64,000 bases of DNA, taken from assembly GCA_964565615.1 (NCBI GenBank), contig CAZMFO010000002.1:16824-80823 (forward strand), given 5' to 3'. The notes beneath the pieces were generated by a model. It did not search any database. It saw nothing but the letters and a program-made list of their open reading frames with translations, and had not been told where the DNA came from. This DNA comes from an uncultured Candidatus Saccharibacteria bacterium (lineage in GTDB: Bacteria > Patescibacteriota > Saccharimonadia > Saccharimonadales > JAGQNJ01). Positions 1 to 64,000 of this stretch are shown here, in pieces; the first letter of the stretch is position 1, and every line of letters begins with the position of its first letter. A program made the translations under genes and the position numbers.

Positions 1-204
1 ATGGCAAAGATTTTTAGAAGAAAAGAAGAAGTCGCTTTTTTTGATCACAAGGACTATAAAACACTACAGCGATACATTAATGTTTATGGTCAAATTGAAG
101 GTCGAAAAAAGACAGGACTAACAGAGAGTCAACAAAGACATTTGGCAAGTGCTATTAAGCGTGCTAGACACCTTGCGCTATTACCATTCGTTGCTAATAA
201 CTAA
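1..204 (+). CDS. rpsR: 30S ribosomal protein bS18 (possibly N-terminally truncated by the window edge)
   Basis: 67-aa ORF with YKTLQRYI...GRKKTGL...QRHLASAIKRARHLALLPF, the typical S18 C-terminal pattern. Confidence 0.85.
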   Translation: MAKIFRRKEEVAFFDHKDYKTLQRYINVYGQIEGRKKTGLTESQQRHLASAIKRARHLALLPFVANN

Positions 205-209
205 GATTT

Positions 210-1460
210 ATGGAAAAATCGGTACCTTTCAATCTGGAGCTCATCAAGCAAGTAGCTAAGAGATATCCTACACCGTTTCATATTTACGATGAGACGCAGA
301 TAATAGCGAATTCAAAAGAATTATACAATGCCATGCAAAATGTTGGCTTTAGTGATTTTAAGAACTATTTCGCCATCAAGGCATTGCCGAATCCATATAT
401 TATGGAGATTTTGGCAGAACTGGGGCACGGTATGGATGCTAGTAGCATCGCAGAGATAGAATTGTGCAAAATGGTGGGTATTCGGGATGTGATTTATTCA
501 TCGAATAACACTACAGATGATGATTTTGCTAGAGCGATAAAAGAAGGTGCTATCATTAACTTTGATGATATATCTCATGTCAGGAGGTTTATCAAAAAGT
601 TTGGTACTCCAAAGATTGCCTGTTGTAGGTATAATCCAGGAAAAATAAAGTTTAAAGGGGGTGAAGAAAGTATTATTGGCTCACCACATGAGGCGAAGTT
701 TGGTATGCCCTATGAACATATTCTTGAAGCTTATGGATTGCTCAAGAAGGCTGGTACAAGAACATTTGGGCTACATACAATGCTCTTAAGTAATAATTTA
801 GATTGGAATAGTCATATAAAAATCGCCGACTTATTATTTGAAATTGCCAATAAGATATCTAAAAAACTGGACATTACCTTTGACTTTATTGATCTAGGTG
901 GAGGTATAGGGGTGGCGTATCATCCCAATGATCATGAGTTTAATATGAAGTTATACTCAGAAAACTTAAGGGCTATTTATGATAAGTATTTTTTTGGAAG
1001 TAATAAGCCTAGGATTGTTATGGAGAATGGGCGATTTATAACCGCTAGTTCGGGATATCTAGTAACAAGAGTTATAAATAGAAAAGATACACACAAAACA
1101 TACATTGGGGTTGATGCAAACATGGCAAATCTAATGCGTCCCGGTATGTACGGAGCGTATCATCCTATTTCGGTTTTGGGTGGCAGTAACCGAGAGTATG
1201 AAATTGTTGATGTTACTGGTTCGTTGTGTGAGAATAATGATAAATTTGCTATTGATAGACGGTTACCAGAGCTCAATATAGGAGATTACTTGGTGATTCA
1301 CACCACTGGTGCACATGGTCATTCAATGGGGTTTCAGTATAATGGGAAATTGCGGTCTGCCGAACTTCTGCTCCGGGTTGATGGAAGTATTGAGCAAATT
1401 AGGCGTGCCGAGACTATAGATGATTATCTTGCTACATTAAATTATAGGAGAAGAAAATAA
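210..1460 (+). CDS. PLP-dependent Orn/DAP/Arg decarboxylase family 2 enzyme (LysA-like)
   Basis: YFAIKALPN (PLP-lysine context), DLGGGIGV glycine loop, CENNDKF near the C-terminus; 416 aa. Confidence 0.7.
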   Translation: MEKSVPFNLELIKQVAKRYPTPFHIYDETQIIANSKELYNAMQNVGFSDFKNYFAIKALPNPYIMEILAELGHGMDASSIAEIELCKMVGIRDVIYSSNNTTDDDFARAIKEGAIINFDDISHVRRFIKKFGTPKIACCRYNPGKIKFKGGEESIIGSPHEAKFGMPYEHILEAYGLLKKAGTRTFGLHTMLLSNNLDWNSHIKIADLLFEIANKISKKLDITFDFIDLGGGIGVAYHPNDHEFNMKLYSENLRAIYDKYFFGSNKPRIVMENGRFITASSGYLVTRVINRKDTHKTYIGVDANMANLMRPGMYGAYHPISVLGGSNREYEIVDVTGSLCENNDKFAIDRRLPELNIGDYLVIHTTGAHGHSMGFQYNGKLRSAELLLRVDGSIEQIRRAETIDDYLATLNYRRRK

Positions 1461-2026
1461 TGGCTTTTGGAATTACAGACTTAAAGAAGGGTACGCTGTT
1501 TCAGTTTAATGGTGAGCCTTTTAGGGTTGTTGATTATTCACAAAAAGTTATGGGTCGGGGAGGCTCAATTGTTAATGTTCGCATAAAAAGTTTGCTTGAT
1601 GGCAAAGTGCTAGAAAAGACTTTTAAGGGTAATGAACAGCTTGAGCCTGCCGAAGTTGTCAACAAAAATGTACAGTATTTATACAACGATGGGTCAACTT
1701 ATTATTTTATGGAGGACGAAACTTACGAGCAGTTTGAGGTGTCGCTTAGTATTATTGGCGAGCAGGCAGGTTACCTAAAAGAGGGCGATAAAGTAATTGT
1801 TCAATTATTTGGTGGCCGAGTAATAAATGTAGAATTGCCCAAAAATGTTTATTTAAAAGTTGTTTATACTGAAGATGTTGTAAAAGGCGATACTACAAGT
1901 AGTGTTTTAAAAGATGCCGAACTAGAAACTGGAGTAAAGGTAAAAGTTCCAGCATTTATTAAAAATGGAGATATTTTGAGTATTGATACTGCGACTGGGG
2001 CATATCGCGAACGCAAGAAGGATTAG
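1460..2026 (+). CDS. efp: elongation factor P
   Basis: 188 aa; N-terminal KKGTLFQFNGEPFRVVDYSQKVMGRGGSIVNVRIKSL and three-domain length typical of EF-P; ATGA overlap with the upstream gene. Confidence 0.9.
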   Translation: MAFGITDLKKGTLFQFNGEPFRVVDYSQKVMGRGGSIVNVRIKSLLDGKVLEKTFKGNEQLEPAEVVNKNVQYLYNDGSTYYFMEDETYEQFEVSLSIIGEQAGYLKEGDKVIVQLFGGRVINVELPKNVYLKVVYTEDVVKGDTTSSVLKDAELETGVKVKVPAFIKNGDILSIDTATGAYRERKKD

Positions 2027-2029
2027 CCT

Positions 2030-2710
2030 ATGACTAACCCAGAAATAGAAGTTATATGGAAGAGCTGTACTTGGCAAAGTAGTCATCGGCGGATTGTACG
2101 GCCATATATTGAAGGAGCTGTGGATTTGGCTCATAAAACGGCCGAGCACATAGGGCTTGAGTATGATCGGCCAAAAATTGCCAAGATTAAGCGTTGTGGT
2201 AATAGTTACCCGGCAATTGGCGAAAATGAAGACGCTACTGGTTTTAGTATTTTTGTCCCAGTTGATGATTATCGTCGGAGAAAAGTGGCCAGGAAGTTTA
2301 GTACATATGTTAGGGCAACTGTTCACGAATTGACTCATTCTGCCCGTTGCGAACGATTTGGCGATTGGAGCTTACTAGAAGAAGTTGCCAGTGAGGGGTT
2401 AGCGTATGTGGCAGAAGATCTAGCTTTAAGAGAATTGGGCGATGATAGAGGAGCTTGCGGGTCTATTTCTGACTTGGGCTATTGTAATAATGCAAGAGTA
2501 AAGGAGGAGCTGGTAGCCGACTCTTTAGAGTCCGAAAGCTCGGAGCGGGCTCTAGATGAGGTTATGGACAAATGGTTTAATTGGGACTTGCCTCGTCTGG
2601 ATCGTGGGTCAACCTTTGGCATTATAGAGGTTAAGAGGCGCCTTAGTGAGGGCAATACATTTAATCAGTTGCTAGATTGGCCTCCAGAGCAGGTGCTGGA
2701 TCTCTTATGA
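2030..2710 (+). CDS. hypothetical protein with an HExxH (HELTH) putative Zn-metalloprotease motif
   Basis: 226-aa ORF, single HELTH motif; no other recognisable domain. Confidence 0.35.
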   Translation: MTNPEIEVIWKSCTWQSSHRRIVRPYIEGAVDLAHKTAEHIGLEYDRPKIAKIKRCGNSYPAIGENEDATGFSIFVPVDDYRRRKVARKFSTYVRATVHELTHSARCERFGDWSLLEEVASEGLAYVAEDLALRELGDDRGACGSISDLGYCNNARVKEELVADSLESESSERALDEVMDKWFNWDLPRLDRGSTFGIIEVKRRLSEGNTFNQLLDWPPEQVLDLL

Positions 2711-3423
2711 TAAAAACAAGGCTTGATCAGGCACTTGTTATTCGTAGTCTTGTTGCTACTCGTAGTCAAGCAGAAAACTTGATAAAGCTAGGTGAGGTTA
2801 AGGTAGACGGTAAAGTCGTGACTAAGCCCGGTTATTTTGTGGGCGAAAATAACGAGATAGTTGTTACTGCTAGTGAGCGATATGTGTCGCGGGCAGGGCT
2901 AAAACTTGCGTCTGTTGCTAAAATTTTTGATGTTAACTTTTGTCAGGCAGTGGTTTTAGATGTTGGATCATCTACAGGTGGATTTACAGATTATGCTCTT
3001 CAGAACAGAGCTAGCAAAGTAATAGCTGTTGATGTTGGGACTAACCAAATGCATCAAAAACTACGATCAGACAAGAGGGTAGAACTTTATGAACAGACGG
3101 ATATTCGTCAGTTTCGCACCAGCCAACAGATTGATATTGTTATTGTTGATGTTAGTTTTATTAGTATTAGAAAGGTCTTGCCTAGTGTCGTTAAGATAGC
3201 TCCACAGGCTAAAATAATCGCTATGGTAAAGCCTCAGTTTGAGGCGGGAGCAGAGTTAAAAAATAAAGGAGTGATAAAAAATGAGCGACTTCGCAGATCA
3301 ATCCTAAAAGATTTTGAACTTTGGGTAAAAGAATTGTTCGTTATAGAAGATAAGTCAGACAGTAAAATTAGTGGATCAACTGGCAATCAAGAACGATTTT
3401 ACTTGTTGTCTTTACCTAAGTAA
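2707..3423 (+). CDS. tlyA: TlyA-type rRNA 2'-O-methyltransferase (S4 domain + FtsJ-like MTase)
   Basis: RLDQALV...SRSQAENLIKLGEVKVDG (S4-like) followed by VLDVGSSTGGFTDYAL SAM motif. Start moved to the ATG at 2707, which overlaps the upstream stop (ATGA). Confidence 0.8.
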   Translation: MIKTRLDQALVIRSLVATRSQAENLIKLGEVKVDGKVVTKPGYFVGENNEIVVTASERYVSRAGLKLASVAKIFDVNFCQAVVLDVGSSTGGFTDYALQNRASKVIAVDVGTNQMHQKLRSDKRVELYEQTDIRQFRTSQQIDIVIVDVSFISIRKVLPSVVKIAPQAKIIAMVKPQFEAGAELKNKGVIKNERLRRSILKDFELWVKELFVIEDKSDSKISGSTGNQERFYLLSLPK

Positions 3424-3476
3424 GCGAGCTAATTGCTTTCACTGTAATTAGCAGAAGAATATCGTATACTAAGTTT

Positions 3477-4379
3477 ATGCCACAAATGTATTTGCGACAG
3501 ACATCACAGTTTAGTAATAAACCAAAACGACACAAACGGCAGAGAACGCTTTTGCTACTGTTTGGAGTAGTGGTTTTCTTGGTGGGGTGGTTAATAATTG
3601 GCAGTAAAACCGCCAACAGCCCAGAGCCACCAGCAAATAAGACCACTTTAAGCGAACCTAGTTCTGCCCCCAATACAACCACCTCCGTCCAAGAAAAGCA
3701 GTTGCCAAATATACAGGTTGATATTGATAAGTTTGTTGCCTCACATCAAGGCACCTATGCGGTTAAAATAACTAGCCAAAGCGGTACAGTTTTAGCCGAG
3801 CATAATGGAGATAAGGGGTTCTTTACAGCAAGCATTTATAAATTATTTGTCGCTTATGCGGGTTATCAAAAAATTGATGACGGGACACACCAGTTATCAG
3901 AATCGTATTTGGCTGGATATACACGAGGGGGTTGCTTGGATGCAATGATTAGAGATTCTTATAGCCCTTGTGCCGAGAAGTTGTGGGAAGAGCTTGGCAA
4001 AGAAAGCTTAACCAAACAAATGCAAAAACTCGGGCTAACAAATACTTCGTTAACTGGCTTGGTTACATCGGCCAATGATTCGGCTATGATTTTACAAAGA
4101 ATTGCTAAGGGTGATGGTTTAAGCGAGGCATCAAAGGGGGCTTATCTAGATTCTATGAAGACACAGGACAGCAAGTATAGAAGGGGCCTGCCAACGGGCT
4201 TTAAGCAGTCAACCGTTTACAATAAAGTAGGCTGGAACGAGGACAAAGAGTGGCACGATACAGCCATAGTTGTGCTACCAAACGGAGAAAAGGTTATAGT
4301 TACGATTTTGACTAGCGGGGCGGGTTACAAAAATGTTGCACAGCTGGGTGCTGTTATTGAGGAGGCATTATTAAAGTAA
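3477..4379 (+). CDS. membrane-anchored class A beta-lactamase / penicillin-binding-like serine hydrolase
   Basis: N-terminal TM segment; SxxK (ASIYK), SxN (SAND) and K-x-G (KVGW) motifs in the expected order. Confidence 0.6.
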   Translation: MPQMYLRQTSQFSNKPKRHKRQRTLLLLFGVVVFLVGWLIIGSKTANSPEPPANKTTLSEPSSAPNTTTSVQEKQLPNIQVDIDKFVASHQGTYAVKITSQSGTVLAEHNGDKGFFTASIYKLFVAYAGYQKIDDGTHQLSESYLAGYTRGGCLDAMIRDSYSPCAEKLWEELGKESLTKQMQKLGLTNTSLTGLVTSANDSAMILQRIAKGDGLSEASKGAYLDSMKTQDSKYRRGLPTGFKQSTVYNKVGWNEDKEWHDTAIVVLPNGEKVIVTILTSGAGYKNVAQLGAVIEEALLK

Positions 4380-5036
4380 TTTTTGCAAGGCTTGTTTGTT
4401 TAGTATTTTTATAAAGCCCTGCGAACTATCTATTAATCCTTTTCGTTCAAGGACTCCTACCTCTCTACTGGTGGTTTCGCGACTGGCATTGATAGAGCTG
4501 GCAATATCCTGTTGTCGCAAGGGAACATCAATAATTACAATGTCGCCTTCTTCTCTTCCGAAACGAGTCCCCATTGTTAGCAAGAAAGACGCTAGTCGTT
4601 CGCGGACAGTACGGTACTCAAGATTAAGGATTCTCTCGGAATGGAACTTGTACTGTTTGATAACTAAGTCAATAAAGGGGTAGAGCGCCTCTGTGTTTTT
4701 TGCTAAAAAGTCCGTAAAGGTGTTTCGCCGAATTCTATAAACAACCGTAGGTGCGACGGTTTGGTAAATAATGCTTCGTCCTTGCCCGGTAACGGCCCAA
4801 ATAAGAGGAAATATCTCCTGTGATTTTCTGATAATCAGTAGATTTTCTTCGCCGTATTTACTGATGTTGTAGGCTTTTACCAAGCCACTCTCTATCAGAT
4901 AAACATACTCTGGTGCTTCTCCGGGCCTTATTATGTATTCGCCTTTTTTGTAAGTCAAAACCGTACCTTGTCTAAAAAGGCTGAAAAAAATCTCTTGCTG
5001 GCTTTCGGTACCCAACATAGATATATTATGGCACAA
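4371..5036 (-). CDS. Crp/Fnr family transcriptional regulator
   Basis: cNMP-binding-like N-terminus (GEYIIRPGE...YLIESGLVK) and C-terminal HTH (RQQDIASSINASRETTSREVGVLERKGLI). Confidence 0.75.
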   Translation of the reverse strand: MCHNISMLGTESQQEIFFSLFRQGTVLTYKKGEYIIRPGEAPEYVYLIESGLVKAYNISKYGEENLLIIRKSQEIFPLIWAVTGQGRSIIYQTVAPTVVYRIRRNTFTDFLAKNTEALYPFIDLVIKQYKFHSERILNLEYRTVRERLASFLLTMGTRFGREEGDIVIIDVPLRQQDIASSINASRETTSREVGVLERKGLIDSSQGFIKILNKQALQKLL

Positions 5037-5144
5037 ATTTATAGATTGTGTAGTTATTGTGATATTTGTCGCAGAACATTAGTCATTTAATTAACTGTGA
5101 ATTATTTGGCGTGGTGAGATGATAGTTATGGAAGGAGGGTTAAG

Positions 5145-5822
5145 ATGGTGGACATCCAAAATATAGACGCTCAACTGTTTAAGGTTGGTATGCGCAATCG
5201 GTTCTTTGCAAGACCAGAGGTTAGGGAGTTGTGTCATATTTTGGTGGCCGGTGAGGTCATCAAACATGCTGTTGTGGGGCAGTATGAGGGTGGTTTTGCT
5301 TTAATAATTGCTACCGATCGAAGGGTTTTGTTAGTTGATAAAAAGCCATGGTTTCTGACAATGGAGGATATTCGTTACGATATGATTTCTGAGGTGGATT
5401 ACTTTTCTAGAATGGTTGACGCGACATTATCGGTGATTACCATTAACAAAAAGTTGACTTTTACTAGTTGGCGAAAGGCGCGCCTACGAGAGCTTGTTAA
5501 GTATATTCAAAATAGAGTCCTAGATTTACGCCGTATTGATAATGGGTGGGTACAGTCTGATCATCCGCAAGTTGTTAAGTCGGTTACGGTACAGCCTACA
5601 AATCAACCACTACAGAGGATGCGACAAATTCCACAAACGGACTTTATAGAAGCCTATCAACGGCAGATACGGCTACATTCCTTGGCACATATAGTTGGAA
5701 AGATGGCGACAGATGACTACATTAGACCAAGACCGGTCATCAAACCACTTTATTTACGCCCATCATTGGTTTCTAAGTATAAGCATAGGGGGTATAATGC
5801 CCACATGCCGGTTACACATTAA
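5145..5822 (+). CDS. hypothetical protein (bacterial PH/YokE-like N-terminal region)
   Basis: 225-aa ORF with an RBS-like ggaagga upstream; weak PH-like pattern only. Confidence 0.35.
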   Translation: MVDIQNIDAQLFKVGMRNRFFARPEVRELCHILVAGEVIKHAVVGQYEGGFALIIATDRRVLLVDKKPWFLTMEDIRYDMISEVDYFSRMVDATLSVITINKKLTFTSWRKARLRELVKYIQNRVLDLRRIDNGWVQSDHPQVVKSVTVQPTNQPLQRMRQIPQTDFIEAYQRQIRLHSLAHIVGKMATDDYIRPRPVIKPLYLRPSLVSKYKHRGYNAHMPVTH

Positions 5823-6891
5823 ATCTAAATTCAACGACATCATCCGGTTGCATTATGTAAGTTTTGCCTTCGGTACGGACTTTTCCTGCCGATTTAGCCT
5901 TAGATTCGCTACCAGCATTAATTAAATCGTGATAATTGATTATTTGAGCGACGATAAAACCTCGTTCAAAATCACCGTGAATAACACCAGCCGCTTGAGG
6001 TGCGGTAGCCCCTTTTTTAATTGTCCACGCACGGACTTCTTTTTCTCCAGCTGTTAGGTAGCTTTGTAGGTTGAGAATATCATAAGCTGTTTGAATAAGT
6101 TGTTCTAGCCCAGAAGTCTTAACTCCATAACTTGTTAAAAGTTCTTGCTTGTCAGCTTGGTTGAGGCTTTTAAGTTCTTCTTCAAGCTTGGCGCAAATAA
6201 AAATTGCTTTAGAATGTGGCACGAGTGTAGCAAGTTGTTCTGTTTTTCGTTTGTTTGTTAGCGTTTCCTCGTCTACATTAAAGACATAAATTACCGGTTT
6301 TGTAGTAAGCAGATGTAGATCACTTAGTTTGTTCATATCTTCTTCAGAAAACTGGCTGTTGATTGGCTTGCCTTCATTAAGGCACTGTTTAGCGTTTTCT
6401 AATAGATGCACTTGGCTATTGAGTTTTGGGTTAGCTCGTGCCTCTTTGGCAAGTTTTGGTAGGCGTTTTTCGATGGTCTGTAAATCGGCAAGGATTAGTT
6501 CTGTATTAATAACATCAATATCTTTTTTCGGCGAGTGGTTGTTATCAATGTGCTGAATGTCGGTGTCTTCAAAAGCACGCACAACATGACAAATGGCATT
6601 ACAATTACGAATGTTGGCTAAAAACTGGTTTCCCAAACCTTCGCCTTGGCTGGCCCCAGCTACTAAGCCCGCTATATCAACAAATGTTACTGTTGCCGGA
6701 ACTATTTTAGACGATTGATACAGCTCGGCAAGTTTGTTTAGCCTTTGGTCGGGTATTGGTACAATGCCGGTATTTGGTTCAATAGTTGCAAAAGGGTAGT
6801 TTGCTATTAGTATGTTGTTGTCTGTCAAGGCATTAAATAATGTACTTTTGCCAACATTGGGCAAGCCCACAATGCCAATAGATAAACTCAT
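5812..6891 (-). CDS. ychF: ribosome-binding ATPase YchF
   Basis: GIVGLPNVGKSTLFNALT P-loop, NYPFATIEPN, VDIAGLV, C-terminal TGS-like IHGDFERGFI. Confidence 0.9.
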   Translation of the reverse strand: MSLSIGIVGLPNVGKSTLFNALTDNNILIANYPFATIEPNTGIVPIPDQRLNKLAELYQSSKIVPATVTFVDIAGLVAGASQGEGLGNQFLANIRNCNAICHVVRAFEDTDIQHIDNNHSPKKDIDVINTELILADLQTIEKRLPKLAKEARANPKLNSQVHLLENAKQCLNEGKPINSQFSEEDMNKLSDLHLLTTKPVIYVFNVDEETLTNKRKTEQLATLVPHSKAIFICAKLEEELKSLNQADKQELLTSYGVKTSGLEQLIQTAYDILNLQSYLTAGEKEVRAWTIKKGATAPQAAGVIHGDFERGFIVAQIINYHDLINAGSESKAKSAGKVRTEGKTYIMQPDDVVEFRFNV

Positions 6892-7035
6892 ATAAGCTAA
6901 TTATAACAAGGGTTGGGGTAAGAAATAAATGGGTCTAGGGCTTTATTAAAAAAATGTTTTTTGTTATGCTTAAATAAATGAAGGTGTCTAAAAATAAATG
7001 TGGATGGTTGGTTAGTCTGACAGAAAGAGTCAAAA

Positions 7036-7896
7036 ATGGCTAGATTGCCTCAACCGGGACAAGATATTGGAACATGGGGAGACATACTTAATGAGTACTT
7101 AAGTGTATCTCATAATACGGACGGGACTATTAAAGCATCTGCTTTGCCGGCTTCGTTAAGAGATGGCTCAACTGGTGCGACAGGACCGGTTGGTCCAGCG
7201 GGTTCTGTGGGTCATCAAGGAGCAACCGGTGCTGGTGCTACAGGTGCCACCGGAGCTCAAGGATTGCAAGGCTCTCAAGGTTCAACTGGTGCAACCGGTG
7301 CAGGTGCTACCGGCGCTACTGGCTCTCAAGGCGTGGTTGGAGCAACTGGTGCCACTGGCCCGGCTGGAGTTACCGGCCCTGGCGTACCAAGTGTGTCTGG
7401 GCATAATGATGATGAGGTATTACAAATTCAAGGTGGCACCTCTGTCTGGGCACCACTAGGGAATGTTGCCTACTTAGATATTGGTACTACTGCGGGTACC
7501 GTAGCGTCTGGTGACGATAGTCGGATAACTGGTGCTTTGCAACGAAGCGGTGGCATAATGACAGGCAGATTTGCGACAACACCTGTCGTACTGACTGATG
7601 CAACCACCATTGCGGTTGACGCGACTCTCGGTAATCATTTTCGAGTGACTTTAACGGGCGCAAATCATACTCTTGGTGCACCTACTGGAGGTGTGGATGG
7701 TCAAAAAATCACCTTTCAGATCATCCAGGATGGTACTGGCGGTAGAAACTTGTATTATAGCGCGGTGTATGACTTTGGCAACATCGGTGTACCAACATTA
7801 TCGATCGACCCAAACAAACACGATTACATTGGCTGTGTTTACGATGCAAACTTAAATAAATGGCATGCAATTGCTATTGCTAAGGGGTATAACTAA
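7036..7896 (+). CDS. collagen-like (Gly-X-Y) repeat protein with a phage-tail-fibre-like N-terminus
   Basis: N-terminal [11 protein letters not shown] motif, then about 24 uninterrupted Gly-X-Y triplets (aa 44-116), then a 170-aa globular C-terminus. Confidence 0.7.
7165..7383 (+). repeat. coding Gly-X-Y triplet repeat tract with an internal ~60-nt duplication
   Basis: [73 protein letters not shown] read directly from the ORF. Confidence 0.85.
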
Positions 7897-7899
7897 TCA

Positions 7900-10218
7900 A
7901 TGCCAAGTTATGTATGGCGAGCAGAACATAATCTGGACGATGCAAACCAAGATGTTCCTGGTTATAACTACGGCCATAGTGGTTCAGAATTAAGGTTACG
8001 CGCAGATAATGATAACAATGTGCGCAAAGTGGTTGGCATAAGGTTTATTGGTGTTATTCCTGCGAACACTAAATCTATACCGCAGGCTACTGTATCAGGG
8101 CTTATTGCAACGGGTACAGAGATTGGCGCAAATTGCGATATATTATTACAGAAGTCGCTTACAACAAATCAATTTAAGAATTCAGCAGGGAGTGGTCCTG
8201 ATGATGTCGTCAGTAGACCATTAACCACTACTAGTATATCGTGGGTGCAAACGATGTCAAATAATGATTCGTTTACAACACCAGACTTAAGACCCTTGTT
8301 TAAGGAACTAATGGAACTTGCTGGTGCTGTTTTTGGTAATCCGGGCGAGCCGTATGTAGCAACTTCTCCTACAGCTCAGGATATACAGAATCCAATAGTA
8401 ATTTTTCGTGGGAAGCTCATAAGTCCACCAGATAATGAGGTAAGGTTCTACTCTTATAATAGTGTGTCTGATCCGTTAACGCGTACCAGAATACCGAAAT
8501 TAACGATAAATATAGTACTAAATGATCCTATCCTGGTTCCATCAGATAGACGAACGCATGTTGCGATTCTGTCGGACTCGATTGGTTGGGCGTTACAGCC
8601 CGGACAACAGTACACAGATTCTTTGATGAGTTTTGCGGCTTTTGGCGCAATCCAAACGACCGGGATGATTAAGCTTGAGCAGCCACCCGGTGGAATAGTA
8701 TCTATTGTGCACAATGGGCAACCGTACACAATTGATGATCCTTACGGTGCTGCTGGGATGGGATCGATTACCCCAGAGGGCAGGCAAGGATATACGCAAT
8801 ATGGGATATTAAAAGACCGCCTAATGCATGCTTTTGGCGTTGCCGAAACGGATATTGTTATTCACGCCTATGGGCTTGGTGGGACGACCGCAGGACCGGC
8901 ATCGCGGACTCAGGGTGTTTGGTCTAGCTCAAAGCCTAAAGAAGAACCTTATGATAGTCTAGCCAATATTGCGAACCCTGGCGGTAATCTAGATGGGATA
9001 CTTACTAATCCGTTATGGAATTATTATGATGCGGGCGGACAGACCTTGATCGATTTGTTACGAGATACCTCTGTCGAGAGGCTACTACTTATTTATATCG
9101 GTGGTGGTAATGATGCGTTTGCCACTAGTTATGACAGTGCTCTTTTACCCATGAATGCCACTCCTGCAGATCAAGCTCTGTGGGATACTACCAAAGCTAC
9201 TATAAAACAAGCCTACAAAGATATCTTTAATTTTTGCAAGGATGTTCGTGATGCTGCTGGGGGGTCAGAGATTGATTTTCTGCTAGTTGGGTACCCGAAT
9301 TTTGCGACAGATGACCCACGAATAGCTCCCAGAGTTGTCCAAGTAGATTCCGCACCGGGTGGAACATACCACCGCGGTAGCTGGCCATCTATTAGCAATC
9401 CAGACTCTTGGTATGGAGGCTCAAACGGAACAGATATGGGAGGGTCAATGGCGCCCTATGGCTCCGGTAATGTTAATGTTATCCCACACATACCTTGGTT
9501 TTTGGCGTACACATATTTTTTTAATGGCGGTAATCATATTGCCGAGACTAATATACCCGGAGTAGATATGAACGCCTACGGTCCTCTACCTCGTCCTATG
9601 CAAAAGGGCGATCTGGGTATGTTCTTGCAAGTTAAGGCCTTTAATTTTGCTTACAAGACCTTCGACGCTGATTATATGGGTACCGAATATGAACGCTGGT
9701 ATTCTCATTGGGCAGCAGATCATTATGGTGCTTCATTTGCAGGCTGGACAAATCAAGATAAGTGGAACACAGCAGAGAATTTCTTTAGGGCAGCATATAA
9801 TGCATACCCCTATTCCTCCGCTGCCAATAATAACCTCCTTGTGTCTGCAACCAACACCAAAATTGCCATATCTTATTGCACGAGAAATATAAGTAATTTA
9901 ACAGTTAATTCTATGTTGCATTACACTACCGGCGAGGCATCAGAAGAGGCTATAGCTGACTTGCAGGCAGGGGGGTTGCAGTGCCAATATGTCAACCTGT
10001 GGGATTGTTTAGGGTCAGAGGTTGGTAGTGGGGTAACGGCATCAGCTGGAACATGGGCCTTTCTGGACGGAGTTCACCTTACCAAGGAAGCTAGCGAATT
10101 ATACGCGGATGAGATAATTGCACGAGCTAGGCTTAGTTCGCCTATCTTGCAAACCTTGACAGACTGGAGTGCGGAGGCAACTTCCAGATTCTTGCAGTTG
10201 TTTGGCGAGGGTGTCTAA
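7900..10218 (+). CDS. large SGNH/GDSL-type hydrolase (esterase/deacetylase-like)
   Basis: SGNH block I (AILSDSIGW), block III (IGGGNDAF) and block V (LDGVHLT) in order; 772 aa; starts 4 nt after the collagen-like gene. Confidence 0.55.
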   Translation: MPSYVWRAEHNLDDANQDVPGYNYGHSGSELRLRADNDNNVRKVVGIRFIGVIPANTKSIPQATVSGLIATGTEIGANCDILLQKSLTTNQFKNSAGSGPDDVVSRPLTTTSISWVQTMSNNDSFTTPDLRPLFKELMELAGAVFGNPGEPYVATSPTAQDIQNPIVIFRGKLISPPDNEVRFYSYNSVSDPLTRTRIPKLTINIVLNDPILVPSDRRTHVAILSDSIGWALQPGQQYTDSLMSFAAFGAIQTTGMIKLEQPPGGIVSIVHNGQPYTIDDPYGAAGMGSITPEGRQGYTQYGILKDRLMHAFGVAETDIVIHAYGLGGTTAGPASRTQGVWSSSKPKEEPYDSLANIANPGGNLDGILTNPLWNYYDAGGQTLIDLLRDTSVERLLLIYIGGGNDAFATSYDSALLPMNATPADQALWDTTKATIKQAYKDIFNFCKDVRDAAGGSEIDFLLVGYPNFATDDPRIAPRVVQVDSAPGGTYHRGSWPSISNPDSWYGGSNGTDMGGSMAPYGSGNVNVIPHIPWFLAYTYFFNGGNHIAETNIPGVDMNAYGPLPRPMQKGDLGMFLQVKAFNFAYKTFDADYMGTEYERWYSHWAADHYGASFAGWTNQDKWNTAENFFRAAYNAYPYSSAANNNLLVSATNTKIAISYCTRNISNLTVNSMLHYTTGEASEEAIADLQAGGLQCQYVNLWDCLGSEVGSGVTASAGTWAFLDGVHLTKEASELYADEIIARARLSSPILQTLTDWSAEATSRFLQLFGEGV

Positions 10219-10304
10219 TCTCCTATTAATGGTATGTTGTGGATAAATAATAAAAAAAGCTTGTTTACTTAAACATAAGCAGTGTAGTACAATACTAGTT
10301 AATC

Positions 10305-10895
10305 ATGGTGTCCGAGAAACAAACTCCCAATGGTAGCAGGTTTAATCGTAAGAAAGAGGCCTTGCCATCCCGTATTTTCCAATCAGTAAAATCAAGCACA
10401 CCAAAGCAGAAGCAGGTTTTTTTTGTATGTATACTAGCTGGGTTGACCGTCATTCTCTTGTCATTTTACCTCTATGGCGTGATGGTATCTAATAGTGATA
10501 CTGACGGTAACGGAAGTGCTAGTACTAATGTTTGTGGCAACAATTCTGAATTGCTGAACAGGGTTAATGATGCAAAGAATAGTAATAATACAGATGCCCT
10601 AAAGGCATTAAAGAACGAAATAAAGAGTAAGCAAGGCTATGAGTATGATCAAAATTGTCTGTATGGATTAATAATTTATGCACTTTATAACGGTGACGCG
10701 AAAGAAGCCAGACACAGTTACAACAAGTACAAGGCAATTTATAATAATGATGACAACAAATACCTAACGCTAGGGTTTAAATCTATAGAATCCGTAGAAA
10801 AGCTTGGTCAAGGAGTAGCCAATCTAGAAGAGACAACTAAAGTAATGGAGGATAATGTTCGTGTATTTACCCCACCAAACATTCCTAAGCAATAG
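10305..10895 (+). CDS. hypothetical single-pass membrane protein
   Basis: 196-aa ORF with one TM segment (VFFVCILAGLTVILLSFYLYGVMV). Confidence 0.4.
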   Translation: MVSEKQTPNGSRFNRKKEALPSRIFQSVKSSTPKQKQVFFVCILAGLTVILLSFYLYGVMVSNSDTDGNGSASTNVCGNNSELLNRVNDAKNSNNTDALKALKNEIKSKQGYEYDQNCLYGLIIYALYNGDAKEARHSYNKYKAIYNNDDNKYLTLGFKSIESVEKLGQGVANLEETTKVMEDNVRVFTPPNIPKQ

Positions 10896-12924
10896 ATTTC
10901 GAACGATACTGTTGATCAGTTGGTTATGTGTCGTAAGTGGGATTTGCTTTGTATTTTCTGGCAAAGCCTACGGAGCTCCAGTACCAACGGTATATGAAGA
11001 CACATCGGGATGGCCGGCAGACGCCTTAAGTGTAGTACAGGGCTATTGTAATAATAATCCCGGACAGCCATTGTCAACTACTATATGGATCTCTGATGCT
11101 TCAAATCAAGGTAGGACATCTGTTACTATTGCATCGGGTCAACCGCTTAATTTGGCTTGGCAGATTGGTACCTATAGATGCGGTAGCACATGGAACCCAC
11201 CCACCCCTAATCCAATATTGGGGGGGCAGTATGGTTACTTCAGACCTACAGGTGGACGCTACAGAGTCTTGGATAGCGCCAATAATGCTGGGCCGTGGAT
11301 TAGCATCCCTTCATTAAGTACTGATATAGCTAATGCTTTGACACAACTCCCTCCGCAGGCAAGTGGCTCTAATAATGCGTCTAGGTCATCATGGGCATTT
11401 CCTATAGATACGAGCGGGTTTACACCTGGATCTACTCTTACTGTTGAAGTTGAAGTACCCTCTAAGCAGTATGCATTTTATCCCGGAACACCAAATATAT
11501 TTGTTTGTATTGAGGATAATACTCCAACCATAATGAATGTCCCACCACATCCGCTTTATACCGGCGATCCAAATAACGACGTTTTGAATATCTGTAGGGA
11601 GCCAAGACCAAGCTTGAGGATTACCGTTAATGTCGCACCCATTAGGCACTTTGATCTAACTCCTCAGACACCTGTAATTAATGGGAAGAACAGCGTTAGT
11701 TTTGATATATCGAATAGTGGGGATGGCAATTCTAGATATGATTCTGGTGGTGTTAAAACTGGGGTAACAGCAACCATTAATATTTGGAAGAATCCTGACC
11801 CCACGTATACTACTGGAAGAATCTATAATGGAACCGTAAATAACATAGATATCGGACCAGGTTCAAGCTGGAGTAGTGTATTGGGTAGTATGTATCCTGT
11901 CCCTCTCCCACCAGGGTTAGTTTTGGGAGATCAAATTTGTGCTCAAATTCAAATACAGCCCGCTACGGGTGTTACAGATGGTGCTTCTGACCCGGGAAGT
12001 CGTAGCGCGAATGGTGGCCAGCCCGTTTGCATTAGCCTGATTGCTCGGCCTTACTTTAGGGTTTACGGGGGCGATGTTATTGCTGGTCGTAAGATCGCAA
12101 ATGGGGTTAATGCTGATTGCACCAAGGATGTTGACAAGAGCGTAAAGGGATACACTAAACAAGTTGGTTCTAAGTGGGTTGGTGCTGGGTCGCAGTTCGC
12201 CGTTAGTGCTACAGGTGCAATCGAAGGATTTATGAGTGCTAGTATGCACAACGATGCTTCGGGTGGTAGTGAGGTCCCCAGGCCTAGCGGTGGACTAAGT
12301 TTTATGAACTCAGGCAATGGCCCTGCTAACCCTCTTGGTTTTGATGGTTCTGCATATATTGGCTGTGCCCCGGATTATGATAGTTATGTAAAGAATAATG
12401 GTGGTTATACTCCCAGTGGCGGAGGACCTGCGACTTTATTAAGTGGCTTGCCTGCTGGAAATAGGCTTTACTTAGATGGAGATTTAACTATAAATGGGAA
12501 TATAGAAGATCTAACAACAGAATGGGACTCTATTGCCGATATTAAGCCAGTAATAGTTATTGTAAAAGGTAACATTAATATAGCTAGCAATGTGACGCGA
12601 CTAGATGGGTTATACGTGGCTTTGCCTAAGAGTGACGATACAGGGGTGATTAATACATGCTTTCCAATGTCAGCGAGTTGTAGCAACAATAAGCTTACTG
12701 TTAACGGTGCTTTTGTAGCAAAGACAGTCAACCTTTATCGAACTAATGGAGATCTTGAGTCTGCTACGTCAAATGAGTTGGGTGATAGCCCTCATATAGC
12801 TGAAGTATTTAACTTTCCGACCTCTTTCTACCTAGGCCTAAAATACAATGTCTTTAATCCTACTAACCCAGACGCCGTACAAAGAAAATACGATACCATT
12901 GTTGGTTTACCGCCAATACTATAA
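10855..12924 (+). CDS. large secreted hypothetical protein
   Basis: 689-aa ORF; N-terminal signal-like segment ending GKAYGAP; no recognisable catalytic motif; start uncertain because it overlaps the upstream ORF. Confidence 0.45.
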   Translation: MFVYLPHQTFLSNRFRTILLISWLCVVSGICFVFSGKAYGAPVPTVYEDTSGWPADALSVVQGYCNNNPGQPLSTTIWISDASNQGRTSVTIASGQPLNLAWQIGTYRCGSTWNPPTPNPILGGQYGYFRPTGGRYRVLDSANNAGPWISIPSLSTDIANALTQLPPQASGSNNASRSSWAFPIDTSGFTPGSTLTVEVEVPSKQYAFYPGTPNIFVCIEDNTPTIMNVPPHPLYTGDPNNDVLNICREPRPSLRITVNVAPIRHFDLTPQTPVINGKNSVSFDISNSGDGNSRYDSGGVKTGVTATINIWKNPDPTYTTGRIYNGTVNNIDIGPGSSWSSVLGSMYPVPLPPGLVLGDQICAQIQIQPATGVTDGASDPGSRSANGGQPVCISLIARPYFRVYGGDVIAGRKIANGVNADCTKDVDKSVKGYTKQVGSKWVGAGSQFAVSATGAIEGFMSASMHNDASGGSEVPRPSGGLSFMNSGNGPANPLGFDGSAYIGCAPDYDSYVKNNGGYTPSGGGPATLLSGLPAGNRLYLDGDLTINGNIEDLTTEWDSIADIKPVIVIVKGNINIASNVTRLDGLYVALPKSDDTGVINTCFPMSASCSNNKLTVNGAFVAKTVNLYRTNGDLESATSNELGDSPHIAEVFNFPTSFYLGLKYNVFNPTNPDAVQRKYDTIVGLPPIL

Positions 12925-12976
12925 AAAGAAAAAGTCGCTTGCCTAACAACATAGTGCTTATGCTATAATTGTACCA

Positions 12977-14014
12977 ATGAGTTTATTAACCGGCGTCTCT
13001 GATTTTTTTGGACTGGACATCGGCACCTCAGCAATTAGATTAGTAGAACTAAGAGGGGGTGGGCCAGTCAAACAGCTTGTTCGATTTGGCTATGTGCCAA
13101 TTGATATTAAGCTTTCGATGAGCGATTCTAAGCCCGATCAGCAAAAAGTTAGTGAGATTATTAGAGATTTGCTGGTTCAGGCAAGGGTAGTTAGCAAAAA
13201 TGTAGTTGTTGGCATTCAATCGCAAAGAGTCTTTACTACTTTAGTTGATGTAGATAGGCTATCGTCTGCAGAGCTCGGTAAGTCAATTAAACTACAGGTT
13301 GATTCAATTATTCCAACGCCCGCTACAGAATCCAAAATTGACTGGGCAATGATAGGTGATTCTCCTAAAGATCCATCCAAGGTTGAAGTTTTACTAACAA
13401 GTGTACCAAACGAGTACATTGAAAGTCGTTTAGATATGCTTGAGTCCATCGGGCTTAATGTAATTGCTCTAGAGCCAGATAACTTGGCTCTAAGTCGGTC
13501 GTTATTGCCCCCTGATTCGGTTAGTCCCCAGATGATTGTAGATGTTGGCGAAAACAGTACCGACATCGTTATTGTGGCTAGTGGGGCACCGCGATTAACT
13601 AGATCAATACCTACTGGGGCAAACTCCATCATCAAAGCTGCGGTGCAGAACCTTAATATAGATGAGCCTCAAGCTCGACAGTTTGTTTCTAAATTTGGTT
13701 TAAGCAAAGATCGTCTAGAAGGGCAAATTTTTAATGCTGTTATTACTACGGTTGATATACTAATGTCGGAGATAGAAAAATCTATAAAGTTCTTTACTAA
13801 TCGTTATCAGGTTGGCGTAGAAAAGATTATTATTGCTGGCGCCGGTGCGGTGATTCCTAGTATGCCAGCCTACATAGCCAATAAATCTGGTCTTAATGTT
13901 GAGATAGGTAACTCTTGGCGTAATGTTAGTGTTGGCTCGGCTAGCGAGTCTGACTTAATGGCTTTGTCGCCTTACTTTGCGGTGGCGACAGGATTGGCAG
14001 AGAGGCAAGAATAA
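12977..14014 (+). CDS. pilM: type IV pilus assembly protein PilM (actin-like ATPase fold)
   Basis: FFGLDIGTSAIRLVEL N-terminus, about 345 aa, first gene of the pil cluster. Confidence 0.85.
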   Translation: MSLLTGVSDFFGLDIGTSAIRLVELRGGGPVKQLVRFGYVPIDIKLSMSDSKPDQQKVSEIIRDLLVQARVVSKNVVVGIQSQRVFTTLVDVDRLSSAELGKSIKLQVDSIIPTPATESKIDWAMIGDSPKDPSKVEVLLTSVPNEYIESRLDMLESIGLNVIALEPDNLALSRSLLPPDSVSPQMIVDVGENSTDIVIVASGAPRLTRSIPTGANSIIKAAVQNLNIDEPQARQFVSKFGLSKDRLEGQIFNAVITTVDILMSEIEKSIKFFTNRYQVGVEKIIIAGAGAVIPSMPAYIANKSGLNVEIGNSWRNVSVGSASESDLMALSPYFAVATGLAERQE

Positions 14015-14706
14015 TGGTCCAATTTAACTTGTTACCAGATGTAAAATTAGAGTATCTTAAGGCACAAAAGACAAAGCGTACTGTACTTCTTGGCGTTATT
14101 TCTGTAACTGCCTTGATGGTGTTTATTTTTGTTTTGCTGTTTTTAATTGTTAATGTTTTTCAGAAACAGCACCTTACTAACCTAAACGAAAACATCGAAA
14201 CCAAAACAAAGGAGCTTAAAGCTGTTCCTGATTTAGATAAAGTATTGACTGTTCAAAACCAATTAAAGGTTTTGCCAAAGCTACACGAAGACAAGCCAGC
14301 TACCAGTCGGTTGGCCGGCTATCTTGTTCAGTTGACGCCTTCTGATGCTAAGATTACAGATGTAACTATTGATTTTAGCGCCTCAACGATTGATTTAAAT
14401 GGTACAGCCGGTAACCTAGAGACAATTAACCGATTTGCTGATATTTTAAAGTTTACTAGCTATAAGGTTGTTAACGAGGAAGAGTCAGATAAAGCCTTTT
14501 CGGAGGTAGTACTAAAGGACTTTGGAGTACAGTCAGCTGACGGTGGGCGACCTTCATATGGCATTCAGTTTAAGTTTAATCCAATTATATTCAATAATAC
14601 GAAAAATGTTCAATTAGCAGTGCCAAACATTATTTCTACTCGTTCTATTACCGAAAAGCCAACCGACTTATTTGAGAAGAAGCAACCAACAGCACCGAGG
14701 CAATAA
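14014..14706 (+). CDS. pilN: PilN-like bitopic pilus assembly protein
   Basis: MVQFNLLP N-terminus, single TM, position after pilM with ATGA-type coupling. Confidence 0.6.
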   Translation: MVQFNLLPDVKLEYLKAQKTKRTVLLGVISVTALMVFIFVLLFLIVNVFQKQHLTNLNENIETKTKELKAVPDLDKVLTVQNQLKVLPKLHEDKPATSRLAGYLVQLTPSDAKITDVTIDFSASTIDLNGTAGNLETINRFADILKFTSYKVVNEEESDKAFSEVVLKDFGVQSADGGRPSYGIQFKFNPIIFNNTKNVQLAVPNIISTRSITEKPTDLFEKKQPTAPRQ

Positions 14707-14716
14707 AGGGGAAGAT

Positions 14717-15382
14717 ATGGACGTATCAAAGGGTAAAAGAGAACTTATTTCTAAAGCAAACTCAACGATGGTTGCCGTGTCGGCAATCGGGGCATTTTTG
14801 ATTGTGTTTTCGCTAGTAGCTAGTAAATCGCTGTGGTCGCAACGAACTTATCAGGCCAAAGTAATTGCCAAAAAAGAAAAGGCAGTCGCCCAACTAGAAG
14901 AAAATAAAAAGTCGGTTGAACAGCTTAAGGTTTCATACTCTGCTTTTACTGGCACGCCAGATAACGCTATAGGCGGTAATCCTAATGGGTCAGGAGATAG
15001 AGATGGAAACAATGCCAAAATTGTTCTGGATGCTCTACCAAGTAAGTATGACTTTCCTGCTTTTGTTACCAGCGTCAAAAAACTACTTACTATGAAGAAC
15101 TTTTCTCCTAGATCTATCGGAGGTAGTGATGATGAAGTCGCCCAAAGCAAAGCTAGTGATATCAAACCTGTTGAGATACCGTTTCAGTTTACGACAGAGG
15201 CGGGCGATTATGCTCGTGCTAAAGAGCTTTTGCTTTCGACCGAGCAATCAATTAGGCCTATCAAGATAAAAAAACTATCAATAACAGGAGGCGATGGCGT
15301 AGCTCTACAGCTAAGTATTGACGCTAACTCATATTATCAGGGAGCTAAAGGGTTGACTATTACAAAAGAGGTGGTTAAGTAA
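14717..15382 (+). CDS. PilO-like bitopic pilus assembly protein
   Basis: Single TM followed by a coiled-coil-like segment; position in the cluster. Start set to the ATG at 14717, preceded by aaggggaag. Confidence 0.5.
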   Translation: MDVSKGKRELISKANSTMVAVSAIGAFLIVFSLVASKSLWSQRTYQAKVIAKKEKAVAQLEENKKSVEQLKVSYSAFTGTPDNAIGGNPNGSGDRDGNNAKIVLDALPSKYDFPAFVTSVKKLLTMKNFSPRSIGGSDDEVAQSKASDIKPVEIPFQFTTEAGDYARAKELLLSTEQSIRPIKIKKLSITGGDGVALQLSIDANSYYQGAKGLTITKEVVK

Positions 15383-15618
15383 TGAAGCAAAAAGATTTTG
15401 TATTGATTGTGGTAATTATGATGGTTGCCGGGATATTTTCGTTTATTGTTTCTGGTATGATTTTCGGTAAGCCAGCTGACAGAAAAACGCAAGTTGAAGT
15501 TGTCGAAAAGATTAGTGCCGATTTTCCTAAAATTGATCAAAGGTACTTCAATAAAGACTCCATAAACTCAACGCAACTTATTCAAATTGGCGATCAAAAT
15601 AATCAAGCGCCTTTTTAA
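15382..15618 (+). CDS. small single-TM protein of the pilus cluster
   Basis: 78-aa ORF, one TM, ATGA-coupled to the upstream gene. Confidence 0.35.
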   Translation: MKQKDFVLIVVIMMVAGIFSFIVSGMIFGKPADRKTQVEVVEKISADFPKIDQRYFNKDSINSTQLIQIGDQNNQAPF

Positions 15619-15644
15619 TGGCAAAAGTTGGGGCACGTTGAGTT

Positions 15645-17471
15645 ATGAGTGTCTTATCGGCAGAAGTTCAACAAAAGGTTGAAGATTCTTTAATAGAGCA
15701 AAAATTGATATTGCGCTCAAAGGTAGATGAGCTTAAACAGCGAGCAAAAAGCGACAGCACACCCTTGTTTAGTTTACTGGTTAGCGACGGAAATATATCT
15801 GATGAAGTCCTAACAAAAACTATTGCCCACGTCAGCAATATTCCTTATGTTAATCTGTCAGAGGCAGTTATTAGCAGTAAAGTTTTAGGATTGTTGCCAA
15901 AAGAAGTTGCCGAGCGTTATATGGCTGTCCCTCTTGGAGAAATGCAACATCGGTTGGTGGTGGGAATGCTTGACCCAGACAATGTTCAGGCCATAGATTA
16001 CCTATCTAACAAAATCGGGCGTCCGGTCAAGGTTTTTGCGGCAAGCGAAACAGGTATTCGTAACGTGCTTAAACAGTACAGAACGGCTTCAAATGCCGAG
16101 ATTACTAATGCTTACCCCAATCAAGCTCCCGGAGGTGGGATTGATCTTCCGAGCGAGATAAAAAACTTTAAGGGTGATATAGAAGTTGCACCAGGGTTGC
16201 TACCTAATTCGGCTATCAAAACAATCTCGCAAGATTCACCAATTAGCAAGGTGCTTTCGGCAATTTTGGAGTATGCCGCCAATAATGGTGCTAGCGATAT
16301 TCATATTGAGCCACTCGAGAAGGAACTTCAGATTCGGTGTCGGATAGATGGTGTATTGCGCGAAGTTATGAAGCTCCCAAAAGCTACCGAGCCACCACTA
16401 ATCTCTAGGGTTAAGATATTATCTAGTCTAAAAATTGACGAGCACCGCTTACCGCAAGATGGGCAGTTTACTGTTAACATTGCAGACCGTGATATTGACC
16501 TTCGTATTGCTATTTCACCAGTAGTGTGGGGCGAACAGGTGGTAATTCGCTTGCTTGATAAAACTGGCACTAGCTTAAAACTAGAGGATATGGGGTATAA
16601 AGGTCGTGCTTTGCGTACCATACGGAGAGCACTAGAGCACCCTAACGGAATGGTTTTGACTTCAGGTCCAACTGGTTCTGGTAAGTCAACGTCTATGTAT
16701 GCACTTTTGCAAGAGATAAAGGACGACTCTATTAATATCGTTACCCTAGAAGACCCTGTAGAGTATAAAATGCAAGGGATCAATCAAATACAGGTAAATA
16801 CCGATGTTGGACTAACCTTTGCCTCTGGCTTAAGATCTATTTTGCGTCAAGATCCTGATGTGGTTATGGTTGGAGAAATTAGAGATAAAGAAACAGCTAC
16901 ATTGGCTGTTCAGGCGGCATTAACGGGGCATTTAGTGTTCTCTACACTGCACACAAACTCGGCAGCGGGCATTTTGCCCCGGTTATTAGATATGGGTATT
17001 GAGCCGTTCTTGATAGCCTCAACAGTGCGGACGGTTATTGGGCAAAGACTGGTGCGTCGTTTAGCCGACGGAGCAGAACCATATACCTCAAATGTTGCCG
17101 AAACAACAGCTATACATCAGACATTAGCTGGGATTTTGCCAAAGAATACAACAGAAGTTAAGAAGTTTGCCGAAGATATTGGATATAAAACCTTGCCACT
17201 TATTACCGAAAACGCTTATACTTTATATAAGGGCAAAGATTCTTCTTCTGCGCCCGGTGGCTACAAAGGAAGAATGGGGTTGTATGAAGTGTTTGATGTA
17301 ACACCAGAAATACAGCAACTTATCCTTAAACGAGCAACTAGCAACGAAATTCAAAAGGTTGCCTTAGCTCAAGGTATGGTTAGTATGCGTCAAGACGGCT
17401 ACTTAAAAGCCTTAAGTGGACTAACTACACTAGATGAAGTCAATCGCGTAGCAGCAGACGATAGTGCTTAA
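15645..17471 (+). CDS. pilB: type IV pilus assembly ATPase PilB (GspE family)
   Basis: Walker A SGPTGSGKSTS, Asp box LEDPVEY, Walker B DPDVVMVGEIRD, His box TGHLVFSTLHTN. Confidence 0.9.
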   Translation: MSVLSAEVQQKVEDSLIEQKLILRSKVDELKQRAKSDSTPLFSLLVSDGNISDEVLTKTIAHVSNIPYVNLSEAVISSKVLGLLPKEVAERYMAVPLGEMQHRLVVGMLDPDNVQAIDYLSNKIGRPVKVFAASETGIRNVLKQYRTASNAEITNAYPNQAPGGGIDLPSEIKNFKGDIEVAPGLLPNSAIKTISQDSPISKVLSAILEYAANNGASDIHIEPLEKELQIRCRIDGVLREVMKLPKATEPPLISRVKILSSLKIDEHRLPQDGQFTVNIADRDIDLRIAISPVVWGEQVVIRLLDKTGTSLKLEDMGYKGRALRTIRRALEHPNGMVLTSGPTGSGKSTSMYALLQEIKDDSINIVTLEDPVEYKMQGINQIQVNTDVGLTFASGLRSILRQDPDVVMVGEIRDKETATLAVQAALTGHLVFSTLHTNSAAGILPRLLDMGIEPFLIASTVRTVIGQRLVRRLADGAEPYTSNVAETTAIHQTLAGILPKNTTEVKKFAEDIGYKTLPLITENAYTLYKGKDSSSAPGGYKGRMGLYEVFDVTPEIQQLILKRATSNEIQKVALAQGMVSMRQDGYLKALSGLTTLDEVNRVAADDSA

Positions 17472-17492
17472 AGAAAGAAGGTGGGATAACAA

Positions 17493-18560
17493 ATGGATAC
17501 ACAACCAAGAATAGAAATACTACTAGAAGAAGTCGTTAAAAAGAAGGCGTCAGATTTGCACTTGCAAGTCGGTATGCCTCCTATGCTTAGAGTTGACGGA
17601 CACTTAACGCCAGTACCCGGCACACAGGCTTTGTCAGAGGAGGTTGTAGAGTCGCTAGTCTTTGCTATGTTGGACGAAGATCAAAAACAAGTTTTGCTTA
17701 AAGATAAAGAGTTTGATTTTAGTTTTGCTTTTGGTGACTTAGGGCGGTTTAGGGTTAACGCCTTTCACGAGCGAGGAAACCTTGCATCGGCATTGCGTCT
17801 TATTCCGAATGAGATTTTAACAGTAGAGCAGTTGGGGTTACCCAATGTAATGAATAAATTTGCTCAATACCCTAGAGGTCTGGTTTTAGTTACTGGCCCA
17901 ACTGGTTCTGGCAAATCAACCTCGCTAGCCGCTCTTGTTGATAAAATCAATACCGAACGAGCGGACCATATTATTACTATCGAAGACCCAATTGAGTTTG
18001 CTCATAAGTCAAAGAAGTCTTTGGTTGTTCAAAGAGAGGTTCATTACGATACTTATTCTTTTTCTGCCGCATTACGTAGTGCCTTGCGAGAAGATCCTGA
18101 TGTTGTGTTAATTGGCGAGATGCGAGATTTAGAAACCATTGCTTCGGCCATTACTATTGCCGAAACGGGGCATTTGGTATTTGCTACTCTGCATACAAAT
18201 TCGGCTTCTCAGAGTATCGACCGAATGATCGATGTTTTTCCGCCACATCAGCAACCTCAAATTAGAGCACAGCTATCAAATATCTTAATGGCGATTTGTT
18301 CGCAACGATTAATACCGTCAATTGGTGGCGGGCGAGTAGCAGCCGCCGAGGTTTTAATAGCCACACCGGCTGTTCGCAACATTATCAGAGAAGGTAAAAC
18401 TCATCAATTAGAGGCAGTTATTCAAACAGGCGCCGAGTTTGGTATGCAATCTATGGATAAAACGCTTGTTGGGTTAATCCATGCTGGCACGATTACTTAT
18501 GACGAGGCACGCAACTACGCTGTTGATCTTGATGAATTAGACAGGTTAATGAGGAGCTAA
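17493..18560 (+). CDS. pilT: twitching-motility retraction ATPase PilT
   Basis: ASDLHL, GPTGSGKSTS, IEDPIEF, DPDVVLIGEMRD, TGHLVFATLHT; 355 aa. Confidence 0.9.
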   Translation: MDTQPRIEILLEEVVKKKASDLHLQVGMPPMLRVDGHLTPVPGTQALSEEVVESLVFAMLDEDQKQVLLKDKEFDFSFAFGDLGRFRVNAFHERGNLASALRLIPNEILTVEQLGLPNVMNKFAQYPRGLVLVTGPTGSGKSTSLAALVDKINTERADHIITIEDPIEFAHKSKKSLVVQREVHYDTYSFSAALRSALREDPDVVLIGEMRDLETIASAITIAETGHLVFATLHTNSASQSIDRMIDVFPPHQQPQIRAQLSNILMAICSQRLIPSIGGGRVAAAEVLIATPAVRNIIREGKTHQLEAVIQTGAEFGMQSMDKTLVGLIHAGTITYDEARNYAVDLDELDRLMRS

Positions 18561-18567
18561 TTAGTTA

Positions 18568-19788
18568 ATGCAATCGTTTAAGTATCAGGCACGAGACCCA
18601 GCAACAGGCAAAAAGGTGTCGTCAGTCATTCAGGCCGAAAGCGTGCAATCGGCTGCTAGGCTTATTAAGCAACAGGGGTTATTGGCCATTGATGTCACGC
18701 CGGTTAGTGTGTCTAACGACAGTATGTTTGGCAGAATCACCAACCGCATAACCACAAAAGATAAAGTGCTGTTTTCTCGCCAGCTTTCTACTTTGATAAG
18801 TGCCGGTTTGCCGTTGGTGCAATCGCTACGCAATGTGTCTGGGCAAACACAAAATAAGGCACTTCAGGTTGTTATAGGTAGTATTACTTCTGATATTGAG
18901 GCTGGTAGCTCTTTCTCGGTAGCACTTTCTAAACATCCAAAGGTCTTTAACGAGGTTTTTGTTAACCTAGTGGCCGCTGGCGAGGCATCGGGTACGCTAG
19001 ACAAGGCACTAGAACGCTTAGCCAATCAGCAAGAAAAAGACGCCGAAATAATTAGTAAAATTCGCGGAGCTATGGTTTATCCAGCAATTGTTATTGTGGT
19101 GATGATTGCCGTTGTTGGTTTTATGATTATGGTAGTAATGCCTCAAGTAGAGAAGATCTATACTGATCTTCCGGGTGCGACTTTGCCTCTAGTAACAAGA
19201 GTACTACTGGCTGTATCGCGGTTTTCTTCTAAGTATTGGTATGTTGTTTTGATTATTCTGGCTCTAACTATATTCTTTACCTCTCGTTGGGCACGGACTT
19301 TAGGGGGCAAAGAGGCAATTGATAAGGCAAAGATGAAGGCTCCGGTTTTTGGCCCTTTGTTTATGAAGGTCTATATGGCTCGTTTTTCACGAACAGGCAC
19401 AACTTTAGTAGCCAGTGGTGTTCCGTTAATTCAAGTACTAGAAATCGTGGCTCGAGCTGTAGATAATGTTCATGTAGAGCGGTCTATCATCAAAGCAATT
19501 GAAAAAATAAAGGGGGGCAAGTCGTTATCTGATTCTTTGCGTGGAGATCCGAACTTTTTAAGCCTAGTACCAGATATGATCCATATTGGCGAAGAATCTG
19601 GCTCGTTAGAAGATATGCTATCTAAAACAGCCGACTATTACGAAAAAGAGGTAGATAATCAAATTAAGACTATCTCTACCATAATAGAGCCTATCTTGAT
19701 GGTCTTGCTAGGAATAATTGCCTTTACCATTGTTGCCGCAGTGTTGTTGCCGGTGTATGGCTTAGTTAATCAAACCAATATCATTTAA
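18568..19788 (+). CDS. pilC: type IV pilus platform protein PilC (GspF family)
   Basis: Two GspF-type repeats (FSRQLSTLISAGLPL / FSRTGTTLVASGVPL) and three TM regions; 406 aa. Confidence 0.9.
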   Translation: MQSFKYQARDPATGKKVSSVIQAESVQSAARLIKQQGLLAIDVTPVSVSNDSMFGRITNRITTKDKVLFSRQLSTLISAGLPLVQSLRNVSGQTQNKALQVVIGSITSDIEAGSSFSVALSKHPKVFNEVFVNLVAAGEASGTLDKALERLANQQEKDAEIISKIRGAMVYPAIVIVVMIAVVGFMIMVVMPQVEKIYTDLPGATLPLVTRVLLAVSRFSSKYWYVVLIILALTIFFTSRWARTLGGKEAIDKAKMKAPVFGPLFMKVYMARFSRTGTTLVASGVPLIQVLEIVARAVDNVHVERSIIKAIEKIKGGKSLSDSLRGDPNFLSLVPDMIHIGEESGSLEDMLSKTADYYEKEVDNQIKTISTIIEPILMVLLGIIAFTIVAAVLLPVYGLVNQTNII

Positions 19789-19883
19789 TTTGTGCAAAAG
19801 TGCTTGCATTTTTGTTGGCAAAAGCTTAATATCTTAAACATAAGCAATTAGCTTTAATTAATATCCGTTAAAAGGGGGCAAAG

Positions 19884-20387
19884 ATGTTACAGAAATATAA
19901 AACTAAAAGAGAAGAAGGCTTTACGATAATTGAGGTCTTGATTGTGCTTGCCATTGCAGGTTTAATACTACTAATAGTGTTCTTGGCAATACCTGCACTA
20001 CAACGGAACTCACGCAACACGCAACGCAAAAACGATGCGTCAGCCTTGGCTAGTGCCTATTCGGAATATGTCAATAATCACGGTGGGTCATCACCCGGAA
20101 AAGCAGAAGATGTTTATAATAACGCTAAGCTAGGATTTTATAAGGATCCCGCTACAAATATTACTCTTCCAACTCCTTTAACGACTACATCTACTGGTCC
20201 CGGTGACGCACCAGCAAATACTGATTCGGTTATTATTTTAGTTAATGCCAAATGTGATCCAGCTCTGGAATATAAAGCTGACAATATGATTAGTATGGTA
20301 TCGTATGCTTCTAGGGGTGGCGTAATCCTCTTTAATACAGAGAATGCAGGTAGCGGACATACTACACAATGCGTAAGTGCTGGCTAA
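19884..20387 (+). CDS. type IV major pilin candidate
   Basis: Prepilin leader ...KREEG|FTIIEVLIVLAIAGL with Gly-1, Phe+1 and Glu+5; 167 aa; followed by a strong terminator. Confidence 0.8.
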   Translation: MLQKYKTKREEGFTIIEVLIVLAIAGLILLIVFLAIPALQRNSRNTQRKNDASALASAYSEYVNNHGGSSPGKAEDVYNNAKLGFYKDPATNITLPTPLTTTSTGPGDAPANTDSVIILVNAKCDPALEYKADNMISMVSYASRGGVILFNTENAGSGHTTQCVSAG

Positions 20388-20410
20388 AGCTCATTGCATT
20401 CTAAAAAAAA

Positions 20411-20430
20411 CGGGGGAAACCCCGTTTTTC
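20411..20430 (+). terminator. rho-independent terminator after the pilin gene
   Basis: cgggg-gaaa-ccccg stem-loop followed by ttttt. Confidence 0.6.
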
Positions 20431-20478
20431 TTTGCCCCAAATTAGCTACACCCTTCACACAAACTCCCCCAATTTTTC

Positions 20479-21209
20479 AGGAGGACGTTCCTCCTAAAAG
20501 TATAAAAGATTGTATAATATATTTTGCAGTGCTATCATAACTGATATGCCAAGTCGTAATGTTATTAAAATCGACATAGCTGACGGTTACTATCATGTCT
20601 ACGCGCGAGGGCACAGCAAATCAGAAATTTTCATTGACGACGCTGATTACAATTATTTTGCAAAACTCCTTGCGCGCTATTTATCAAAAAAGCCAGCCCT
20701 CGATAAATATCAAGTACCATATACACACTTGTATGGTCGTGTAGATTTACTCTGCTATTGCTTGATGCGTAATCATTTTCACTTATTACTTTATCAGCAC
20801 GAAGAAGGCGCAATGCAAAAGCTTATGCGAGGCGTAATGGGTAGCTATTCGCATTACTTTAATAACAAATACAACAGAACTGGATCATTGTTCGAGACTC
20901 GTTATAAAGCTTCTTTAATATCTAGCCAACAATATATAGAACATATCTCGCGTTATATACACCTTAATAGAAAGCAATGGCAGACTACACCCTACAGTAG
21001 CATTGGTTACTATTTATCTGGTCAAAAAGCAGAGTGGATTCATCCAGACTCTGTCTTGGCGATATTTAACAACGATAGGGAAGAATACAAAAAATTTCTA
21101 GCAGATTATGTAGATTACAAGGACAAGCTTGACGAAATAAAGTACGAACTAGCAAACACTATACTATAACATAAAAACCCCTTTCAGGAGGACAGTCCTC
21201 CTGAAAGGG
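20479..21209 (+). mobile_element. REPtron-like unit: RayT-type transposase gene flanked by AGGAGGA-NNN-TCCTCCT palindromes
   Basis: Palindrome aggaggaCGTtcctcct at 20479-20495 and ccctttcaggaggaCAGtcctcctgaaaggg at 21179-21209 bracket the HUH transposase ORF. Confidence 0.6.
20546..21169 (+). CDS. IS200/IS605-like Y1 (HUH) transposase, REP-associated RayT type
   Basis: HUH motif in CYCLMRNHFHLLL and the catalytic-Tyr region SRYIHLN; start set to the ATG at 20546 (MPSRN). Confidence 0.7.
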   Translation: MPSRNVIKIDIADGYYHVYARGHSKSEIFIDDADYNYFAKLLARYLSKKPALDKYQVPYTHLYGRVDLLCYCLMRNHFHLLLYQHEEGAMQKLMRGVMGSYSHYFNNKYNRTGSLFETRYKASLISSQQYIEHISRYIHLNRKQWQTTPYSSIGYYLSGQKAEWIHPDSVLAIFNNDREEYKKFLADYVDYKDKLDEIKYELANTIL

Positions 21210-21223
21210 TAAGTTGGTGTATT

Positions 21224-22027
21224 ATGGTATGGATGATTACGCTTATCTTATTTATTTTTGGTCTTATTTTTGGCAGTTTTGTTAACGCCTATGTTTGGCG
21301 ATTTAAAAAACACAAAAACTGGGTAAGCGAGCGTTCTATTTGCCCTAAATGCAAAAAACAGCTACAAATTATTGATCTTGTGCCAGTACTTAGTTGGCTG
21401 GCTTTAAAGGGCAAGTGTAGATATTGCAAAAAACCTATATCTGTTCAATATCCTGCCGTCGAGCTACTAACGGCATTACTTTTTGCACTATCTTACATTT
21501 ACTGGCCCTATACTTTTACGCTACTAGGCTGGCTGGCTTTTGTCGTCTGGTTAATTTGTGTCGTTTTATTGATATCGTTGCTTGTTTATGATGCTAAATG
21601 GCAGTTATTACCCAATAAAATGGTGTTTGCTTTAACCGTTAGTGCCACTATTTTAGTTATATTGCTTGCTATTCACCAAAATCAACTATGGTTGTTGGTT
21701 GAGTCAATCATTGCCGGTGGAGCCTTTTTTGCATTTTTTTGGGCTATCTTTATTGTATCTAAAGGCAATATGATCGGCGGTGGCGATGTTAAGTTGGCAG
21801 TATCCCTAGGGCTAATAGTCGGATCGTTGGTTAATGTGTTTTTGGTCGTATTTTTGTCGTCCTCACTCGGTACGCTTATAGTTCTACCATTTTTAGTAAC
21901 AAAAAAGCTTAATCAAAAATCAAAAATACCTTTTGGTTCTCTATTAGCTGTGGCAACAATAATTGTCTTTTTGTTTAATAGGCAAATTATTGATTGGTAC
22001 AGCAAAACCTTCCTGTTGATAAATTAG
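21224..22027 (+). CDS. pilD: prepilin peptidase (A24 family) PilD
   Basis: CPKC...CRYC zinc-type motif, multiple TMs, GGGDVKL active-site aspartate context. Confidence 0.85.
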   Translation: MVWMITLILFIFGLIFGSFVNAYVWRFKKHKNWVSERSICPKCKKQLQIIDLVPVLSWLALKGKCRYCKKPISVQYPAVELLTALLFALSYIYWPYTFTLLGWLAFVVWLICVVLLISLLVYDAKWQLLPNKMVFALTVSATILVILLAIHQNQLWLLVESIIAGGAFFAFFWAIFIVSKGNMIGGGDVKLAVSLGLIVGSLVNVFLVVFLSSSLGTLIVLPFLVTKKLNQKSKIPFGSLLAVATIIVFLFNRQIIDWYSKTFLLIN

Positions 22028-22048
22028 TGCTTATGTTATAATTTTTTT

Positions 22049-22885
22049 ATGATTCGTGGTCTTGAACGAAGCTCGGGTGGGTTTACTATACTAGAAACCA
22101 TCATTGTTTTAACTGTTATGTCGGTATTATTAGCCAGTACATTATTACTGTTTCAGCAACGAGTGTCTCGGACGCAATTTACTAAATCGTTAAACGAACT
22201 AACAACACAGATGTCAGACATCAGCAATCAGGTTATTAGCGGGCATTACCCAAAAACTAACCAATACGCATGCGTAAATGGCATTATAGATACATTAAAT
22301 AGTGATGAACAAGGTCAAAATGAGAACTGTCTTTTTCTTGGGCAAGCAATTAAATTTGGTTATTCTGGATGCAAAAATTCTGGCAACGAGTGCGATAAAC
22401 TTAGGGTTTATACGGTTTTTGGTAGGCGCTTAAATGGTGCCAGCATTGCAAAGTCGTTGATAGAGGCAGATGCCAAGATTAGCCCAGATTTTGGTGTGCA
22501 AGATTATACAAATGGTTATGGCTTAAGCGTAGAAAAAGTGTTTGTGGGTGCTGACGAATACGGCGGGGTAGCATATTTGCAGTCTTTTGGGTCAGACATA
22601 GGAGGAGGTCAGCTAAACGGCGCACCACAAATTACAATTGCTCCTATAGGGCCGGGGACGACAGTAAACAGTGCTTATTCTGTCTTTGAAAGTACATCGT
22701 TACCGGCAGGTTTTGCAAGTACCATCGGCTCATTAAACCCTCAAATTGGTATTACGTTGTGTGTAAAAAGCGGAACTACCGATCAGTATGCGCTAGTGAT
22801 ACTTGGTGCTAACGGCAATGCTATGAGTGTAGAGAAGCAGATAGTTAATGAAAGTGAATGGAATGGCAAATGTTTAATTCCATAA
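22049..22885 (+). CDS. minor pilin (prepilin-type N-terminal cleavage/methylation domain)
   Basis: Leader ...RSSGG|FTILETIIVLTVM. Confidence 0.7.
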   Translation: MIRGLERSSGGFTILETIIVLTVMSVLLASTLLLFQQRVSRTQFTKSLNELTTQMSDISNQVISGHYPKTNQYACVNGIIDTLNSDEQGQNENCLFLGQAIKFGYSGCKNSGNECDKLRVYTVFGRRLNGASIAKSLIEADAKISPDFGVQDYTNGYGLSVEKVFVGADEYGGVAYLQSFGSDIGGGQLNGAPQITIAPIGPGTTVNSAYSVFESTSLPAGFASTIGSLNPQIGITLCVKSGTTDQYALVILGANGNAMSVEKQIVNESEWNGKCLIP

Positions 22886-23457
22886 GAAAGTTAAGTAGCC
22901 AAGGCGACACCATAGTAGAGGTAATGATAGCCCTAACCGTGTTAATGGTTGTGTTAGGGGGAGGCTATTCAATTGCCACTCGTAGCTTAAACGGTGTACA
23001 AATTGCAAAAGAGCGTAGCGAAGCAACAAAGATTGCCGAGGGGCAACTAGAGGCTATTAATTGGAAGGTGCAAAATGTAGGTAACGTTGTTGAGCTTTAT
23101 AACGCAGGGTATATTGGCGCAGTAGGTGGGAACTGGGATTCAATTGGCCTATCGACTACCCCTCCGTCTAAAAGTTTTTGTGTAAATACATCTAACCTTG
23201 TAGCAACATCAAATGACGACCTCAACATCCCCCCAACTATCGATCCTGATACTTTCGAGGACGAGTGTAAGCAAGGTACAAACGGAAACGGCAGGTATCA
23301 TATAGCGGTTACTACAGAACTAAAATTACTTGGCTTTAATGCCGATGCTTCGGCAGATAAAAAACAGTTAACTTATAAAGTTCTTGTTTTATGGGAGCGT
23401 TCTGGTGGCGGCCCAACAGAAAAGGTAGAAATACAAGATAGGTACGTAGCAGAATGA
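22870..23457 (+). CDS. minor pilin-like protein
   Basis: ...SSQG|DTIVEVMIALTVL with Glu at +5; start uncertain (22858 or 22870). Confidence 0.6.
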   Translation: MFNSIRKLSSQGDTIVEVMIALTVLMVVLGGGYSIATRSLNGVQIAKERSEATKIAEGQLEAINWKVQNVGNVVELYNAGYIGAVGGNWDSIGLSTTPPSKSFCVNTSNLVATSNDDLNIPPTIDPDTFEDECKQGTNGNGRYHIAVTTELKLLGFNADASADKKQLTYKVLVLWERSGGGPTEKVEIQDRYVAE

Positions 23458-24122
23458 GTATTATAGGCAAGAATCAGATTGGTTTTACGATAATAGAGTT
23501 ATTAATAGCCTCTACTGTATTTTCGTTCGTTGTTTTGGGGGCAAGTATGGTTATTATTCAGATAAGTCGTCTGTACTATAAAGGTATGGTTATATCTAAT
23601 ACCCATGCCTTAGCTAGTAATTTACTTGATACAGTTACTAGGTCTATACAGTACGAAAGCACAACAGTTAATTCTCCTAACTCTCCCGGCTCCATAGATA
23701 TTGATGGCGTACCCAAAGAAGTCAAAGTTGTTTGCATAGGAGATATTAGATATACCTTTGTTGACGGTGTTAAGCAAGGTTCGGGGTCAAAAGATATTAA
23801 ACATACTATGTGGCGAGATAAAATTACAAATAGCAATCAATGTAATGTTTCTTTGCCCGCGTTAAATGATCCTTACTTGTCAGGCGATCAAAATAGCTAT
23901 GATGTCCTTGCAGAAAATATGCGAGTAGTAGATTTTTTGGTAGATCCAATATATTTTGGTTCTGTCCCGACTGGCTTGTATAAGGTAGATCTAAAAATAA
24001 TCTATGGTGATGACGACTTAATAGATCTTGGTGCTGGTGGTAATTGCAAAGGGCAGGTAGCCGGTAGCCAATGGTGTTCTGTAGTAGATTATTCAACAGT
24101 TGTCTTTAAACGAATTAATTAA
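23454..24122 (+). CDS. minor pilin (prepilin-type N-terminal domain)
   Basis: ...KNQIG|FTIIELLIASTVF; ATGA overlap with the upstream gene. Confidence 0.7.
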   Translation: MSIIGKNQIGFTIIELLIASTVFSFVVLGASMVIIQISRLYYKGMVISNTHALASNLLDTVTRSIQYESTTVNSPNSPGSIDIDGVPKEVKVVCIGDIRYTFVDGVKQGSGSKDIKHTMWRDKITNSNQCNVSLPALNDPYLSGDQNSYDVLAENMRVVDFLVDPIYFGSVPTGLYKVDLKIIYGDDDLIDLGAGGNCKGQVAGSQWCSVVDYSTVVFKRIN

Positions 24123-24144
24123 TGGTGTATAGTAATATCTAAGC

Positions 24145-26016
24145 ATGAGCAAAATAACGGCAGGAGAAATACGCAATAATCAACAGGGGTTAGTGTCTGT
24201 TACTGTAACCTTGGTTATTATGATTGTTGTTACTTTGATAGTTAGTAGCTTTGCTTTGATTGTTCGGCGCGAACAGCGCCGTACTTTAGACCGTCAGCTT
24301 AGTGCTCAGGCTTTTTATGCTGCAGAAGCAGGAATAGCGGATGCTAGGTCGGCACTGTTAAAGAATGCTGGTGCTATCGGTGATGTAACCGTATGTGATG
24401 GTAATGATAGTTTTGAAAAAAAGTCACAGGGCCTTGGAAACGATTCGGGTGCCCCGTTTACAAATCCTCCGTACAGCAGTAATCTAGGCGACAACGTTAG
24501 TTACTCGTGCGTTTTAATAAACCAAGTGCTTCCTGACTACGATAAGCAAAATGTTGATCCTAAGGATGGGTCTTTTGTGGCATCCATCAATGGGGGAAGT
24601 GCAAGTTCAATTAATAGCCTACGTATTAGTTGGCATAATAACGACAACGCGCCTATTACTCATTCTGACTCAAGCTATAATTTAAACAATGTAATAGATG
24701 GCCCAATGCTTAGAGTAACGATTTTCCCAGGGTTTAATAATGGAGGTTCTCCTTCGGTTCCTTTGACTAAATCCACAATAGAGAACGGGTCGCACACTAT
24801 GTTCTTGTATCCTAATTTCAAAGCACCGCCTGTTATTCCTGCTAGTATCACCTATTTAGGTGCCAATGGTGGTGTAAACTCAACCGATCCTAGTCAGGGG
24901 CAGTTTGTAGATGGTAATTGCAATAACGACAACATAGGTAATGATGTCGGCGGTAAGTCATCTAAGTACGCTTGCAACATAGACATTACTGGTTTAGGCC
25001 AACAAGAATACTTTGTTGTTGTTCAACCTCTTTATAAGACTGCCAAAGTATCAATATCAGCTTATAATGCCACAGGTGATGCTATAAATCTAGAAGGTGG
25101 TCAGGCAGAGATTGACGTTACTGGTCGTGCATCAGATGTGTTAAGGCGTATTAAGGTTCGTGTTCCGATAGATGGAGGCTTAAGTATTGGTGATTTTGAT
25201 GGTTTGTTCCCAGATGCAGTAATCTCTACGACAGATGCTTTATGTAAAAAACTAGTAGTAGGTAGTACATCTGTTTTGGATGAATGTACAAATACTAATA
25301 TGACGATAAGTGGTCCGCCTCCTCCACCACCTCCTCCATCTCCACCGCCTCCACCACCACCTTGTGTTGCCAATAATTCACAAGGTTACGTTAATTATGG
25401 TAGTGCTCCAAGGGTCAGCAGTTCGAGAAGAGGTAGCTTTAATGCCTCTGGACATAGTTTAGGAACAGTAGCTGTTGGTTACGATATTAGTGCCAATAAT
25501 TTTGAAAGATTTCGTCGGGAACCAAGCGGTGTCTTTACCAGTACTGACTCTGGCTCCTATAGAGCTATGGGTTATAGTGGGGGGACTCCATCTCCACTAT
25601 TCTTGTCCCGAGAGGGGAGCAATGCACAGACAGTTACTCATACCTTTTCTAGCCCTAAATCTAACTTTGACTTAATTTTATATGATATTGATGACGGTAG
25701 CGACCAAATGCAAATTTCTGCAAGAGACGGTAACGGCAATCCTTTAAGTATGTCAAACTTTGAGGTTGCCGGGGACGGCGATGCAACATCTGGTACGGGT
25801 AATACTCCAAGCGGTTCAGTAGCACGAGCTCCGAGTTGGAACGCTGGTAGTGGCGTGCTTCGCACTAGAGATGGCAATAATCAAAACCGAAGCTTCACAT
25901 CTCTTAGACCCCGTGCAGGTGTTAAGGTGTCTTCGATTACTGTGCGATATACCTCAGGCGCAAGTGGGGCACACGCTTACGTAGCTATGTACGCTCGTCG
26001 GCTGACTTGTCCATAA
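24145..26016 (+). CDS. PilX-N-type large pilus-associated protein with a poly-proline linker
   Basis: N-terminal QQGLVSVTVTLVIMIVVTLIV...AFYAAEAGI (PilX_N-like), a PPPPPPPPSPPPPPPP tract, and a distinct ~230-aa C-terminal region. Confidence 0.55.
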   Translation: MSKITAGEIRNNQQGLVSVTVTLVIMIVVTLIVSSFALIVRREQRRTLDRQLSAQAFYAAEAGIADARSALLKNAGAIGDVTVCDGNDSFEKKSQGLGNDSGAPFTNPPYSSNLGDNVSYSCVLINQVLPDYDKQNVDPKDGSFVASINGGSASSINSLRISWHNNDNAPITHSDSSYNLNNVIDGPMLRVTIFPGFNNGGSPSVPLTKSTIENGSHTMFLYPNFKAPPVIPASITYLGANGGVNSTDPSQGQFVDGNCNNDNIGNDVGGKSSKYACNIDITGLGQQEYFVVVQPLYKTAKVSISAYNATGDAINLEGGQAEIDVTGRASDVLRRIKVRVPIDGGLSIGDFDGLFPDAVISTTDALCKKLVVGSTSVLDECTNTNMTISGPPPPPPPPSPPPPPPPCVANNSQGYVNYGSAPRVSSSRRGSFNASGHSLGTVAVGYDISANNFERFRREPSGVFTSTDSGSYRAMGYSGGTPSPLFLSREGSNAQTVTHTFSSPKSNFDLILYDIDDGSDQMQISARDGNGNPLSMSNFEVAGDGDATSGTGNTPSGSVARAPSWNAGSGVLRTRDGNNQNRSFTSLRPRAGVKVSSITVRYTSGASGAHAYVAMYARRLTCP

Positions 26017-26105
26017 AAAAATAGTCTTTCGTGCATCTAAAAAATAGCTAATAAATAAGTGTTACTTATATAGCCCTTAGGTGTGTTTAGCTAGCCGAAC
26101 TAATG

Positions 26106-27041
26106 CTATGTATTATTTGAATGGAATTGTTTATGAACCTCTTTTAGGTGTTTGTCGGTAACATGAGTATAAATCTGAGTTGTAGCAATGTTGCTATGTC
26201 CTAGCATTGCTTGGACACTTCGTAGATCTGCTCCATTACGAAGAAGGTCTGTTGCAAAACTGTGCCGTAGAGTATGAGGAGAGACCTGTTTGGTAATTCC
26301 TGCTAGTCCAGCATAACGAGAAACCATTCTCTGAACACTACGCGACGTTAGGCGCAAGTAGTTGCCAGACCTATCTGCTGGCATTTTTTTGTTACTGTGC
26401 CCGATAAAAAGGGCAGGTATAGTGTCATTTCTTTGTTCGATGTATTGTTCTATCCAAGATGAAGCTTCTGGGCTAATAAAAATCGGTCGGTTTTTTTGAC
26501 CTTTGCCTCTAACCGTAAACTCTCTAGTTTTTAGATTAATATGTTCTTTATTAAGGTTAGTTAATTCGGACACACGAAGCCCACTACTAAACAGTAACTC
26601 TAGTATCGCACGGTCTCTTAACCCCTGTAGAGCAGATGTATTTGGCTGAGCAAATAATTTATGCAACTCTTCGATAGATAAGAACGAAACTTCGTTTCGG
26701 CTATTTTTAGCCAGTTCAATTTTATCAGCCGAAAGAGTTTGTATATCGCGTTTAGTGCACCACTTTAAAAAGCTCCTTAAAGCGATTAAATGATAGTTAA
26801 CAGTGCTTTTCTTTAGCTCGTCATTGACATTAGTGCCAAGTCTATTTAGCCATAGTCTCCATTTACGGATTAATTCTGGTGATATATCCTTAACCGCAAT
26901 GTCTCCAGCATAATCTTCTATTCTAGTTAAGTAATGATCGTAATTGTCTATTGTTTTTAATGATCGACCTTGCTCAATTTCTAGATATTCTAAAAATTCT
27001 TGTTTTGCATCGCTAAACTTCATACTTATATTGTACGACAT
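26106..27041 (-). CDS. tyrosine recombinase XerC/XerD family
   Basis: RHSFATDLLRNGADLRSVQAMLGHSNIATTQIYTHV C-terminal catalytic signature. Confidence 0.85.
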   Translation of the reverse strand: MSYNISMKFSDAKQEFLEYLEIEQGRSLKTIDNYDHYLTRIEDYAGDIAVKDISPELIRKWRLWLNRLGTNVNDELKKSTVNYHLIALRSFLKWCTKRDIQTLSADKIELAKNSRNEVSFLSIEELHKLFAQPNTSALQGLRDRAILELLFSSGLRVSELTNLNKEHINLKTREFTVRGKGQKNRPIFISPEASSWIEQYIEQRNDTIPALFIGHSNKKMPADRSGNYLRLTSRSVQRMVSRYAGLAGITKQVSPHTLRHSFATDLLRNGADLRSVQAMLGHSNIATTQIYTHVTDKHLKEVHKQFHSNNT

Positions 27042-27107
27042 AAAATGATGACAACAGATAGGATTTCTTGTACAATAAAAACATTAATTATCAATGAAAG
27101 GAATTTG

Positions 27108-27665
27108 ATGGAACGTACTTTAGTTATACTCAAGCCCGATACAATCCAGCGAGCTATTTCTGGCGAGATAATCTCTCGATTTGAAAGAGCAGGGCTAAAA
27201 ATTGTTGGAATGAAGATGATGATACCAGAAATGGAATTATTAAAGACCCACTATCCTGACGATCTTATTCCGATTATTGGCAATAAGACCAAAGAAGATT
27301 GGGATGCTTACGGCGTTGAATATAGCGAAACAGTTGAAGAAATTGGTGATATCATTGTTGATGCAACTCGTAAATTTATGCGGAGTGCTCCGGTTGTAGC
27401 TATGGTGCTGGAGGGTGGTCATGCGGTTGAGATTGTACGAAAAATGGTTGGATCGACTGGCCCAAAAGATTCTGCACCCGGTACCATCAGGGGTGATTAT
27501 GCTCATCTGAGCTTAGGTAGGGCATCTCTAAAAAAGAAAGGTGCCGCAAATATTGTTCACGCCTCTGGTACGGTAGAAGAAGCAAAGAATGAAATAAATA
27601 TGTGGTTCGAAAAGAAAGAGCTCTTTAATTATAAGACTGTACACGAAGGACTGACAGAAGCTTAA
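27108..27665 (+). CDS. ndk: nucleoside diphosphate kinase
   Basis: MERTLVILKPD...ISRFERAGLKIVGMK...NIVHASG (active-site His context); start moved to the ATG at 27108. Confidence 0.85.
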   Translation: MERTLVILKPDTIQRAISGEIISRFERAGLKIVGMKMMIPEMELLKTHYPDDLIPIIGNKTKEDWDAYGVEYSETVEEIGDIIVDATRKFMRSAPVVAMVLEGGHAVEIVRKMVGSTGPKDSAPGTIRGDYAHLSLGRASLKKKGAANIVHASGTVEEAKNEINMWFEKKELFNYKTVHEGLTEA

Positions 27666-27713
27666 GTTGATAATTGCTTGCAGGTAGGGGGGACAAATTG
27701 TGTAAAGGTTTAT

Positions 27714-27789
27714 GGCCCGGTAGTTCAACGGATAGAACACCACCGTCCTAAGGTGGGTGTTGGGGGTTCGAGTCCCTCCCGGGTCACCA
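27714..27789 (+). tRNA. tRNA-Arg (anticodon CCU), CCA encoded
   Basis: Hand-folded cloverleaf: acceptor ggcccgg/ccgggtc, anticodon stem ccacc/ggtgg, loop gtCCTaa, T-loop ttcgagt. Confidence 0.85.
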
Positions 27790-27864
27790 GCAGTAAAGGA
27801 AGCACCCCTATCTATCGGTTGACTATAATTAGGTTTATGCTTATTCGGAATGTAAAATATAGTT

Positions 27865-28443
27865 ATGGTAAAGAAGAAGGGCGCTAAGTCTAAGAAGGAC
27901 TTTGCTGATCAGTTTGATGACGAAGAGGTACTATTTTTGTTCAGAAAACACCCAATCGTGATGCGGAAAGGATTGGTTATTTCAATGTTGGCAATTTTGC
28001 TAGGCACCATTCCTGCACTTATCAAACCAGAGATGTCATATTTTTACGGAGGGTTAGCTGGGGGCTTTGTTTTGGCTATCATTTTATTTATACCATCGTG
28101 GATAATCTGGTGGTACAGTGTGTTTATTGTTACAAATCAACGATTAATACAAATCACCCAGAAAGGGTTTTTTAATCGTTCGGTTGTTGATTTAGGGCTT
28201 AAAAAAATACTGGCAACTAGTTACGAAGTTAAGGGTGTGCAAGCAACGATATTAGGATTTGGTACAATAATGATACAAACATATATGGGAGATTTAATTA
28301 TTCACGAGATTCATCATCCAGCAGAAGTTATCAAACGCATTACTGAGGTGCTTCGTTCTGAAGGAATAGAGGCAGAGGAGGTGAACCCACAGGATATTAA
28401 ACAAAATAAGGAGTACGATGAAGAAGATCTCGAAGAAATTTAG
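27865..28443 (+). CDS. membrane protein with a bacterial PH (bPH_2/YdbS-like) domain
   Basis: FLFRKHPIVM..., two TM helices, then a PH-like region and an acidic tail. Confidence 0.45.
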   Translation: MVKKKGAKSKKDFADQFDDEEVLFLFRKHPIVMRKGLVISMLAILLGTIPALIKPEMSYFYGGLAGGFVLAIILFIPSWIIWWYSVFIVTNQRLIQITQKGFFNRSVVDLGLKKILATSYEVKGVQATILGFGTIMIQTYMGDLIIHEIHHPAEVIKRITEVLRSEGIEAEEVNPQDIKQNKEYDEEDLEEI

Positions 28444-29512
28444 AAGATTAAGGCTCAAAAAAAAGTCTGATACTTTGCCACTACAAGAAGTGCCAAAAAT
28501 TACTAACGAAACAGTTGCCGAACACCGAGAAGAGGTCTTGTCTAGTGCTAGAAAATACATATATCCACTCCAACACTCTAAACACAAAATTGTAATTTTA
28601 ACTGTCTCAATCGTCTTAGCAACATTTATTGCCTTTTTTTCTTATTGTGTTCTGGCTCTTTATCGGTTTCAGGCGACTTCAACATTTTTATACAAGGCTA
28701 CACAGGTTATTCCGTTCCCAATTGCTCGTCAAGGTGGGCGATTTATAGCTTACGAAAATTACTTGTTTGAGGTTCGTCGATATAAGCACTATTACGAAAA
28801 TCAACAAAAACTTGATTTTAATACTGACTATGGTCAACAGCAGTTAGCAGAGTATAAAAAGCGTGCATTAGAAAAGGTAATTAACGACGCCTATATTAAA
28901 CAAATTGCCAAAGAGAAGAAGGTTACAGTAAGCGATCGCGAGATAGAAGATCAGATTACATTGCTTCGTAATCAAGAACGCTTGGGTGGGAGTAACGATG
29001 TATTAGAGGATGTATTAGGTGAGTATTTTGGCTGGGATCGGGCAGATTTTAAGCGATACGCTAGAGATAATCTATTACGACAAAAGGTTTTAGCTGTACT
29101 TGACACAGATACGCAGGGTCGTGCTCAAAACGCAAAAGAAGAACTTGATGCTGGTAAAGACTTTGCAGAAGTTGCCAAGAGCTATTCTGACGATGTTACT
29201 ACCAAAGAAAATGGAGGCCTGTTTGGTTTTTTGATAGAGAAGTCAAGCAGAGATATTACTCCTCAAACACTCGAAGCGATTTTTAAGCTTCAGCCTGGAC
29301 AGGTTTCTGGAATAATCAACACGGGCAATTCTCTTGAAATCTATAAACTGATTGAACTTCAAGAATCAAAAAAGGCAAAGGTCGCCCATATCGTCTTTAA
29401 CTTTAAAGATATCAATCAATATCTTAATGATCGTAAAGAACAGACCAAAACGAGGACTTACATTAGCTTGCCAGAGCCACAGGTTGATTCTGTCGCTCCG
29501 CCGAAAAACTAG
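28418..29512 (+). CDS. membrane-anchored parvulin-type peptidyl-prolyl isomerase (PrsA/SurA-like)
   Basis: N-terminal TM; C-terminal PpiC-type pattern SYSDD...NGGLFGF...PGQVSGII. Confidence 0.6.
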   Translation: MKKISKKFRRLRLKKKSDTLPLQEVPKITNETVAEHREEVLSSARKYIYPLQHSKHKIVILTVSIVLATFIAFFSYCVLALYRFQATSTFLYKATQVIPFPIARQGGRFIAYENYLFEVRRYKHYYENQQKLDFNTDYGQQQLAEYKKRALEKVINDAYIKQIAKEKKVTVSDREIEDQITLLRNQERLGGSNDVLEDVLGEYFGWDRADFKRYARDNLLRQKVLAVLDTDTQGRAQNAKEELDAGKDFAEVAKSYSDDVTTKENGGLFGFLIEKSSRDITPQTLEAIFKLQPGQVSGIINTGNSLEIYKLIELQESKKAKVAHIVFNFKDINQYLNDRKEQTKTRTYISLPEPQVDSVAPPKN

Positions 29513-29626
29513 TATTTTACTTTAATTTAGTGTATGATATCGCTACAGGATTCTTAACAAGCCATTAGTTTAGTGAGTGAGTGAAGATGGTCGACCTGAA
29601 GGATTAATAGAAAGGAACTAATCTTA

Positions 29627-29947
29627 ATGGCAAGTAAGTTGTATGTCGGTGGTTTACCATATTCGACAACCGACCAAGAGTTGCAAGAGGTTTTTGCAAG
29701 TTATGGTACGGTAACATATGCTAAGGTGATTACCGATAGAGATACCGGTCGTTCAAAGGGTTTTGGTTTTGTTGAGTTTGAGTCTGAAGAAGAAGCTCAA
29801 TCAGCCACCAAGGCTCTAGACGGTAGCGAACTAGGAGGTCGCAAGATTATCGTAAACGAGGCTAAGCCTCGCGAGGATCGTCCTCGAAACGATAGACCTC
29901 ATTCTGGTGGCGACTTTAATCGAAGTTCGTCATTCCGACAAAGATAA
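29627..29947 (+). CDS. RRM-type RNA-binding protein
   Basis: RNP-2 KLYVGGL and RNP-1 KGFGFVEF motifs. Confidence 0.85.
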   Translation: MASKLYVGGLPYSTTDQELQEVFASYGTVTYAKVITDRDTGRSKGFGFVEFESEEEAQSATKALDGSELGGRKIIVNEAKPREDRPRNDRPHSGGDFNRSSSFRQR

Positions 29948-30021
29948 TTCGGAATATAAGAACCCCAAAGGAGTAATAAACTCAAGAGGGGTTCTTTTTA
30001 TTGGTATGTATAATAATTGAT

Positions 30022-30195
30022 ATGGCCAGCCCTTTAGAGAAAAGCCACTGCAAAAGAAAGGTGCGTTATTCAAATGATGCATCCGCCCAAGAAGCAATAA
30101 AGCGTATTAATCAAAATAAATCTTTGGGTAAGCCCAGACGAGTTTATAAGTGCACAATCTGTAACGGCTGGCATTTATCATCAAAACCTAAATAA
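30022..30195 (+). CDS. small hypothetical protein
   Basis: 57 codons from the ATG at 30022, downstream of a tataat-like box; followed by the hairpin cctac-gctacg-gtagg plus a T-run (30201-30220). Confidence 0.3.
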   Translation: MASPLEKSHCKRKVRYSNDASAQEAIKRINQNKSLGKPRRVYKCTICNGWHLSSKPK

Positions 30196-30229
30196 AAAAA
30201 CCTACGCTACGGTAGGTTTTACTTACACT

Positions 30230-30306
30230 TGGCGGGCTCGACCGGATTCGAACCGGCGATCTCCTCCGTGACAGGGAGGCATGTTAGGCCTCTACACCAC
30301 GAGCCC
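30230..30306 (-). tRNA. tRNA-Asp (anticodon GUC), CCA encoded
   Basis: The reverse complement folds as a cloverleaf: acceptor gggctcg/cgagccc, anticodon stem cctcc/ggagg, loop ctGTCac, T-loop ttcgaat. Confidence 0.9.
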
Positions 30307-30379
30307 AAGGTCATTTAAGACTATCAAATTCTATCAGAATATCTTTACTATTGCAATCTGTTACAATAGTGTAGTTGTT

Positions 30380-30455
30380 GCCACCTTAGCTCAGTTGGTA
30401 GAGCGACGCATTCGTAACGCGTAGGTCAGCAGTTCAATCCTGCTAGGTGGCTCCA
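30380..30455 (+). tRNA. tRNA-Thr (anticodon CGU), CCA encoded; integration target
   Basis: Acceptor gccacct/aggtggc, loop ttCGTaa, T-arm agcag-ttcaatc-ctgct. The 3' GCTCCA is the left junction of the element. Confidence 0.85.
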
Positions 30456-31986
30456 GAATACGACTTTTTTCAAGATTTGACGGCGTTGCCGTCATTTTTT
30501 GTAGGGTTTGGCGAAAGCCAAACCAAATGTTTTCTTGGGGGGAATGAGATTTTGGATCGCTGGAAGCGACCGCATTTTTGTTTTTGAGTTTGAGGTTCAA
30601 CCCGAAAATTTCCAGCAATAGCGACTTTTTGGCGTTTTGGTCGGCGGAATGAGCGATTTTACAGATAGAAACTGCTCTTTCTAGCCAATTACTCAGCGGT
30701 TCAACCCACTCTAAAGTGCCTAAATGTAAATCGCTCATTTGCTCCTCTATGGTTTTCTTTTGGCTCATAATCTCGGCTTTCTTTTGCGTGTATATTTCAC
30801 GCTCCAAAACGCCGTCAAGAAAACCGTCCAAAAGTCTTTGTAATTTCTCGGACAAATGTGTGAGTTCCCTCCGCATGCCGTTAATTTTACCGTCTATTTG
30901 CTCTTTGTCTGCCAGTTCGTCCGCAGTAGCCCACACACGCATTTTGTCCGCATATTCTTTGGGCAAAGCGAAGCCAGCCAACAGGTCAGATAACTGCTGA
31001 TCTAAAAGTTCAGAACGAACGGCAGGTTCAATACACTTCACAGTTTTGTTTTTACGGCTACACCTATAATAGACATAATGGTGCGTGTTGCCGTTCTTCT
31101 GCCGTTTCGTTTTGTTTTCAGCAGTTATCATCATTCCGCAACTGCAACGCAGTAGTCCGCAGTAGGCTTGTGGCTCTATCAAGCCTTTTGTTGGGTGGCT
31201 TCGCTGTTCTATGACGGCTTGCACTTTATCAAACAGTTTCTTGCTAATAATTGGCGTATGTTTACCCTCGTGTACCTCGCCGCCATATATGAAATGACCG
31301 TAATAAAACGGATTTTTCAAGATATATTTAACCTTGTCTTTGCTATACGGCTTACCACCGCTAGTCTTAACGCCACGCTCAAACAAATAATCTGATATAT
31401 CTTGAAAAGTGCTTTGCCCCAAAGAATATAGAACAAAAATCGCTTCAACTAATTCGGCTTGGCGTTTGTCTATATGCACCGTTTTACTTTTGGTGTTGTT
31501 ATAGTAGCCAAATGGGGCAATTCCGGGGAACTCGCCACGCCGAATTTTTTGGCGAAGCCCACGCTTGGTATTCTCGCTCAAATTATCTACATAGTATTTG
31601 CTCTGACCAAAAGCAATGTTCAGCATAAACTTACCCTGACTGGTATTCTCAAACCAAAAAGTCTGAAACTTTAAGTCAGCTAGGTGGTTTTGGTCAAGCA
31701 AATAGATAATTTGTCCACCGTCAATGCTGTTTCTTGCTAGTCTATCGGGGTGCCACGCTAGTATTGCGTTGGCTTCGCCATTTTGTATGCGTTTTAACAC
31801 TTCGGCGAACTTCGGGCGACCTGGTGTTTTAGCAGATTTCTTTTCAATAACGGTATCTATCACGACTAAGCCGTTATCTTTAGCGTACTTCCGAAGTTCT
31901 GCCAGCTGTGCCTCAATAGACAAGACTTGCTTGTCCTCAACGTCTGTACTCTTACGAGCATACAAAATGTAGCGATTTTTGTTCAT
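30391..31986 (-). CDS. large serine recombinase (integrase)
   Basis: Resolvase-type catalytic N-terminus (YILYARKSTDVEDKQVLSIEAQ, HPDRLARN), recombinase domain, Cys-rich zinc ribbon (CGLLRCSCG...YYRCSRK) and a coiled-coil region. The ORF runs through the attachment core into the tRNA-Thr sequence. Confidence 0.9.
   Translation of the reverse strand: MNKNRYILYARKSTDVEDKQVLSIEAQLAELRKYAKDNGLVVIDTVIEKKSAKTPGRPKFAEVLKRIQNGEANAILAWHPDRLARNSIDGGQIIYLLDQNHLADLKFQTFWFENTSQGKFMLNIAFGQSKYYVDNLSENTKRGLRQKIRRGEFPGIAPFGYYNNTKSKTVHIDKRQAELVEAIFVLYSLGQSTFQDISDYLFERGVKTSGGKPYSKDKVKYILKNPFYYGHFIYGGEVHEGKHTPIISKKLFDKVQAVIEQRSHPTKGLIEPQAYCGLLRCSCGMMITAENKTKRQKNGNTHHYVYYRCSRKNKTVKCIEPAVRSELLDQQLSDLLAGFALPKEYADKMRVWATADELADKEQIDGKINGMRRELTHLSEKLQRLLDGFLDGVLEREIYTQKKAEIMSQKKTIEEQMSDLHLGTLEWVEPLSNWLERAVSICKIAHSADQNAKKSLLLEIFGLNLKLKNKNAVASSDPKSHSPQENIWFGFRQTLQKMTATPSNLEKSRILEPPSRIELLTYALRMRRSTN
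30451..30586 (+). repeat. IR arm A (136 bp), left-terminal copy
   Basis: Reverse complement of 32132-32267 with one mismatch by eye (30556 vs 32162). That mismatch is synonymous (GAT/GAC Asp) in the recombinase frame. Confidence 0.9.
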
Positions 31987-32131
31987 AGCAATTACCCCCA
32001 TAATTTTAATGACCGCCCCAGTTGCGTACAATCAAGAGAAATCTTGTTTGTCTGGGACGGTCATTAAAAAAGACCTCTCTGTTAGATTGTACGCACTACC
32101 ATTTTACCAAATAAAAACCGCCTATGGCGGG

Positions 32132-32517
32132 CAAAAACAAAAATGCGGTCGCTTCCAGCGACCCAAAATCTCATTCCCCCCAAGAAAACATTTGGTTTGG
32201 CTTTCGCCAAACCCTACAAAAAATGACGGCAACGCCGTCAAATCTTGAAAAAAGTCGTATTCTGGAGCATTTCTACCGAAACGCTAGAACCTATTTTAGC
32301 AAAAACCAACAGATAAGAACAGATGTGAAGTGGAAAAAAGAGGACAACCTGCGAAACCAGCCCCGCCGTTAGCTTGCGAAAGTCGCAAGCCCGCCCCGCC
32401 AGCCCTGGATTTTGATTGTTTTTGGATTTCCCCCCGCCGAATTTCTTTTTTGTAGTTGAGAAAATCCAGGTCTGTCGGGTCGGCTGCCGAAAACGGCAGA
32501 AACGGCGTGGCTTTGGG
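32132..32517 (+). repeat. internal 386-bp unit (A' + core + B), an inverted copy of the joined element ends
   Basis: 32132-32267 is the reverse complement of 30451-30586; 32268-32517 is the reverse complement of 35372-35621 (250/250 by eye). Confidence 0.9.
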
Positions 32518-32584
32518 GCAAAACGCCTGTGCTTGGTACAGATATAGGTTCCTGTTATACTAAAGAAAAGATTTTGGAGGTTTT

Positions 32585-34762
32585 ATGTCTTTTGAAGTTG
32601 TTAAGCAATATGAAACACCGCCCAATGAGTTTAACCCGCTCGCTGGACACCCTGACCCAGAGCAATTGACACTAGATAGTCTACGTCAAGGTACTTTGCT
32701 TGCAGGGCGGGAAAAGCCGCTCACATGGGAGCTTGATGAAATCACTTCGGAAGGTGCTTTGCACCGTTACCGCGCACAAGCGGAGATTGAAGCACTTATC
32801 AACCTTGCAGAACGCGGGCCAGTCGAAGTTGAAATTGATGAGACACAAAAGGAGACCTTACGCTCACTCTACAGCTCAGAAGTGTTTGACCCAGAGGTTG
32901 TGATACGGCTTGACCACCTCGGCTACAAGGGGCGTCCGCCACTTGAGCATGACGTTAAAGCAGTTGAAGTATACCTCGCAGAGTTGCTTGACGAAGCTGA
33001 TTTGGGACATCTCAAAGAGTGGGTTCACTTCGGTATGACATCGGAAGATACCAACAACCTTGCCTATAATTACATGCTGCGCGACGCGGCAAACAAAGTT
33101 GTTATACCATCAGTGGCGCGAGTTGCCGACAGATTGGCACATCTTGCGGCTATCTATGCTGACACGCCGACACTTGGCACGACCCACGCGCAAAAGGCTT
33201 CGCCAACGACTGTCGGCAAACAGTTTGGCTACCTACTCTCAAACATCACTCAAGTTGTCGGCGAGCTGGACGAACAGCGACTGACGGGCAAATTCAGCGG
33301 CGCAGTCGGCAATCACAATCCAATGTCGGTACTTTTTCCAGATTTTGACTATGACGCATATGCAAGGGATTTTGTTGAGTCACAAGGCTTTGATTATTCG
33401 CCGGTTGAAAATCAGCGCAATAATCATTTAGCAGTAACCGATTTCCTCGATACTGTGCAGCGTCTGGCGGTTGTCGGCAAAGATGGAACCGATAATGTCT
33501 GGCTGCAAATATTGAACGGCACACTCAAGCAAAAACTGGTTGCGGGTGAAAAAGGTTCATCTACCATGTCGCACAAAATCAATCCGTGGCGACTTGAGAA
33601 CAGCGAATCATTGTTTGAACAGGCTATCGCCTTATCAGGGCGAGTAAGCGAGGGGCTTGTGGCTAGTCGCCACGAACGCGATTTATCAGATCACGATTGG
33701 CAGCGTGCCTATGGCGATATTTTAGGTAGACTGGTCGCTGGCTATAACTATTTTGCAATCCAACTTGACCGCTTGGCTGTCGATGAAGCGCAAACCGGAA
33801 AAACACTCGCCGAATCAGCAGAAGTATTAAGCGAACTAATACAAACAGCAGGTCGGGTATCGGGCGACCCCGAAGCATACGATAAGGTTGTTACACTAAC
33901 CCAGGGCAAGAAGCTTGATTATGCGGGTATTCAGGAAGTCATTAAAGCAGCTTTGCCAGACGGTGAACTACGCGACAGAGTGCTTGCTACAACCCCCGAA
34001 AGTTATACCGGTATTGCAGGCGATAAGGCGCGCGAGGCGGTGTTGGGCTGGCATGCAATCAAAGGTGTAGTTTTACGCGGCGTGCTTGATGAGTCAACCA
34101 GTGTAGACGCAGTGCTGTTTGATTTTGACAATACTTTGCACTTTGGCGACAAAGACGAATTGTTCGCGCGCTTGTCGAGTATTGCTTCGCAGCTTGGCTC
34201 TGGCTATACAGAGGAAGAAATCCGCACTTTCGGAAATCGCAGCGATTATCTCGAAATGAAAAAACTCATGGTCGAAGAACATAATCGCCGCTTCCCGAAT
34301 AGCCGCATTTCTGAGGCTGATTTTCAGGAGGCTAACGATTCGGTAACAGGCAGTTTTGACTACTTGCTCACACCAGCGCCGAGAGCAGCAGAGATTTTGG
34401 AACAGCTACGCGATTCTGGCAAAAAAACGGGGCTGGTAACAACGCGCGGCAATAATTCGCGCGATAGATTGCTACAACATCATGGCCTTGCCGATTCATT
34501 TGATGTTATTGTTGGTCGCGGCGATGCCGCGCAGCGCAAACCGCACCCGCAGCCAATCGCCCTCGCGCTTGCAAAGCTAGGCGTCGATAACTACAGGCGC
34601 ACCCTGTATGTTGGCGATTTGCAGATTGACGACGTGGGAGCGGGTAATGCGCTCGGCATGAAAACAGCACTTATAAATGACACGCCGCTTGACCCTCAGG
34701 GTCCTGTGCCGACTTACCATTGGGCATCATTAGAACCGCTAGCGCGTAGGTATACGAGGTAA
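32585..34762 (+). CDS. adenylosuccinate lyase-like (fumarate-lyase superfamily) / HAD phosphatase fusion protein
   Basis: PurB-like motifs HFGMTSEDTNN, TLGTTHAQKASPTTVGKQ, GKFSGAVGNHN and the signature GSSTMSHKINPWRLENSE. C-terminal HAD motifs VLFDFDNTL (DxDxT), LVTTRG, KPHPQP, YVGDLQIDDVGAGNA. RBS ggagg upstream. Confidence 0.75.
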   Translation: MSFEVVKQYETPPNEFNPLAGHPDPEQLTLDSLRQGTLLAGREKPLTWELDEITSEGALHRYRAQAEIEALINLAERGPVEVEIDETQKETLRSLYSSEVFDPEVVIRLDHLGYKGRPPLEHDVKAVEVYLAELLDEADLGHLKEWVHFGMTSEDTNNLAYNYMLRDAANKVVIPSVARVADRLAHLAAIYADTPTLGTTHAQKASPTTVGKQFGYLLSNITQVVGELDEQRLTGKFSGAVGNHNPMSVLFPDFDYDAYARDFVESQGFDYSPVENQRNNHLAVTDFLDTVQRLAVVGKDGTDNVWLQILNGTLKQKLVAGEKGSSTMSHKINPWRLENSESLFEQAIALSGRVSEGLVASRHERDLSDHDWQRAYGDILGRLVAGYNYFAIQLDRLAVDEAQTGKTLAESAEVLSELIQTAGRVSGDPEAYDKVVTLTQGKKLDYAGIQEVIKAALPDGELRDRVLATTPESYTGIAGDKAREAVLGWHAIKGVVLRGVLDESTSVDAVLFDFDNTLHFGDKDELFARLSSIASQLGSGYTEEEIRTFGNRSDYLEMKKLMVEEHNRRFPNSRISEADFQEANDSVTGSFDYLLTPAPRAAEILEQLRDSGKKTGLVTTRGNNSRDRLLQHHGLADSFDVIVGRGDAAQRKPHPQPIALALAKLGVDNYRRTLYVGDLQIDDVGAGNALGMKTALINDTPLDPQGPVPTYHWASLEPLARRYTR

Positions 34763-35331
34763 TGGCCGAGAAAATACCAATTTCCGGCGGGCCACACACT
34801 GGCAAAACAACGCTACTTGAAGCGTTAAGAGTGCAGTTTCCAGACGCTCATTTCGTTCCAGAACCTGCCACGAATGTAATTACAAGAGAGCTTGAAACAG
34901 AGCGAGCAAACCCAAGCCATAAACCGCGTGTACCCTGGGTAGACTATCGACAGTTCGGCCCACTCGTTGCCGAAGAATCAGAAGTGCTTGAATCAGATAT
35001 ACCAGAGGCAGCCACAATCGCTTTTCAGGACAGAAGTCTTATCGACACAATCGCATATAGCCGCCTTAATAACTTTGATGAGTTTGTGCCAGAAGTAAGC
35101 CGTAGAGTTGCAATTGCTCGGTACAGCTTTGCGCTAATTTGCCAGCCAGTCGGCGAGTATACCACTACAACAGTCAGGCGAGAAACGCAGGACGAAGCCC
35201 TACAAACACACCTAGAGATTGAGCGTGCTTATAATGAGTCTGGCATTGAAGTCATATCAATCCCTGCAATCAGTACCAATGAGCGCGTTGCGCTCATTAC
35301 AGAAGTCCTGCAATCTCGTAGCTTGGTTTGA
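34762..35331 (+). CDS. small P-loop NTPase (AAA_28/NadR-like, COG3911-type predicted ATPase or kinase)
   Basis: Walker A ISGGPHTGKTTLLEAL, FVPEPAT, FQDRSLIDTIAY; start overlaps the upstream stop (TAATG). Confidence 0.6.
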   Translation: MAEKIPISGGPHTGKTTLLEALRVQFPDAHFVPEPATNVITRELETERANPSHKPRVPWVDYRQFGPLVAEESEVLESDIPEAATIAFQDRSLIDTIAYSRLNNFDEFVPEVSRRVAIARYSFALICQPVGEYTTTTVRRETQDEALQTHLEIERAYNESGIEVISIPAISTNERVALITEVLQSRSLV

Positions 35332-35371
35332 TTTGTATATGTGTCGCTTGCGACACATGGCGGCTCTGCCG

Positions 35372-35626
35372 CCCAAAGCCACGCCGTTTCTGCCGTTTTC
35401 GGCAGCCGACCCGACAGACCTGGATTTTCTCAACTACAAAAAAGAAATTCGGCGGGGGGAAATCCAAAAACAATCAAAATCCAGGGCTGGCGGGGCGGGC
35501 TTGCGACTTTCGCAAGCTAACGGCGGGGCTGGTTTCGCAGGTTGTCCTCTTTTTTCCACTTCACATCTGTTCTTATCTGTTGGTTTTTGCTAAAATAGGT
35601 TCTAGCGTTTCGGTAGAAATGCTCCA
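35372..35626 (+). repeat. IR arm B' (250 bp + CTCCA core), right-terminal copy
   Basis: Perfect reverse complement of 32268-32517; ends ...cggtagaaatgCTCCA, 3 nt before tRNA-Gly. Confidence 0.9.
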
Positions 35627-35629
35627 TTT

Positions 35630-35703
35630 GCGGGATTAGTATAGTGATAGTACGCTTGCTTCCCAAGCAAGAGGTACGAGTTTGATTCTCGTATCCCGCA
35701 CCA
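35630..35703 (+). tRNA. tRNA-Gly (anticodon CCC), CCA encoded
   Basis: Acceptor gcgggat/atcccgc, anticodon stem cttgc/gcaag, loop ttCCCaa, T-arm acgag-tttgatt-ctcgt. Confidence 0.85.
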
Positions 35704-35752
35704 AAATACCTATGCTTGCTTATGTTACTTTAATGAACTATCATTACATACT

Positions 35753-36214
35753 ATGAAGAAATTATGGAGTAGAGAGAAGGAAACAAACTATTCAATCGAA
35801 CAGTTAAGGCAGAGAGATCTAGAGGTTTTTGATCACATTCAAAAATATGGCAAGTTATTGCTGGATACCATGGGTCTTGATGAAGCTATCAGGTTTGAAG
35901 TCGCCGAAAATCGGCAGACAGGTGAGTTTGGTTTGTCAAGACAAGTGTTCAAACGAGCAGACAAGGACGCATTTACCCTGGAGTGGTATCCTCAAACAAA
36001 AGAACCAAGAGAAGTGTCTACTATAGAAAGACGGCTCGATGAGGTCGAAGGATTGCATATCGTAGAGAGCTACATGACAGACTACACATTTCCGTACGAT
36101 AATAGGATAAGAATTCCCTCACAGATGTTTCTGGATATGATTAAGTCTGTGTTTGGTGATTTACCGCAAGATGCCGAGATCGATACAACTATATATTCTA
36201 GAACCGGGTGCTAA
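35753..36214 (+). CDS. hypothetical protein
   Basis: 153-aa ORF, no recognisable motif. Confidence 0.3.
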   Translation: MKKLWSREKETNYSIEQLRQRDLEVFDHIQKYGKLLLDTMGLDEAIRFEVAENRQTGEFGLSRQVFKRADKDAFTLEWYPQTKEPREVSTIERRLDEVEGLHIVESYMTDYTFPYDNRIRIPSQMFLDMIKSVFGDLPQDAEIDTTIYSRTGC

Positions 36215-36257
36215 AGTATCTATCATTTTTTTATACAAACTACTATAATTCTAGGCA

Positions 36258-36611
36258 ATGGCTGATGTAAAAAAATTCTTTCATGATAGGTGGGTTTTGT
36301 TGTTCTTGAGCTCTAGTTTGTTTGTTTTGGTTCTAAATACCTTATTGACCCTCCTTCGTTTGGATAGCAGTAGGGGGAGTTATATTGTTCAGTATAGGAG
36401 CAATCTGGGCTTAGGAGCTTACAACGGAGGAGATCGTACAACTTTTTTTATGTTTATTATTTTTGGAATAATGGTTTTTGCTTTTCAGATTATATTGGGT
36501 AAACGAGCCTATAAGATACATCGTCGATATAGCATTACAATATCAGCACTCTGCTTTTTGTTGCTGGTCTTAACTTTACTCGTAAGCAATTCATTACTAG
36601 CATTACGATGA
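36258..36611 (+). CDS. hypothetical membrane protein
   Basis: 117 aa, 3 predicted TM segments; ATGA-coupled to the downstream glycosyltransferase. Confidence 0.4.
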   Translation: MADVKKFFHDRWVLLFLSSSLFVLVLNTLLTLLRLDSSRGSYIVQYRSNLGLGAYNGGDRTTFFMFIIFGIMVFAFQIILGKRAYKIHRRYSITISALCFLLLVLTLLVSNSLLALR

Positions 36612-38236
36612 AGAATATTGAGATCCCTCTTCAGTCAGAAAAGAAACGACACTATCTTTTTTTTGAGAAGCTACCGGGTATCATTACTTGGTCTATTATT
36701 ATCTTGCCGTTTGTATTGAGTATTTTTGTGGCACATCTGGTAGCAGTGTTGATAATTGCTTTCTTTTTGATCTGGTTTGTTCGGGCGATAGGCTTGAATG
36801 TTCGGGTTATTCAGGGGTGGCGAACAATGAAAGCTCACGAAAAGCTCAATTGGCCAAAAATGCTTGCTCAAATAGAGGACCCAAATAAGGATTACCAGCA
36901 GACCAAGGATTTACCAAAGTGGCATTTTGATAACCTAAAGCGAATTAACAAGAATAGGTCTGTTAATCCCAAAGATATTTACCATGCAATTATTGTCGCT
37001 ACCTATAACGAAAGTCGAGATGTTTTAGAGCCGACAATAAAGTCGGTTTTAGAATCTCATTATGATATGAATAAGGTTATTTTTGTATTGGCTTTTGAGG
37101 AACGAGGCGGTAAAACGGTAGAAGAACAAGCTAAGGCCTTAGTTTCGGAATATAAAGACAAGTTTGCTTACGCTATGGCAGTCAAGCACCCCGATGGATT
37201 GCCTAACGAAGTTGTTGGCAAAGGTGGTAACATTACATACGCTGGGCGAGAACTACAAAAATACCTACAAAAACAAAACATTGACCCTCTTAATGTAATA
37301 GTTACTACTCTGGACTCGGATAATCGTCCGCACATTAATTATTTATCAGCATTAACATACACCTATGCCGTATCTCCGGAGCCTCAATTTGTTTCTTATC
37401 AGCCTATCCCGATTTTTACAAACAATATCTGGGATGTGCCGGCCCCTATGCGTGTTGTGGCAACAGGCAACTCTTTTTGGAACATCATACTATCGCTTCG
37501 GCCACATGCCTTACGCAACTTTGCTTCTCATGCACAGAATATGCAAGCCCTTATAGATACAGATTTTTGGAGTGTTCGTACAATTGTTGAAGATGGTCAT
37601 CAATTCTGGCGAACCTATTTTAGGTACGATGGCAAGCATGAGGTTTATCCAATATTTTTACCAATTTATCAGGATGCCGTTTTGGATAAAAATTATCGCC
37701 GTACACTCAAAGCTCAATTTATCCAGATGCGAAGGTGGGCATATGGCGCATCAGATATTGCTTATGTTGCCGACAAAGCTTGGTTTACTCCAAATAATAT
37801 CTCAAAAACAGATAAATTGATGAAGTTCTTAAGGCTTCTAGAAGGGCACATAAGTTGGTCAACTGCACCTCTAATTTTATCCTTCGCCGCCTTTATTCCT
37901 GCTTGGTTTAATCCCAATGACTTTGCCTCAAATCAGTTGCCACTGTTAGCAAGCCGTATTCAAACAATTGCAATGGCGGGGATTTTTATCACCTTTTTCC
38001 TTGGTATGCGAGCTTTACCACCAAGACCAAATAGATACAAGAAAAGGCGAAATTTTTGGATGATAATCCAATGGGTTTATTTGCCCTTAACTAGCATTGT
38101 GTATAGCTCATTCTCTGCTATTTATTCTCAAACACGATTATTGTTTGGGCGATATTTAGACAAGTTTGATGTTACCGAAAAAGCTGTCAAAACAGATATG
38201 GGAAAAACCGTCGTCGGCCATTCGTCCGAGAAATAG
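36608..38236 (+). CDS. membrane-embedded family 2 glycosyltransferase (processive, cellulose/chitin-synthase-like)
   Basis: AIIVATYNESRDVL, TLDSDN (DxD), QMRRWAYG (QxxRW), N- and C-terminal TM clusters. Confidence 0.75.
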   Translation: MKNIEIPLQSEKKRHYLFFEKLPGIITWSIIILPFVLSIFVAHLVAVLIIAFFLIWFVRAIGLNVRVIQGWRTMKAHEKLNWPKMLAQIEDPNKDYQQTKDLPKWHFDNLKRINKNRSVNPKDIYHAIIVATYNESRDVLEPTIKSVLESHYDMNKVIFVLAFEERGGKTVEEQAKALVSEYKDKFAYAMAVKHPDGLPNEVVGKGGNITYAGRELQKYLQKQNIDPLNVIVTTLDSDNRPHINYLSALTYTYAVSPEPQFVSYQPIPIFTNNIWDVPAPMRVVATGNSFWNIILSLRPHALRNFASHAQNMQALIDTDFWSVRTIVEDGHQFWRTYFRYDGKHEVYPIFLPIYQDAVLDKNYRRTLKAQFIQMRRWAYGASDIAYVADKAWFTPNNISKTDKLMKFLRLLEGHISWSTAPLILSFAAFIPAWFNPNDFASNQLPLLASRIQTIAMAGIFITFFLGMRALPPRPNRYKKRRNFWMIIQWVYLPLTSIVYSSFSAIYSQTRLLFGRYLDKFDVTEKAVKTDMGKTVVGHSSEK

Positions 38237-38239
38237 TGT

Positions 38240-38641
38240 TTATTTGCCATAAAAAGCGTCGTAGTGAACAAAAGCTACCTTGTCAAAGTTTTCTAGCGTC
38301 AGCTTAGTGTTTTGGGCAATTTCTTGAGTGCTAATAATTGCCTGTGATTTAGCAACAAGTTGACTGATAATTGTTTGGGTGAGTGCCGAAGCATCTTTTA
38401 CTGGGGTGGGGCGGTGTTTTAGAGAGTCATAAACACTAATTAGTAGGACATAAGGGTCAAACACAACCAATTTACCACTTTTGAGCCTCACACGAAGCGC
38501 AGATTCGTAGTTTATGGATTCGGTGGTAGAAACAACATTACCACATTGTAGGCACTTCCTGCGCCTCCATATAGCGTTTGAGCGTTTTTGAGGGCGACTG
38601 TTTGTTACCCGAGTAGTCCCTTTACAATAGAGACATTTCAT
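38240..38641 (-). CDS. nrdR: transcriptional repressor NrdR (short form)
   Basis: MKCLYCKG...TNSR...RRRKCLQCGN zinc ribbon followed by an ATP-cone-like region. Confidence 0.8.
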   Translation of the reverse strand: MKCLYCKGTTRVTNSRPQKRSNAIWRRRKCLQCGNVVSTTESINYESALRVRLKSGKLVVFDPYVLLISVYDSLKHRPTPVKDASALTQTIISQLVAKSQAIISTQEIAQNTKLTLENFDKVAFVHYDAFYGK

Positions 38642-39047
38642 CTTGCCTCGCTCCCTACCATATTTTGTTTAACTAATTGTACATAAGTCCTAACCATAAC
38701 AACATATTGTCATAACGCTTATAAAAAGTCTAGTGGAAAACTATTCAATTTCTGTGGGAAACAAAAAACCCTCTTGTGGGGTCTCTCAAAACTCACAAAA
38801 GGGTTGATTGATAAGCTAACTTCGTTGTTACTTCGAGTCAGCCACTGCTAAACGGGGTCGCTGTATGCGATTAACAGACTTTCGACCTGTTACAAATACG
38901 AGCTCCTCGTAGAACAGCTTAAAGTCCTCTAACGGGGACTTTTGCTTATTGCTACTCAAAATAGAGTGCCTCGTTTAACTCAAACAGTGTATCAAGCTAC
39001 CCACATTATGTCAACTATTGTGGGTAAAAAATGATATAATCAGATTA

Positions 39048-40154
39048 ATGAGACCCACCGCAACAAACAGAGTATTTAATGTAATAAATACCATAAATGG
39101 TATAAGAACTGGCGTTTTATCAACTCATGCTGGAGATATTCTTACTCCAACTTTTATGCCAGACGGAACTCGCGGTGCAGTTAAAAGTTTAACTCCAGAA
39201 ATGGTGCAATCTACCGGTGTTGGTGCGGTGCTTGCAAATACATATCATTTGCATTTACAGCCGGGTGAGGATGTTATTGCAAATCTTGGTGGCTTACATA
39301 AGTTTACAAATCAATCACTACCACTTCTGACCGATTCTGGTGGGTTTCAGGTTTTTTCTTTGGCTCATATCAACAAGATTACAGAGGAGGGCGTAACTTT
39401 TAAAGATCCCAAAACGGGAGACACAATATTTTTGTCGCCAGAAAAGTCTATTCAAATACAGCTTAAATTAGGGGCTGATATGATGGTGGTTTTTGATGAT
39501 GTTACCGCTCTTGATGATAAGGGCAGAGATAGAACCCTAGAAGCTTTTGAGCGTACTCATCGTTGGCTAGAACGAAACATTGCTGAATTTAAAAAACTCA
39601 CTAAAAAAATGAGTCCTCAAGAAAAGCCTTTGTTGTTCGGTGTTGTTCAGGGTGGATTAAATAAAGATTTGCGCAAGAAAAGCCTGGAGCTAATTCAAGC
39701 AAGTGAAGTTGACGGAATTGCCATAGGTGGTTTATCGGTAGGGGAGTCGCGCGAAGAGATGCATAGTATGATTTCATACCTATCAACCCTATATGATAAC
39801 TCACCGAGACCAAGATTTTTACTAGGTGTAGGCGATCCTATTGATGTTAGGTATGGTATTGAGCATGGAATTGATATGTTTGATTGTGTGTTGCCAACCA
39901 GAAATGCTCGTCATGCAACTGTTTGGGTTACGGGCGATCAGCGTATTCATTTAACAAATAAAAAGTTCAACAATGATGATTCAGTCATTGATGATGCCTG
40001 CGATTGTTACACTTGTAAACAGGGGTTTAGTAAGGGCTTTTTAAGGCATCAATTTAAATCTGGCGAGCCTTTAGCCGGCACCTTAGCGTCAATCCATAAT
40101 ATTCGTTATCTCCAACGCATTTGTGAAGAATACCGGGTTACTAGAGGGAATTAA
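39048..40154 (+). CDS. tgt: queuine/preQ1 tRNA-ribosyltransferase
   Basis: TPTFMPDGT, LANTYHL, LLTDSGGFQVFS, VVQGG, IGGLSVGE, CDCYTC zinc motif. Start set to the ATG at 39048 after a tataat-like box (alternative TTG at 39018). Confidence 0.85.
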   Translation: MRPTATNRVFNVINTINGIRTGVLSTHAGDILTPTFMPDGTRGAVKSLTPEMVQSTGVGAVLANTYHLHLQPGEDVIANLGGLHKFTNQSLPLLTDSGGFQVFSLAHINKITEEGVTFKDPKTGDTIFLSPEKSIQIQLKLGADMMVVFDDVTALDDKGRDRTLEAFERTHRWLERNIAEFKKLTKKMSPQEKPLLFGVVQGGLNKDLRKKSLELIQASEVDGIAIGGLSVGESREEMHSMISYLSTLYDNSPRPRFLLGVGDPIDVRYGIEHGIDMFDCVLPTRNARHATVWVTGDQRIHLTNKKFNNDDSVIDDACDCYTCKQGFSKGFLRHQFKSGEPLAGTLASIHNIRYLQRICEEYRVTRGN

Positions 40155-40200
40155 TAAACAAAACTTGTATAAATACCCATAGTATGGTATTATAAAGTTC

Positions 40201-40749
40201 ATGAGTAAATACCCAGATGTGCCTCTTATTACTTGGAGCGATAAAGTTGTTGGAGAGGCACAACTGAGCGTTATTAGAGAACTAGAATTGCCAGCACGAG
40301 TCGCCAGAGTATTCATGCTTAATGACGATGGTGAGATACTGTTACAAAAGCGTAGCGAAAGTGTGAATAATCCCGGATTAACTGATTGTGTGGATGGTTG
40401 GGTTGATATAACTGATAAATCAAAAAAAGGCGAAGTTGGTGACTATTGGGCTGCCGCAGAGCGTGAAACACAAGAAGAGCTCGGTATTGAAGTAGGTGGG
40501 AAGCTACAGGTTATTGGCTACTATCTATTGAGAGGTACTGTTGAAATTCCTGAGTGGACAAAACTCTATGTTGCTCCATATAAAGAAACAGACGGTGAGG
40601 TTAAACCAAACGATGAAGTTCAAGAAGTCTTTTGGGTGAGACCTGAAGATGCTCTAAAATGGAGTGAGAAACAACCGGAGGTATTTGAACCAGGCGCTCG
40701 TTTAGCTATTCAGAAACTCAACATTTTTTTGGAGAGCCAGAATTATTAA
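40201..40749 (+). CDS. NUDIX hydrolase
   Basis: Nudix-box-like G...AAERETQEELGI. Confidence 0.6.
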   Translation: MSKYPDVPLITWSDKVVGEAQLSVIRELELPARVARVFMLNDDGEILLQKRSESVNNPGLTDCVDGWVDITDKSKKGEVGDYWAAAERETQEELGIEVGGKLQVIGYYLLRGTVEIPEWTKLYVAPYKETDGEVKPNDEVQEVFWVRPEDALKWSEKQPEVFEPGARLAIQKLNIFLESQNY

Positions 40750-40815
40750 GATCAATAATTACAATTGAATAACTAGAAGTAATTCTGTAAAATTACATCT
40801 GTTAGTTATTAGTGG

Positions 40816-40892
40816 GGGCGGTTAGCTCATTTGGCTAGAGCGCAACATTGACGTTGTTGAGGTGACAGGTTCGAATCCTGTACCGCCCACCA
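40816..40892 (+). tRNA. tRNA-Val (anticodon GAC), CCA encoded
   Basis: Acceptor gggcggt/accgccc, anticodon stem caaca/tgttg, loop ttGACgt, T-loop ttcgaat. Followed by the hairpin cagtcgcc...ggcgactg plus a T-run. Confidence 0.85.
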
Positions 40893-41268
40893 ATTGCGAA
40901 AATTCATCAACCAGTCGCCGGAGTTGATAGGCGACTGATTTTAATATAACGATGAACATATATCAACTATGTCTGGAATTGCAAAACTGTCTATCAAAAG
41001 CACTACAGGTTACTAAATAAGTATTGATGTTGCGTGCATATTTATCGTCAAACAGTTCAAAAAACAGATATAAACATGGTGTTATTATAACAATAATAAA
41101 GTACTAGCATTTTAATACTAGCTTGTATATACTATCTATTTGTAAGGTGGCTTTTTGCCGAGGTGTGTTATAAAACACACTTATTAGTACCGTTTGAATG
41201 TATTTGCGAGAACATTAAAGCGGTACTTTTTATTTTACCTCTGTTAAATATAGTGTATTATAGAGTTA

Positions 41269-43113
41269 ATGAGTGAGATAAAAGATAATTTGTACGCTAT
41301 GAGGCACTCGTTGGCGCATATTATGGCGACAGCAATTCAGCAAAAGTGGCCAGACGCCAAATTTGGTGTAGGCCCAGTGGTAGAAAATGGGTTTTATTAC
41401 GATGTTGATCTTGGCGAAGTAAAGATTTCGGAAGAAGATTTTGCGACATTAGAAAAAGTGATGCACAAAATAATTAAAGCTAACGATACTTTTGAAAAAT
41501 TTGAATTGCCGATAGATAAAGCAATTGACTGGGCAGAGGAAAATAACCAACCTTATAAGCAAGAATTGTTAAATGACTTAAAGCGCTCCGGAACGACACT
41601 AGCCAAAGATCTTGATAAAGATGAACTTGGAGCAATCGCTGGCGAAGATTCGGCAGTCAAAAAAGTCTCCTTTTATAAAAACGGCGGTTTTACTGATTTA
41701 TGTCGAGGGCCACACATAGAGAGTACTGGCAATGTTGGCGCATTTAAGTTAATGCGTGTCAGTGGTGCGTATTGGCGTGGTAAAGAAGATAATCCGCAAA
41801 TGCAACGCATCTACGGTGTAGCGTTCAAAACAGACAAAGAACTTCGAACATATTTGAATATGCTCGAGGAAGCTAAAAAGCGCGATCATCGTAAGCTTGG
41901 CCAAGAACTAGATTTGTTTACCTTTTCTGATATGGTTGGTGGTGGCTTAACCTTATGGACTCCAAAAGGGACTTATTTAAGAAGAGGGCTGGATAACTTT
42001 ATTCAAGAAATGCGTGATGAATATGGTTATCAGGAAGTAACATCGCCTCATATTACTAAAAAAGAACTGTTCGAAACGAGTGGGCATTGGGCAAAATTTT
42101 CTGAAGAGTTGTTTAAGATAAAGACCAGAGAAGGGCACGAGTTTGCTATGAAGCCAATGAGTTGTCCAATGCACGCACAGATTTACGCTAGTCGTCCACG
42201 CTCGTACCGCGAGCTACCTATTAGATACAGAGAAACGGCTTTTGTATATCGTGATGAGCAAAGTGGCGAGTTGGCTGGTTTGTCTAGAGTTCGGTGTATT
42301 ACGCAAGATGATGCACATGTATTTTGTCGGACCGGTCAAGTAGTAGGGGAGGCTCTTAAAATTTGGGATATTGTTGACCGGTTTTATAAGACGCTGGGCT
42401 TTAGTGATTTGAGGGTTCGATTTTCTACCCATAGCAAAGATGAAATGGCATCGTACGCTGGTAGCGAACAAGATTGGCTAACGGCAGAAAGCCAGCTACT
42501 TGAGATAATTAAAGATAAAGTGGGTGATAATTATGCGTTGGGCGTTGGAGAGGCAGCATTTTATGGTCCAAAAATAGATTTTATGTCGCGTGATGCACTT
42601 GGTAGAGAATGGCAGGTTGCGACCATACAGCTAGATTTTAATCAACCAGAGAGCTTTAATTTAACTTGTGCAAACGAAAAGGGTGATGATGAGCGAATCT
42701 TGATGATTCATGCTGCCATTATGGGTTCGATAGAACGATTTTTGAGCGTTTATATTGAACATACGGCTGGTAGGTTTCCTATTTGGCTTGCATCCGAACA
42801 GCTTAGAATAATTACTGTTAATCAAGAAGAAGAAACGGTGGCTTTTGCTGAAGGTATTGTTAAAAAAGCTAAAGAATTGGGTGTTAGGGTTTATTTGGAT
42901 AACGATAACGAATCCGTTGGCAAGAAAATACGCCAAGCCGAACTCCAAAAAGTGCCACTATCTATTGTGATAGGTCAAAAAGAGATAGATTCAGGCGAAG
43001 TTACGCCGAGGGTACGACAAGATTTGGAAGCCTCAGGCAGTTACGGAAAAACTATTAAAGCAGAGCAGTTGCTAAGCACTGTTGTAGAGGACTCAACAAA
43101 GCGCAAAAAATGA
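41269..43113 (+). CDS. thrS: threonyl-tRNA synthetase (lacks the N-terminal TGS domain)
   Basis: Editing-domain HSLAHIMA, class II motifs (FRDEQSGELAGLSRVRCITQDDAH, GEAAFYGPKIDF), C-terminal anticodon-binding region. Confidence 0.9.
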   Translation: MSEIKDNLYAMRHSLAHIMATAIQQKWPDAKFGVGPVVENGFYYDVDLGEVKISEEDFATLEKVMHKIIKANDTFEKFELPIDKAIDWAEENNQPYKQELLNDLKRSGTTLAKDLDKDELGAIAGEDSAVKKVSFYKNGGFTDLCRGPHIESTGNVGAFKLMRVSGAYWRGKEDNPQMQRIYGVAFKTDKELRTYLNMLEEAKKRDHRKLGQELDLFTFSDMVGGGLTLWTPKGTYLRRGLDNFIQEMRDEYGYQEVTSPHITKKELFETSGHWAKFSEELFKIKTREGHEFAMKPMSCPMHAQIYASRPRSYRELPIRYRETAFVYRDEQSGELAGLSRVRCITQDDAHVFCRTGQVVGEALKIWDIVDRFYKTLGFSDLRVRFSTHSKDEMASYAGSEQDWLTAESQLLEIIKDKVGDNYALGVGEAAFYGPKIDFMSRDALGREWQVATIQLDFNQPESFNLTCANEKGDDERILMIHAAIMGSIERFLSVYIEHTAGRFPIWLASEQLRIITVNQEEETVAFAEGIVKKAKELGVRVYLDNDNESVGKKIRQAELQKVPLSIVIGQKEIDSGEVTPRVRQDLEASGSYGKTIKAEQLLSTVVEDSTKRKK

Positions 43114-43382
43114 ATAAATTTACAAAAATTGGTATTATTTGTTTTATTATTGCGGGTTTGGCAATGGTTATGTTGCCACTAAGCGTTATTCCTGCATATA
43201 ATTTGGCCGATAATACTGTCGTCAGCAAAGAAAGTGCCTTACGGCAGCTCGACCAGATAAAATTAATAACTAATATCTTAATAAGTATGTCGTGGATGTT
43301 GCCAATTTTAGGCACCTCATTGATTATTTTTGGTGTATCAAAAAAGAAGAGCACTAAAAAAAGTACAAAAAAATCTAAATAA
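43110..43382 (+). CDS. small membrane protein
   Basis: 90 aa, two TM segments, Lys-rich tail; ATGA overlap with thrS. Confidence 0.35.
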   Translation: MNKFTKIGIICFIIAGLAMVMLPLSVIPAYNLADNTVVSKESALRQLDQIKLITNILISMSWMLPILGTSLIIFGVSKKKSTKKSTKKSK

Positions 43383-43422
43383 GCTGACTTATAATACTGT
43401 TGTTAATAATAGCGGTGGTATA

Positions 43423-44025
43423 ATGTTCAAGATGAGAAAAGAGGTAATCGCAACAGACATTGATGAGGTGTTGTTTCCATTTGTAGAGACATTCTCTGGG
43501 TGGCACAATCAAGAATACGGGACTAACTTGAGTAGAGATGATTTTAATAGTTATGAGTTTAACGATACTTTAGGTGTTTCGGTTCCAGAGACTGTTCATC
43601 GAGTTCATCAGTTTTTGTCTATGGATCATCATCTTCAAGGTGTTGAGCCACTTGAGCATTCTATGTCGGCCGTTGCTAAACTTAGCGAAGTATATGGTTT
43701 AAAGGCAGTTACTGCCAGGCGTCCTCAATTTGAAGGGACTACCTCCGAATACATTTTGCATTATTTTGAGCGAAATATAGGCGAAGTAACATTAGTAGGC
43801 ACTAAAGCGACAATGGGTGAGGCTAGATCAAAAGCGGAGGTTTGTACTGAACTTGGAGCTATTGCCCTGATAGATGATTCTATCGAACATGTTAGAGGTT
43901 GTGCAGAGGTTGGTGTTAGAGGTATATTATTCGGTGACTATCCATGGAACAGGGGTGATTTATTGCCTGACGGCGTAATACGACATACTAATTGGGTCGG
44001 AGTTTTGAGGCATTTTGGTGTTTGA
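43423..44025 (+). CDS. HAD-superfamily 5'(3')-deoxyribonucleotidase-like protein
   Basis: ATDIDEVL (DxDxV/T nucleophile motif), IDDS motif near the C-terminus; start set after the end of the upstream gene. Confidence 0.5.
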   Translation: MFKMRKEVIATDIDEVLFPFVETFSGWHNQEYGTNLSRDDFNSYEFNDTLGVSVPETVHRVHQFLSMDHHLQGVEPLEHSMSAVAKLSEVYGLKAVTARRPQFEGTTSEYILHYFERNIGEVTLVGTKATMGEARSKAEVCTELGAIALIDDSIEHVRGCAEVGVRGILFGDYPWNRGDLLPDGVIRHTNWVGVLRHFGV

Positions 44026-44329
44026 TAAACAGAATTTTCGGCAAGAAGTAGAAGCTTTGGTGTCTCAAATCCCAAAGGGTAGGGCAATGACTTATGGGCA
44101 GATCGCAGGGCTTTGTGGAAGTCCAAAGTCTGCCAGAATCGTTGGTGGAATTGCACATTTCGGCAACCCGGAGTTACCATGGCATCGGGTAGTTAATAAA
44201 AATGGCGGTTTAGCGTCTGGTTATCCAGGGGGCAAGGAGGGGCATAAGCAAGTGCTTGAACAAGAAGGCTACGAAGTTAATGATTATAAGGTAGATATAA
44301 AAAGGACAATTTGGTGGCCAAAACAATAA
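44015..44329 (+). CDS. alkyltransferase-like (ATL) protein, i.e. an MGMT DNA-binding domain without the acceptor cysteine
   Basis: YGQIAGLCGSPKSARIVGG...PWHRVVN: the canonical PCHRV is replaced by PWHRV. Confidence 0.7.
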   Translation: MVFDKQNFRQEVEALVSQIPKGRAMTYGQIAGLCGSPKSARIVGGIAHFGNPELPWHRVVNKNGGLASGYPGGKEGHKQVLEQEGYEVNDYKVDIKRTIWWPKQ

Positions 44330-45090
44330 GCCCTTTAGTAGTTATTGTTGGCGAGACGGCTAGCGGTAAAAGTGATCTAGCGATGTTGTTGGCACAACAA
44401 TTTAATGGTGAGATTATTTCGGCTGATTCGCGAGCAATCTATCGTGGTATGGATATCGGTACAGCAAAGCCTTCTCGGCTAGACCAAGCAAAAATAAAGC
44501 ATCATTTAATAGATATTATTAATCCAGATGAACGCTATTCGGCTCTTCAATTCAAGGCTGATGCCTTGAAGGCTATTGATGATATTGCAAGTCGTAGGAA
44601 ATTGCCTATTTTGGTAGGAGGAACAGGCTTATATGTCGACTCGGTTATTTTTGATTATCAGTTTGAAGGCGATAAAAATATACGGAGTAAAGTTAATCCA
44701 CGCCACGCATTGCCAAGTAAGCATATTAAGCAGTTAAAAAAGATGCGAGATAATACTTTAGTCATTGGTATTTTAAGAAGTAGAGACGAGTTGGACATCA
44801 GGATAGAACAGCGTATTTCAACAATGATAAACGATGGTTTGATTGATGAGGTATCTAGACTGGCTGATAAATACGGTACAGATATTGAGCCAATGACGGG
44901 TATAGGATACAAAACTTTTGTGAAGTACCTAAGAGGAGGAATCGGTATTAACCAAGCTAAAGAGGAGTTTATTCGAGGTGATAAATTACTCGCAAAGCGC
45001 CAACGAACATGGTTTAAGCGTAATAAAAGTATTCATTGGATTAACGAACAGAGCCAAGCCGTTGAGCTTGTAACAACACTATTGAAATAA
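44311..45090 (+). CDS. miaA: tRNA dimethylallyltransferase
   Basis: VIVGETASGKSDLA P-loop, ISADSRAIYRGMDIGTAKP, HHLID, GGTGLY. Confidence 0.85.
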   Translation: MVAKTISPLVVIVGETASGKSDLAMLLAQQFNGEIISADSRAIYRGMDIGTAKPSRLDQAKIKHHLIDIINPDERYSALQFKADALKAIDDIASRRKLPILVGGTGLYVDSVIFDYQFEGDKNIRSKVNPRHALPSKHIKQLKKMRDNTLVIGILRSRDELDIRIEQRISTMINDGLIDEVSRLADKYGTDIEPMTGIGYKTFVKYLRGGIGINQAKEEFIRGDKLLAKRQRTWFKRNKSIHWINEQSQAVELVTTLLK

Positions 45091-45119
45091 ATTGTATTCT
45101 TTTCTGGTACAATAAAACT

Positions 45120-45725
45120 ATGGTTGAACAACTGTTTGGGTCGAAAACTAGGGTGAAGCTGTTGCAGTTATTTTTATCTAATCCTAATCGGTCCTTTTAT
45201 GTCCGAGAAATAACACGAAAGATTGACGAACAAATTAACTCGGTTCGCAGAGAACTAGCTAATTTGTTGAGTATCGGAATAATATCCTCAGATAATAACA
45301 ATAACAAATTGTATTATGAGGTTAATCAAAAGTATGAACATTACCATGCATTATCTAGCATTTTTGGTAAGGGGTCTGCCACACAGATTGCTAATGATGA
45401 GGGTGTAAGTAGCGAAGGCGACGATGTCGCAGAGCTTAAGAAGACAGGCAATATAGAAGCAGTAGTTTTGACAGGTCAGTTTACTAGAGACGAATCCTCT
45501 GGTATTGATATGTTGGTCATAGGAGATGTTAATCAGTCTAAGTTGAGCAGGTATATTTCTCAACTAGAGAAAAAAGAGGGCAAGGACATTAGATATGCTG
45601 TTTTTCTGCCGAGTGAATTTGAATATCGTCAGCAGATTAATGATAGATTTTTGACTAATTTGTTGGTATCAAAAAAACAAATTTTAATTGATAAGAAAAG
45701 TCGTTTTAGTAAGAAAGGTAGTTAG
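45120..45725 (+). CDS. putative winged-helix transcriptional regulator
   Basis: N-terminal LFGSKTRVKLLQLFLSNPNRSFYVREITRKIDEQINSVRRELANL wHTH-like pattern. Confidence 0.4.
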   Translation: MVEQLFGSKTRVKLLQLFLSNPNRSFYVREITRKIDEQINSVRRELANLLSIGIISSDNNNNKLYYEVNQKYEHYHALSSIFGKGSATQIANDEGVSSEGDDVAELKKTGNIEAVVLTGQFTRDESSGIDMLVIGDVNQSKLSRYISQLEKKEGKDIRYAVFLPSEFEYRQQINDRFLTNLLVSKKQILIDKKSRFSKKGS

Positions 45726-45727
45726 GT

Positions 45728-46357
45728 ATGGAGTTTCAGTATTTTGGTGGAAATTGTGTTCGGATTTTAACAAAAGATGTGTCGGTTGTTGTTGATGATA
45801 ACTTATCCGAGCTAGGTCAAAAGAGTCAAGCTAAAATGGGCGACATATTGATTTATTCAGGAGCACATTCAGAGCCAAGCGTAGAAGCAAAGATGGTTAT
45901 TGATCAACCGGGAGAATACGAAGTTTCAAAAATGTCTATAATTGGTCTTTCTGCTAGAGCTCATATGGATGAGGAGGGACATAAAACAGCAACTGTTTAT
46001 AAGCTCGTTGCCGAAGATATTAAGGTACTTATTGTGGGGCATATTTACCCTGATTTATCAGAAGCCCAGCTTGAGACGATCGGGCTAATTGATATTATGG
46101 TCATACCGGTAGGTGGGAACGGATATACTTTAGATGGTGTCGGGGCATTAAAGATTATCAAGAGCATAGAGCCAAAGGTGATTATTCCCGTACACTATGC
46201 CGATAAACAGTTAAATTATCCTGTTGCACAACAAGAGTTAGGTGTATTTCTGCATAGTTTAGGTATGGAGCCCAAGGAGTCTCTGGCTAAGTTTAAGGTT
46301 AAAAGTGGCGACCTGCTTGATATTGCTACTTATGTTGTAGTTCTGGAGCGACAGTAA
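45728..46357 (+). CDS. MBL-fold (UPF0173-like) hydrolase
   Basis: Size and the pattern FQYFGGNCVRI...VDD...IPVGG...PVHY; the metal-ligand motif is not clear. Confidence 0.4.
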   Translation: MEFQYFGGNCVRILTKDVSVVVDDNLSELGQKSQAKMGDILIYSGAHSEPSVEAKMVIDQPGEYEVSKMSIIGLSARAHMDEEGHKTATVYKLVAEDIKVLIVGHIYPDLSEAQLETIGLIDIMVIPVGGNGYTLDGVGALKIIKSIEPKVIIPVHYADKQLNYPVAQQELGVFLHSLGMEPKESLAKFKVKSGDLLDIATYVVVLERQ

Positions 46358-46436
46358 CCTCTCGAAGCCCATTTGGGTAGTTATTATATTCTAGTATAGC
46401 GTAGAGTGCTTCTCTAAACAGTTTTTTGAGGAGCAT

Positions 46437-46634
46437 CTAATTAATTGTAATAACACCTTTTTTCTTAAGGGTACGAATTGCTTGTGTGCTTAACTTCATT
46501 TTTGCTTTTTTGCCATCAATAACTAAGGTTTTTGTTTGAAGATTGGGCTTCCAGACTTTTTTGGTGTGTCGTTGCGAGAAGCTAATGTTGCTCCCAAATT
46601 GCTTGCCCTTACCAGTTAATTCACATTTTTGCAT
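46437..46634 (-). CDS. rpmB: 50S ribosomal protein bL28
   Basis: MQKCELTGKGKQFGSNISFSQRHTKKVWKPNLQ. Confidence 0.85.
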   Translation of the reverse strand: MQKCELTGKGKQFGSNISFSQRHTKKVWKPNLQTKTLVIDGKKAKMKLSTQAIRTLKKKGVITIN

Positions 46635-46713
46635 AACAGGGGTATATTGTACACACTTAGTTTCTTTAAGTCAACTATAATAAGATAGGAATAACTGATA
46701 TACTAGAATTGTA

Positions 46714-47340
46714 ATGATTGCAGAACTTGGTTTAATAGGGGTGGCGGTTTTTTTACTAATGCTAATAATCTCTTTGAGTTTTCATGAGGCGATGCATGCT
46801 TTTGCTTCTCATTGGCTTGGCGATACAACCGCTAAAGATTTGGGACGGTTAACACTTAATCCATTAAAACATATAGACCCATTTACAACATTCATTTTGC
46901 CTTTGTTCTTATTATTGCTAGGATTGCCTCCGTTTTTGATTGCTAAACCAGTGCCATTTAATCCGTATAGGGTTAAATATGGTGATTATGGAGCGGCATT
47001 GGTAGGCATTGCTGGGCCGTTAAGTAATTTTTTGTTAGCTTTAGTTGGAGTATCCGTAGTACGACTCTTGGGCGTTGCTGTTGGTACAACAATGTATTCA
47101 TTTTGTAGCTTATTCATTCAACTTAACATAGCAGTTTTTGTGTTCAATATGATTCCATTCCCGCCACTTGATGGATCGAGAGTGCTTTATGCCTTTGCTC
47201 CTGATCCACTAAGAAAGATTATGCAACAGATAGAATCATTTGGGTTAATGGGTATTTTTATGTTTATGTTTTTGCTGTTCCCCTTGTTAATCCCAATCGT
47301 CAACTATCTAAACAGTTTTTTCTTCCAAGTATTGTTATAG
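46714..47340 (+). CDS. site-2 protease family (M50) membrane metalloprotease
   Basis: HEAMHA (HExxH) within a TM helix, later PPLDGSRV motif, multiple TMs. Confidence 0.65.
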   Translation: MIAELGLIGVAVFLLMLIISLSFHEAMHAFASHWLGDTTAKDLGRLTLNPLKHIDPFTTFILPLFLLLLGLPPFLIAKPVPFNPYRVKYGDYGAALVGIAGPLSNFLLALVGVSVVRLLGVAVGTTMYSFCSLFIQLNIAVFVFNMIPFPPLDGSRVLYAFAPDPLRKIMQQIESFGLMGIFMFMFLLFPLLIPIVNYLNSFFFQVLL

Positions 47341-47508
47341 AATAATATTGCAAAGAGTTATAATAGAGTGGTCAAGTTATCGTCCGTATATGATTATCTA
47401 ACACAATCTGATAGGGATTTTAATACCATATAAATCGTGGTTTATGTGTGCAAAAACCCACCTAGATAAATCAGATTAATCAAGGGCGATAGCTTGACTT
47501 TAGGTTTT

Positions 47509-47585
47509 CGGGGTGTGGCGCAGTTGGCTAGCGCGTACGGCTGGGGGCCGTGAGGTCGCAGGTTCAAGTCCTGTCACCCCGACCA
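47509..47585 (+). tRNA. tRNA-Pro (anticodon GGG), CCA encoded; left boundary of the second island
   Basis: Acceptor cggggtg/caccccg, anticodon stem tacgg/ccgtg, loop ctGGGgg, T-arm gcagg-ttcaagt-cctgt. Confidence 0.85.
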
Positions 47586-47708
47586 AAAATGGACTAATTT
47601 CAGAATTGCGGCGCAAATGTGCCGTTTTTTCTTTGGCGGCACGGAGTGCCGACCAAAGAAAAAAGAGTGCTTTCGCACTCAATGTCCGAAAAGAGTCCTG
47701 AAATGGTC

Positions 47709-47928
47709 TCCCTCTACAACGAGGCTAGAGCCTATTTTATGGCAAAAAGCTGATTGCGAGAATGGTCGCTTCGCCCCGACCGCCTGTTCCAGCTAAGGCT
47801 GGAACGCCCCCGCCAGAAAGTCGCCCTTTAACTATTTAGATTACCCCGCCAATTCCATATTTTTAATGGAAAAGGCCGGATTTTCTGTCGGTTCGCCTGC
47901 GCTAAAGCGCAGAGACGGACGGGGCTTC
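47709..47928 (-). repeat. B-type repeat arm (copy C), imperfect inverted partner of 49604-49823
   Basis: The reverse complement aligns by eye with 49604-49823, with scattered substitutions and a few small indels; both end in cctcgttgYAtagggaGACCA. Confidence 0.8.
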
Positions 47929-47946
47929 TTTTGTTATTATTAAAGT

Positions 47947-48519
47947 ATGGAAATAAAGGACGAAAGAAATAGAAAAATTCTAACTAATCCTGAATCATCT
48001 TGTCCGCCTGAAATCCTTAACCAACAGGTGGCTATTGAAGTTAAGTTTGTTGGGTTTGATGGTTCACCAGCAAGCGGAATTATTGAAGTTAATGAGTTGG
48101 TTGCTGATGAGGTTAAGGCATTTTTTGAACAAGCACTACGACTTAACTTCCCAATAGAAAAAGTTGCTCCTGCTAGTGAAAGCCCTTATGAATGGAATGA
48201 TGACGTACTTATGGAAGCGAATGTTTCTTCTGGCTTCAATTATCGCTCAATCGCAGGGACTGACACGCCTTCACTACACGGCAGGGGTTTTGCTTTTGAT
48301 ATAAATCCACGACAGAACCCATATATTCGTTATAAAGACGGGCAAGAAATTGTTGCTCCTACTAATTCAATATGGCAACCAGACCAGCCAGGGACTTTAT
48401 CAGCAGAACACCCTTTAGTGCAATTTATGGTTGAGCGTGGCTGGGAGTGGGGCGGAAGCTGGACGGCTGAAAGTGGCAGAATTGACTACCAACACTTTCA
48501 AAAGAATATAGGCGATTAA
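47947..48519 (+). CDS. peptidase M15 family (VanY/D-Ala-D-Ala carboxypeptidase or L-Ala-D-Glu peptidase-like)
   Basis: SLHGRGFAFDINP (H..G.A.D zinc-ligand motif) and GWEWGGSW...DYQHF (C-terminal His ligand). Confidence 0.65.
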   Translation: MEIKDERNRKILTNPESSCPPEILNQQVAIEVKFVGFDGSPASGIIEVNELVADEVKAFFEQALRLNFPIEKVAPASESPYEWNDDVLMEANVSSGFNYRSIAGTDTPSLHGRGFAFDINPRQNPYIRYKDGQEIVAPTNSIWQPDQPGTLSAEHPLVQFMVERGWEWGGSWTAESGRIDYQHFQKNIGD

Positions 48520-49539
48520 CTACTGCTTTTGGTAAGAGTGTGGCATTACAAGATATGCGTCCCGTGCGTCAGGCATTTTGCCGTGTGCGCCAGCGTGGTT
48601 GCTAGCGTGTCCTAACTCTAGGTCAGCGGGGTCAATCATATTTTCTTCGCTAAGCTGTTCAGGCTTAATACCGCTACGCATAATTTGATAGCGAACCATT
48701 TCACGATACTGCGGTTCCCATACATCATCAGGTCTGATTTCATCGCCAGGCTTCCAATCAGGATTGGAGGTATTTACCAGTAAGCCTTGGTCATACCAAC
48801 CAGGAAAGAGGTCTTCTGGGCCTTTGTCTTTGAAGGTGTGCTGGAAGTTTTCAGCCTTAATGGCAGCAATCAAATGGACCTTTACGCTATCAACATCACC
48901 TCCGTAATGTTCTAACGCTTCGTGCATAAAGTATTCAAAACAACCAGCAGGTTCGCCGTCTATTTCAAAGCCAAGTTTTGATTCACCTTGCAGGTTTGGT
49001 CGGGTTAAATGAACAAAACCTTGCACATCTTCACCATCATGGTCTTTGAACTCAATAGCTGCAAAACCACAATCTGCAAGTCGTGCGCCAAGTACTACTT
49101 TTTCGGACGCTTTAGCAAAAAACGCATTGTAGCCAGGTAATTCACGAATACCAACGGAGTTAGTCTTTACGTTATCACCGTAACTTTCTATCTGGTCATA
49201 AAAGCCTACACCGTCAGCCGTAACACCTACCATAAGTAAATCTTCGGCTTTGATATTCAAACGTTCTGTAATGTCCTTTATGTTTAAGTCTGAACAGAGC
49301 TTGTCGTTATTGCTAAAGCCTTCGGGTGCTTGGCAACCGTTTCCTGCACAGGCAGTACCGCCTAGGGCGCAAGTTCGGCGAAGAATATCACCTACGAGCA
49401 ACTCACGTTTTGGCACTTCACCAGGCGCAACTGGTTCACGCATACGAGTAATGTATGCGAGCGTATCTTCACCAACAGCAAAACTGTCAGCGTAAGGCTG
49501 GAACGAGGGTACATTTGCTTCGGCTACTAATTCTGACAT
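48520..49539 (-). CDS. hypothetical protein; weak YfiH/DUF152-like ADC...H pattern
   Basis: 339-aa ORF. LADCGFAAIEF...GFVHLTRPN resembles the ADC...HAGW region of YfiH-type enzymes; the rest is unrecognised. Confidence 0.3.
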   Translation of the reverse strand: MSELVAEANVPSFQPYADSFAVGEDTLAYITRMREPVAPGEVPKRELLVGDILRRTCALGGTACAGNGCQAPEGFSNNDKLCSDLNIKDITERLNIKAEDLLMVGVTADGVGFYDQIESYGDNVKTNSVGIRELPGYNAFFAKASEKVVLGARLADCGFAAIEFKDHDGEDVQGFVHLTRPNLQGESKLGFEIDGEPAGCFEYFMHEALEHYGGDVDSVKVHLIAAIKAENFQHTFKDKGPEDLFPGWYDQGLLVNTSNPDWKPGDEIRPDDVWEPQYREMVRYQIMRSGIKPEQLSEENMIDPADLELGHASNHAGAHGKMPDARDAYLVMPHSYQKQ

Positions 49540-49603
49540 ATCTGTTACATATTACCACTATAAGCGGTTTTTGTCAAACTCGTGTATGATCTGTAATCTA
49601 GCG

Positions 49604-49828
49604 AAGCCCCGTCCGCCTCTGCCATTTATGGCAAGCGAACCGCCAGAAAATCCAGCCTTTTCCATTAAAATTAAGGAATTGGCGGGGTAATCTAAATAGT
49701 TAAAGGGCGACTTTCTGGCGGGGCGCGTTCCGGCCTTAGCTGGAACAGGTGGTCGGGTCTGAACGGCCATTTTCGCAATCAGCTTTTCGTCATAAAATAG
49801 ATTCTAGCCTCGTTGCATAGGGAGACCA
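49604..49828 (+). repeat. B-type repeat arm (copy C') ending in the GACCA core
   Basis: See 47709-47928. Followed by a degenerate A-type arm (49829 to about 49950) that resembles 30456-30500. Confidence 0.8.
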
Positions 49829-50014
49829 TTCGAGATTTTATGGGTTTTGAAGTACATTTTTCGTGGCTTCCTCATCTGATAATCCACAATTTATTCGCAA
49901 CTACCCATAGGGGTAGTTTCTCACGAACGAGTAACTACACAGCAATTGCTGGCCTTAGGTAGGTTAGGGTTGATAGAATAGTCCATAGGTAGGTTCCTTT
50001 CTGTAATTATCTTT

Positions 50015-50031
50015 AGGAGGAACGTCCTCCT
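50015..50031. repeat. third copy of the AGGAGGA-NNN-TCCTCCT palindrome
   Basis: aggaggaACGtcctcct immediately 3' of the minus-strand operon that ends at 50035. Confidence 0.7.
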
Positions 50032-50034
50032 TTT

Positions 50035-50745
50035 TCATATCAATCTGTTCAATAAACCACCATAATTGTAAGGGGTAAATCCATCGTCTATAAAAATGGG
50101 ATAGGCCGGACTTTTCACCTGCATTTGCTTGGCAAGTTTTTGGTCAATCGGCTGGAACGCTTCAAGGCCTTTACTTGACAGTCCAAACTTTTTCTTGTCC
50201 TCAAGTGTCATACGATACACAAAACGGTATTTCTCCAGTTTTGGTGTAGCGCTAAACTTTTCAAGTTTAGCCAGAAGTGCAATACGGTCATACCAGAGTT
50301 CTGGATTATTCAGCCGACTATCTAAGCTAATTTCAACCGATAAGCAGTTATCTGCGTATTTATTGGTGCAGTCGTAGTCTGCAACAACCATCTTGTTTAG
50401 TCCAAGTATCCACGCAATGTCATAAAGGTTTCTATTAGCAGTATCGCCAACAAATCCACAGTCGTTGTCTGGGCAGTATGTATTGTGAAAGTCCAACACT
50501 ACATCGTACTTTTTTGTCTTTTTAAGTATTTGAGCAGCTCGCTTTACCTCATACTCTTGGCTTTTAATGTTGCCAGGAAACGAACGATTTAGATCATGCT
50601 TCACAAAGCGCCAATTACCAGCAATAGCCTGTTCGTTGGCAAACAATGCGTCTACGCTGTCTAAGGGGTTAGCACGAAGTAGCTTAACAACTTCTAGTCC
50701 AAGTGGTTCATTGCCGTGCATACCACCTATTACTAGTACTCTCAT
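50035..50745 (-). CDS. succinylglutamate desuccinylase/aspartoacylase (AstE/AspA, M14-like) family zinc hydrolase
   Basis: MRVLVIGGMHGNEPLG and HDLNRSFPG motifs. Confidence 0.65.
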   Translation of the reverse strand: MRVLVIGGMHGNEPLGLEVVKLLRANPLDSVDALFANEQAIAGNWRFVKHDLNRSFPGNIKSQEYEVKRAAQILKKTKKYDVVLDFHNTYCPDNDCGFVGDTANRNLYDIAWILGLNKMVVADYDCTNKYADNCLSVEISLDSRLNNPELWYDRIALLAKLEKFSATPKLEKYRFVYRMTLEDKKKFGLSSKGLEAFQPIDQKLAKQMQVKSPAYPIFIDDGFTPYNYGGLLNRLI

Positions 50746-51446
50746 CTCTTGTACTCCTGTTCTATGTTTATTATTATGAAGTCTCGTCTGTCTGGTACGA
50801 TGCTCGCCGTCTCTACGCTACCAACCATTGAGCGGTCTCGTTGTCCTGCAAAAATTCGTACATTGCATGGGAAATCCCGCCGAGCCGCGCCAACCATTTG
50901 CGGGCTAATCGTTCTATAGGCAACAGTTTCTGCATCGAGCTGCATAGCGAGCCCTTTTACAAATAAACCGAAGTTTTGCAAATTGCCACTTTGTTTCAAA
51001 GCCTTATTTGCAAAAACTTCATCAAGCCACATTATTTCATTGTTACCCAAAGTTGTATTAAGCCAATCAGACATCTCTGGCACATCAGAGTATTTTTCCT
51101 TTGCAATGATAGAGGGGGTTGCTCGCCAAGCCACTGCTGCCATAGTCAAGTATTCTCCGTTTTGCTCGGCGTACCACGCAGTTGGACGCGAAGCCGCAAC
51201 TGTATCAAAGCGTCCTATCAGTTCGTCCGTTTCATAGGCGGGACGAGATGGACACATTTCACACATTGTACATATTGAGCCGATTGCTACGGCTGATAAT
51301 CCACCTACGCAGCGTTGTCGCTCATCGGCACATTTACTTACTTCGTACCATGGCTCGTCAGCAAAAGCTGCTTGATAAGCTGGTACAATCTCGCCATATA
51401 AAGGTTTTACTTTGTCTGGCGTATAAAAATTCTTTTGTTCACTCAT
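50742..51446 (-). CDS. hypothetical protein (Cys-rich CTMCEMC segment)
   Basis: 234-aa ORF translationally coupled (ATGA) to the downstream gene; no confident domain. Confidence 0.35.
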   Translation of the reverse strand: MSEQKNFYTPDKVKPLYGEIVPAYQAAFADEPWYEVSKCADERQRCVGGLSAVAIGSICTMCEMCPSRPAYETDELIGRFDTVAASRPTAWYAEQNGEYLTMAAVAWRATPSIIAKEKYSDVPEMSDWLNTTLGNNEIMWLDEVFANKALKQSGNLQNFGLFVKGLAMQLDAETVAYRTISPQMVGAARRDFPCNVRIFAGQRDRSMVGSVETASIVPDRRDFIIINIEQEYKR

Positions 51447-51534
51447 TATCTAATTCCTTTAACAATTTACTTAGTAGATAATCTAAAAACGCCAGCCTCA
51501 AGTGCTGGCGTTTACTTTTTACAAAAGTAATTAT

Positions 51535-51867
51535 TTACACAGCACGGGCTGGCGGAATATGTGAGTGGTGTGTATCTACAACTTTTAGTGCTGCCTGATA
51601 GCCGTTACAACCGTTTTGCAACCAATTGCTAATCCGAGCAACAGTACGGCTACTTAGCTTAGTTTTAGCAACAATGTCAGTATATTTTTTACCAGCTTGC
51701 AACATTTTGGCGGCTTCAAACCGTGCGCTGATTTCGGCGATTTCTTTCTTGGTCATAACATCACGCAAGAAGTCCTGCATTGTTTGCTGGTTATCAATAG
51801 CGGTCAACGCCCCAGCGAGCTGCTGTGCGGTTTCAGATTGCCAAATTGTAGTCTTATCTGCAGACAT
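51535..51867 (-). CDS. TrpR-related YerC/YecD-family DNA-binding protein
   Basis: FLRDVMTKKEIAEISARFEAAKMLQAGKKYTDIVAKTKLSSRTVARISNWLQNG matches the YerC/YecD TrpR-like pattern. Confidence 0.7.
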   Translation of the reverse strand: MSADKTTIWQSETAQQLAGALTAIDNQQTMQDFLRDVMTKKEIAEISARFEAAKMLQAGKKYTDIVAKTKLSSRTVARISNWLQNGCNGYQAALKVVDTHHSHIPPARAV

Positions 51868-51940
51868 AGTATTAGTTTACCAAAGTAAAGCATACTTGTC
51901 AATAATGATTTTATATTTCAATATAATCTTTCTGTATTAC

Positions 51941-52207
51941 CGACCGCCAGGCCGTTTCTGCCCTTTTGGGCAGGCGACCCGACTGACTTGATTTTTTCTC
52001 AACTGAAAAAAGAAATTTGGTTGGGGTAAAAATCAAGAAATTGTAAAAATCAGGGCTGGCGGAGCGGGTCAGCCTTTTCACCCCACAAAATTCGCTGCGC
52101 TGGATTATTGAGGGGACCCCGATTTGGCTGGAAACAGTAGGGCTTGGTTTCTCGTTTTCAGCTATTTGCCATAAAATAGGTTCTAGTCTCGTTGTAGAGG
52201 CAAATCA
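51941..52207 (+). repeat. B-type repeat arm (copy D), diverged
   Basis: Shares gccgtttctgcc-hairpin, cgacccgac, ttctcaact.aaaaaagaaatt, cagggctggcgg.gcggg and ccataaaataggttctag.ctcgttgtagagg with 35372-35621 and 49604-49823. Confidence 0.7.
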
Positions 52208-52408
52208 GCATACTTAAGATGGATCGATTGTTGCTCGTTGTTTAAGATGGTGATCTTATTTTTGCTTTGATAAAATAGTTAAATTTTGGTGGGTTTGAAA
52301 CAGGGTAGGGATCTGTATATTTACTGGTTTAACTGGTTGCATAAGGAGTATAGTTGAGATATTATGCTATGTTATAAGTTTAACTACCATAAAACTTAAT
52401 CATAAACA

Positions 52409-53197
52409 ATGACTGATAGTAACAAGCAACATATATACGAAAAAGCAATTACTACCGATAGGCCTGCCGAATTGCTGGCTCGTAAGCATGGATATGATAG
52501 CATCGTCCAGCTTGCAGAAAAGCTCCCAGAGGGCGCAAGAGTACTTGATGTCGGTGCAGGTGCTTCGCCTTTTGGCAAGGAAGTTGCAAAATTACGGCCT
52601 GATATAAGTTGGGTTAATTTCGATTTTAGCTATCAAGATGTAGATATTCTAAAAGAGGCAGAACAGGGTGCGCCAGATAATGTAGAGTGTATTTTTGGAG
52701 ATGCTACTAGACTAGATGAGGTATTCGGGGTAGAGAGTTTTGATGTCGTTTTTTCTTATTGGTTAATGCCACACCTATCATTGGACAGTGTTGAACCTGC
52801 TGAACGAGTAGCAGAGGCTATGGTCATAGTCACAAAACCGGGTGGTCAGATATCAGTAGGTCCAATTGTTGGCAAAAATCATTTTTTGTCAATAAAATCT
52901 GGCAACTCTCTAAGAATCGATAAAGATGAGGATGAAAGCACAGAATCCTATGTAAGAGAGATTGTTGATGCAACAAAACTTTCTGGGCTATCGCGTACTG
53001 TACAAATAAATGCCAACGAAGTTGCAACGCCGTTTTTTGGTACAACTAGATACGGAAAGCGTGAGGGAAAAGTTCCCAAAATATTTGACCCAAAAACTGG
53101 CGAATATGTTTCTGCCATTTCTGGCCAGGGTATTCATACCCTGGGTCGTTTAGCAGTAGCTTTGGCCAAACATTCAACTAAAAGACAAAGAGTATAA
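52409..53197 (+). CDS. class I SAM-dependent methyltransferase
   Basis: VLDVGAGASPFG motif I, FDVVFSYWLMPH. Confidence 0.65.
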   Translation: MTDSNKQHIYEKAITTDRPAELLARKHGYDSIVQLAEKLPEGARVLDVGAGASPFGKEVAKLRPDISWVNFDFSYQDVDILKEAEQGAPDNVECIFGDATRLDEVFGVESFDVVFSYWLMPHLSLDSVEPAERVAEAMVIVTKPGGQISVGPIVGKNHFLSIKSGNSLRIDKDEDESTESYVREIVDATKLSGLSRTVQINANEVATPFFGTTRYGKREGKVPKIFDPKTGEYVSAISGQGIHTLGRLAVALAKHSTKRQRV

Positions 53198-53242
53198 GTT
53201 ACATCAAAATAACAGAGTTGTAGATTGGGTATTATATAATTG

Positions 53243-54265
53243 TCAGATGATTAACATAGAGTCGCCATAGCTCAAAAACCTATAATTGTTATCAATAGCT
53301 ACTTGGTAGGTATGCTGTAGGTTCTCCCATCCTGCGAAGGCTGACGCCATCATAAGAACAGTTGACTTCGGTGCATGAAAATTAGTAAGCATTGCGTCTA
53401 CAACCTTAAATTTGTATCCGGGGTATATAAAGATATCTGCCTCTCCGGAATAATCTTTTTCTTTCGGAGCCTCCGTTTTATACAAGTATTCTAATGTTCT
53501 AGTTACGGTTGTGCCAACAGCAAAAATGCGGTTGCCACGAGTTTTTGCCTTGTTAATCAATTTAATTGTTTTAGCAGGGACTTCAAAGTACTCACTGTGC
53601 ATTTTGTGCTGTTCTATTACCTCTGTTCTGATAGGCAAAAATGTACCTAAACCGACATGTAATGTTATAAATGAGACAACACCGCCTTTGTCTTGAATTT
53701 GTTTAATTAGTTGACTTGTAAAGTTGAGTGAGGCTGTTGGTGCAGCGACTGATCCGAGTGAACTAGCAAATTCGGTTTGATACCTAGAAATGTCTTCTTC
53801 AGTTGATTGTCTGTGCATATAAGGAGGCAAAGGAACGACGCCATATTTACTACATACTTTTAGTAGGTCGTCTGTAGAGCTTATTTCTGCCATCCCATCA
53901 TCTAGTATCTGTTTAATGAGTATCTCGTGACTCTTTATCTTATACACCTCTCCAATGGTGATTTTTCCACGATACAGGACTTTCCACTCATGGTGGTTGA
54001 GTTTTTTGGTGTGTCGCTCAAGGAGTAGGAACTCTCGTGTCTTTGCCTTATTATGGGCGAGGAGACGAGCCTTAATCACTTTTGTATCATTTAATACAAC
54101 AACATCACCTGATGATATGTATTCCGAGAAGTTGCTATACTTATCGTGCTTAATAGATCTAGTTTGTTTATTAAAGACTAGCAATTGGCTATTTCCTCGT
54201 TCTTTGGGAGGGAATAAAGCTATTTTTGATTCAGGGAGTTTGTATGAAAAATCGTTGATATGCAT
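53243..54265 (-). CDS. queA: S-adenosylmethionine:tRNA ribosyltransferase-isomerase
   Basis: DFSYKLPESKIALFP, GDVVVLNDTKV, PLPPYM, VAAPTASLNFT, VGTTVTRTLE, RFLSYGDSMLI. Confidence 0.9.
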   Translation of the reverse strand: MHINDFSYKLPESKIALFPPKERGNSQLLVFNKQTRSIKHDKYSNFSEYISSGDVVVLNDTKVIKARLLAHNKAKTREFLLLERHTKKLNHHEWKVLYRGKITIGEVYKIKSHEILIKQILDDGMAEISSTDDLLKVCSKYGVVPLPPYMHRQSTEEDISRYQTEFASSLGSVAAPTASLNFTSQLIKQIQDKGGVVSFITLHVGLGTFLPIRTEVIEQHKMHSEYFEVPAKTIKLINKAKTRGNRIFAVGTTVTRTLEYLYKTEAPKEKDYSGEADIFIYPGYKFKVVDAMLTNFHAPKSTVLMMASAFAGWENLQHTYQVAIDNNYRFLSYGDSMLII

Positions 54266-54295
54266 AATGTATATTCTAGGGTAGAATAAGGAGTA

Positions 54296-55099
54296 ATGAA
54301 AAGACTAAAGTTTAATCATATAGAAGCAGAGAACATAAAAAAGGGTGTTCAGACTGCCACCTTGCGTATTGACGATGAAAAGTCAATATCTGTGAATGAC
54401 CTGATTGAAGTTATAGATAAGGTAAAAGAAGACGAACCATCCTCTTGGGAAGTGATTGGCGTTGCTAGAGTTGATAAGGTAACGGTTCAACGCATAGGAG
54501 ATTTAGATATAGAGGAAGGCAATTTTGAGAAATTTGGATCAACAACAGAGCTATATGAGCAGATGGCTCTTTTTTATGGTGACTATATCACTGATGAGAC
54601 ATTGGTTAAAGTGGTCGAGTTTTCTTTTAATCCAACTAAAAGGGCGCAAAATAAAAAAAATGCTGATGAAATAAAAACAACAGAAGTAGTCGAAATACAG
54701 CTTTTTGGAGATGGCGGCTCCAGAGGTAATCCGGGACCATCAGCAAGCGGGTATGTACTGATTGGGATGGACGGTAGAGTTATTGAAACTAACGGAGAGT
54801 ACTTAAATATAGCAACCAACAATCAAGCAGAATACCACTCTTTACGCTTGGGCTTGGAGCGAGCTCGTCAACTTGGAGTAGAGATTGTGCATGTGTATAT
54901 GGACAGTATGCTAGTAATTAATCAGATGAAGGGTGTCTTTAAGGTAAAGAATAAAGAGTTGTTGACTGTTTATCTGATTGTAAAAAGAATGTCGCGTGAT
55001 TTTAAAAGCATTGATTTTACACATATTCCGAGGGAGCTAAATAAGTTAGCTGACGCAGAGGTTAACAGGATACTGGATGCTAACCAAGATATGGTATAA
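54296..55099 (+). CDS. ASCH-domain / RNase H fusion protein
   Basis: N-terminal ASCH-like region (KKGVQTATLRI...); C-terminal RNase HI-like region (FGDGGSRGNPGPSASGYVL, NNQAEYHSL, YMDSMLVINQ, NKLADAEVN). Confidence 0.7.
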   Translation: MKRLKFNHIEAENIKKGVQTATLRIDDEKSISVNDLIEVIDKVKEDEPSSWEVIGVARVDKVTVQRIGDLDIEEGNFEKFGSTTELYEQMALFYGDYITDETLVKVVEFSFNPTKRAQNKKNADEIKTTEVVEIQLFGDGGSRGNPGPSASGYVLIGMDGRVIETNGEYLNIATNNQAEYHSLRLGLERARQLGVEIVHVYMDSMLVINQMKGVFKVKNKELLTVYLIVKRMSRDFKSIDFTHIPRELNKLADAEVNRILDANQDMV

Positions 55100-55104
55100 T
55101 AATG

Positions 55105-55533
55105 TTTGCCAGGTTATCGGTTAGTCGCTCTGCACCCACAATTTACTTAAATGAGTAAAATATTGAGTTGTTGTGGGTGCAGAGAGGAAAGTCCGGGCAA
55201 CTTAGGGAAGGGCAGTTGCTAACAGCAACCAGAGGTAACTCTAGGGAAAGTGCCACAGAAACTAAACTGTCTCGTACCCTCTGTAGATGAATAGTATAGT
55301 CTATAGAAGGTACGAGGCAAAGGTGAAAAGAGCGAGGTAAGAGCTCGCAGTTAATTATGGTGACATAATTAAGGGGTAAACCCTGTCCGTTGCAAGGTAG
55401 TGTATTATTTGTGCTTTTGCACAATAGTGTCCCGCTAAATATACGATTTAATCCGCTCGATCTAGGAGGCAACTTCTAGACTAGATAGATGACTAGCTAT
55501 TACAGAACCCGGCTTATAGATAGGCTGGCAAAC
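55105..55533 (+). ncRNA. rnpB: RNase P RNA (bacterial type A)
   Basis: Conserved gaggaaagtccgggc (55183-55197), ggtaagagc, acagaacccggcttat near the 3' end, and P1 pairing tgccag/ctggca. Confidence 0.85.
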
Positions 55534-55536
55534 AAT

Positions 55537-55572
55537 AAACCCACAACTTTAAGAGATGTGGGTTTATTGTTT
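55537..55572. terminator. bidirectional terminator between rnpB and rplT
   Basis: aaacccaca...tgtgggttt stem flanked by T-rich runs on both strands. Confidence 0.55.
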
Positions 55573-55594
55573 TGAGGCGGACTACTTATTTGAT

Positions 55595-55942
55595 CTATTT
55601 CTTGATTGTTGAAGAGACAATATCTTTAAAGGCAGAAGGTTCGTTAACGGCGAGTTCTGCCAGTATCTTTCGATCTAAAACGATGTTTGATGCTTTTAAG
55701 TTAGCAATAAGTTTACTGTAGGTTGTTCCGTTGAGGCGGGCGCCGGCATTAATTCGGGTGTTCCATAGTTGCCTAAATGTACGCTTGCGATTCTTGCGAT
55801 CCCTCGTGGCGTTTTGCAATGATCGAACAATCGCTTGCTTGCCTCGTTTAATGCTGACCCTGTTACCATGCGTCATACCTCGCGTTAATTTGCGAATCTT
55901 ATTATGTTTTTGTCTGGTTGTTACTCCTCTTTTTACTCTCAT
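55595..55942 (-). CDS. rplT: 50S ribosomal protein bL20
   Basis: MRVKRGVTTRQKHNKI...RDRKNRKRTFRQLWNTRINA. Confidence 0.9.
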   Translation of the reverse strand: MRVKRGVTTRQKHNKIRKLTRGMTHGNRVSIKRGKQAIVRSLQNATRDRKNRKRTFRQLWNTRINAGARLNGTTYSKLIANLKASNIVLDRKILAELAVNEPSAFKDIVSSTIKK

Positions 55943-55943
55943 A

Positions 55944-56138
55944 TTAGACTCCTAAATTCTTCTTTATTGATTTTACAGATCTCCCACTAGCTATCTGGGG
56001 CACCGCAAAAGTTCTTTTTCGTGAAGCTCCTTTTTTGGATAGGTTGTGACCCTTAAAAGAGTGTCCATGGATGACCTTACCCGTTTTGGATATCTTAAAA
56101 CGATCTTTTGTACCGCTATGCGTCTTTAATTTTGGCAT
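55944..56138 (-). CDS. rpmI: 50S ribosomal protein bL35
   Basis: MPKLKTHSGTKDRFKISKTGKV... Confidence 0.85.
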   Translation of the reverse strand: MPKLKTHSGTKDRFKISKTGKVIHGHSFKGHNLSKKGASRKRTFAVPQIASGRSVKSIKKNLGV

Positions 56139-56646
56139 TGGTATTACTCCTTATTGTAAATATTAATTGTTTGCCACTAAATTGAGGTTGTTGATCAACG
56201 ATTATTTTATCTCCGAACTCTGTTATTATCTTATCGGCTAATTTAAATCCAATATCTTTGTGTGCAAGCTCGCGACCGCGATAGAATATAACAAATTTGA
56301 CTTTATGTCCTTCATTAAGGAAGGCATTGACTTTCTTGAACTTGACATCTAGGTCGTGTTGTCCTATCTTTAGGCTTAATCTGATCTGCTTTACATCAAC
56401 AGCCTTCGTGTTGCGTTTATTCTTTAATAGTTGCTTGGTTCTTTGATAATTGTACTTTCCCCAGTCAATAATTTTCGCAACAGGCGGATTAGCATTTGGT
56501 GATACCTCTACAAGATCCAGTCCTTCGTCTCTTGCAGTTCTTAGAGCCTCTATCCGACTCATGACGCCAAGTTGTTTGCCATCTTCGGTGATTACCCGAA
56601 GTTGGGGTGCCCGAATCGACTCATTCAGGCGGGTGTCTTTGCTAAT
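56116..56646 (-). CDS. infC: translation initiation factor IF-3, initiating at ATT
   Basis: The frame stays open upstream of the first ATG (…ISKDTRLNESIRAPQLRVITEDGKQLGVMSRIEAL…). The ATT codon at the complement of 56644-56646 is preceded by ggag; the infC-rpmI-rplT order is conserved. Confidence 0.8.
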   Translation of the reverse strand: MSKDTRLNESIRAPQLRVITEDGKQLGVMSRIEALRTARDEGLDLVEVSPNANPPVAKIIDWGKYNYQRTKQLLKNKRNTKAVDVKQIRLSLKIGQHDLDVKFKKVNAFLNEGHKVKFVIFYRGRELAHKDIGFKLADKIITEFGDKIIVDQQPQFSGKQLIFTIRSNTNAKIKDA

Positions 56647-56720
56647 ATTTAAACTCCTTCACTAACATTAATAACTTCTTAGGATTTTATCAGATATCAA
56701 AACAGGGGTCAAGCTTTTGC

Positions 56721-58244
56721 TTAGACTTGGTGTGAGATTTTTGATCTATATTGTAATGCCTCAGCGATATGGGGAGCTTTAATATCTATTGACTGATCTA
56801 AATCAGCGATTGTCCGAGCTACTTTAATAGCTCTCATATAACTTCTCGGCGAGATATTTAGCTTGTTTGAGGCGTTATCAAGTAATTCTTTTGCATTTGG
56901 CGTTAATAACGCAAAGTCCCGGACCTCTTTGCTGGTCATTTGACTATTTGTTTTTATGGTACCAAATCGTTTATATTGAATTTGGCGAGCCCTATGGACT
57001 CGACCTGCTATTATTGAGCTTGATTCGTTATGCTGGGAGACAGAAAGCAGGTTTTTGTGGTCAATATTTTCTACACTAGAGAAGATATCAATTCTATCAA
57101 GGATTGGTCCGGATAGTTTTTGTTGGTATTTAATAATCTGTTGGGTGCTACAACAGCATTCTTTGTGGGTCCCAAAATAGCCACAGGGACAAGGGTTTGA
57201 TGTCGCTACAAACATAAAATCGGCTGGATACGAGGCCGATCCCTTTGTACGAGAAACGGTAATTGTACTATCTTCAAGTGGTTGGCGAAGTGCTTCAAGA
57301 GATGATCGACTAAATTCAGGAAGCTCATCAAAAAACAGTACGCCCTTGTGGCTTAAGCTAATTTCGCCGGGCTTAGGGTCGTTTCCGCCACCGATAATAG
57401 CTGTATCAGAGGCAGTGTGGTGGGGCGACCGGAAGGGCCTTCGGGTAATTATATCCTCAAAGTTGTGATTAACTAAACTGTGGATATGGGTAACTTCTAG
57501 GGATTCATTTATGCTTAGTTTTGGGAGTATCCCGATTATGGCTTTTGCTAGCATACTTTTTCCAGTGCCCGGCGGTCCGTGTAGTAGAATATTATGGCCC
57601 CCAGAGGAGGCGATTTCTAATCCTCGTTTAGCAAACTGTTGGCCAACGATATGTTTAAAGTCATTTGAGCTATCTGTTTGTTGTTTGGGTAGATTGCTTC
57701 GGGGCTTATTGTTTGGTTGGTAGGCGGGTATTTGTTTTTTGCCAGACAAGTGAAGATAGATCTGCTCTAGAGACGATACGGGGTAAATAGTTACACCCTC
57801 GACCAGTTTAGCTTGTTCTAGGTTATCTTTCGGTATAAAAAAGGTAGAGATGTTATTCTTCTTCCCAACTAGTAGCTTCCCGATTATTCCTCGGACACTT
57901 CTTACAGAACCGTCTAGTCCGATTTCGCCAATTATTACAGTTTTGCAGTTAGATGGCTTGATTTGTTCTCCTGCAAGCATTATTGATGACGCTATAGCAA
58001 GATCAAGACCAGAGCCACTTTTTGGAATGTCGGCAGGTGCTATATTAATGGTTATTCTTTTGCGGGGTAGGCGTATAGAACTACTAGCAAATGCACTACG
58101 AATACGCTCTTTTGCTTCATCTATGGCTTTGCCTACATGACCAACAATAATCACTGCGGGGAGGCCATTTGATAGCTGGCACTCGATGTCAACAATTAAT
58201 CCCTCAAAGCCGATGTCTATTATACTGTGTACGGTATTACTCAT
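56721..58244 (-). CDS. YifB/ComM family Mg-chelatase-like ATPase
   Basis: Lon-protease-like N-terminus, Walker A LLHGPPGTGKSMLA, LFFDELPEF, C-terminal ChlI-type region. Confidence 0.85.
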   Translation of the reverse strand: MSNTVHSIIDIGFEGLIVDIECQLSNGLPAVIIVGHVGKAIDEAKERIRSAFASSSIRLPRKRITINIAPADIPKSGSGLDLAIASSIMLAGEQIKPSNCKTVIIGEIGLDGSVRSVRGIIGKLLVGKKNNISTFFIPKDNLEQAKLVEGVTIYPVSSLEQIYLHLSGKKQIPAYQPNNKPRSNLPKQQTDSSNDFKHIVGQQFAKRGLEIASSGGHNILLHGPPGTGKSMLAKAIIGILPKLSINESLEVTHIHSLVNHNFEDIITRRPFRSPHHTASDTAIIGGGNDPKPGEISLSHKGVLFFDELPEFSRSSLEALRQPLEDSTITVSRTKGSASYPADFMFVATSNPCPCGYFGTHKECCCSTQQIIKYQQKLSGPILDRIDIFSSVENIDHKNLLSVSQHNESSSIIAGRVHRARQIQYKRFGTIKTNSQMTSKEVRDFALLTPNAKELLDNASNKLNISPRSYMRAIKVARTIADLDQSIDIKAPHIAEALQYRSKISHQV

Positions 58245-59381
58245 GAGCTTGGATTGTACACCTAGATTTTAAATTAAACAAAAGCAACAACCCGCCGTAA
58301 TGTTAGGGCGGGTTGTGATTGTGTAGAGGTTTATTTGTTAGAGTGGTTTTTTACATTTTTGTTATCTTTGTGGAACAACGGCTTGCGAGAAGCCGTTGTT
58401 GTTAGGTCGTTTTTGTTTTTGAGCACTTTTTTTATTCAAGTGCTAAATACATCTTATAAACTCATAAAATATATGTCAACAAGAATATGCTTAAAATAAA
58501 ATAAACCTGTGGATAACTTTGTTATTTAGTTGTTCGCTTCTATTAAGAAATTTGATTGATTTAAGCTATTTTGGCACTGGCCAGAAGCGAATCTATATGG
58601 GCTTGGTATGCGATATGTGTGAGTAATAATGTTATTTAAGCCGGGGGTTAATTTTCGTATTGCATTTTTGCCAGAAGACACAAAGAAGTATTTGTTTATG
58701 CGTTGGGAGGTTAATGGATGAAGAGCTAGCCATATAATGCTACTTCTACATTAAGCAACTTTATTCTGAATTATTTCAAATTTATATGAGTATGATTACT
58801 TATGTTCCGACAGTTTTTGCCTATCAAGCATAGTTATTCTTGATAGGCATTGTCCGGGTTACGAGTCGTAAAAGAAGTAGGGCTAGAATGGTTAAACGAA
58901 AAGGTTTATTGCGAAATATGGTTGTTAATGCAATCTTTGATAATCGGGGCATTGCTGGTAATCAATAAGTAATTTGGTGGCAAAAATGTGTATGATGTGA
59001 GTGTTGCTTATATGACTTATGTGTTTCCGTAATATTTATGCAGTTTACCTAAGAGTAAATGTATCAAAACTAGAAACAGCACCAAGAAAAATCGATATAT
59101 TATATTACATTTACAACATATTCTATACAACGCATAATCTTAAATATTGATTGTTCTAAGGTGATAAGTGTATCTTACACAACAAAAACTATTGACTTTT
59201 TTTACATTATCCGGTAGTATGATTGGTAGTGGAGAAAAAACAAAAATGTGTGTCAGCGCTCATCATTTGTTAATCACAAATGTGAGCGGTCAGTCATAAG
59301 CAAAGGACGGCAAGCGCTAAATAAGTCATAAAAATAGAGCGGATTTGTCGTCCTGCTTTTTTTGGTAGTACAATTAGTGGA

Positions 59382-59729
59382 GTGACAAAACCGCAGACTA
59401 ATTTACTTTTATTGTTCATTGCGACTCTATTCGTCGTAGTTTTTTTTGTGTTTATTAGTCCAGCGGATCTGACACTAATGTTTGTTTTTGTGCCATTTAT
59501 ATTGATATTTGTCATATTATTCTGGTCGATAAGAACTTTTTTAGATCTGTTTTTTTCTTTGACTACTTTTCGCAAGAGAACTATATCGCTTGTATTGAGT
59601 ATTATGCCAGTAGTTATGTTGGTAATCCAATCTGTTACGCAACTTACGACGAGAGATGTTGTGCTTTGTCTTTTCATTACGCTTATTATTGTTTGGTATG
59701 TATCACGAATAGATAGACCAAGTGCTTAA
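59382..59729 (+). CDS. hypothetical polytopic membrane protein (GTG start)
   Basis: 115 aa, 3-4 hydrophobic helices; preferred over the antisense ORF 59294-59677. Confidence 0.4.
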   Translation: MTKPQTNLLLLFIATLFVVVFFVFISPADLTLMFVFVPFILIFVILFWSIRTFLDLFFSLTTFRKRTISLVLSIMPVVMLVIQSVTQLTTRDVVLCLFITLIIVWYVSRIDRPSA

Positions 59730-59782
59730 AAGGATTATTTAATCTAGAGCAAACGACTAGTTGTTGGTATAATAGTGGTGTA

Positions 59783-60172
59783 ATGGATCAAGACAATACT
59801 ACAAGTTCTAACAGTGCCGAATTGCCAAGTGTGGATGGGGCTGTTAGTGCTGTTCCTTCCTCACAAGCAGAACCATCTAGTAATAATCTTGGATTAAACT
59901 ATACGCCACCATCTCAATCTCCAATATCCACGCCTCAACAACAACCAGTACAGAGCAACTCAACAGATGACTCCACAGTTGTTTCGTCAGTATCTACTCC
60001 GGCGATAGCCGATGATGTGGATTTAATAGAAAAGGAGTGGGTAGAGAAGGCTAAAGAGATCGTTTATAAAACAAAGGACAACCCCTACTTGCAGAGTAAA
60101 GCGCTTAGCGAGGTCAAGGCAGATTACATAAAAAAAAGGTATAACAAAGACATATTAAAGAGTGACGAATGA
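59783..60172 (+). CDS. hypothetical protein with a Ser/Pro/Gln-rich N-terminus
   Basis: 129-aa ORF, ATGA-coupled to the downstream ATPase. Confidence 0.35.
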   Translation: MDQDNTTSSNSAELPSVDGAVSAVPSSQAEPSSNNLGLNYTPPSQSPISTPQQQPVQSNSTDDSTVVSSVSTPAIADDVDLIEKEWVEKAKEIVYKTKDNPYLQSKALSEVKADYIKKRYNKDILKSDE

Positions 60173-63096
60173 GTACAGCTATATTTATACTGGCCATTAT
60201 TCTTAGTATTGTCGTTATTGTCGTTCCGATAGTTTTTATTCATTCTCGGAACTTATTACGCGAACAAAAAAACTATGAACGCGGGCTAAAGATGGTCTCT
60301 CTGCTTATTCATTTACCTCCATCTAGCGACGACAAGGAGTCAAGTGGCCGAGATGATCGCGAAATCGTTGATGAAAACATATCCAAAGCACAGATTATGT
60401 ATGGAATTATTGCTAGTACCATTAAAAAAGGATTTAAATCAAAGTTTTATGGACAGAGGCATTTTGCCTTTGAGATTATAGGGGTTAAAGGGTTTGTCAA
60501 ATTCTATGCAACAGTCCCCGTTGCGTTAGTTGATGTTGTTAAGCAGGCGGTTATTAGTGCTTATCCGTCTGCTAGGCTTGATGAAGTTCAAGAACATAAT
60601 ATATTTAGTCCTGTTGGCAAAATCGCTGCTACAACTGGCGGAGAGCTGACTCTAAAAGAATCATTTGCTTATCCTATAGCTACATATCAGGATATTAAGA
60701 GAGACCCAATACAGTCACTACTAAATGCTCTAGCAGAATTAGATAACGAAGATGGTGTGGGTATTCAGATTCTATTGCGTCCCGCTAATCCAAATTGGAG
60801 AAAACAAGCTTCTGAGGTAGCTAGCTCAAAAAGGAAAGGAGGTGGAGGGAACAAGCCAAAGGAGGAGGCCCTTTGGTGGATAAAACAAATTTTTGCTTCT
60901 CTGTGGAAGCCTCCCGAAGATAAAAGCAATAAGACAGGTGGTTCAGATAAGCCAGAGTTGTCAAATATGGAACAAGGGGTGTTAGATGCGATTGATGAAA
61001 AAACACGACATCCCGGTTATGAAACACTAATTAGAATTGTAACATCTTCTAACATCTCTCAGAAAGCTCAGACAATCCTAAATCATATAGTTGCTTCATT
61101 TTCACTTTACGATGCCCCCGGGAAGAATGGTTTTAAATTTACGCAAGCAAAGGATATAGATAGTTTTGTGACTTCTTATATTATGAGATTTTTCCCTCCG
61201 TCCATCAACAAAAATATCTTAAACTCCGTGGAGTTGGCTGGGATATTTCACTTTCCTGATCAAAAGAATATCCCAACCTCTCAGTTAGAAAGACAGGCAT
61301 CAAAACAGGTTGATGCCCCAAGAAATGTTCCTGAAGACGGCTTGCTGTTGGGGTACAACTTATTTAGGGGTGCCAAAAAACCAATTAGATTAAGTTTGAA
61401 TGATCGACAACGGCATATGTATGTTGTTGGTCAAACTGGTACCGGTAAGTCAACATATCTAGAGAACCTTGCCTTGCAAGATATGTTGAATGGTGATGGT
61501 TTTGCCTTTGTTGATCCTCATGGAGATACAGCCGAAAAGCTACTGTCTATGGTTCCTAAAGAGAGAACCGAAGATGTGATGTATTTTTGCCCATCTGATA
61601 TGGATTATCCAATGGGGCTTAATCTATTTGAGTTTTATACTCCAGAGCAGAAGGACTTTTTGATTCAGGAGACATTGAATATGCTTTATAAGTTGTATGA
61701 TCCTCAACGGCAGGGTATTGTTGGGCCTCGTTTTGAGAGGATTTATACTAATGCGGCATTATTACTGATGGCTGACCCTAAAGGAGGAACTTTTGTAGAT
61801 ATTCCAAAATTGTTGATTGATCCACCATTTATGAAAGAAAAGCTCCAGTATGTAGAAGATCAAAATGTTATTGATTTTTGGACTAAAGAGTGGCCAAATT
61901 CACAGAGGTCAAACGATTCTGGTGAAGTCATAGCTTGGGTGGTTAGTAAGTTCGGGGCATTTTTAAGCAACGAGATGATGCGAAATATCATTGGTCAAAC
62001 CAAAAGCTCATTTAATCTTAGAGATATTATGGACAATAAGAAGATTCTGCTCGTTAATCTTAGTAAGGGCAAGACAGGTGAGTTGAACTCTAGGCTGTTG
62101 GGAATGATTTTTGTGATGAAGTTTCAGGCAGCGGCTATGAGTCGAGCCAATATTCCTGAAGACCAACGACAGGATTTTTGTTTGTATGTGGATGAGTTTC
62201 AGAACTTCTCAACAGACTCGTTTGCTACCATAATGTCAGAAGCTAGAAAGTACCACCTTAACCTTATTGTAGCAAATCAATTTACCACTCAATTGACTGA
62301 TGATATTCGTGAAGCTGTTTTTGGAAACATTGGTACAATTGTTTCGTTCAGAATTGGGCAGAACGATGTTGAGGCCTTGTCGCGTTATTTTCAGCCATTA
62401 TTTGATGGTGACGATTTGTTGCGTGTACCAAACTATCATACTATCGTGAGGACCTTAATTGGGGGTGTGCCAACACAGCCATTTAGTATGGCTACATTGC
62501 CAACTTTAGGCAAACCTAATGAAAAGCTAGCAAGTGCCTTAAAACAGCTTTCTGCGGCTAAGTATGGGCGTCCTAAAGCAAAAGTAGAAGAGGAGATATT
62601 TGCCAGATTATCAACCAAAGAGCCAGTTAAGCCACTTGCCGGGCCTACATATAATCGATCAGCGTTCGGAGTAAGTTCTAATGGTGGAGCGAACGCCTTG
62701 TCTCCACAAGCAAGTCCGATTGCCACTCAGCCCACAGCAACAGCTATTAAACCAAAATCGTTTCTTGACGAATGGTTAGCTAAGAAACAAGTACATAGTC
62801 AAGCACCAGTAAATCAGCTTAAGGCAGTACGAAACCAATCTGCTCAAGCACCACCTGTGCCCACATCCAAGGTTGGTGCAAGTTTTACTCCGGCACAGCC
62901 ACCTCGTGATGTAATAAAGGTTAATAATCCTGCAGTAGGGCCAACAAATGAGTTGGTTACCAAGAATAATCGGCAAGTAGCAGAGGAAAGCAAAAAGCCT
63001 CCTTCAAACGATACAGGTGAGATTGATCTGAAGAAGCTTGGTAATGACGAGATTACCATTGACAACGACGGTAACCTATCGAGACCTAGTCTTTAG
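60169..63096 (+). CDS. membrane-anchored VirD4/TraG/TraD-like (type IV secretion coupling-protein-type) P-loop ATPase
   Basis: N-terminal TM; Walker A VVGQTGTGKST; FVDPHGD; Walker B LYVDEFQNF; ANQF...; long Pro/Gln/Ala-rich C-terminal tail. Confidence 0.55.
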   Translation: MSTAIFILAIILSIVVIVVPIVFIHSRNLLREQKNYERGLKMVSLLIHLPPSSDDKESSGRDDREIVDENISKAQIMYGIIASTIKKGFKSKFYGQRHFAFEIIGVKGFVKFYATVPVALVDVVKQAVISAYPSARLDEVQEHNIFSPVGKIAATTGGELTLKESFAYPIATYQDIKRDPIQSLLNALAELDNEDGVGIQILLRPANPNWRKQASEVASSKRKGGGGNKPKEEALWWIKQIFASLWKPPEDKSNKTGGSDKPELSNMEQGVLDAIDEKTRHPGYETLIRIVTSSNISQKAQTILNHIVASFSLYDAPGKNGFKFTQAKDIDSFVTSYIMRFFPPSINKNILNSVELAGIFHFPDQKNIPTSQLERQASKQVDAPRNVPEDGLLLGYNLFRGAKKPIRLSLNDRQRHMYVVGQTGTGKSTYLENLALQDMLNGDGFAFVDPHGDTAEKLLSMVPKERTEDVMYFCPSDMDYPMGLNLFEFYTPEQKDFLIQETLNMLYKLYDPQRQGIVGPRFERIYTNAALLLMADPKGGTFVDIPKLLIDPPFMKEKLQYVEDQNVIDFWTKEWPNSQRSNDSGEVIAWVVSKFGAFLSNEMMRNIIGQTKSSFNLRDIMDNKKILLVNLSKGKTGELNSRLLGMIFVMKFQAAAMSRANIPEDQRQDFCLYVDEFQNFSTDSFATIMSEARKYHLNLIVANQFTTQLTDDIREAVFGNIGTIVSFRIGQNDVEALSRYFQPLFDGDDLLRVPNYHTIVRTLIGGVPTQPFSMATLPTLGKPNEKLASALKQLSAAKYGRPKAKVEEEIFARLSTKEPVKPLAGPTYNRSAFGVSSNGGANALSPQASPIATQPTATAIKPKSFLDEWLAKKQVHSQAPVNQLKAVRNQSAQAPPVPTSKVGASFTPAQPPRDVIKVNNPAVGPTNELVTKNNRQVAEESKKPPSNDTGEIDLKKLGNDEITIDNDGNLSRPSL

Positions 63097-63658
63097 CTGG
63101 CTTGTTCTTTTGAAGCAATTTATAGGCAAGCTCAAAAAGCAATCCGATAAAGTAGCCACCAACAAATATAAGAATAAATGTAAGGTAGTTATAGGAAAAT
63201 CCACTTTTTTTGCTTACAAAGTAGAAAAAGAGGCTACCTATGAAGGCACTTATACCCCCAAATAGTATACCGTTAGGTCTGGCGATAGTTTTGGCACCTA
63301 CTTCGCTTATCTTATCGACCGCTGGTTGATGAATAATTTTACTAAAGACCCTCTCGGGGGTGTTTAATTGCTTTTGAGTTTTCTTAATGAGGCGTCTATA
63401 GGCATCTTTTTTGAGGTGTCTAGTAGCAGTATGGGTGGGAGCTTTTTTGTCTTCCTTCTCGGCTATATGATAATCCTTACTACTTAAGGCGGTTTGCTCA
63501 ATGCTATGCTTAATGCTATCAATAGAGTCTTTCGATATCTCTTGTGTGTGACTTGGTTTTTCGTGGCGTTCTTTGTGATGTTTGTTTGCAAGATTCTCGT
63601 GATGGCTCTCGGGAGATTTAACCTGTTCGGGTGAATGTTGGTGTAATTTTTCGCTCAT
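63086..63658 (-). CDS. hypothetical protein with a His/Lys-rich N-terminus and two C-terminal TM helices
   Basis: 190-aa ORF. Confidence 0.4.
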   Translation of the reverse strand: MSEKLHQHSPEQVKSPESHHENLANKHHKERHEKPSHTQEISKDSIDSIKHSIEQTALSSKDYHIAEKEDKKAPTHTATRHLKKDAYRRLIKKTQKQLNTPERVFSKIIHQPAVDKISEVGAKTIARPNGILFGGISAFIGSLFFYFVSKKSGFSYNYLTFILIFVGGYFIGLLFELAYKLLQKNKPAKD

Positions 63659-63671
63659 ATTAGTTTACTCC

Positions 63672-64000
63672 TTAAACTCCTGATGCGTATTCTTGCTTAA
63701 CTAGCTCCAACTCTCTGGCCATTAGTCGAGATCGAGCAAAGAAGTACCCAACAAAAGTCGTAAGTATGGCGCCCATAAGGATGGCTTCTCCGGGGCCTGT
63801 ATTGGGTAGGGACTGGCTGACTTTCTCGGTTGTTTTAGTAACAGTTGCAGGTAGTTTAATCTGCACAGTGTTACCATATACATTGGTTAATAACAGGTCA
63901 AACGAACCCGGGTTACCCGGTGGCTGTGGTGTTTGGGGAATGGGGTTTTTGATTTTGACCTTAAATGTTTTCGTGATTGATTGTTTTGGTTTGATGGTTA
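63672..64000 (-). CDS. LPXTG-anchored surface protein, C-terminal fragment (continues beyond the window)
   Basis: LPNTGPGEAILMGAILTTFVGYFFARSR sorting signal. The frame stays open from 63866 to the window edge, read by hand (…TIKPKQSITKTFKVKIKNPIPQTPQPPGNPGSFDLLLTNVYGNTVQIKLPATV…). Confidence 0.6.
   Translation of the reverse strand, partial: TIKPKQSITKTFKVKIKNPIPQTPQPPGNPGSFDLLLTNVYGNTVQIKLPATVTKTTEKVSQSLPNTGPGEAILMGAILTTFVGYFFARSRLMARELELVKQEYASGV

Follow-up and report, generated by a model that had tools for sequence, protein, structure and literature searches.

An accessory PurB-like lyase–HAD phosphatase fusion and its AAA_28 partner: a candidate purine salvage module carried on a small integrative element in Saccharibacteria

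The question raised by this locus is what two overlapping genes, coding for a PurB-like lyase fused to a phosphatase and for a small P-loop protein, do in a member of the Saccharibacteria, a lineage in which complete de novo nucleotide synthesis is missing (PMC7786006). In the 64,000-nucleotide stretch of DNA analyzed here (the window), the GC content of the cassette formed by the two genes is 0.497, against 0.406 for the remaining window and at most 0.463 for any other stretch of 2.75 kb. This agrees with an earlier reading based on the letters of the DNA (the sequence-only reading), which placed the two genes on a GC-rich element in a low-GC genome.

The cassette lies within an integrative element of 5,171 bp (positions 30456–35626; GC content 0.473 against the same 0.406), which was delimited using empty-site contigs, a tRNA tandem, and GC content. 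The element is preceded by a tRNA-Thr(CGT) gene (30380–30455, plus strand; ARAGORN, Rfam, sequence, and empty-site contigs), which is intact after the insertion and whose 3′ end, GCTCCA (30450–30455), is the integration core and the host side of attL. From this core extends arm A (30450–30586, 137 nt), an attP half-site beside the tRNA-Thr gene that was recognized from a 99% identical inverted repeat (I2) and terminator-like sites; its minus strand holds the last approximately 45 codons of the recombinase gene and its plus strand terminator-like hairpins. The recombinase is a large serine recombinase of 546 amino acids (30391–32031, minus strand) with Resolvase (1e-24), Recombinase (5e-20), and Zn_ribbon_recom (5e-7) Pfam matches, and in the integrated state its reading frame crosses arm A and continues antisense to the tRNA-Thr gene. 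The best NCBIfam match of this protein was CcrB, with 143 bits against a cut-off of 900. Next to the recombinase gene is an internal A′-GCTCCA-B segment (32132–32517, core at 32263–32268), defined by inverted repeats I1 and I2, which overlap by 6 nt. This segment is an inverted, 99% to 100% identical copy of the predicted circle junction B′-core-A, i.e., a second, inverted attP. The cargo follows on the plus strand: the fusion gene (32585–34762) and the gene of the P-loop protein (34762–35331). Within the unique cargo segment, 5′ of a GGAGG sequence and the ATG of the fusion gene, a consensus scan alone gave a putative promoter-like site (TTGGTA-17-TATACT with a TG extension, 32533–32561, plus strand). 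The element closes with arm B′ (35372–35626, 255 nt), which constitutes attR, is a 100% identical inverted copy of 32263–32517, and ends in the third GCTCCA core (35621–35626; the internal core is the one in inverted orientation). A native spacer of 3 nt (ttt, 35627–35629) separates it from tRNA-Gly(CCC) (35630–35703, plus strand; ARAGORN, Rfam, and sequence), the host gene beyond attB. No Rfam match was obtained in the repeat arms.

Two independent, 100% identical Logan contigs (L057 and L058) show the unoccupied site: in both, position 30455 of the window is joined directly to position 35627 via GCTCCA, and each contains the predicted attB letter for letter. The exact attB pattern had 0 matches in JGI metagenome contigs. 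The tRNA-Thr and tRNA-Gly genes are 0 to 254 nt apart in 47 related genomes. At 99.8% to 100% identity, the cassette occurs with three different right flanks, and elsewhere it borders on at least two flanks other than those of the window. Another contig (L142) has the same element layout at tRNA-Leu(CAG), with the core changed to GCACCA and a recombinase that is 49% identical. Could the inverted repeats and the insertion result from a chimeric or mis-joined contig? The perfect 255-nt inverted repeats are longer than the assembler k-mer, several short contigs end within them (L007 and L008), and the orientation of the cargo relative to the same flank is opposite in two contigs (L147 and L148), all of which would fit such an artefact. 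We consider it extremely improbable, however, because one 6-nt core, equal to the 3′ end of the tRNA, is present at all three junctions, the empty site agrees with the prediction to the base, and the independent element at tRNA-Leu(CAG) repeats the architecture at another tRNA with a matching core. The opposite orientations themselves are no proof of cargo inversion because the 255-nt repeat exceeds the k-mer used in assembly. Two further contigs (L150 and L152) display the order cargo-B′-core-A, which would be compatible with either a circle or an inverted isomer, on a path that likewise crosses this repeat. Altogether, at the 3′ end of tRNA-Thr(CGT) lies a 5,171-bp element composed of the gene pair and the large serine recombinase gene; genomes that are otherwise identical differ in whether they have it, and elsewhere it occupies other sites. 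The empty site, the att core, and the alternative flanks thus bear out the proposal that the two genes travel as cargo on a mobile element, one that is real and was active recently. Integration of the circle would occur by recombination between attP (B′-GCTCCA-A) and attB (the tRNA-Thr 3′ end), regenerating the tRNA.

The element shares the Resolvase, Recombinase, and Zn-ribbon composition of its recombinase with the Ccr proteins of SCCmec, the TnpX/TndX proteins of Tn4451/Tn5397, and the serine integrases of phages, and, like these systems, it has a short identical core at attL, attR, and attB, precise presence or absence, and few cargo genes. It differs from them in targeting the 3′ end of a tRNA gene, and in having a second, inverted, near-identical attP of approximately 386 bp that splits the recombinase half from the cargo half.

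The first cargo gene codes for a protein of 725 amino acids, which was analyzed using the open reading frame list, Pfam, alignments, and a model of its HAD domain. It consists of a PurB-like lyase part (amino acids 28–483, approximately positions 32666–34033) and a HAD-IA phosphatase part (amino acids 507–719, approximately positions 34103–34741). Pfam matches were obtained to Lyase_1 (4e-26, amino acids 125–342; 92.5 bits against a cut-off of 27) and ASL_C (2e-18, amino acids 361–475; 66.7 against 35), in the domain order of adenylosuccinate lyases of the E. coli type, and to HAD_2 (1e-24, amino acids 510–696). Solved PurB structures align over the full length of the lyase (3bhg, 7e-63; 2pts, 8.5e-62) at about 30% to 33% identity. 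The PurB motifs listed by the sequence-only reading (HFGMTSED, THAQKASPTT, GKFSGAVGNHN, and GSSTMSHKINP) are all found in the translation. In E. coli numbering, the catalytic-site residues H171, S295, K301, N303, H91, D92, T122, S123, Q247, R335, and R344 are kept in this protein, and the same 11 residues occur in every family member covering the aligned region; alignment did not reveal the loss of active-site residues that would have spoken against a lyase. The signature loop reads GSSTMSHKINP where GSSxMPxKxNP is expected. This confirms the serine noted earlier at the usual proline position, which occurs only in the Saccharibacteria branch; the members from other CPR bacteria have GSSVMPHKINP. 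A broader signature of the fusion clade lies elsewhere: all its members have GRE or GRD in place of GRY and DH in place of DS, whereas the canonical PurB proteins aligned with them show GRY and DS. Positions 16 and 340 co-vary, from Y/S to E or D with H, and to H/H or F/K in other clades. We take Y16 and S340 of E. coli PurB (GRY and D-S) to lie near the 5′-phosphate of the substrate; a study of human ADSL names no phosphate ligand other than Arg303. The protein thus shares with E. coli-type PurB (PRK09285; PDB 2PTR/2PTS and 3BHG) the Lyase_1 and ASL_C domains, His171, Ser295, and the SSxMxHKxNP loop. It departs from it in the GRE/GRD and DH signature, the C-terminally fused HAD domain, the lack of linkage to PurA, its location here on a mobile element, and scores below the NCBIfam equivalog cut-offs (334.1 bits against 446 for PRK09285; 192.9 against 326 for TIGR00928).

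The HAD domain described earlier as complete proved to be so: FDFDNT, VTTRG, RKPHP, and GDLQIDD are all in the translation, and the corresponding motifs (DxDxT, T, K, and GDxxxD) are invariant in the family. The HAD_2 profile scored 88 bits against a cut-off of 23.8, and the model of the domain (pLDDT 91.6) matched C1-cap HAD-IA phosphatases with E values from 1e-13 to 1e-11. The nearest folds are sugar-phosphate and phosphoglycolate phosphatases, none of them a known nucleotidase, and the domain scored below the cut-offs of all characterized NCBIfam equivalogs (for instance, 69.7 against 180 for PGP_bact and 35 against 160 for YjjG). Assigning a substrate from the fold was discarded, as the neighbours are merely generic HAD-IA phosphatases. 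A metabolic enzyme fused to a C1-cap HAD-IA domain is also seen in MtlD of Acinetobacter baumannii (mannitol-1-phosphate dehydrogenase/phosphatase, PDB 7OCN-7OCU), whose phosphatase domain our model matches with an E value of 3e-12, although the partner enzyme and the domain order are different. From its sequence, we classify the 725-amino acid protein as a homologue of E. coli-type adenylosuccinate/SAICAR lyases with intact predicted catalytic residues, fused to a HAD-IA phosphatase that has all four motifs. The partnership of the two domains is older than the fusion: an unfused member of the same clade (P0120) is encoded in an AIRC/SAICAR_synt/IMPCHas/lyase/HAD operon, i.e., purE-purC-purH(N), and the HAD protein of this operon, compared over its full length, shares 40% identity with the HAD domain in the window.

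The second cargo gene codes for a P-loop protein of 189 amino acids, characterized using Pfam, AlphaFold2, and Foldseek. Its start overlaps the stop of the fusion gene by 1 nt (gtAATGg), and since one base is common to both reading frames, the TAATG overlap reported earlier is real. So is the assignment to AAA_28 (1.5e-24; 87.5 bits against a cut-off of 27), although the protein is not NadR itself. The AlphaFold2 model (pLDDT 94.6) gave Foldseek matches to thymidylate kinases, the nicotinamide-riboside-kinase domain of NadR, and deoxycytidine kinase, and the protein is modeled to have a nucleoside/NMP-kinase fold. The TM scores to the NadR kinase domain, thymidylate kinases, and deoxynucleoside kinases (6GYF, 8X7F, 5UIV, and dCK) were 0.62 to 0.78. 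With NadR-type and nucleoside kinases it shares the AAA_28 Pfam assignment, the GxxxxGKT P-loop, and a DR motif, and it is 20% to 22% identical to the NadR kinase domain; in contrast to NadR, it stands alone, without the NMN adenylyltransferase domain (TIGR01526, 27.1 bits against a cut-off of 341). An orthologue with 48% identity in an Acidimicrobiales genome adjoins a gene for an inosine-uridine nucleoside hydrolase. Separately, the domain fusions among AAA_28 relatives (tandem AAA_28, CYTH, Zeta_toxin, and Methyltransf_30) are compatible with nucleotide chemistry and unspecific.

The gene pair is seen in more than 110 protein clusters of ultra-small CPR bacteria. Of 21 species representatives from Saccharibacteria, Roizman-, Levyi-, and Nomurabacteria, and related MAGs, 16 have an AAA_28 gene directly 3′ of the fusion, so the pairing with the ATPase suspected earlier is conserved, and in most species the start of this gene adjoins the end of the fusion gene or overlaps with it. 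The pair is typical of CPR bacteria and not specific to the element. Nor is it always on mobile elements, as had been considered: in most genomes it matches the GC content of the host and has no recombinase, large chromosomal contigs of 778 kb and 549 kb carry the fusion at native GC, and a GC content 9 to 10 points above the flanks was seen only alongside a recombinase (in the window and at L011). One might then regard the lyase as the ordinary housekeeping PurB of the lineage, beside a recombinase by chance and with the HAD and AAA_28 proteins as incidental company. We judge this very unlikely. The whole 5.17-kb segment is missing from 100% identical genomes, and a pattern-limited scan of 185,579 species representatives matched the fusion in only about 13 of Saccharibacteria and about 22 species overall. 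Moreover, the clustered open reading frames of 28 loci contained no common neighbour beyond the fusion and AAA_28, the context being different in each species. The partnership with HAD survives fusion and fission and AAA_28 is kept in most species, which indicates that neither is incidental. The suggestion that the pair might be a common chromosomal housekeeping variant is therefore correct in its first part, as it is common in Saccharibacteria and other CPR bacteria at host GC, but not in its second: the pair is non-syntenic and varies in its presence within one strain, which makes it accessory and not a housekeeping gene pair. Frequent horizontal transfer has been described in Patescibacteria (PMC12455944).

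The sequence-only reading had also raised a nucleotide-modifying or nucleotide-depleting module, possibly with an anti-phage function. In such a role, the pair would deplete or alter the nucleotide pool upon infection, or stabilize the element as an addiction system. Its location on an active mobile element, its patchy, non-syntenic occurrence that varies within a strain, the combination of nucleotide-directed activities, and a locus (L001) at which a Zeta_toxin/AAA_33 kinase adjoins the fusion would all suit this role. However, PADLOC-DB v2 gave no significant match (none for the fusion, and for the ATPase only Csx3, E = 0.027 over 23 P-loop residues), and a defence system was thus dropped as the leading reading. 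The fusion was absent from 50,697 phage records in tblastn searches, where only generic purB or HAD matches of 23% to 32% identity appeared, many in contaminated records, and from IMG/VR in a scan; a phage-borne auxiliary gene was rejected on the same searches. No sensor, regulator, toxin, or restriction-modification gene recurs near the pair. The host-like GC and missing recombinase in most genomes, together with the unfused orthologue pair in the biosynthetic purE-purC-purH(N) operon, also argue against defence or addiction, which we regard as unlikely.

A non-canonical purine pathway deserves similar scrutiny. Here, by analogy with PurZ/PurB in 2-aminoadenine synthesis, the lyase might cleave another N-succinyl intermediate while the phosphatase and the kinase edit the pool. 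The co-varying positions 16 and 340, the scores under the PurB equivalog cut-offs, and the lack of PurA linkage are consistent with this. PurA adjoins many unfused PurB genes but no fusion locus, a PurA homologue was not found in the window or at any fusion locus, and neither purA nor purC/E/H lies within 10 kb of any fusion locus. The phage Z-genome pathway likewise has a PurB-type lyase, acting on an N6-succinyl purine nucleotide, on a mobile element. Nevertheless, the cassette has no PurZ/PurA homologue, DatZ, or MazZ, no PurA/PurZ-like synthetase, dATPase, or (d)NTP pyrophosphatase is found in or near it, and it is not phage-borne. In addition, one clade member with E/D16-H340 sits between PurC and downstream purine genes, so that SAICAR is its expected substrate. 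We therefore rate a modified-purine function as slightly less likely still than defence.

The evidence favours the remaining option offered earlier, purine salvage or interconversion. We propose, with a probability of roughly 60%, that the two genes are an accessory, horizontally spreading module for purine salvage or interconversion that is typical of CPR bacteria and is carried here on a small, active integrative element. The purine context includes, besides the operon with the unfused pair, Nuc_deoxyrib_tr, DHO_dh, NUDIX, or HIT genes near the fusion at other loci. Against the proposal stand the scores under the PurB equivalog cut-offs, the GRE/GRD and DH signature, the missing linkage to PurA, the HAD folds nearest to the domain, none of them a known nucleotidase, and the lack of any enzyme in the cassette that makes adenylosuccinate or SAICAR. 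The literature searched contained no paper on CPR or Saccharibacteria and adenylosuccinate, or on a PurB-HAD fusion, in line with the earlier impression that the pair is not a described system. In the proposed scheme, the lyase would remove fumarate from SAICAR and/or adenylosuccinate, yielding AICAR or AMP. The fused phosphatase may have its substrate among the purine nucleotides of that pathway. The product of the lyase would be the simplest choice, by analogy with other enzyme-HAD fusions, which dephosphorylate the product of their fused enzyme. The kinase would serve to trap a purine (ribo)nucleoside or NMP, or to phosphorylate it again. A difficulty for this scheme is that phosphatase and kinase would undo each other's work on a shared nucleoside in a futile cycle, unless their substrates differ or they are regulated. 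Together, the three activities could allow a nucleotide-auxotrophic episymbiont to interconvert scavenged purine compounds. A bolder version, which we put forward as speculative and rather improbable, is a PurA-independent route to a host-derived purine intermediate, spread among CPR bacteria on an undescribed class of minimal serine-integrase elements that target tRNA 3′ ends and have two inverted attP copies. In that version, the kinase would trap an imported riboside (e.g., SAICA-riboside, succinyladenosine, or AICA-riboside) prior to fumarate elimination, and the phosphatase would set the direction of flux.

CPR/Patescibacteria are unable to make nucleotides and take purines from their hosts, and the enzymes that process these compounds are largely unknown. 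The module described here is conserved and uncharacterized, combines three predicted activities (lyase, phosphatase, and kinase), and is accessory and horizontally moving. Because this accessory, mobile, fused form is linked to neither PurA nor de novo genes, it points to a specific salvage step, and nucleotide-scavenging capacity would be an exchangeable trait in these organisms. Its 5.2-kb carrier, with one serine integrase, an attP region of approximately 386 bp, and the tRNA-Thr 3′ end as attB, is present or absent in natural populations, and such integrase and att parts are of the kind needed for genetic tools in Saccharibacteria.

Two ORFs make up the cargo of the element, one encoding a 725-aa protein (32585-34762, +) and the other a 189-aa protein (34762-35331, +), as the sequence-only reading had placed them; their one-base overlap (TAATG) is borne out by the sequence, and all motifs quoted in that reading were found in the translation of the 725-aa protein. 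Pfam domains were assigned well over the curated cut-offs: Lyase_1 (aa 125-342), ASL_C (aa 361-475), and HAD_2/Hydrolase (aa 507-697) in the larger protein, a PurB-type lyase fused to a HAD phosphatase, and AAA_28 in the smaller one. The closest NCBIfam model for the lyase part was the E. coli-type PurB (PRK09285, 1e-99), with a score of 334 bits that lies below the equivalog cut-off of 446. An alignment was built from the fusion, E. coli PurB (from NC_000913.3), and 40 further homologues. The possibility that the lyase active-site residues would prove to be missing was not borne out: the catalytic acid His171 and the catalytic base Ser295 are conserved, as are the SSxMxHKxNP loop and residues H91, D92, T122, S123, Q247, R335, and R344. 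The replacement of the loop proline by serine is limited to the Saccharibacteria branch.

In the same alignment, the G-R-Y close to the N-terminus of canonical PurBs and their D-S at E. coli positions 339-340 are replaced by G-R-E/D and D-H in all members of the fusion clade, which gives this clade a signature of its own. With H/H and F/K in two further clades, beside Y/S and E or D/H, the 2 positions co-vary. In PurB, these residues presumably lie near the 5'-phosphate of the substrate. One of the other clades (GRF/DK at positions 16/340) was found in MAGs labelled Gammaproteobacteria or Dojkabacteria (loci L042, 11526-12779; L050, 11514-12782; and L052, 12973-14307), where the purB gene precedes a divergent PurA-like gene with 26-30% identity to E. 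coli PurA, an unusual pair.

We also modelled the partner domains. The HAD domain of the fusion retains all 4 catalytic HAD motifs and gave a confident model (pLDDT 91.6) resembling generic C1-cap HAD-IA phosphatases, among them the phosphatase domain of the bifunctional MtlD; since only such generic HAD-IA neighbours were obtained, the substrate is not readable from this structural likeness. The model of the AAA_28 protein (pLDDT 94.6) matches thymidylate kinases, deoxycytidine kinase, and NadR in its nicotinamide-riboside-kinase domain (identity 20-22%, with TM values up to 0.78), from which we predict a small protein of nucleoside/NMP-kinase fold rather than a AAA+ ATPase. Several relatives of the AAA_28 protein (P0417, P0425, P0460, P0486, P0386, and P0395) carry fused partners or tandem AAA_28 repeats, the partners being CYTH (triphosphate tunnel), MnmC-type methyltransferase, and Zeta_toxin-type kinases.

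The layout of the region begins with tRNA-Asp (-), followed by tRNA-Thr(CGT) (30380-30455), arm A (30450-30586), the serine recombinase gene (30391-32031, -), arm A' (32132-32268), arm B (32263-32517), the cargo (32585-35331), and arm B' (35372-35626), after which ttt leads to tRNA-Gly(CCC) (35630-35703). Arms A and A' are inverted copies with 99% identity, and B and B' with 100%. The 3' end of tRNA-Thr reads GCTCCA, and this hexamer marks the tRNA/A junction, the A'/B junction (inverted), and the end of B'. Because of this repetition at the arm junctions, the empty attB site was predicted to read tRNA-Thr...GGCTCCA, ttt, and tRNA-Gly. This string is present, exact to the base, in 2 Logan contigs, L057 (SRR25436094) and L058 (SRR36479851), which match the window at 100% identity on either side of the insertion. 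We further selected 47 related metagenomic loci by synteny with the window (tRNA-Arg, ppiC, tRNA-Asp, tRNA-Thr, tRNA-Gly, p117, GT, nrdR, and tgt). The cassette was found between tRNA-Thr and tRNA-Gly in none of the 47, and the spacing of the 2 tRNA genes was 0-254 nt (median 16) vs 5,174 nt in the window. The same cassette, at 99.8-100% identity, was joined after GCTCCA to other flanks, either gaagcggaatt... with an 89-aa gene, L33, and tRNA-Trp beyond it (L147, L148, and L151) or a flank starting with aagtaa (L007). In addition, L142, which shares 99.6% identity with L008, has the same architecture at tRNA-Leu(CAG), where the core reads GCACCA instead. The exact empty site, the other flanks, and the L142 architecture therefore identify the pair as true cargo, carried by a family of recently active elements, and the claim that it is mobile holds. 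Compared with the window, the recombinase of L142 is only 49% identical and its cargo 82-89%, and in locus L011 these values are 33% and 77%, indicating that the pair has been moved by divergent recombinases.

Other large serine recombinase genes, not accompanied by a purB cassette, lie beside tRNA-Asp of the same tRNA cluster in related genomes (L072, 4308-5870, and L087, about 370-1930); that of L072 runs into tRNA-Asp and has further unannotated ORFs upstream. The tRNA-Asp/Thr/Gly cluster resembles a hot spot for integration. Some relatives (L122, L065, L072, L074, L124, and others) have tRNA-Thr/tRNA-Gly spacers of 100-254 nt, that of L122 with an apparent duplicated tRNA-Thr 3' half, and such long spacers may have been left behind by earlier insertion or excision events.

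The internal A'-core-B segment (32132-32517) is an inverted 99-100% copy of the approximately 386-bp attP junction expected in an excised circle of the element, and it separates the recombinase half of the element from its cargo half. The same double-attP layout is present in L142 (arm segments 5662-5766, 7443-7713, and 10664-10835), despite its 49%-identical recombinase and different target tRNA, and because it is conserved in 2 diverged elements the internal inverted attP is probably functional. We have met no description of such a layout, for which the literature was not searched specifically. When the element is integrated, the recombinase ORF crosses arm A into tRNA-Thr in antisense (30391-30455, -) and ends in ...SRILEPPSRIELLTYALRMRRSTN. 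In the circular form it would run into arm B instead (...SRILEHFYRNARTYFSKNQQ...), a reading frame that is visible in the ORF at 32124-32372. The state of integration would thus alter the C-terminal tail of the recombinase; the L142 recombinase ORF behaves likewise with tRNA-Leu. In two samples (L147, 1-1366, vs L148, 1815-3132), the flank containing the 89-aa gene, L33, and tRNA-Trp is connected by the 255-nt arm to opposite ends of the cargo, 5' in one and 3' in the other. Either the cargo is truly inverted or the assembler path is ambiguous, as the 255-nt repeat exceeds the assembly k-mer. The B'-core-A junction found in L150 and L152 is reached by a path across the same repeat. Both observations would fit inversion or a circular form and, given the length of the repeat, are no proof of either.

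Arms B and B' also contain a repeat of approximately 125 nt (32390-32511 and 35378-35499) with a hairpin (CCGCC..CAG..GGATTTT ... AAAATCC..CTG..GGCGG) and 80% identity to 51946-52068; intergenic copies at 49600-49725 and 47808-47928 are 73-77% identical to the equivalent L142 arm. It matched no Rfam family; candidate identities are a structured terminator or RNA and a small mobile repeat. An ordinary bacterial RNase P RNA class A is located at 55109-55532 (254 bits).

More than 110 protein clusters (41-100% identity) contain the full fusion; those with a named source belong to Saccharibacteria/Saccharimonadales, Roizmanbacteria, or further CPR groups and lie on contigs that reach 778 kb. When each GTDB species was scanned through a single genome, with recovery limited by the search patterns, the fusion was detected in approximately 22 of 185,579 species, made up of Saccharibacteria, Nomura-, Roizman-, and Levyibacteria plus a few MAGs carrying the labels Woesearchaeota, Opitutae, or Gammaproteobacteria, which is clearly a patchy distribution. 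Pairing is conserved, with an AAA_28 gene directly 3' of the fusion in 16 of 21 species (a divergent subtype in 2 of these), and the loci compared have no other neighbour in common. The cassette is GC-rich (0.497 vs 0.406 in the remaining window, where other 2.75-kb stretches reach at most 0.463). In the window and L011, both with an adjoining serine recombinase, the pair is 9-10 points richer in GC than its flanks; in most genomes the two have the same GC content. A tRNA gene (Met, Met, Gln, or Trp) lies 165-310 nt upstream of the pair in several loci, and in L020 54-nt inverted repeats are found on both sides. The host of the window is itself a Saccharibacteria-like CPR bacterium, and its Tgt protein shows 95-96% identity to Tgt from MAGs labelled Candidatus Saccharibacteria or Nomurabacteria, including one on a 0.94-Mb contig. 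The pair is a widespread CPR gene pair and not peculiar to the element of the window.

Linkage to purA was analyzed by tblastn of E. coli PurA against 1.7 Mb of loci. purA directly adjoins many unfused purB homologues, including the nearest unfused clade (GRH/DH; L035, 9884-11011, and L036, 11512-12639, from MAGs labelled Nanoarchaeota and Methanosarcinales), where it lies immediately downstream, and none was detected beside the fusion loci. The purA link is lost in the fused CPR clade. An unfused lyase of the fusion clade, P0120 (GRD/DH), sits in an operon in the order AIRC (PurE), SAICAR_synt (PurC), IMP cyclohydrolase-type PurH N-domain, lyase, and a separate 227-aa HAD gene, whose product aligns full-length with the HAD domain of the window at 40% identity. 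Because this operon holds both an unfused lyase and a homologous HAD, the lyase-HAD partnership predates the fusion and is tied to purine biosynthesis. It is the strongest argument for predicting a true SAICAR/adenylosuccinate lyase, and since this operon, which produces SAICAR, contains an enzyme of the same clade, the clade signature need not imply another substrate. Individual loci have further neighbours of nucleotide metabolism (NUDIX, HIT, nucleoside 2-deoxyribosyltransferase, and dihydroorotate dehydrogenase), and an Acidimicrobiales AAA_28 orthologue (48% identity) adjoins a nucleoside hydrolase gene.

A nucleotide-modifying or -depleting or anti-phage module, as the sequence-only reading had put forward, is unsupported: PADLOC returned no significant match for the pair, the fusion is absent from phage records and IMG/VR, and the partnership of lyase and HAD in a purine operon counts against a defence role. 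The mobile cargo and the paired architecture of that reading stand. Saccharibacteria are reported to lack complete de novo nucleotide synthesis and to need external nucleotides (PMC7786006). Among the functions that the reading proposed, purine salvage or interconversion fits best, and the module is best filed as a PurB-family lyase with dedicated HAD and kinase partners, carried in the window by a serine-integrase mini-element of unusual layout.
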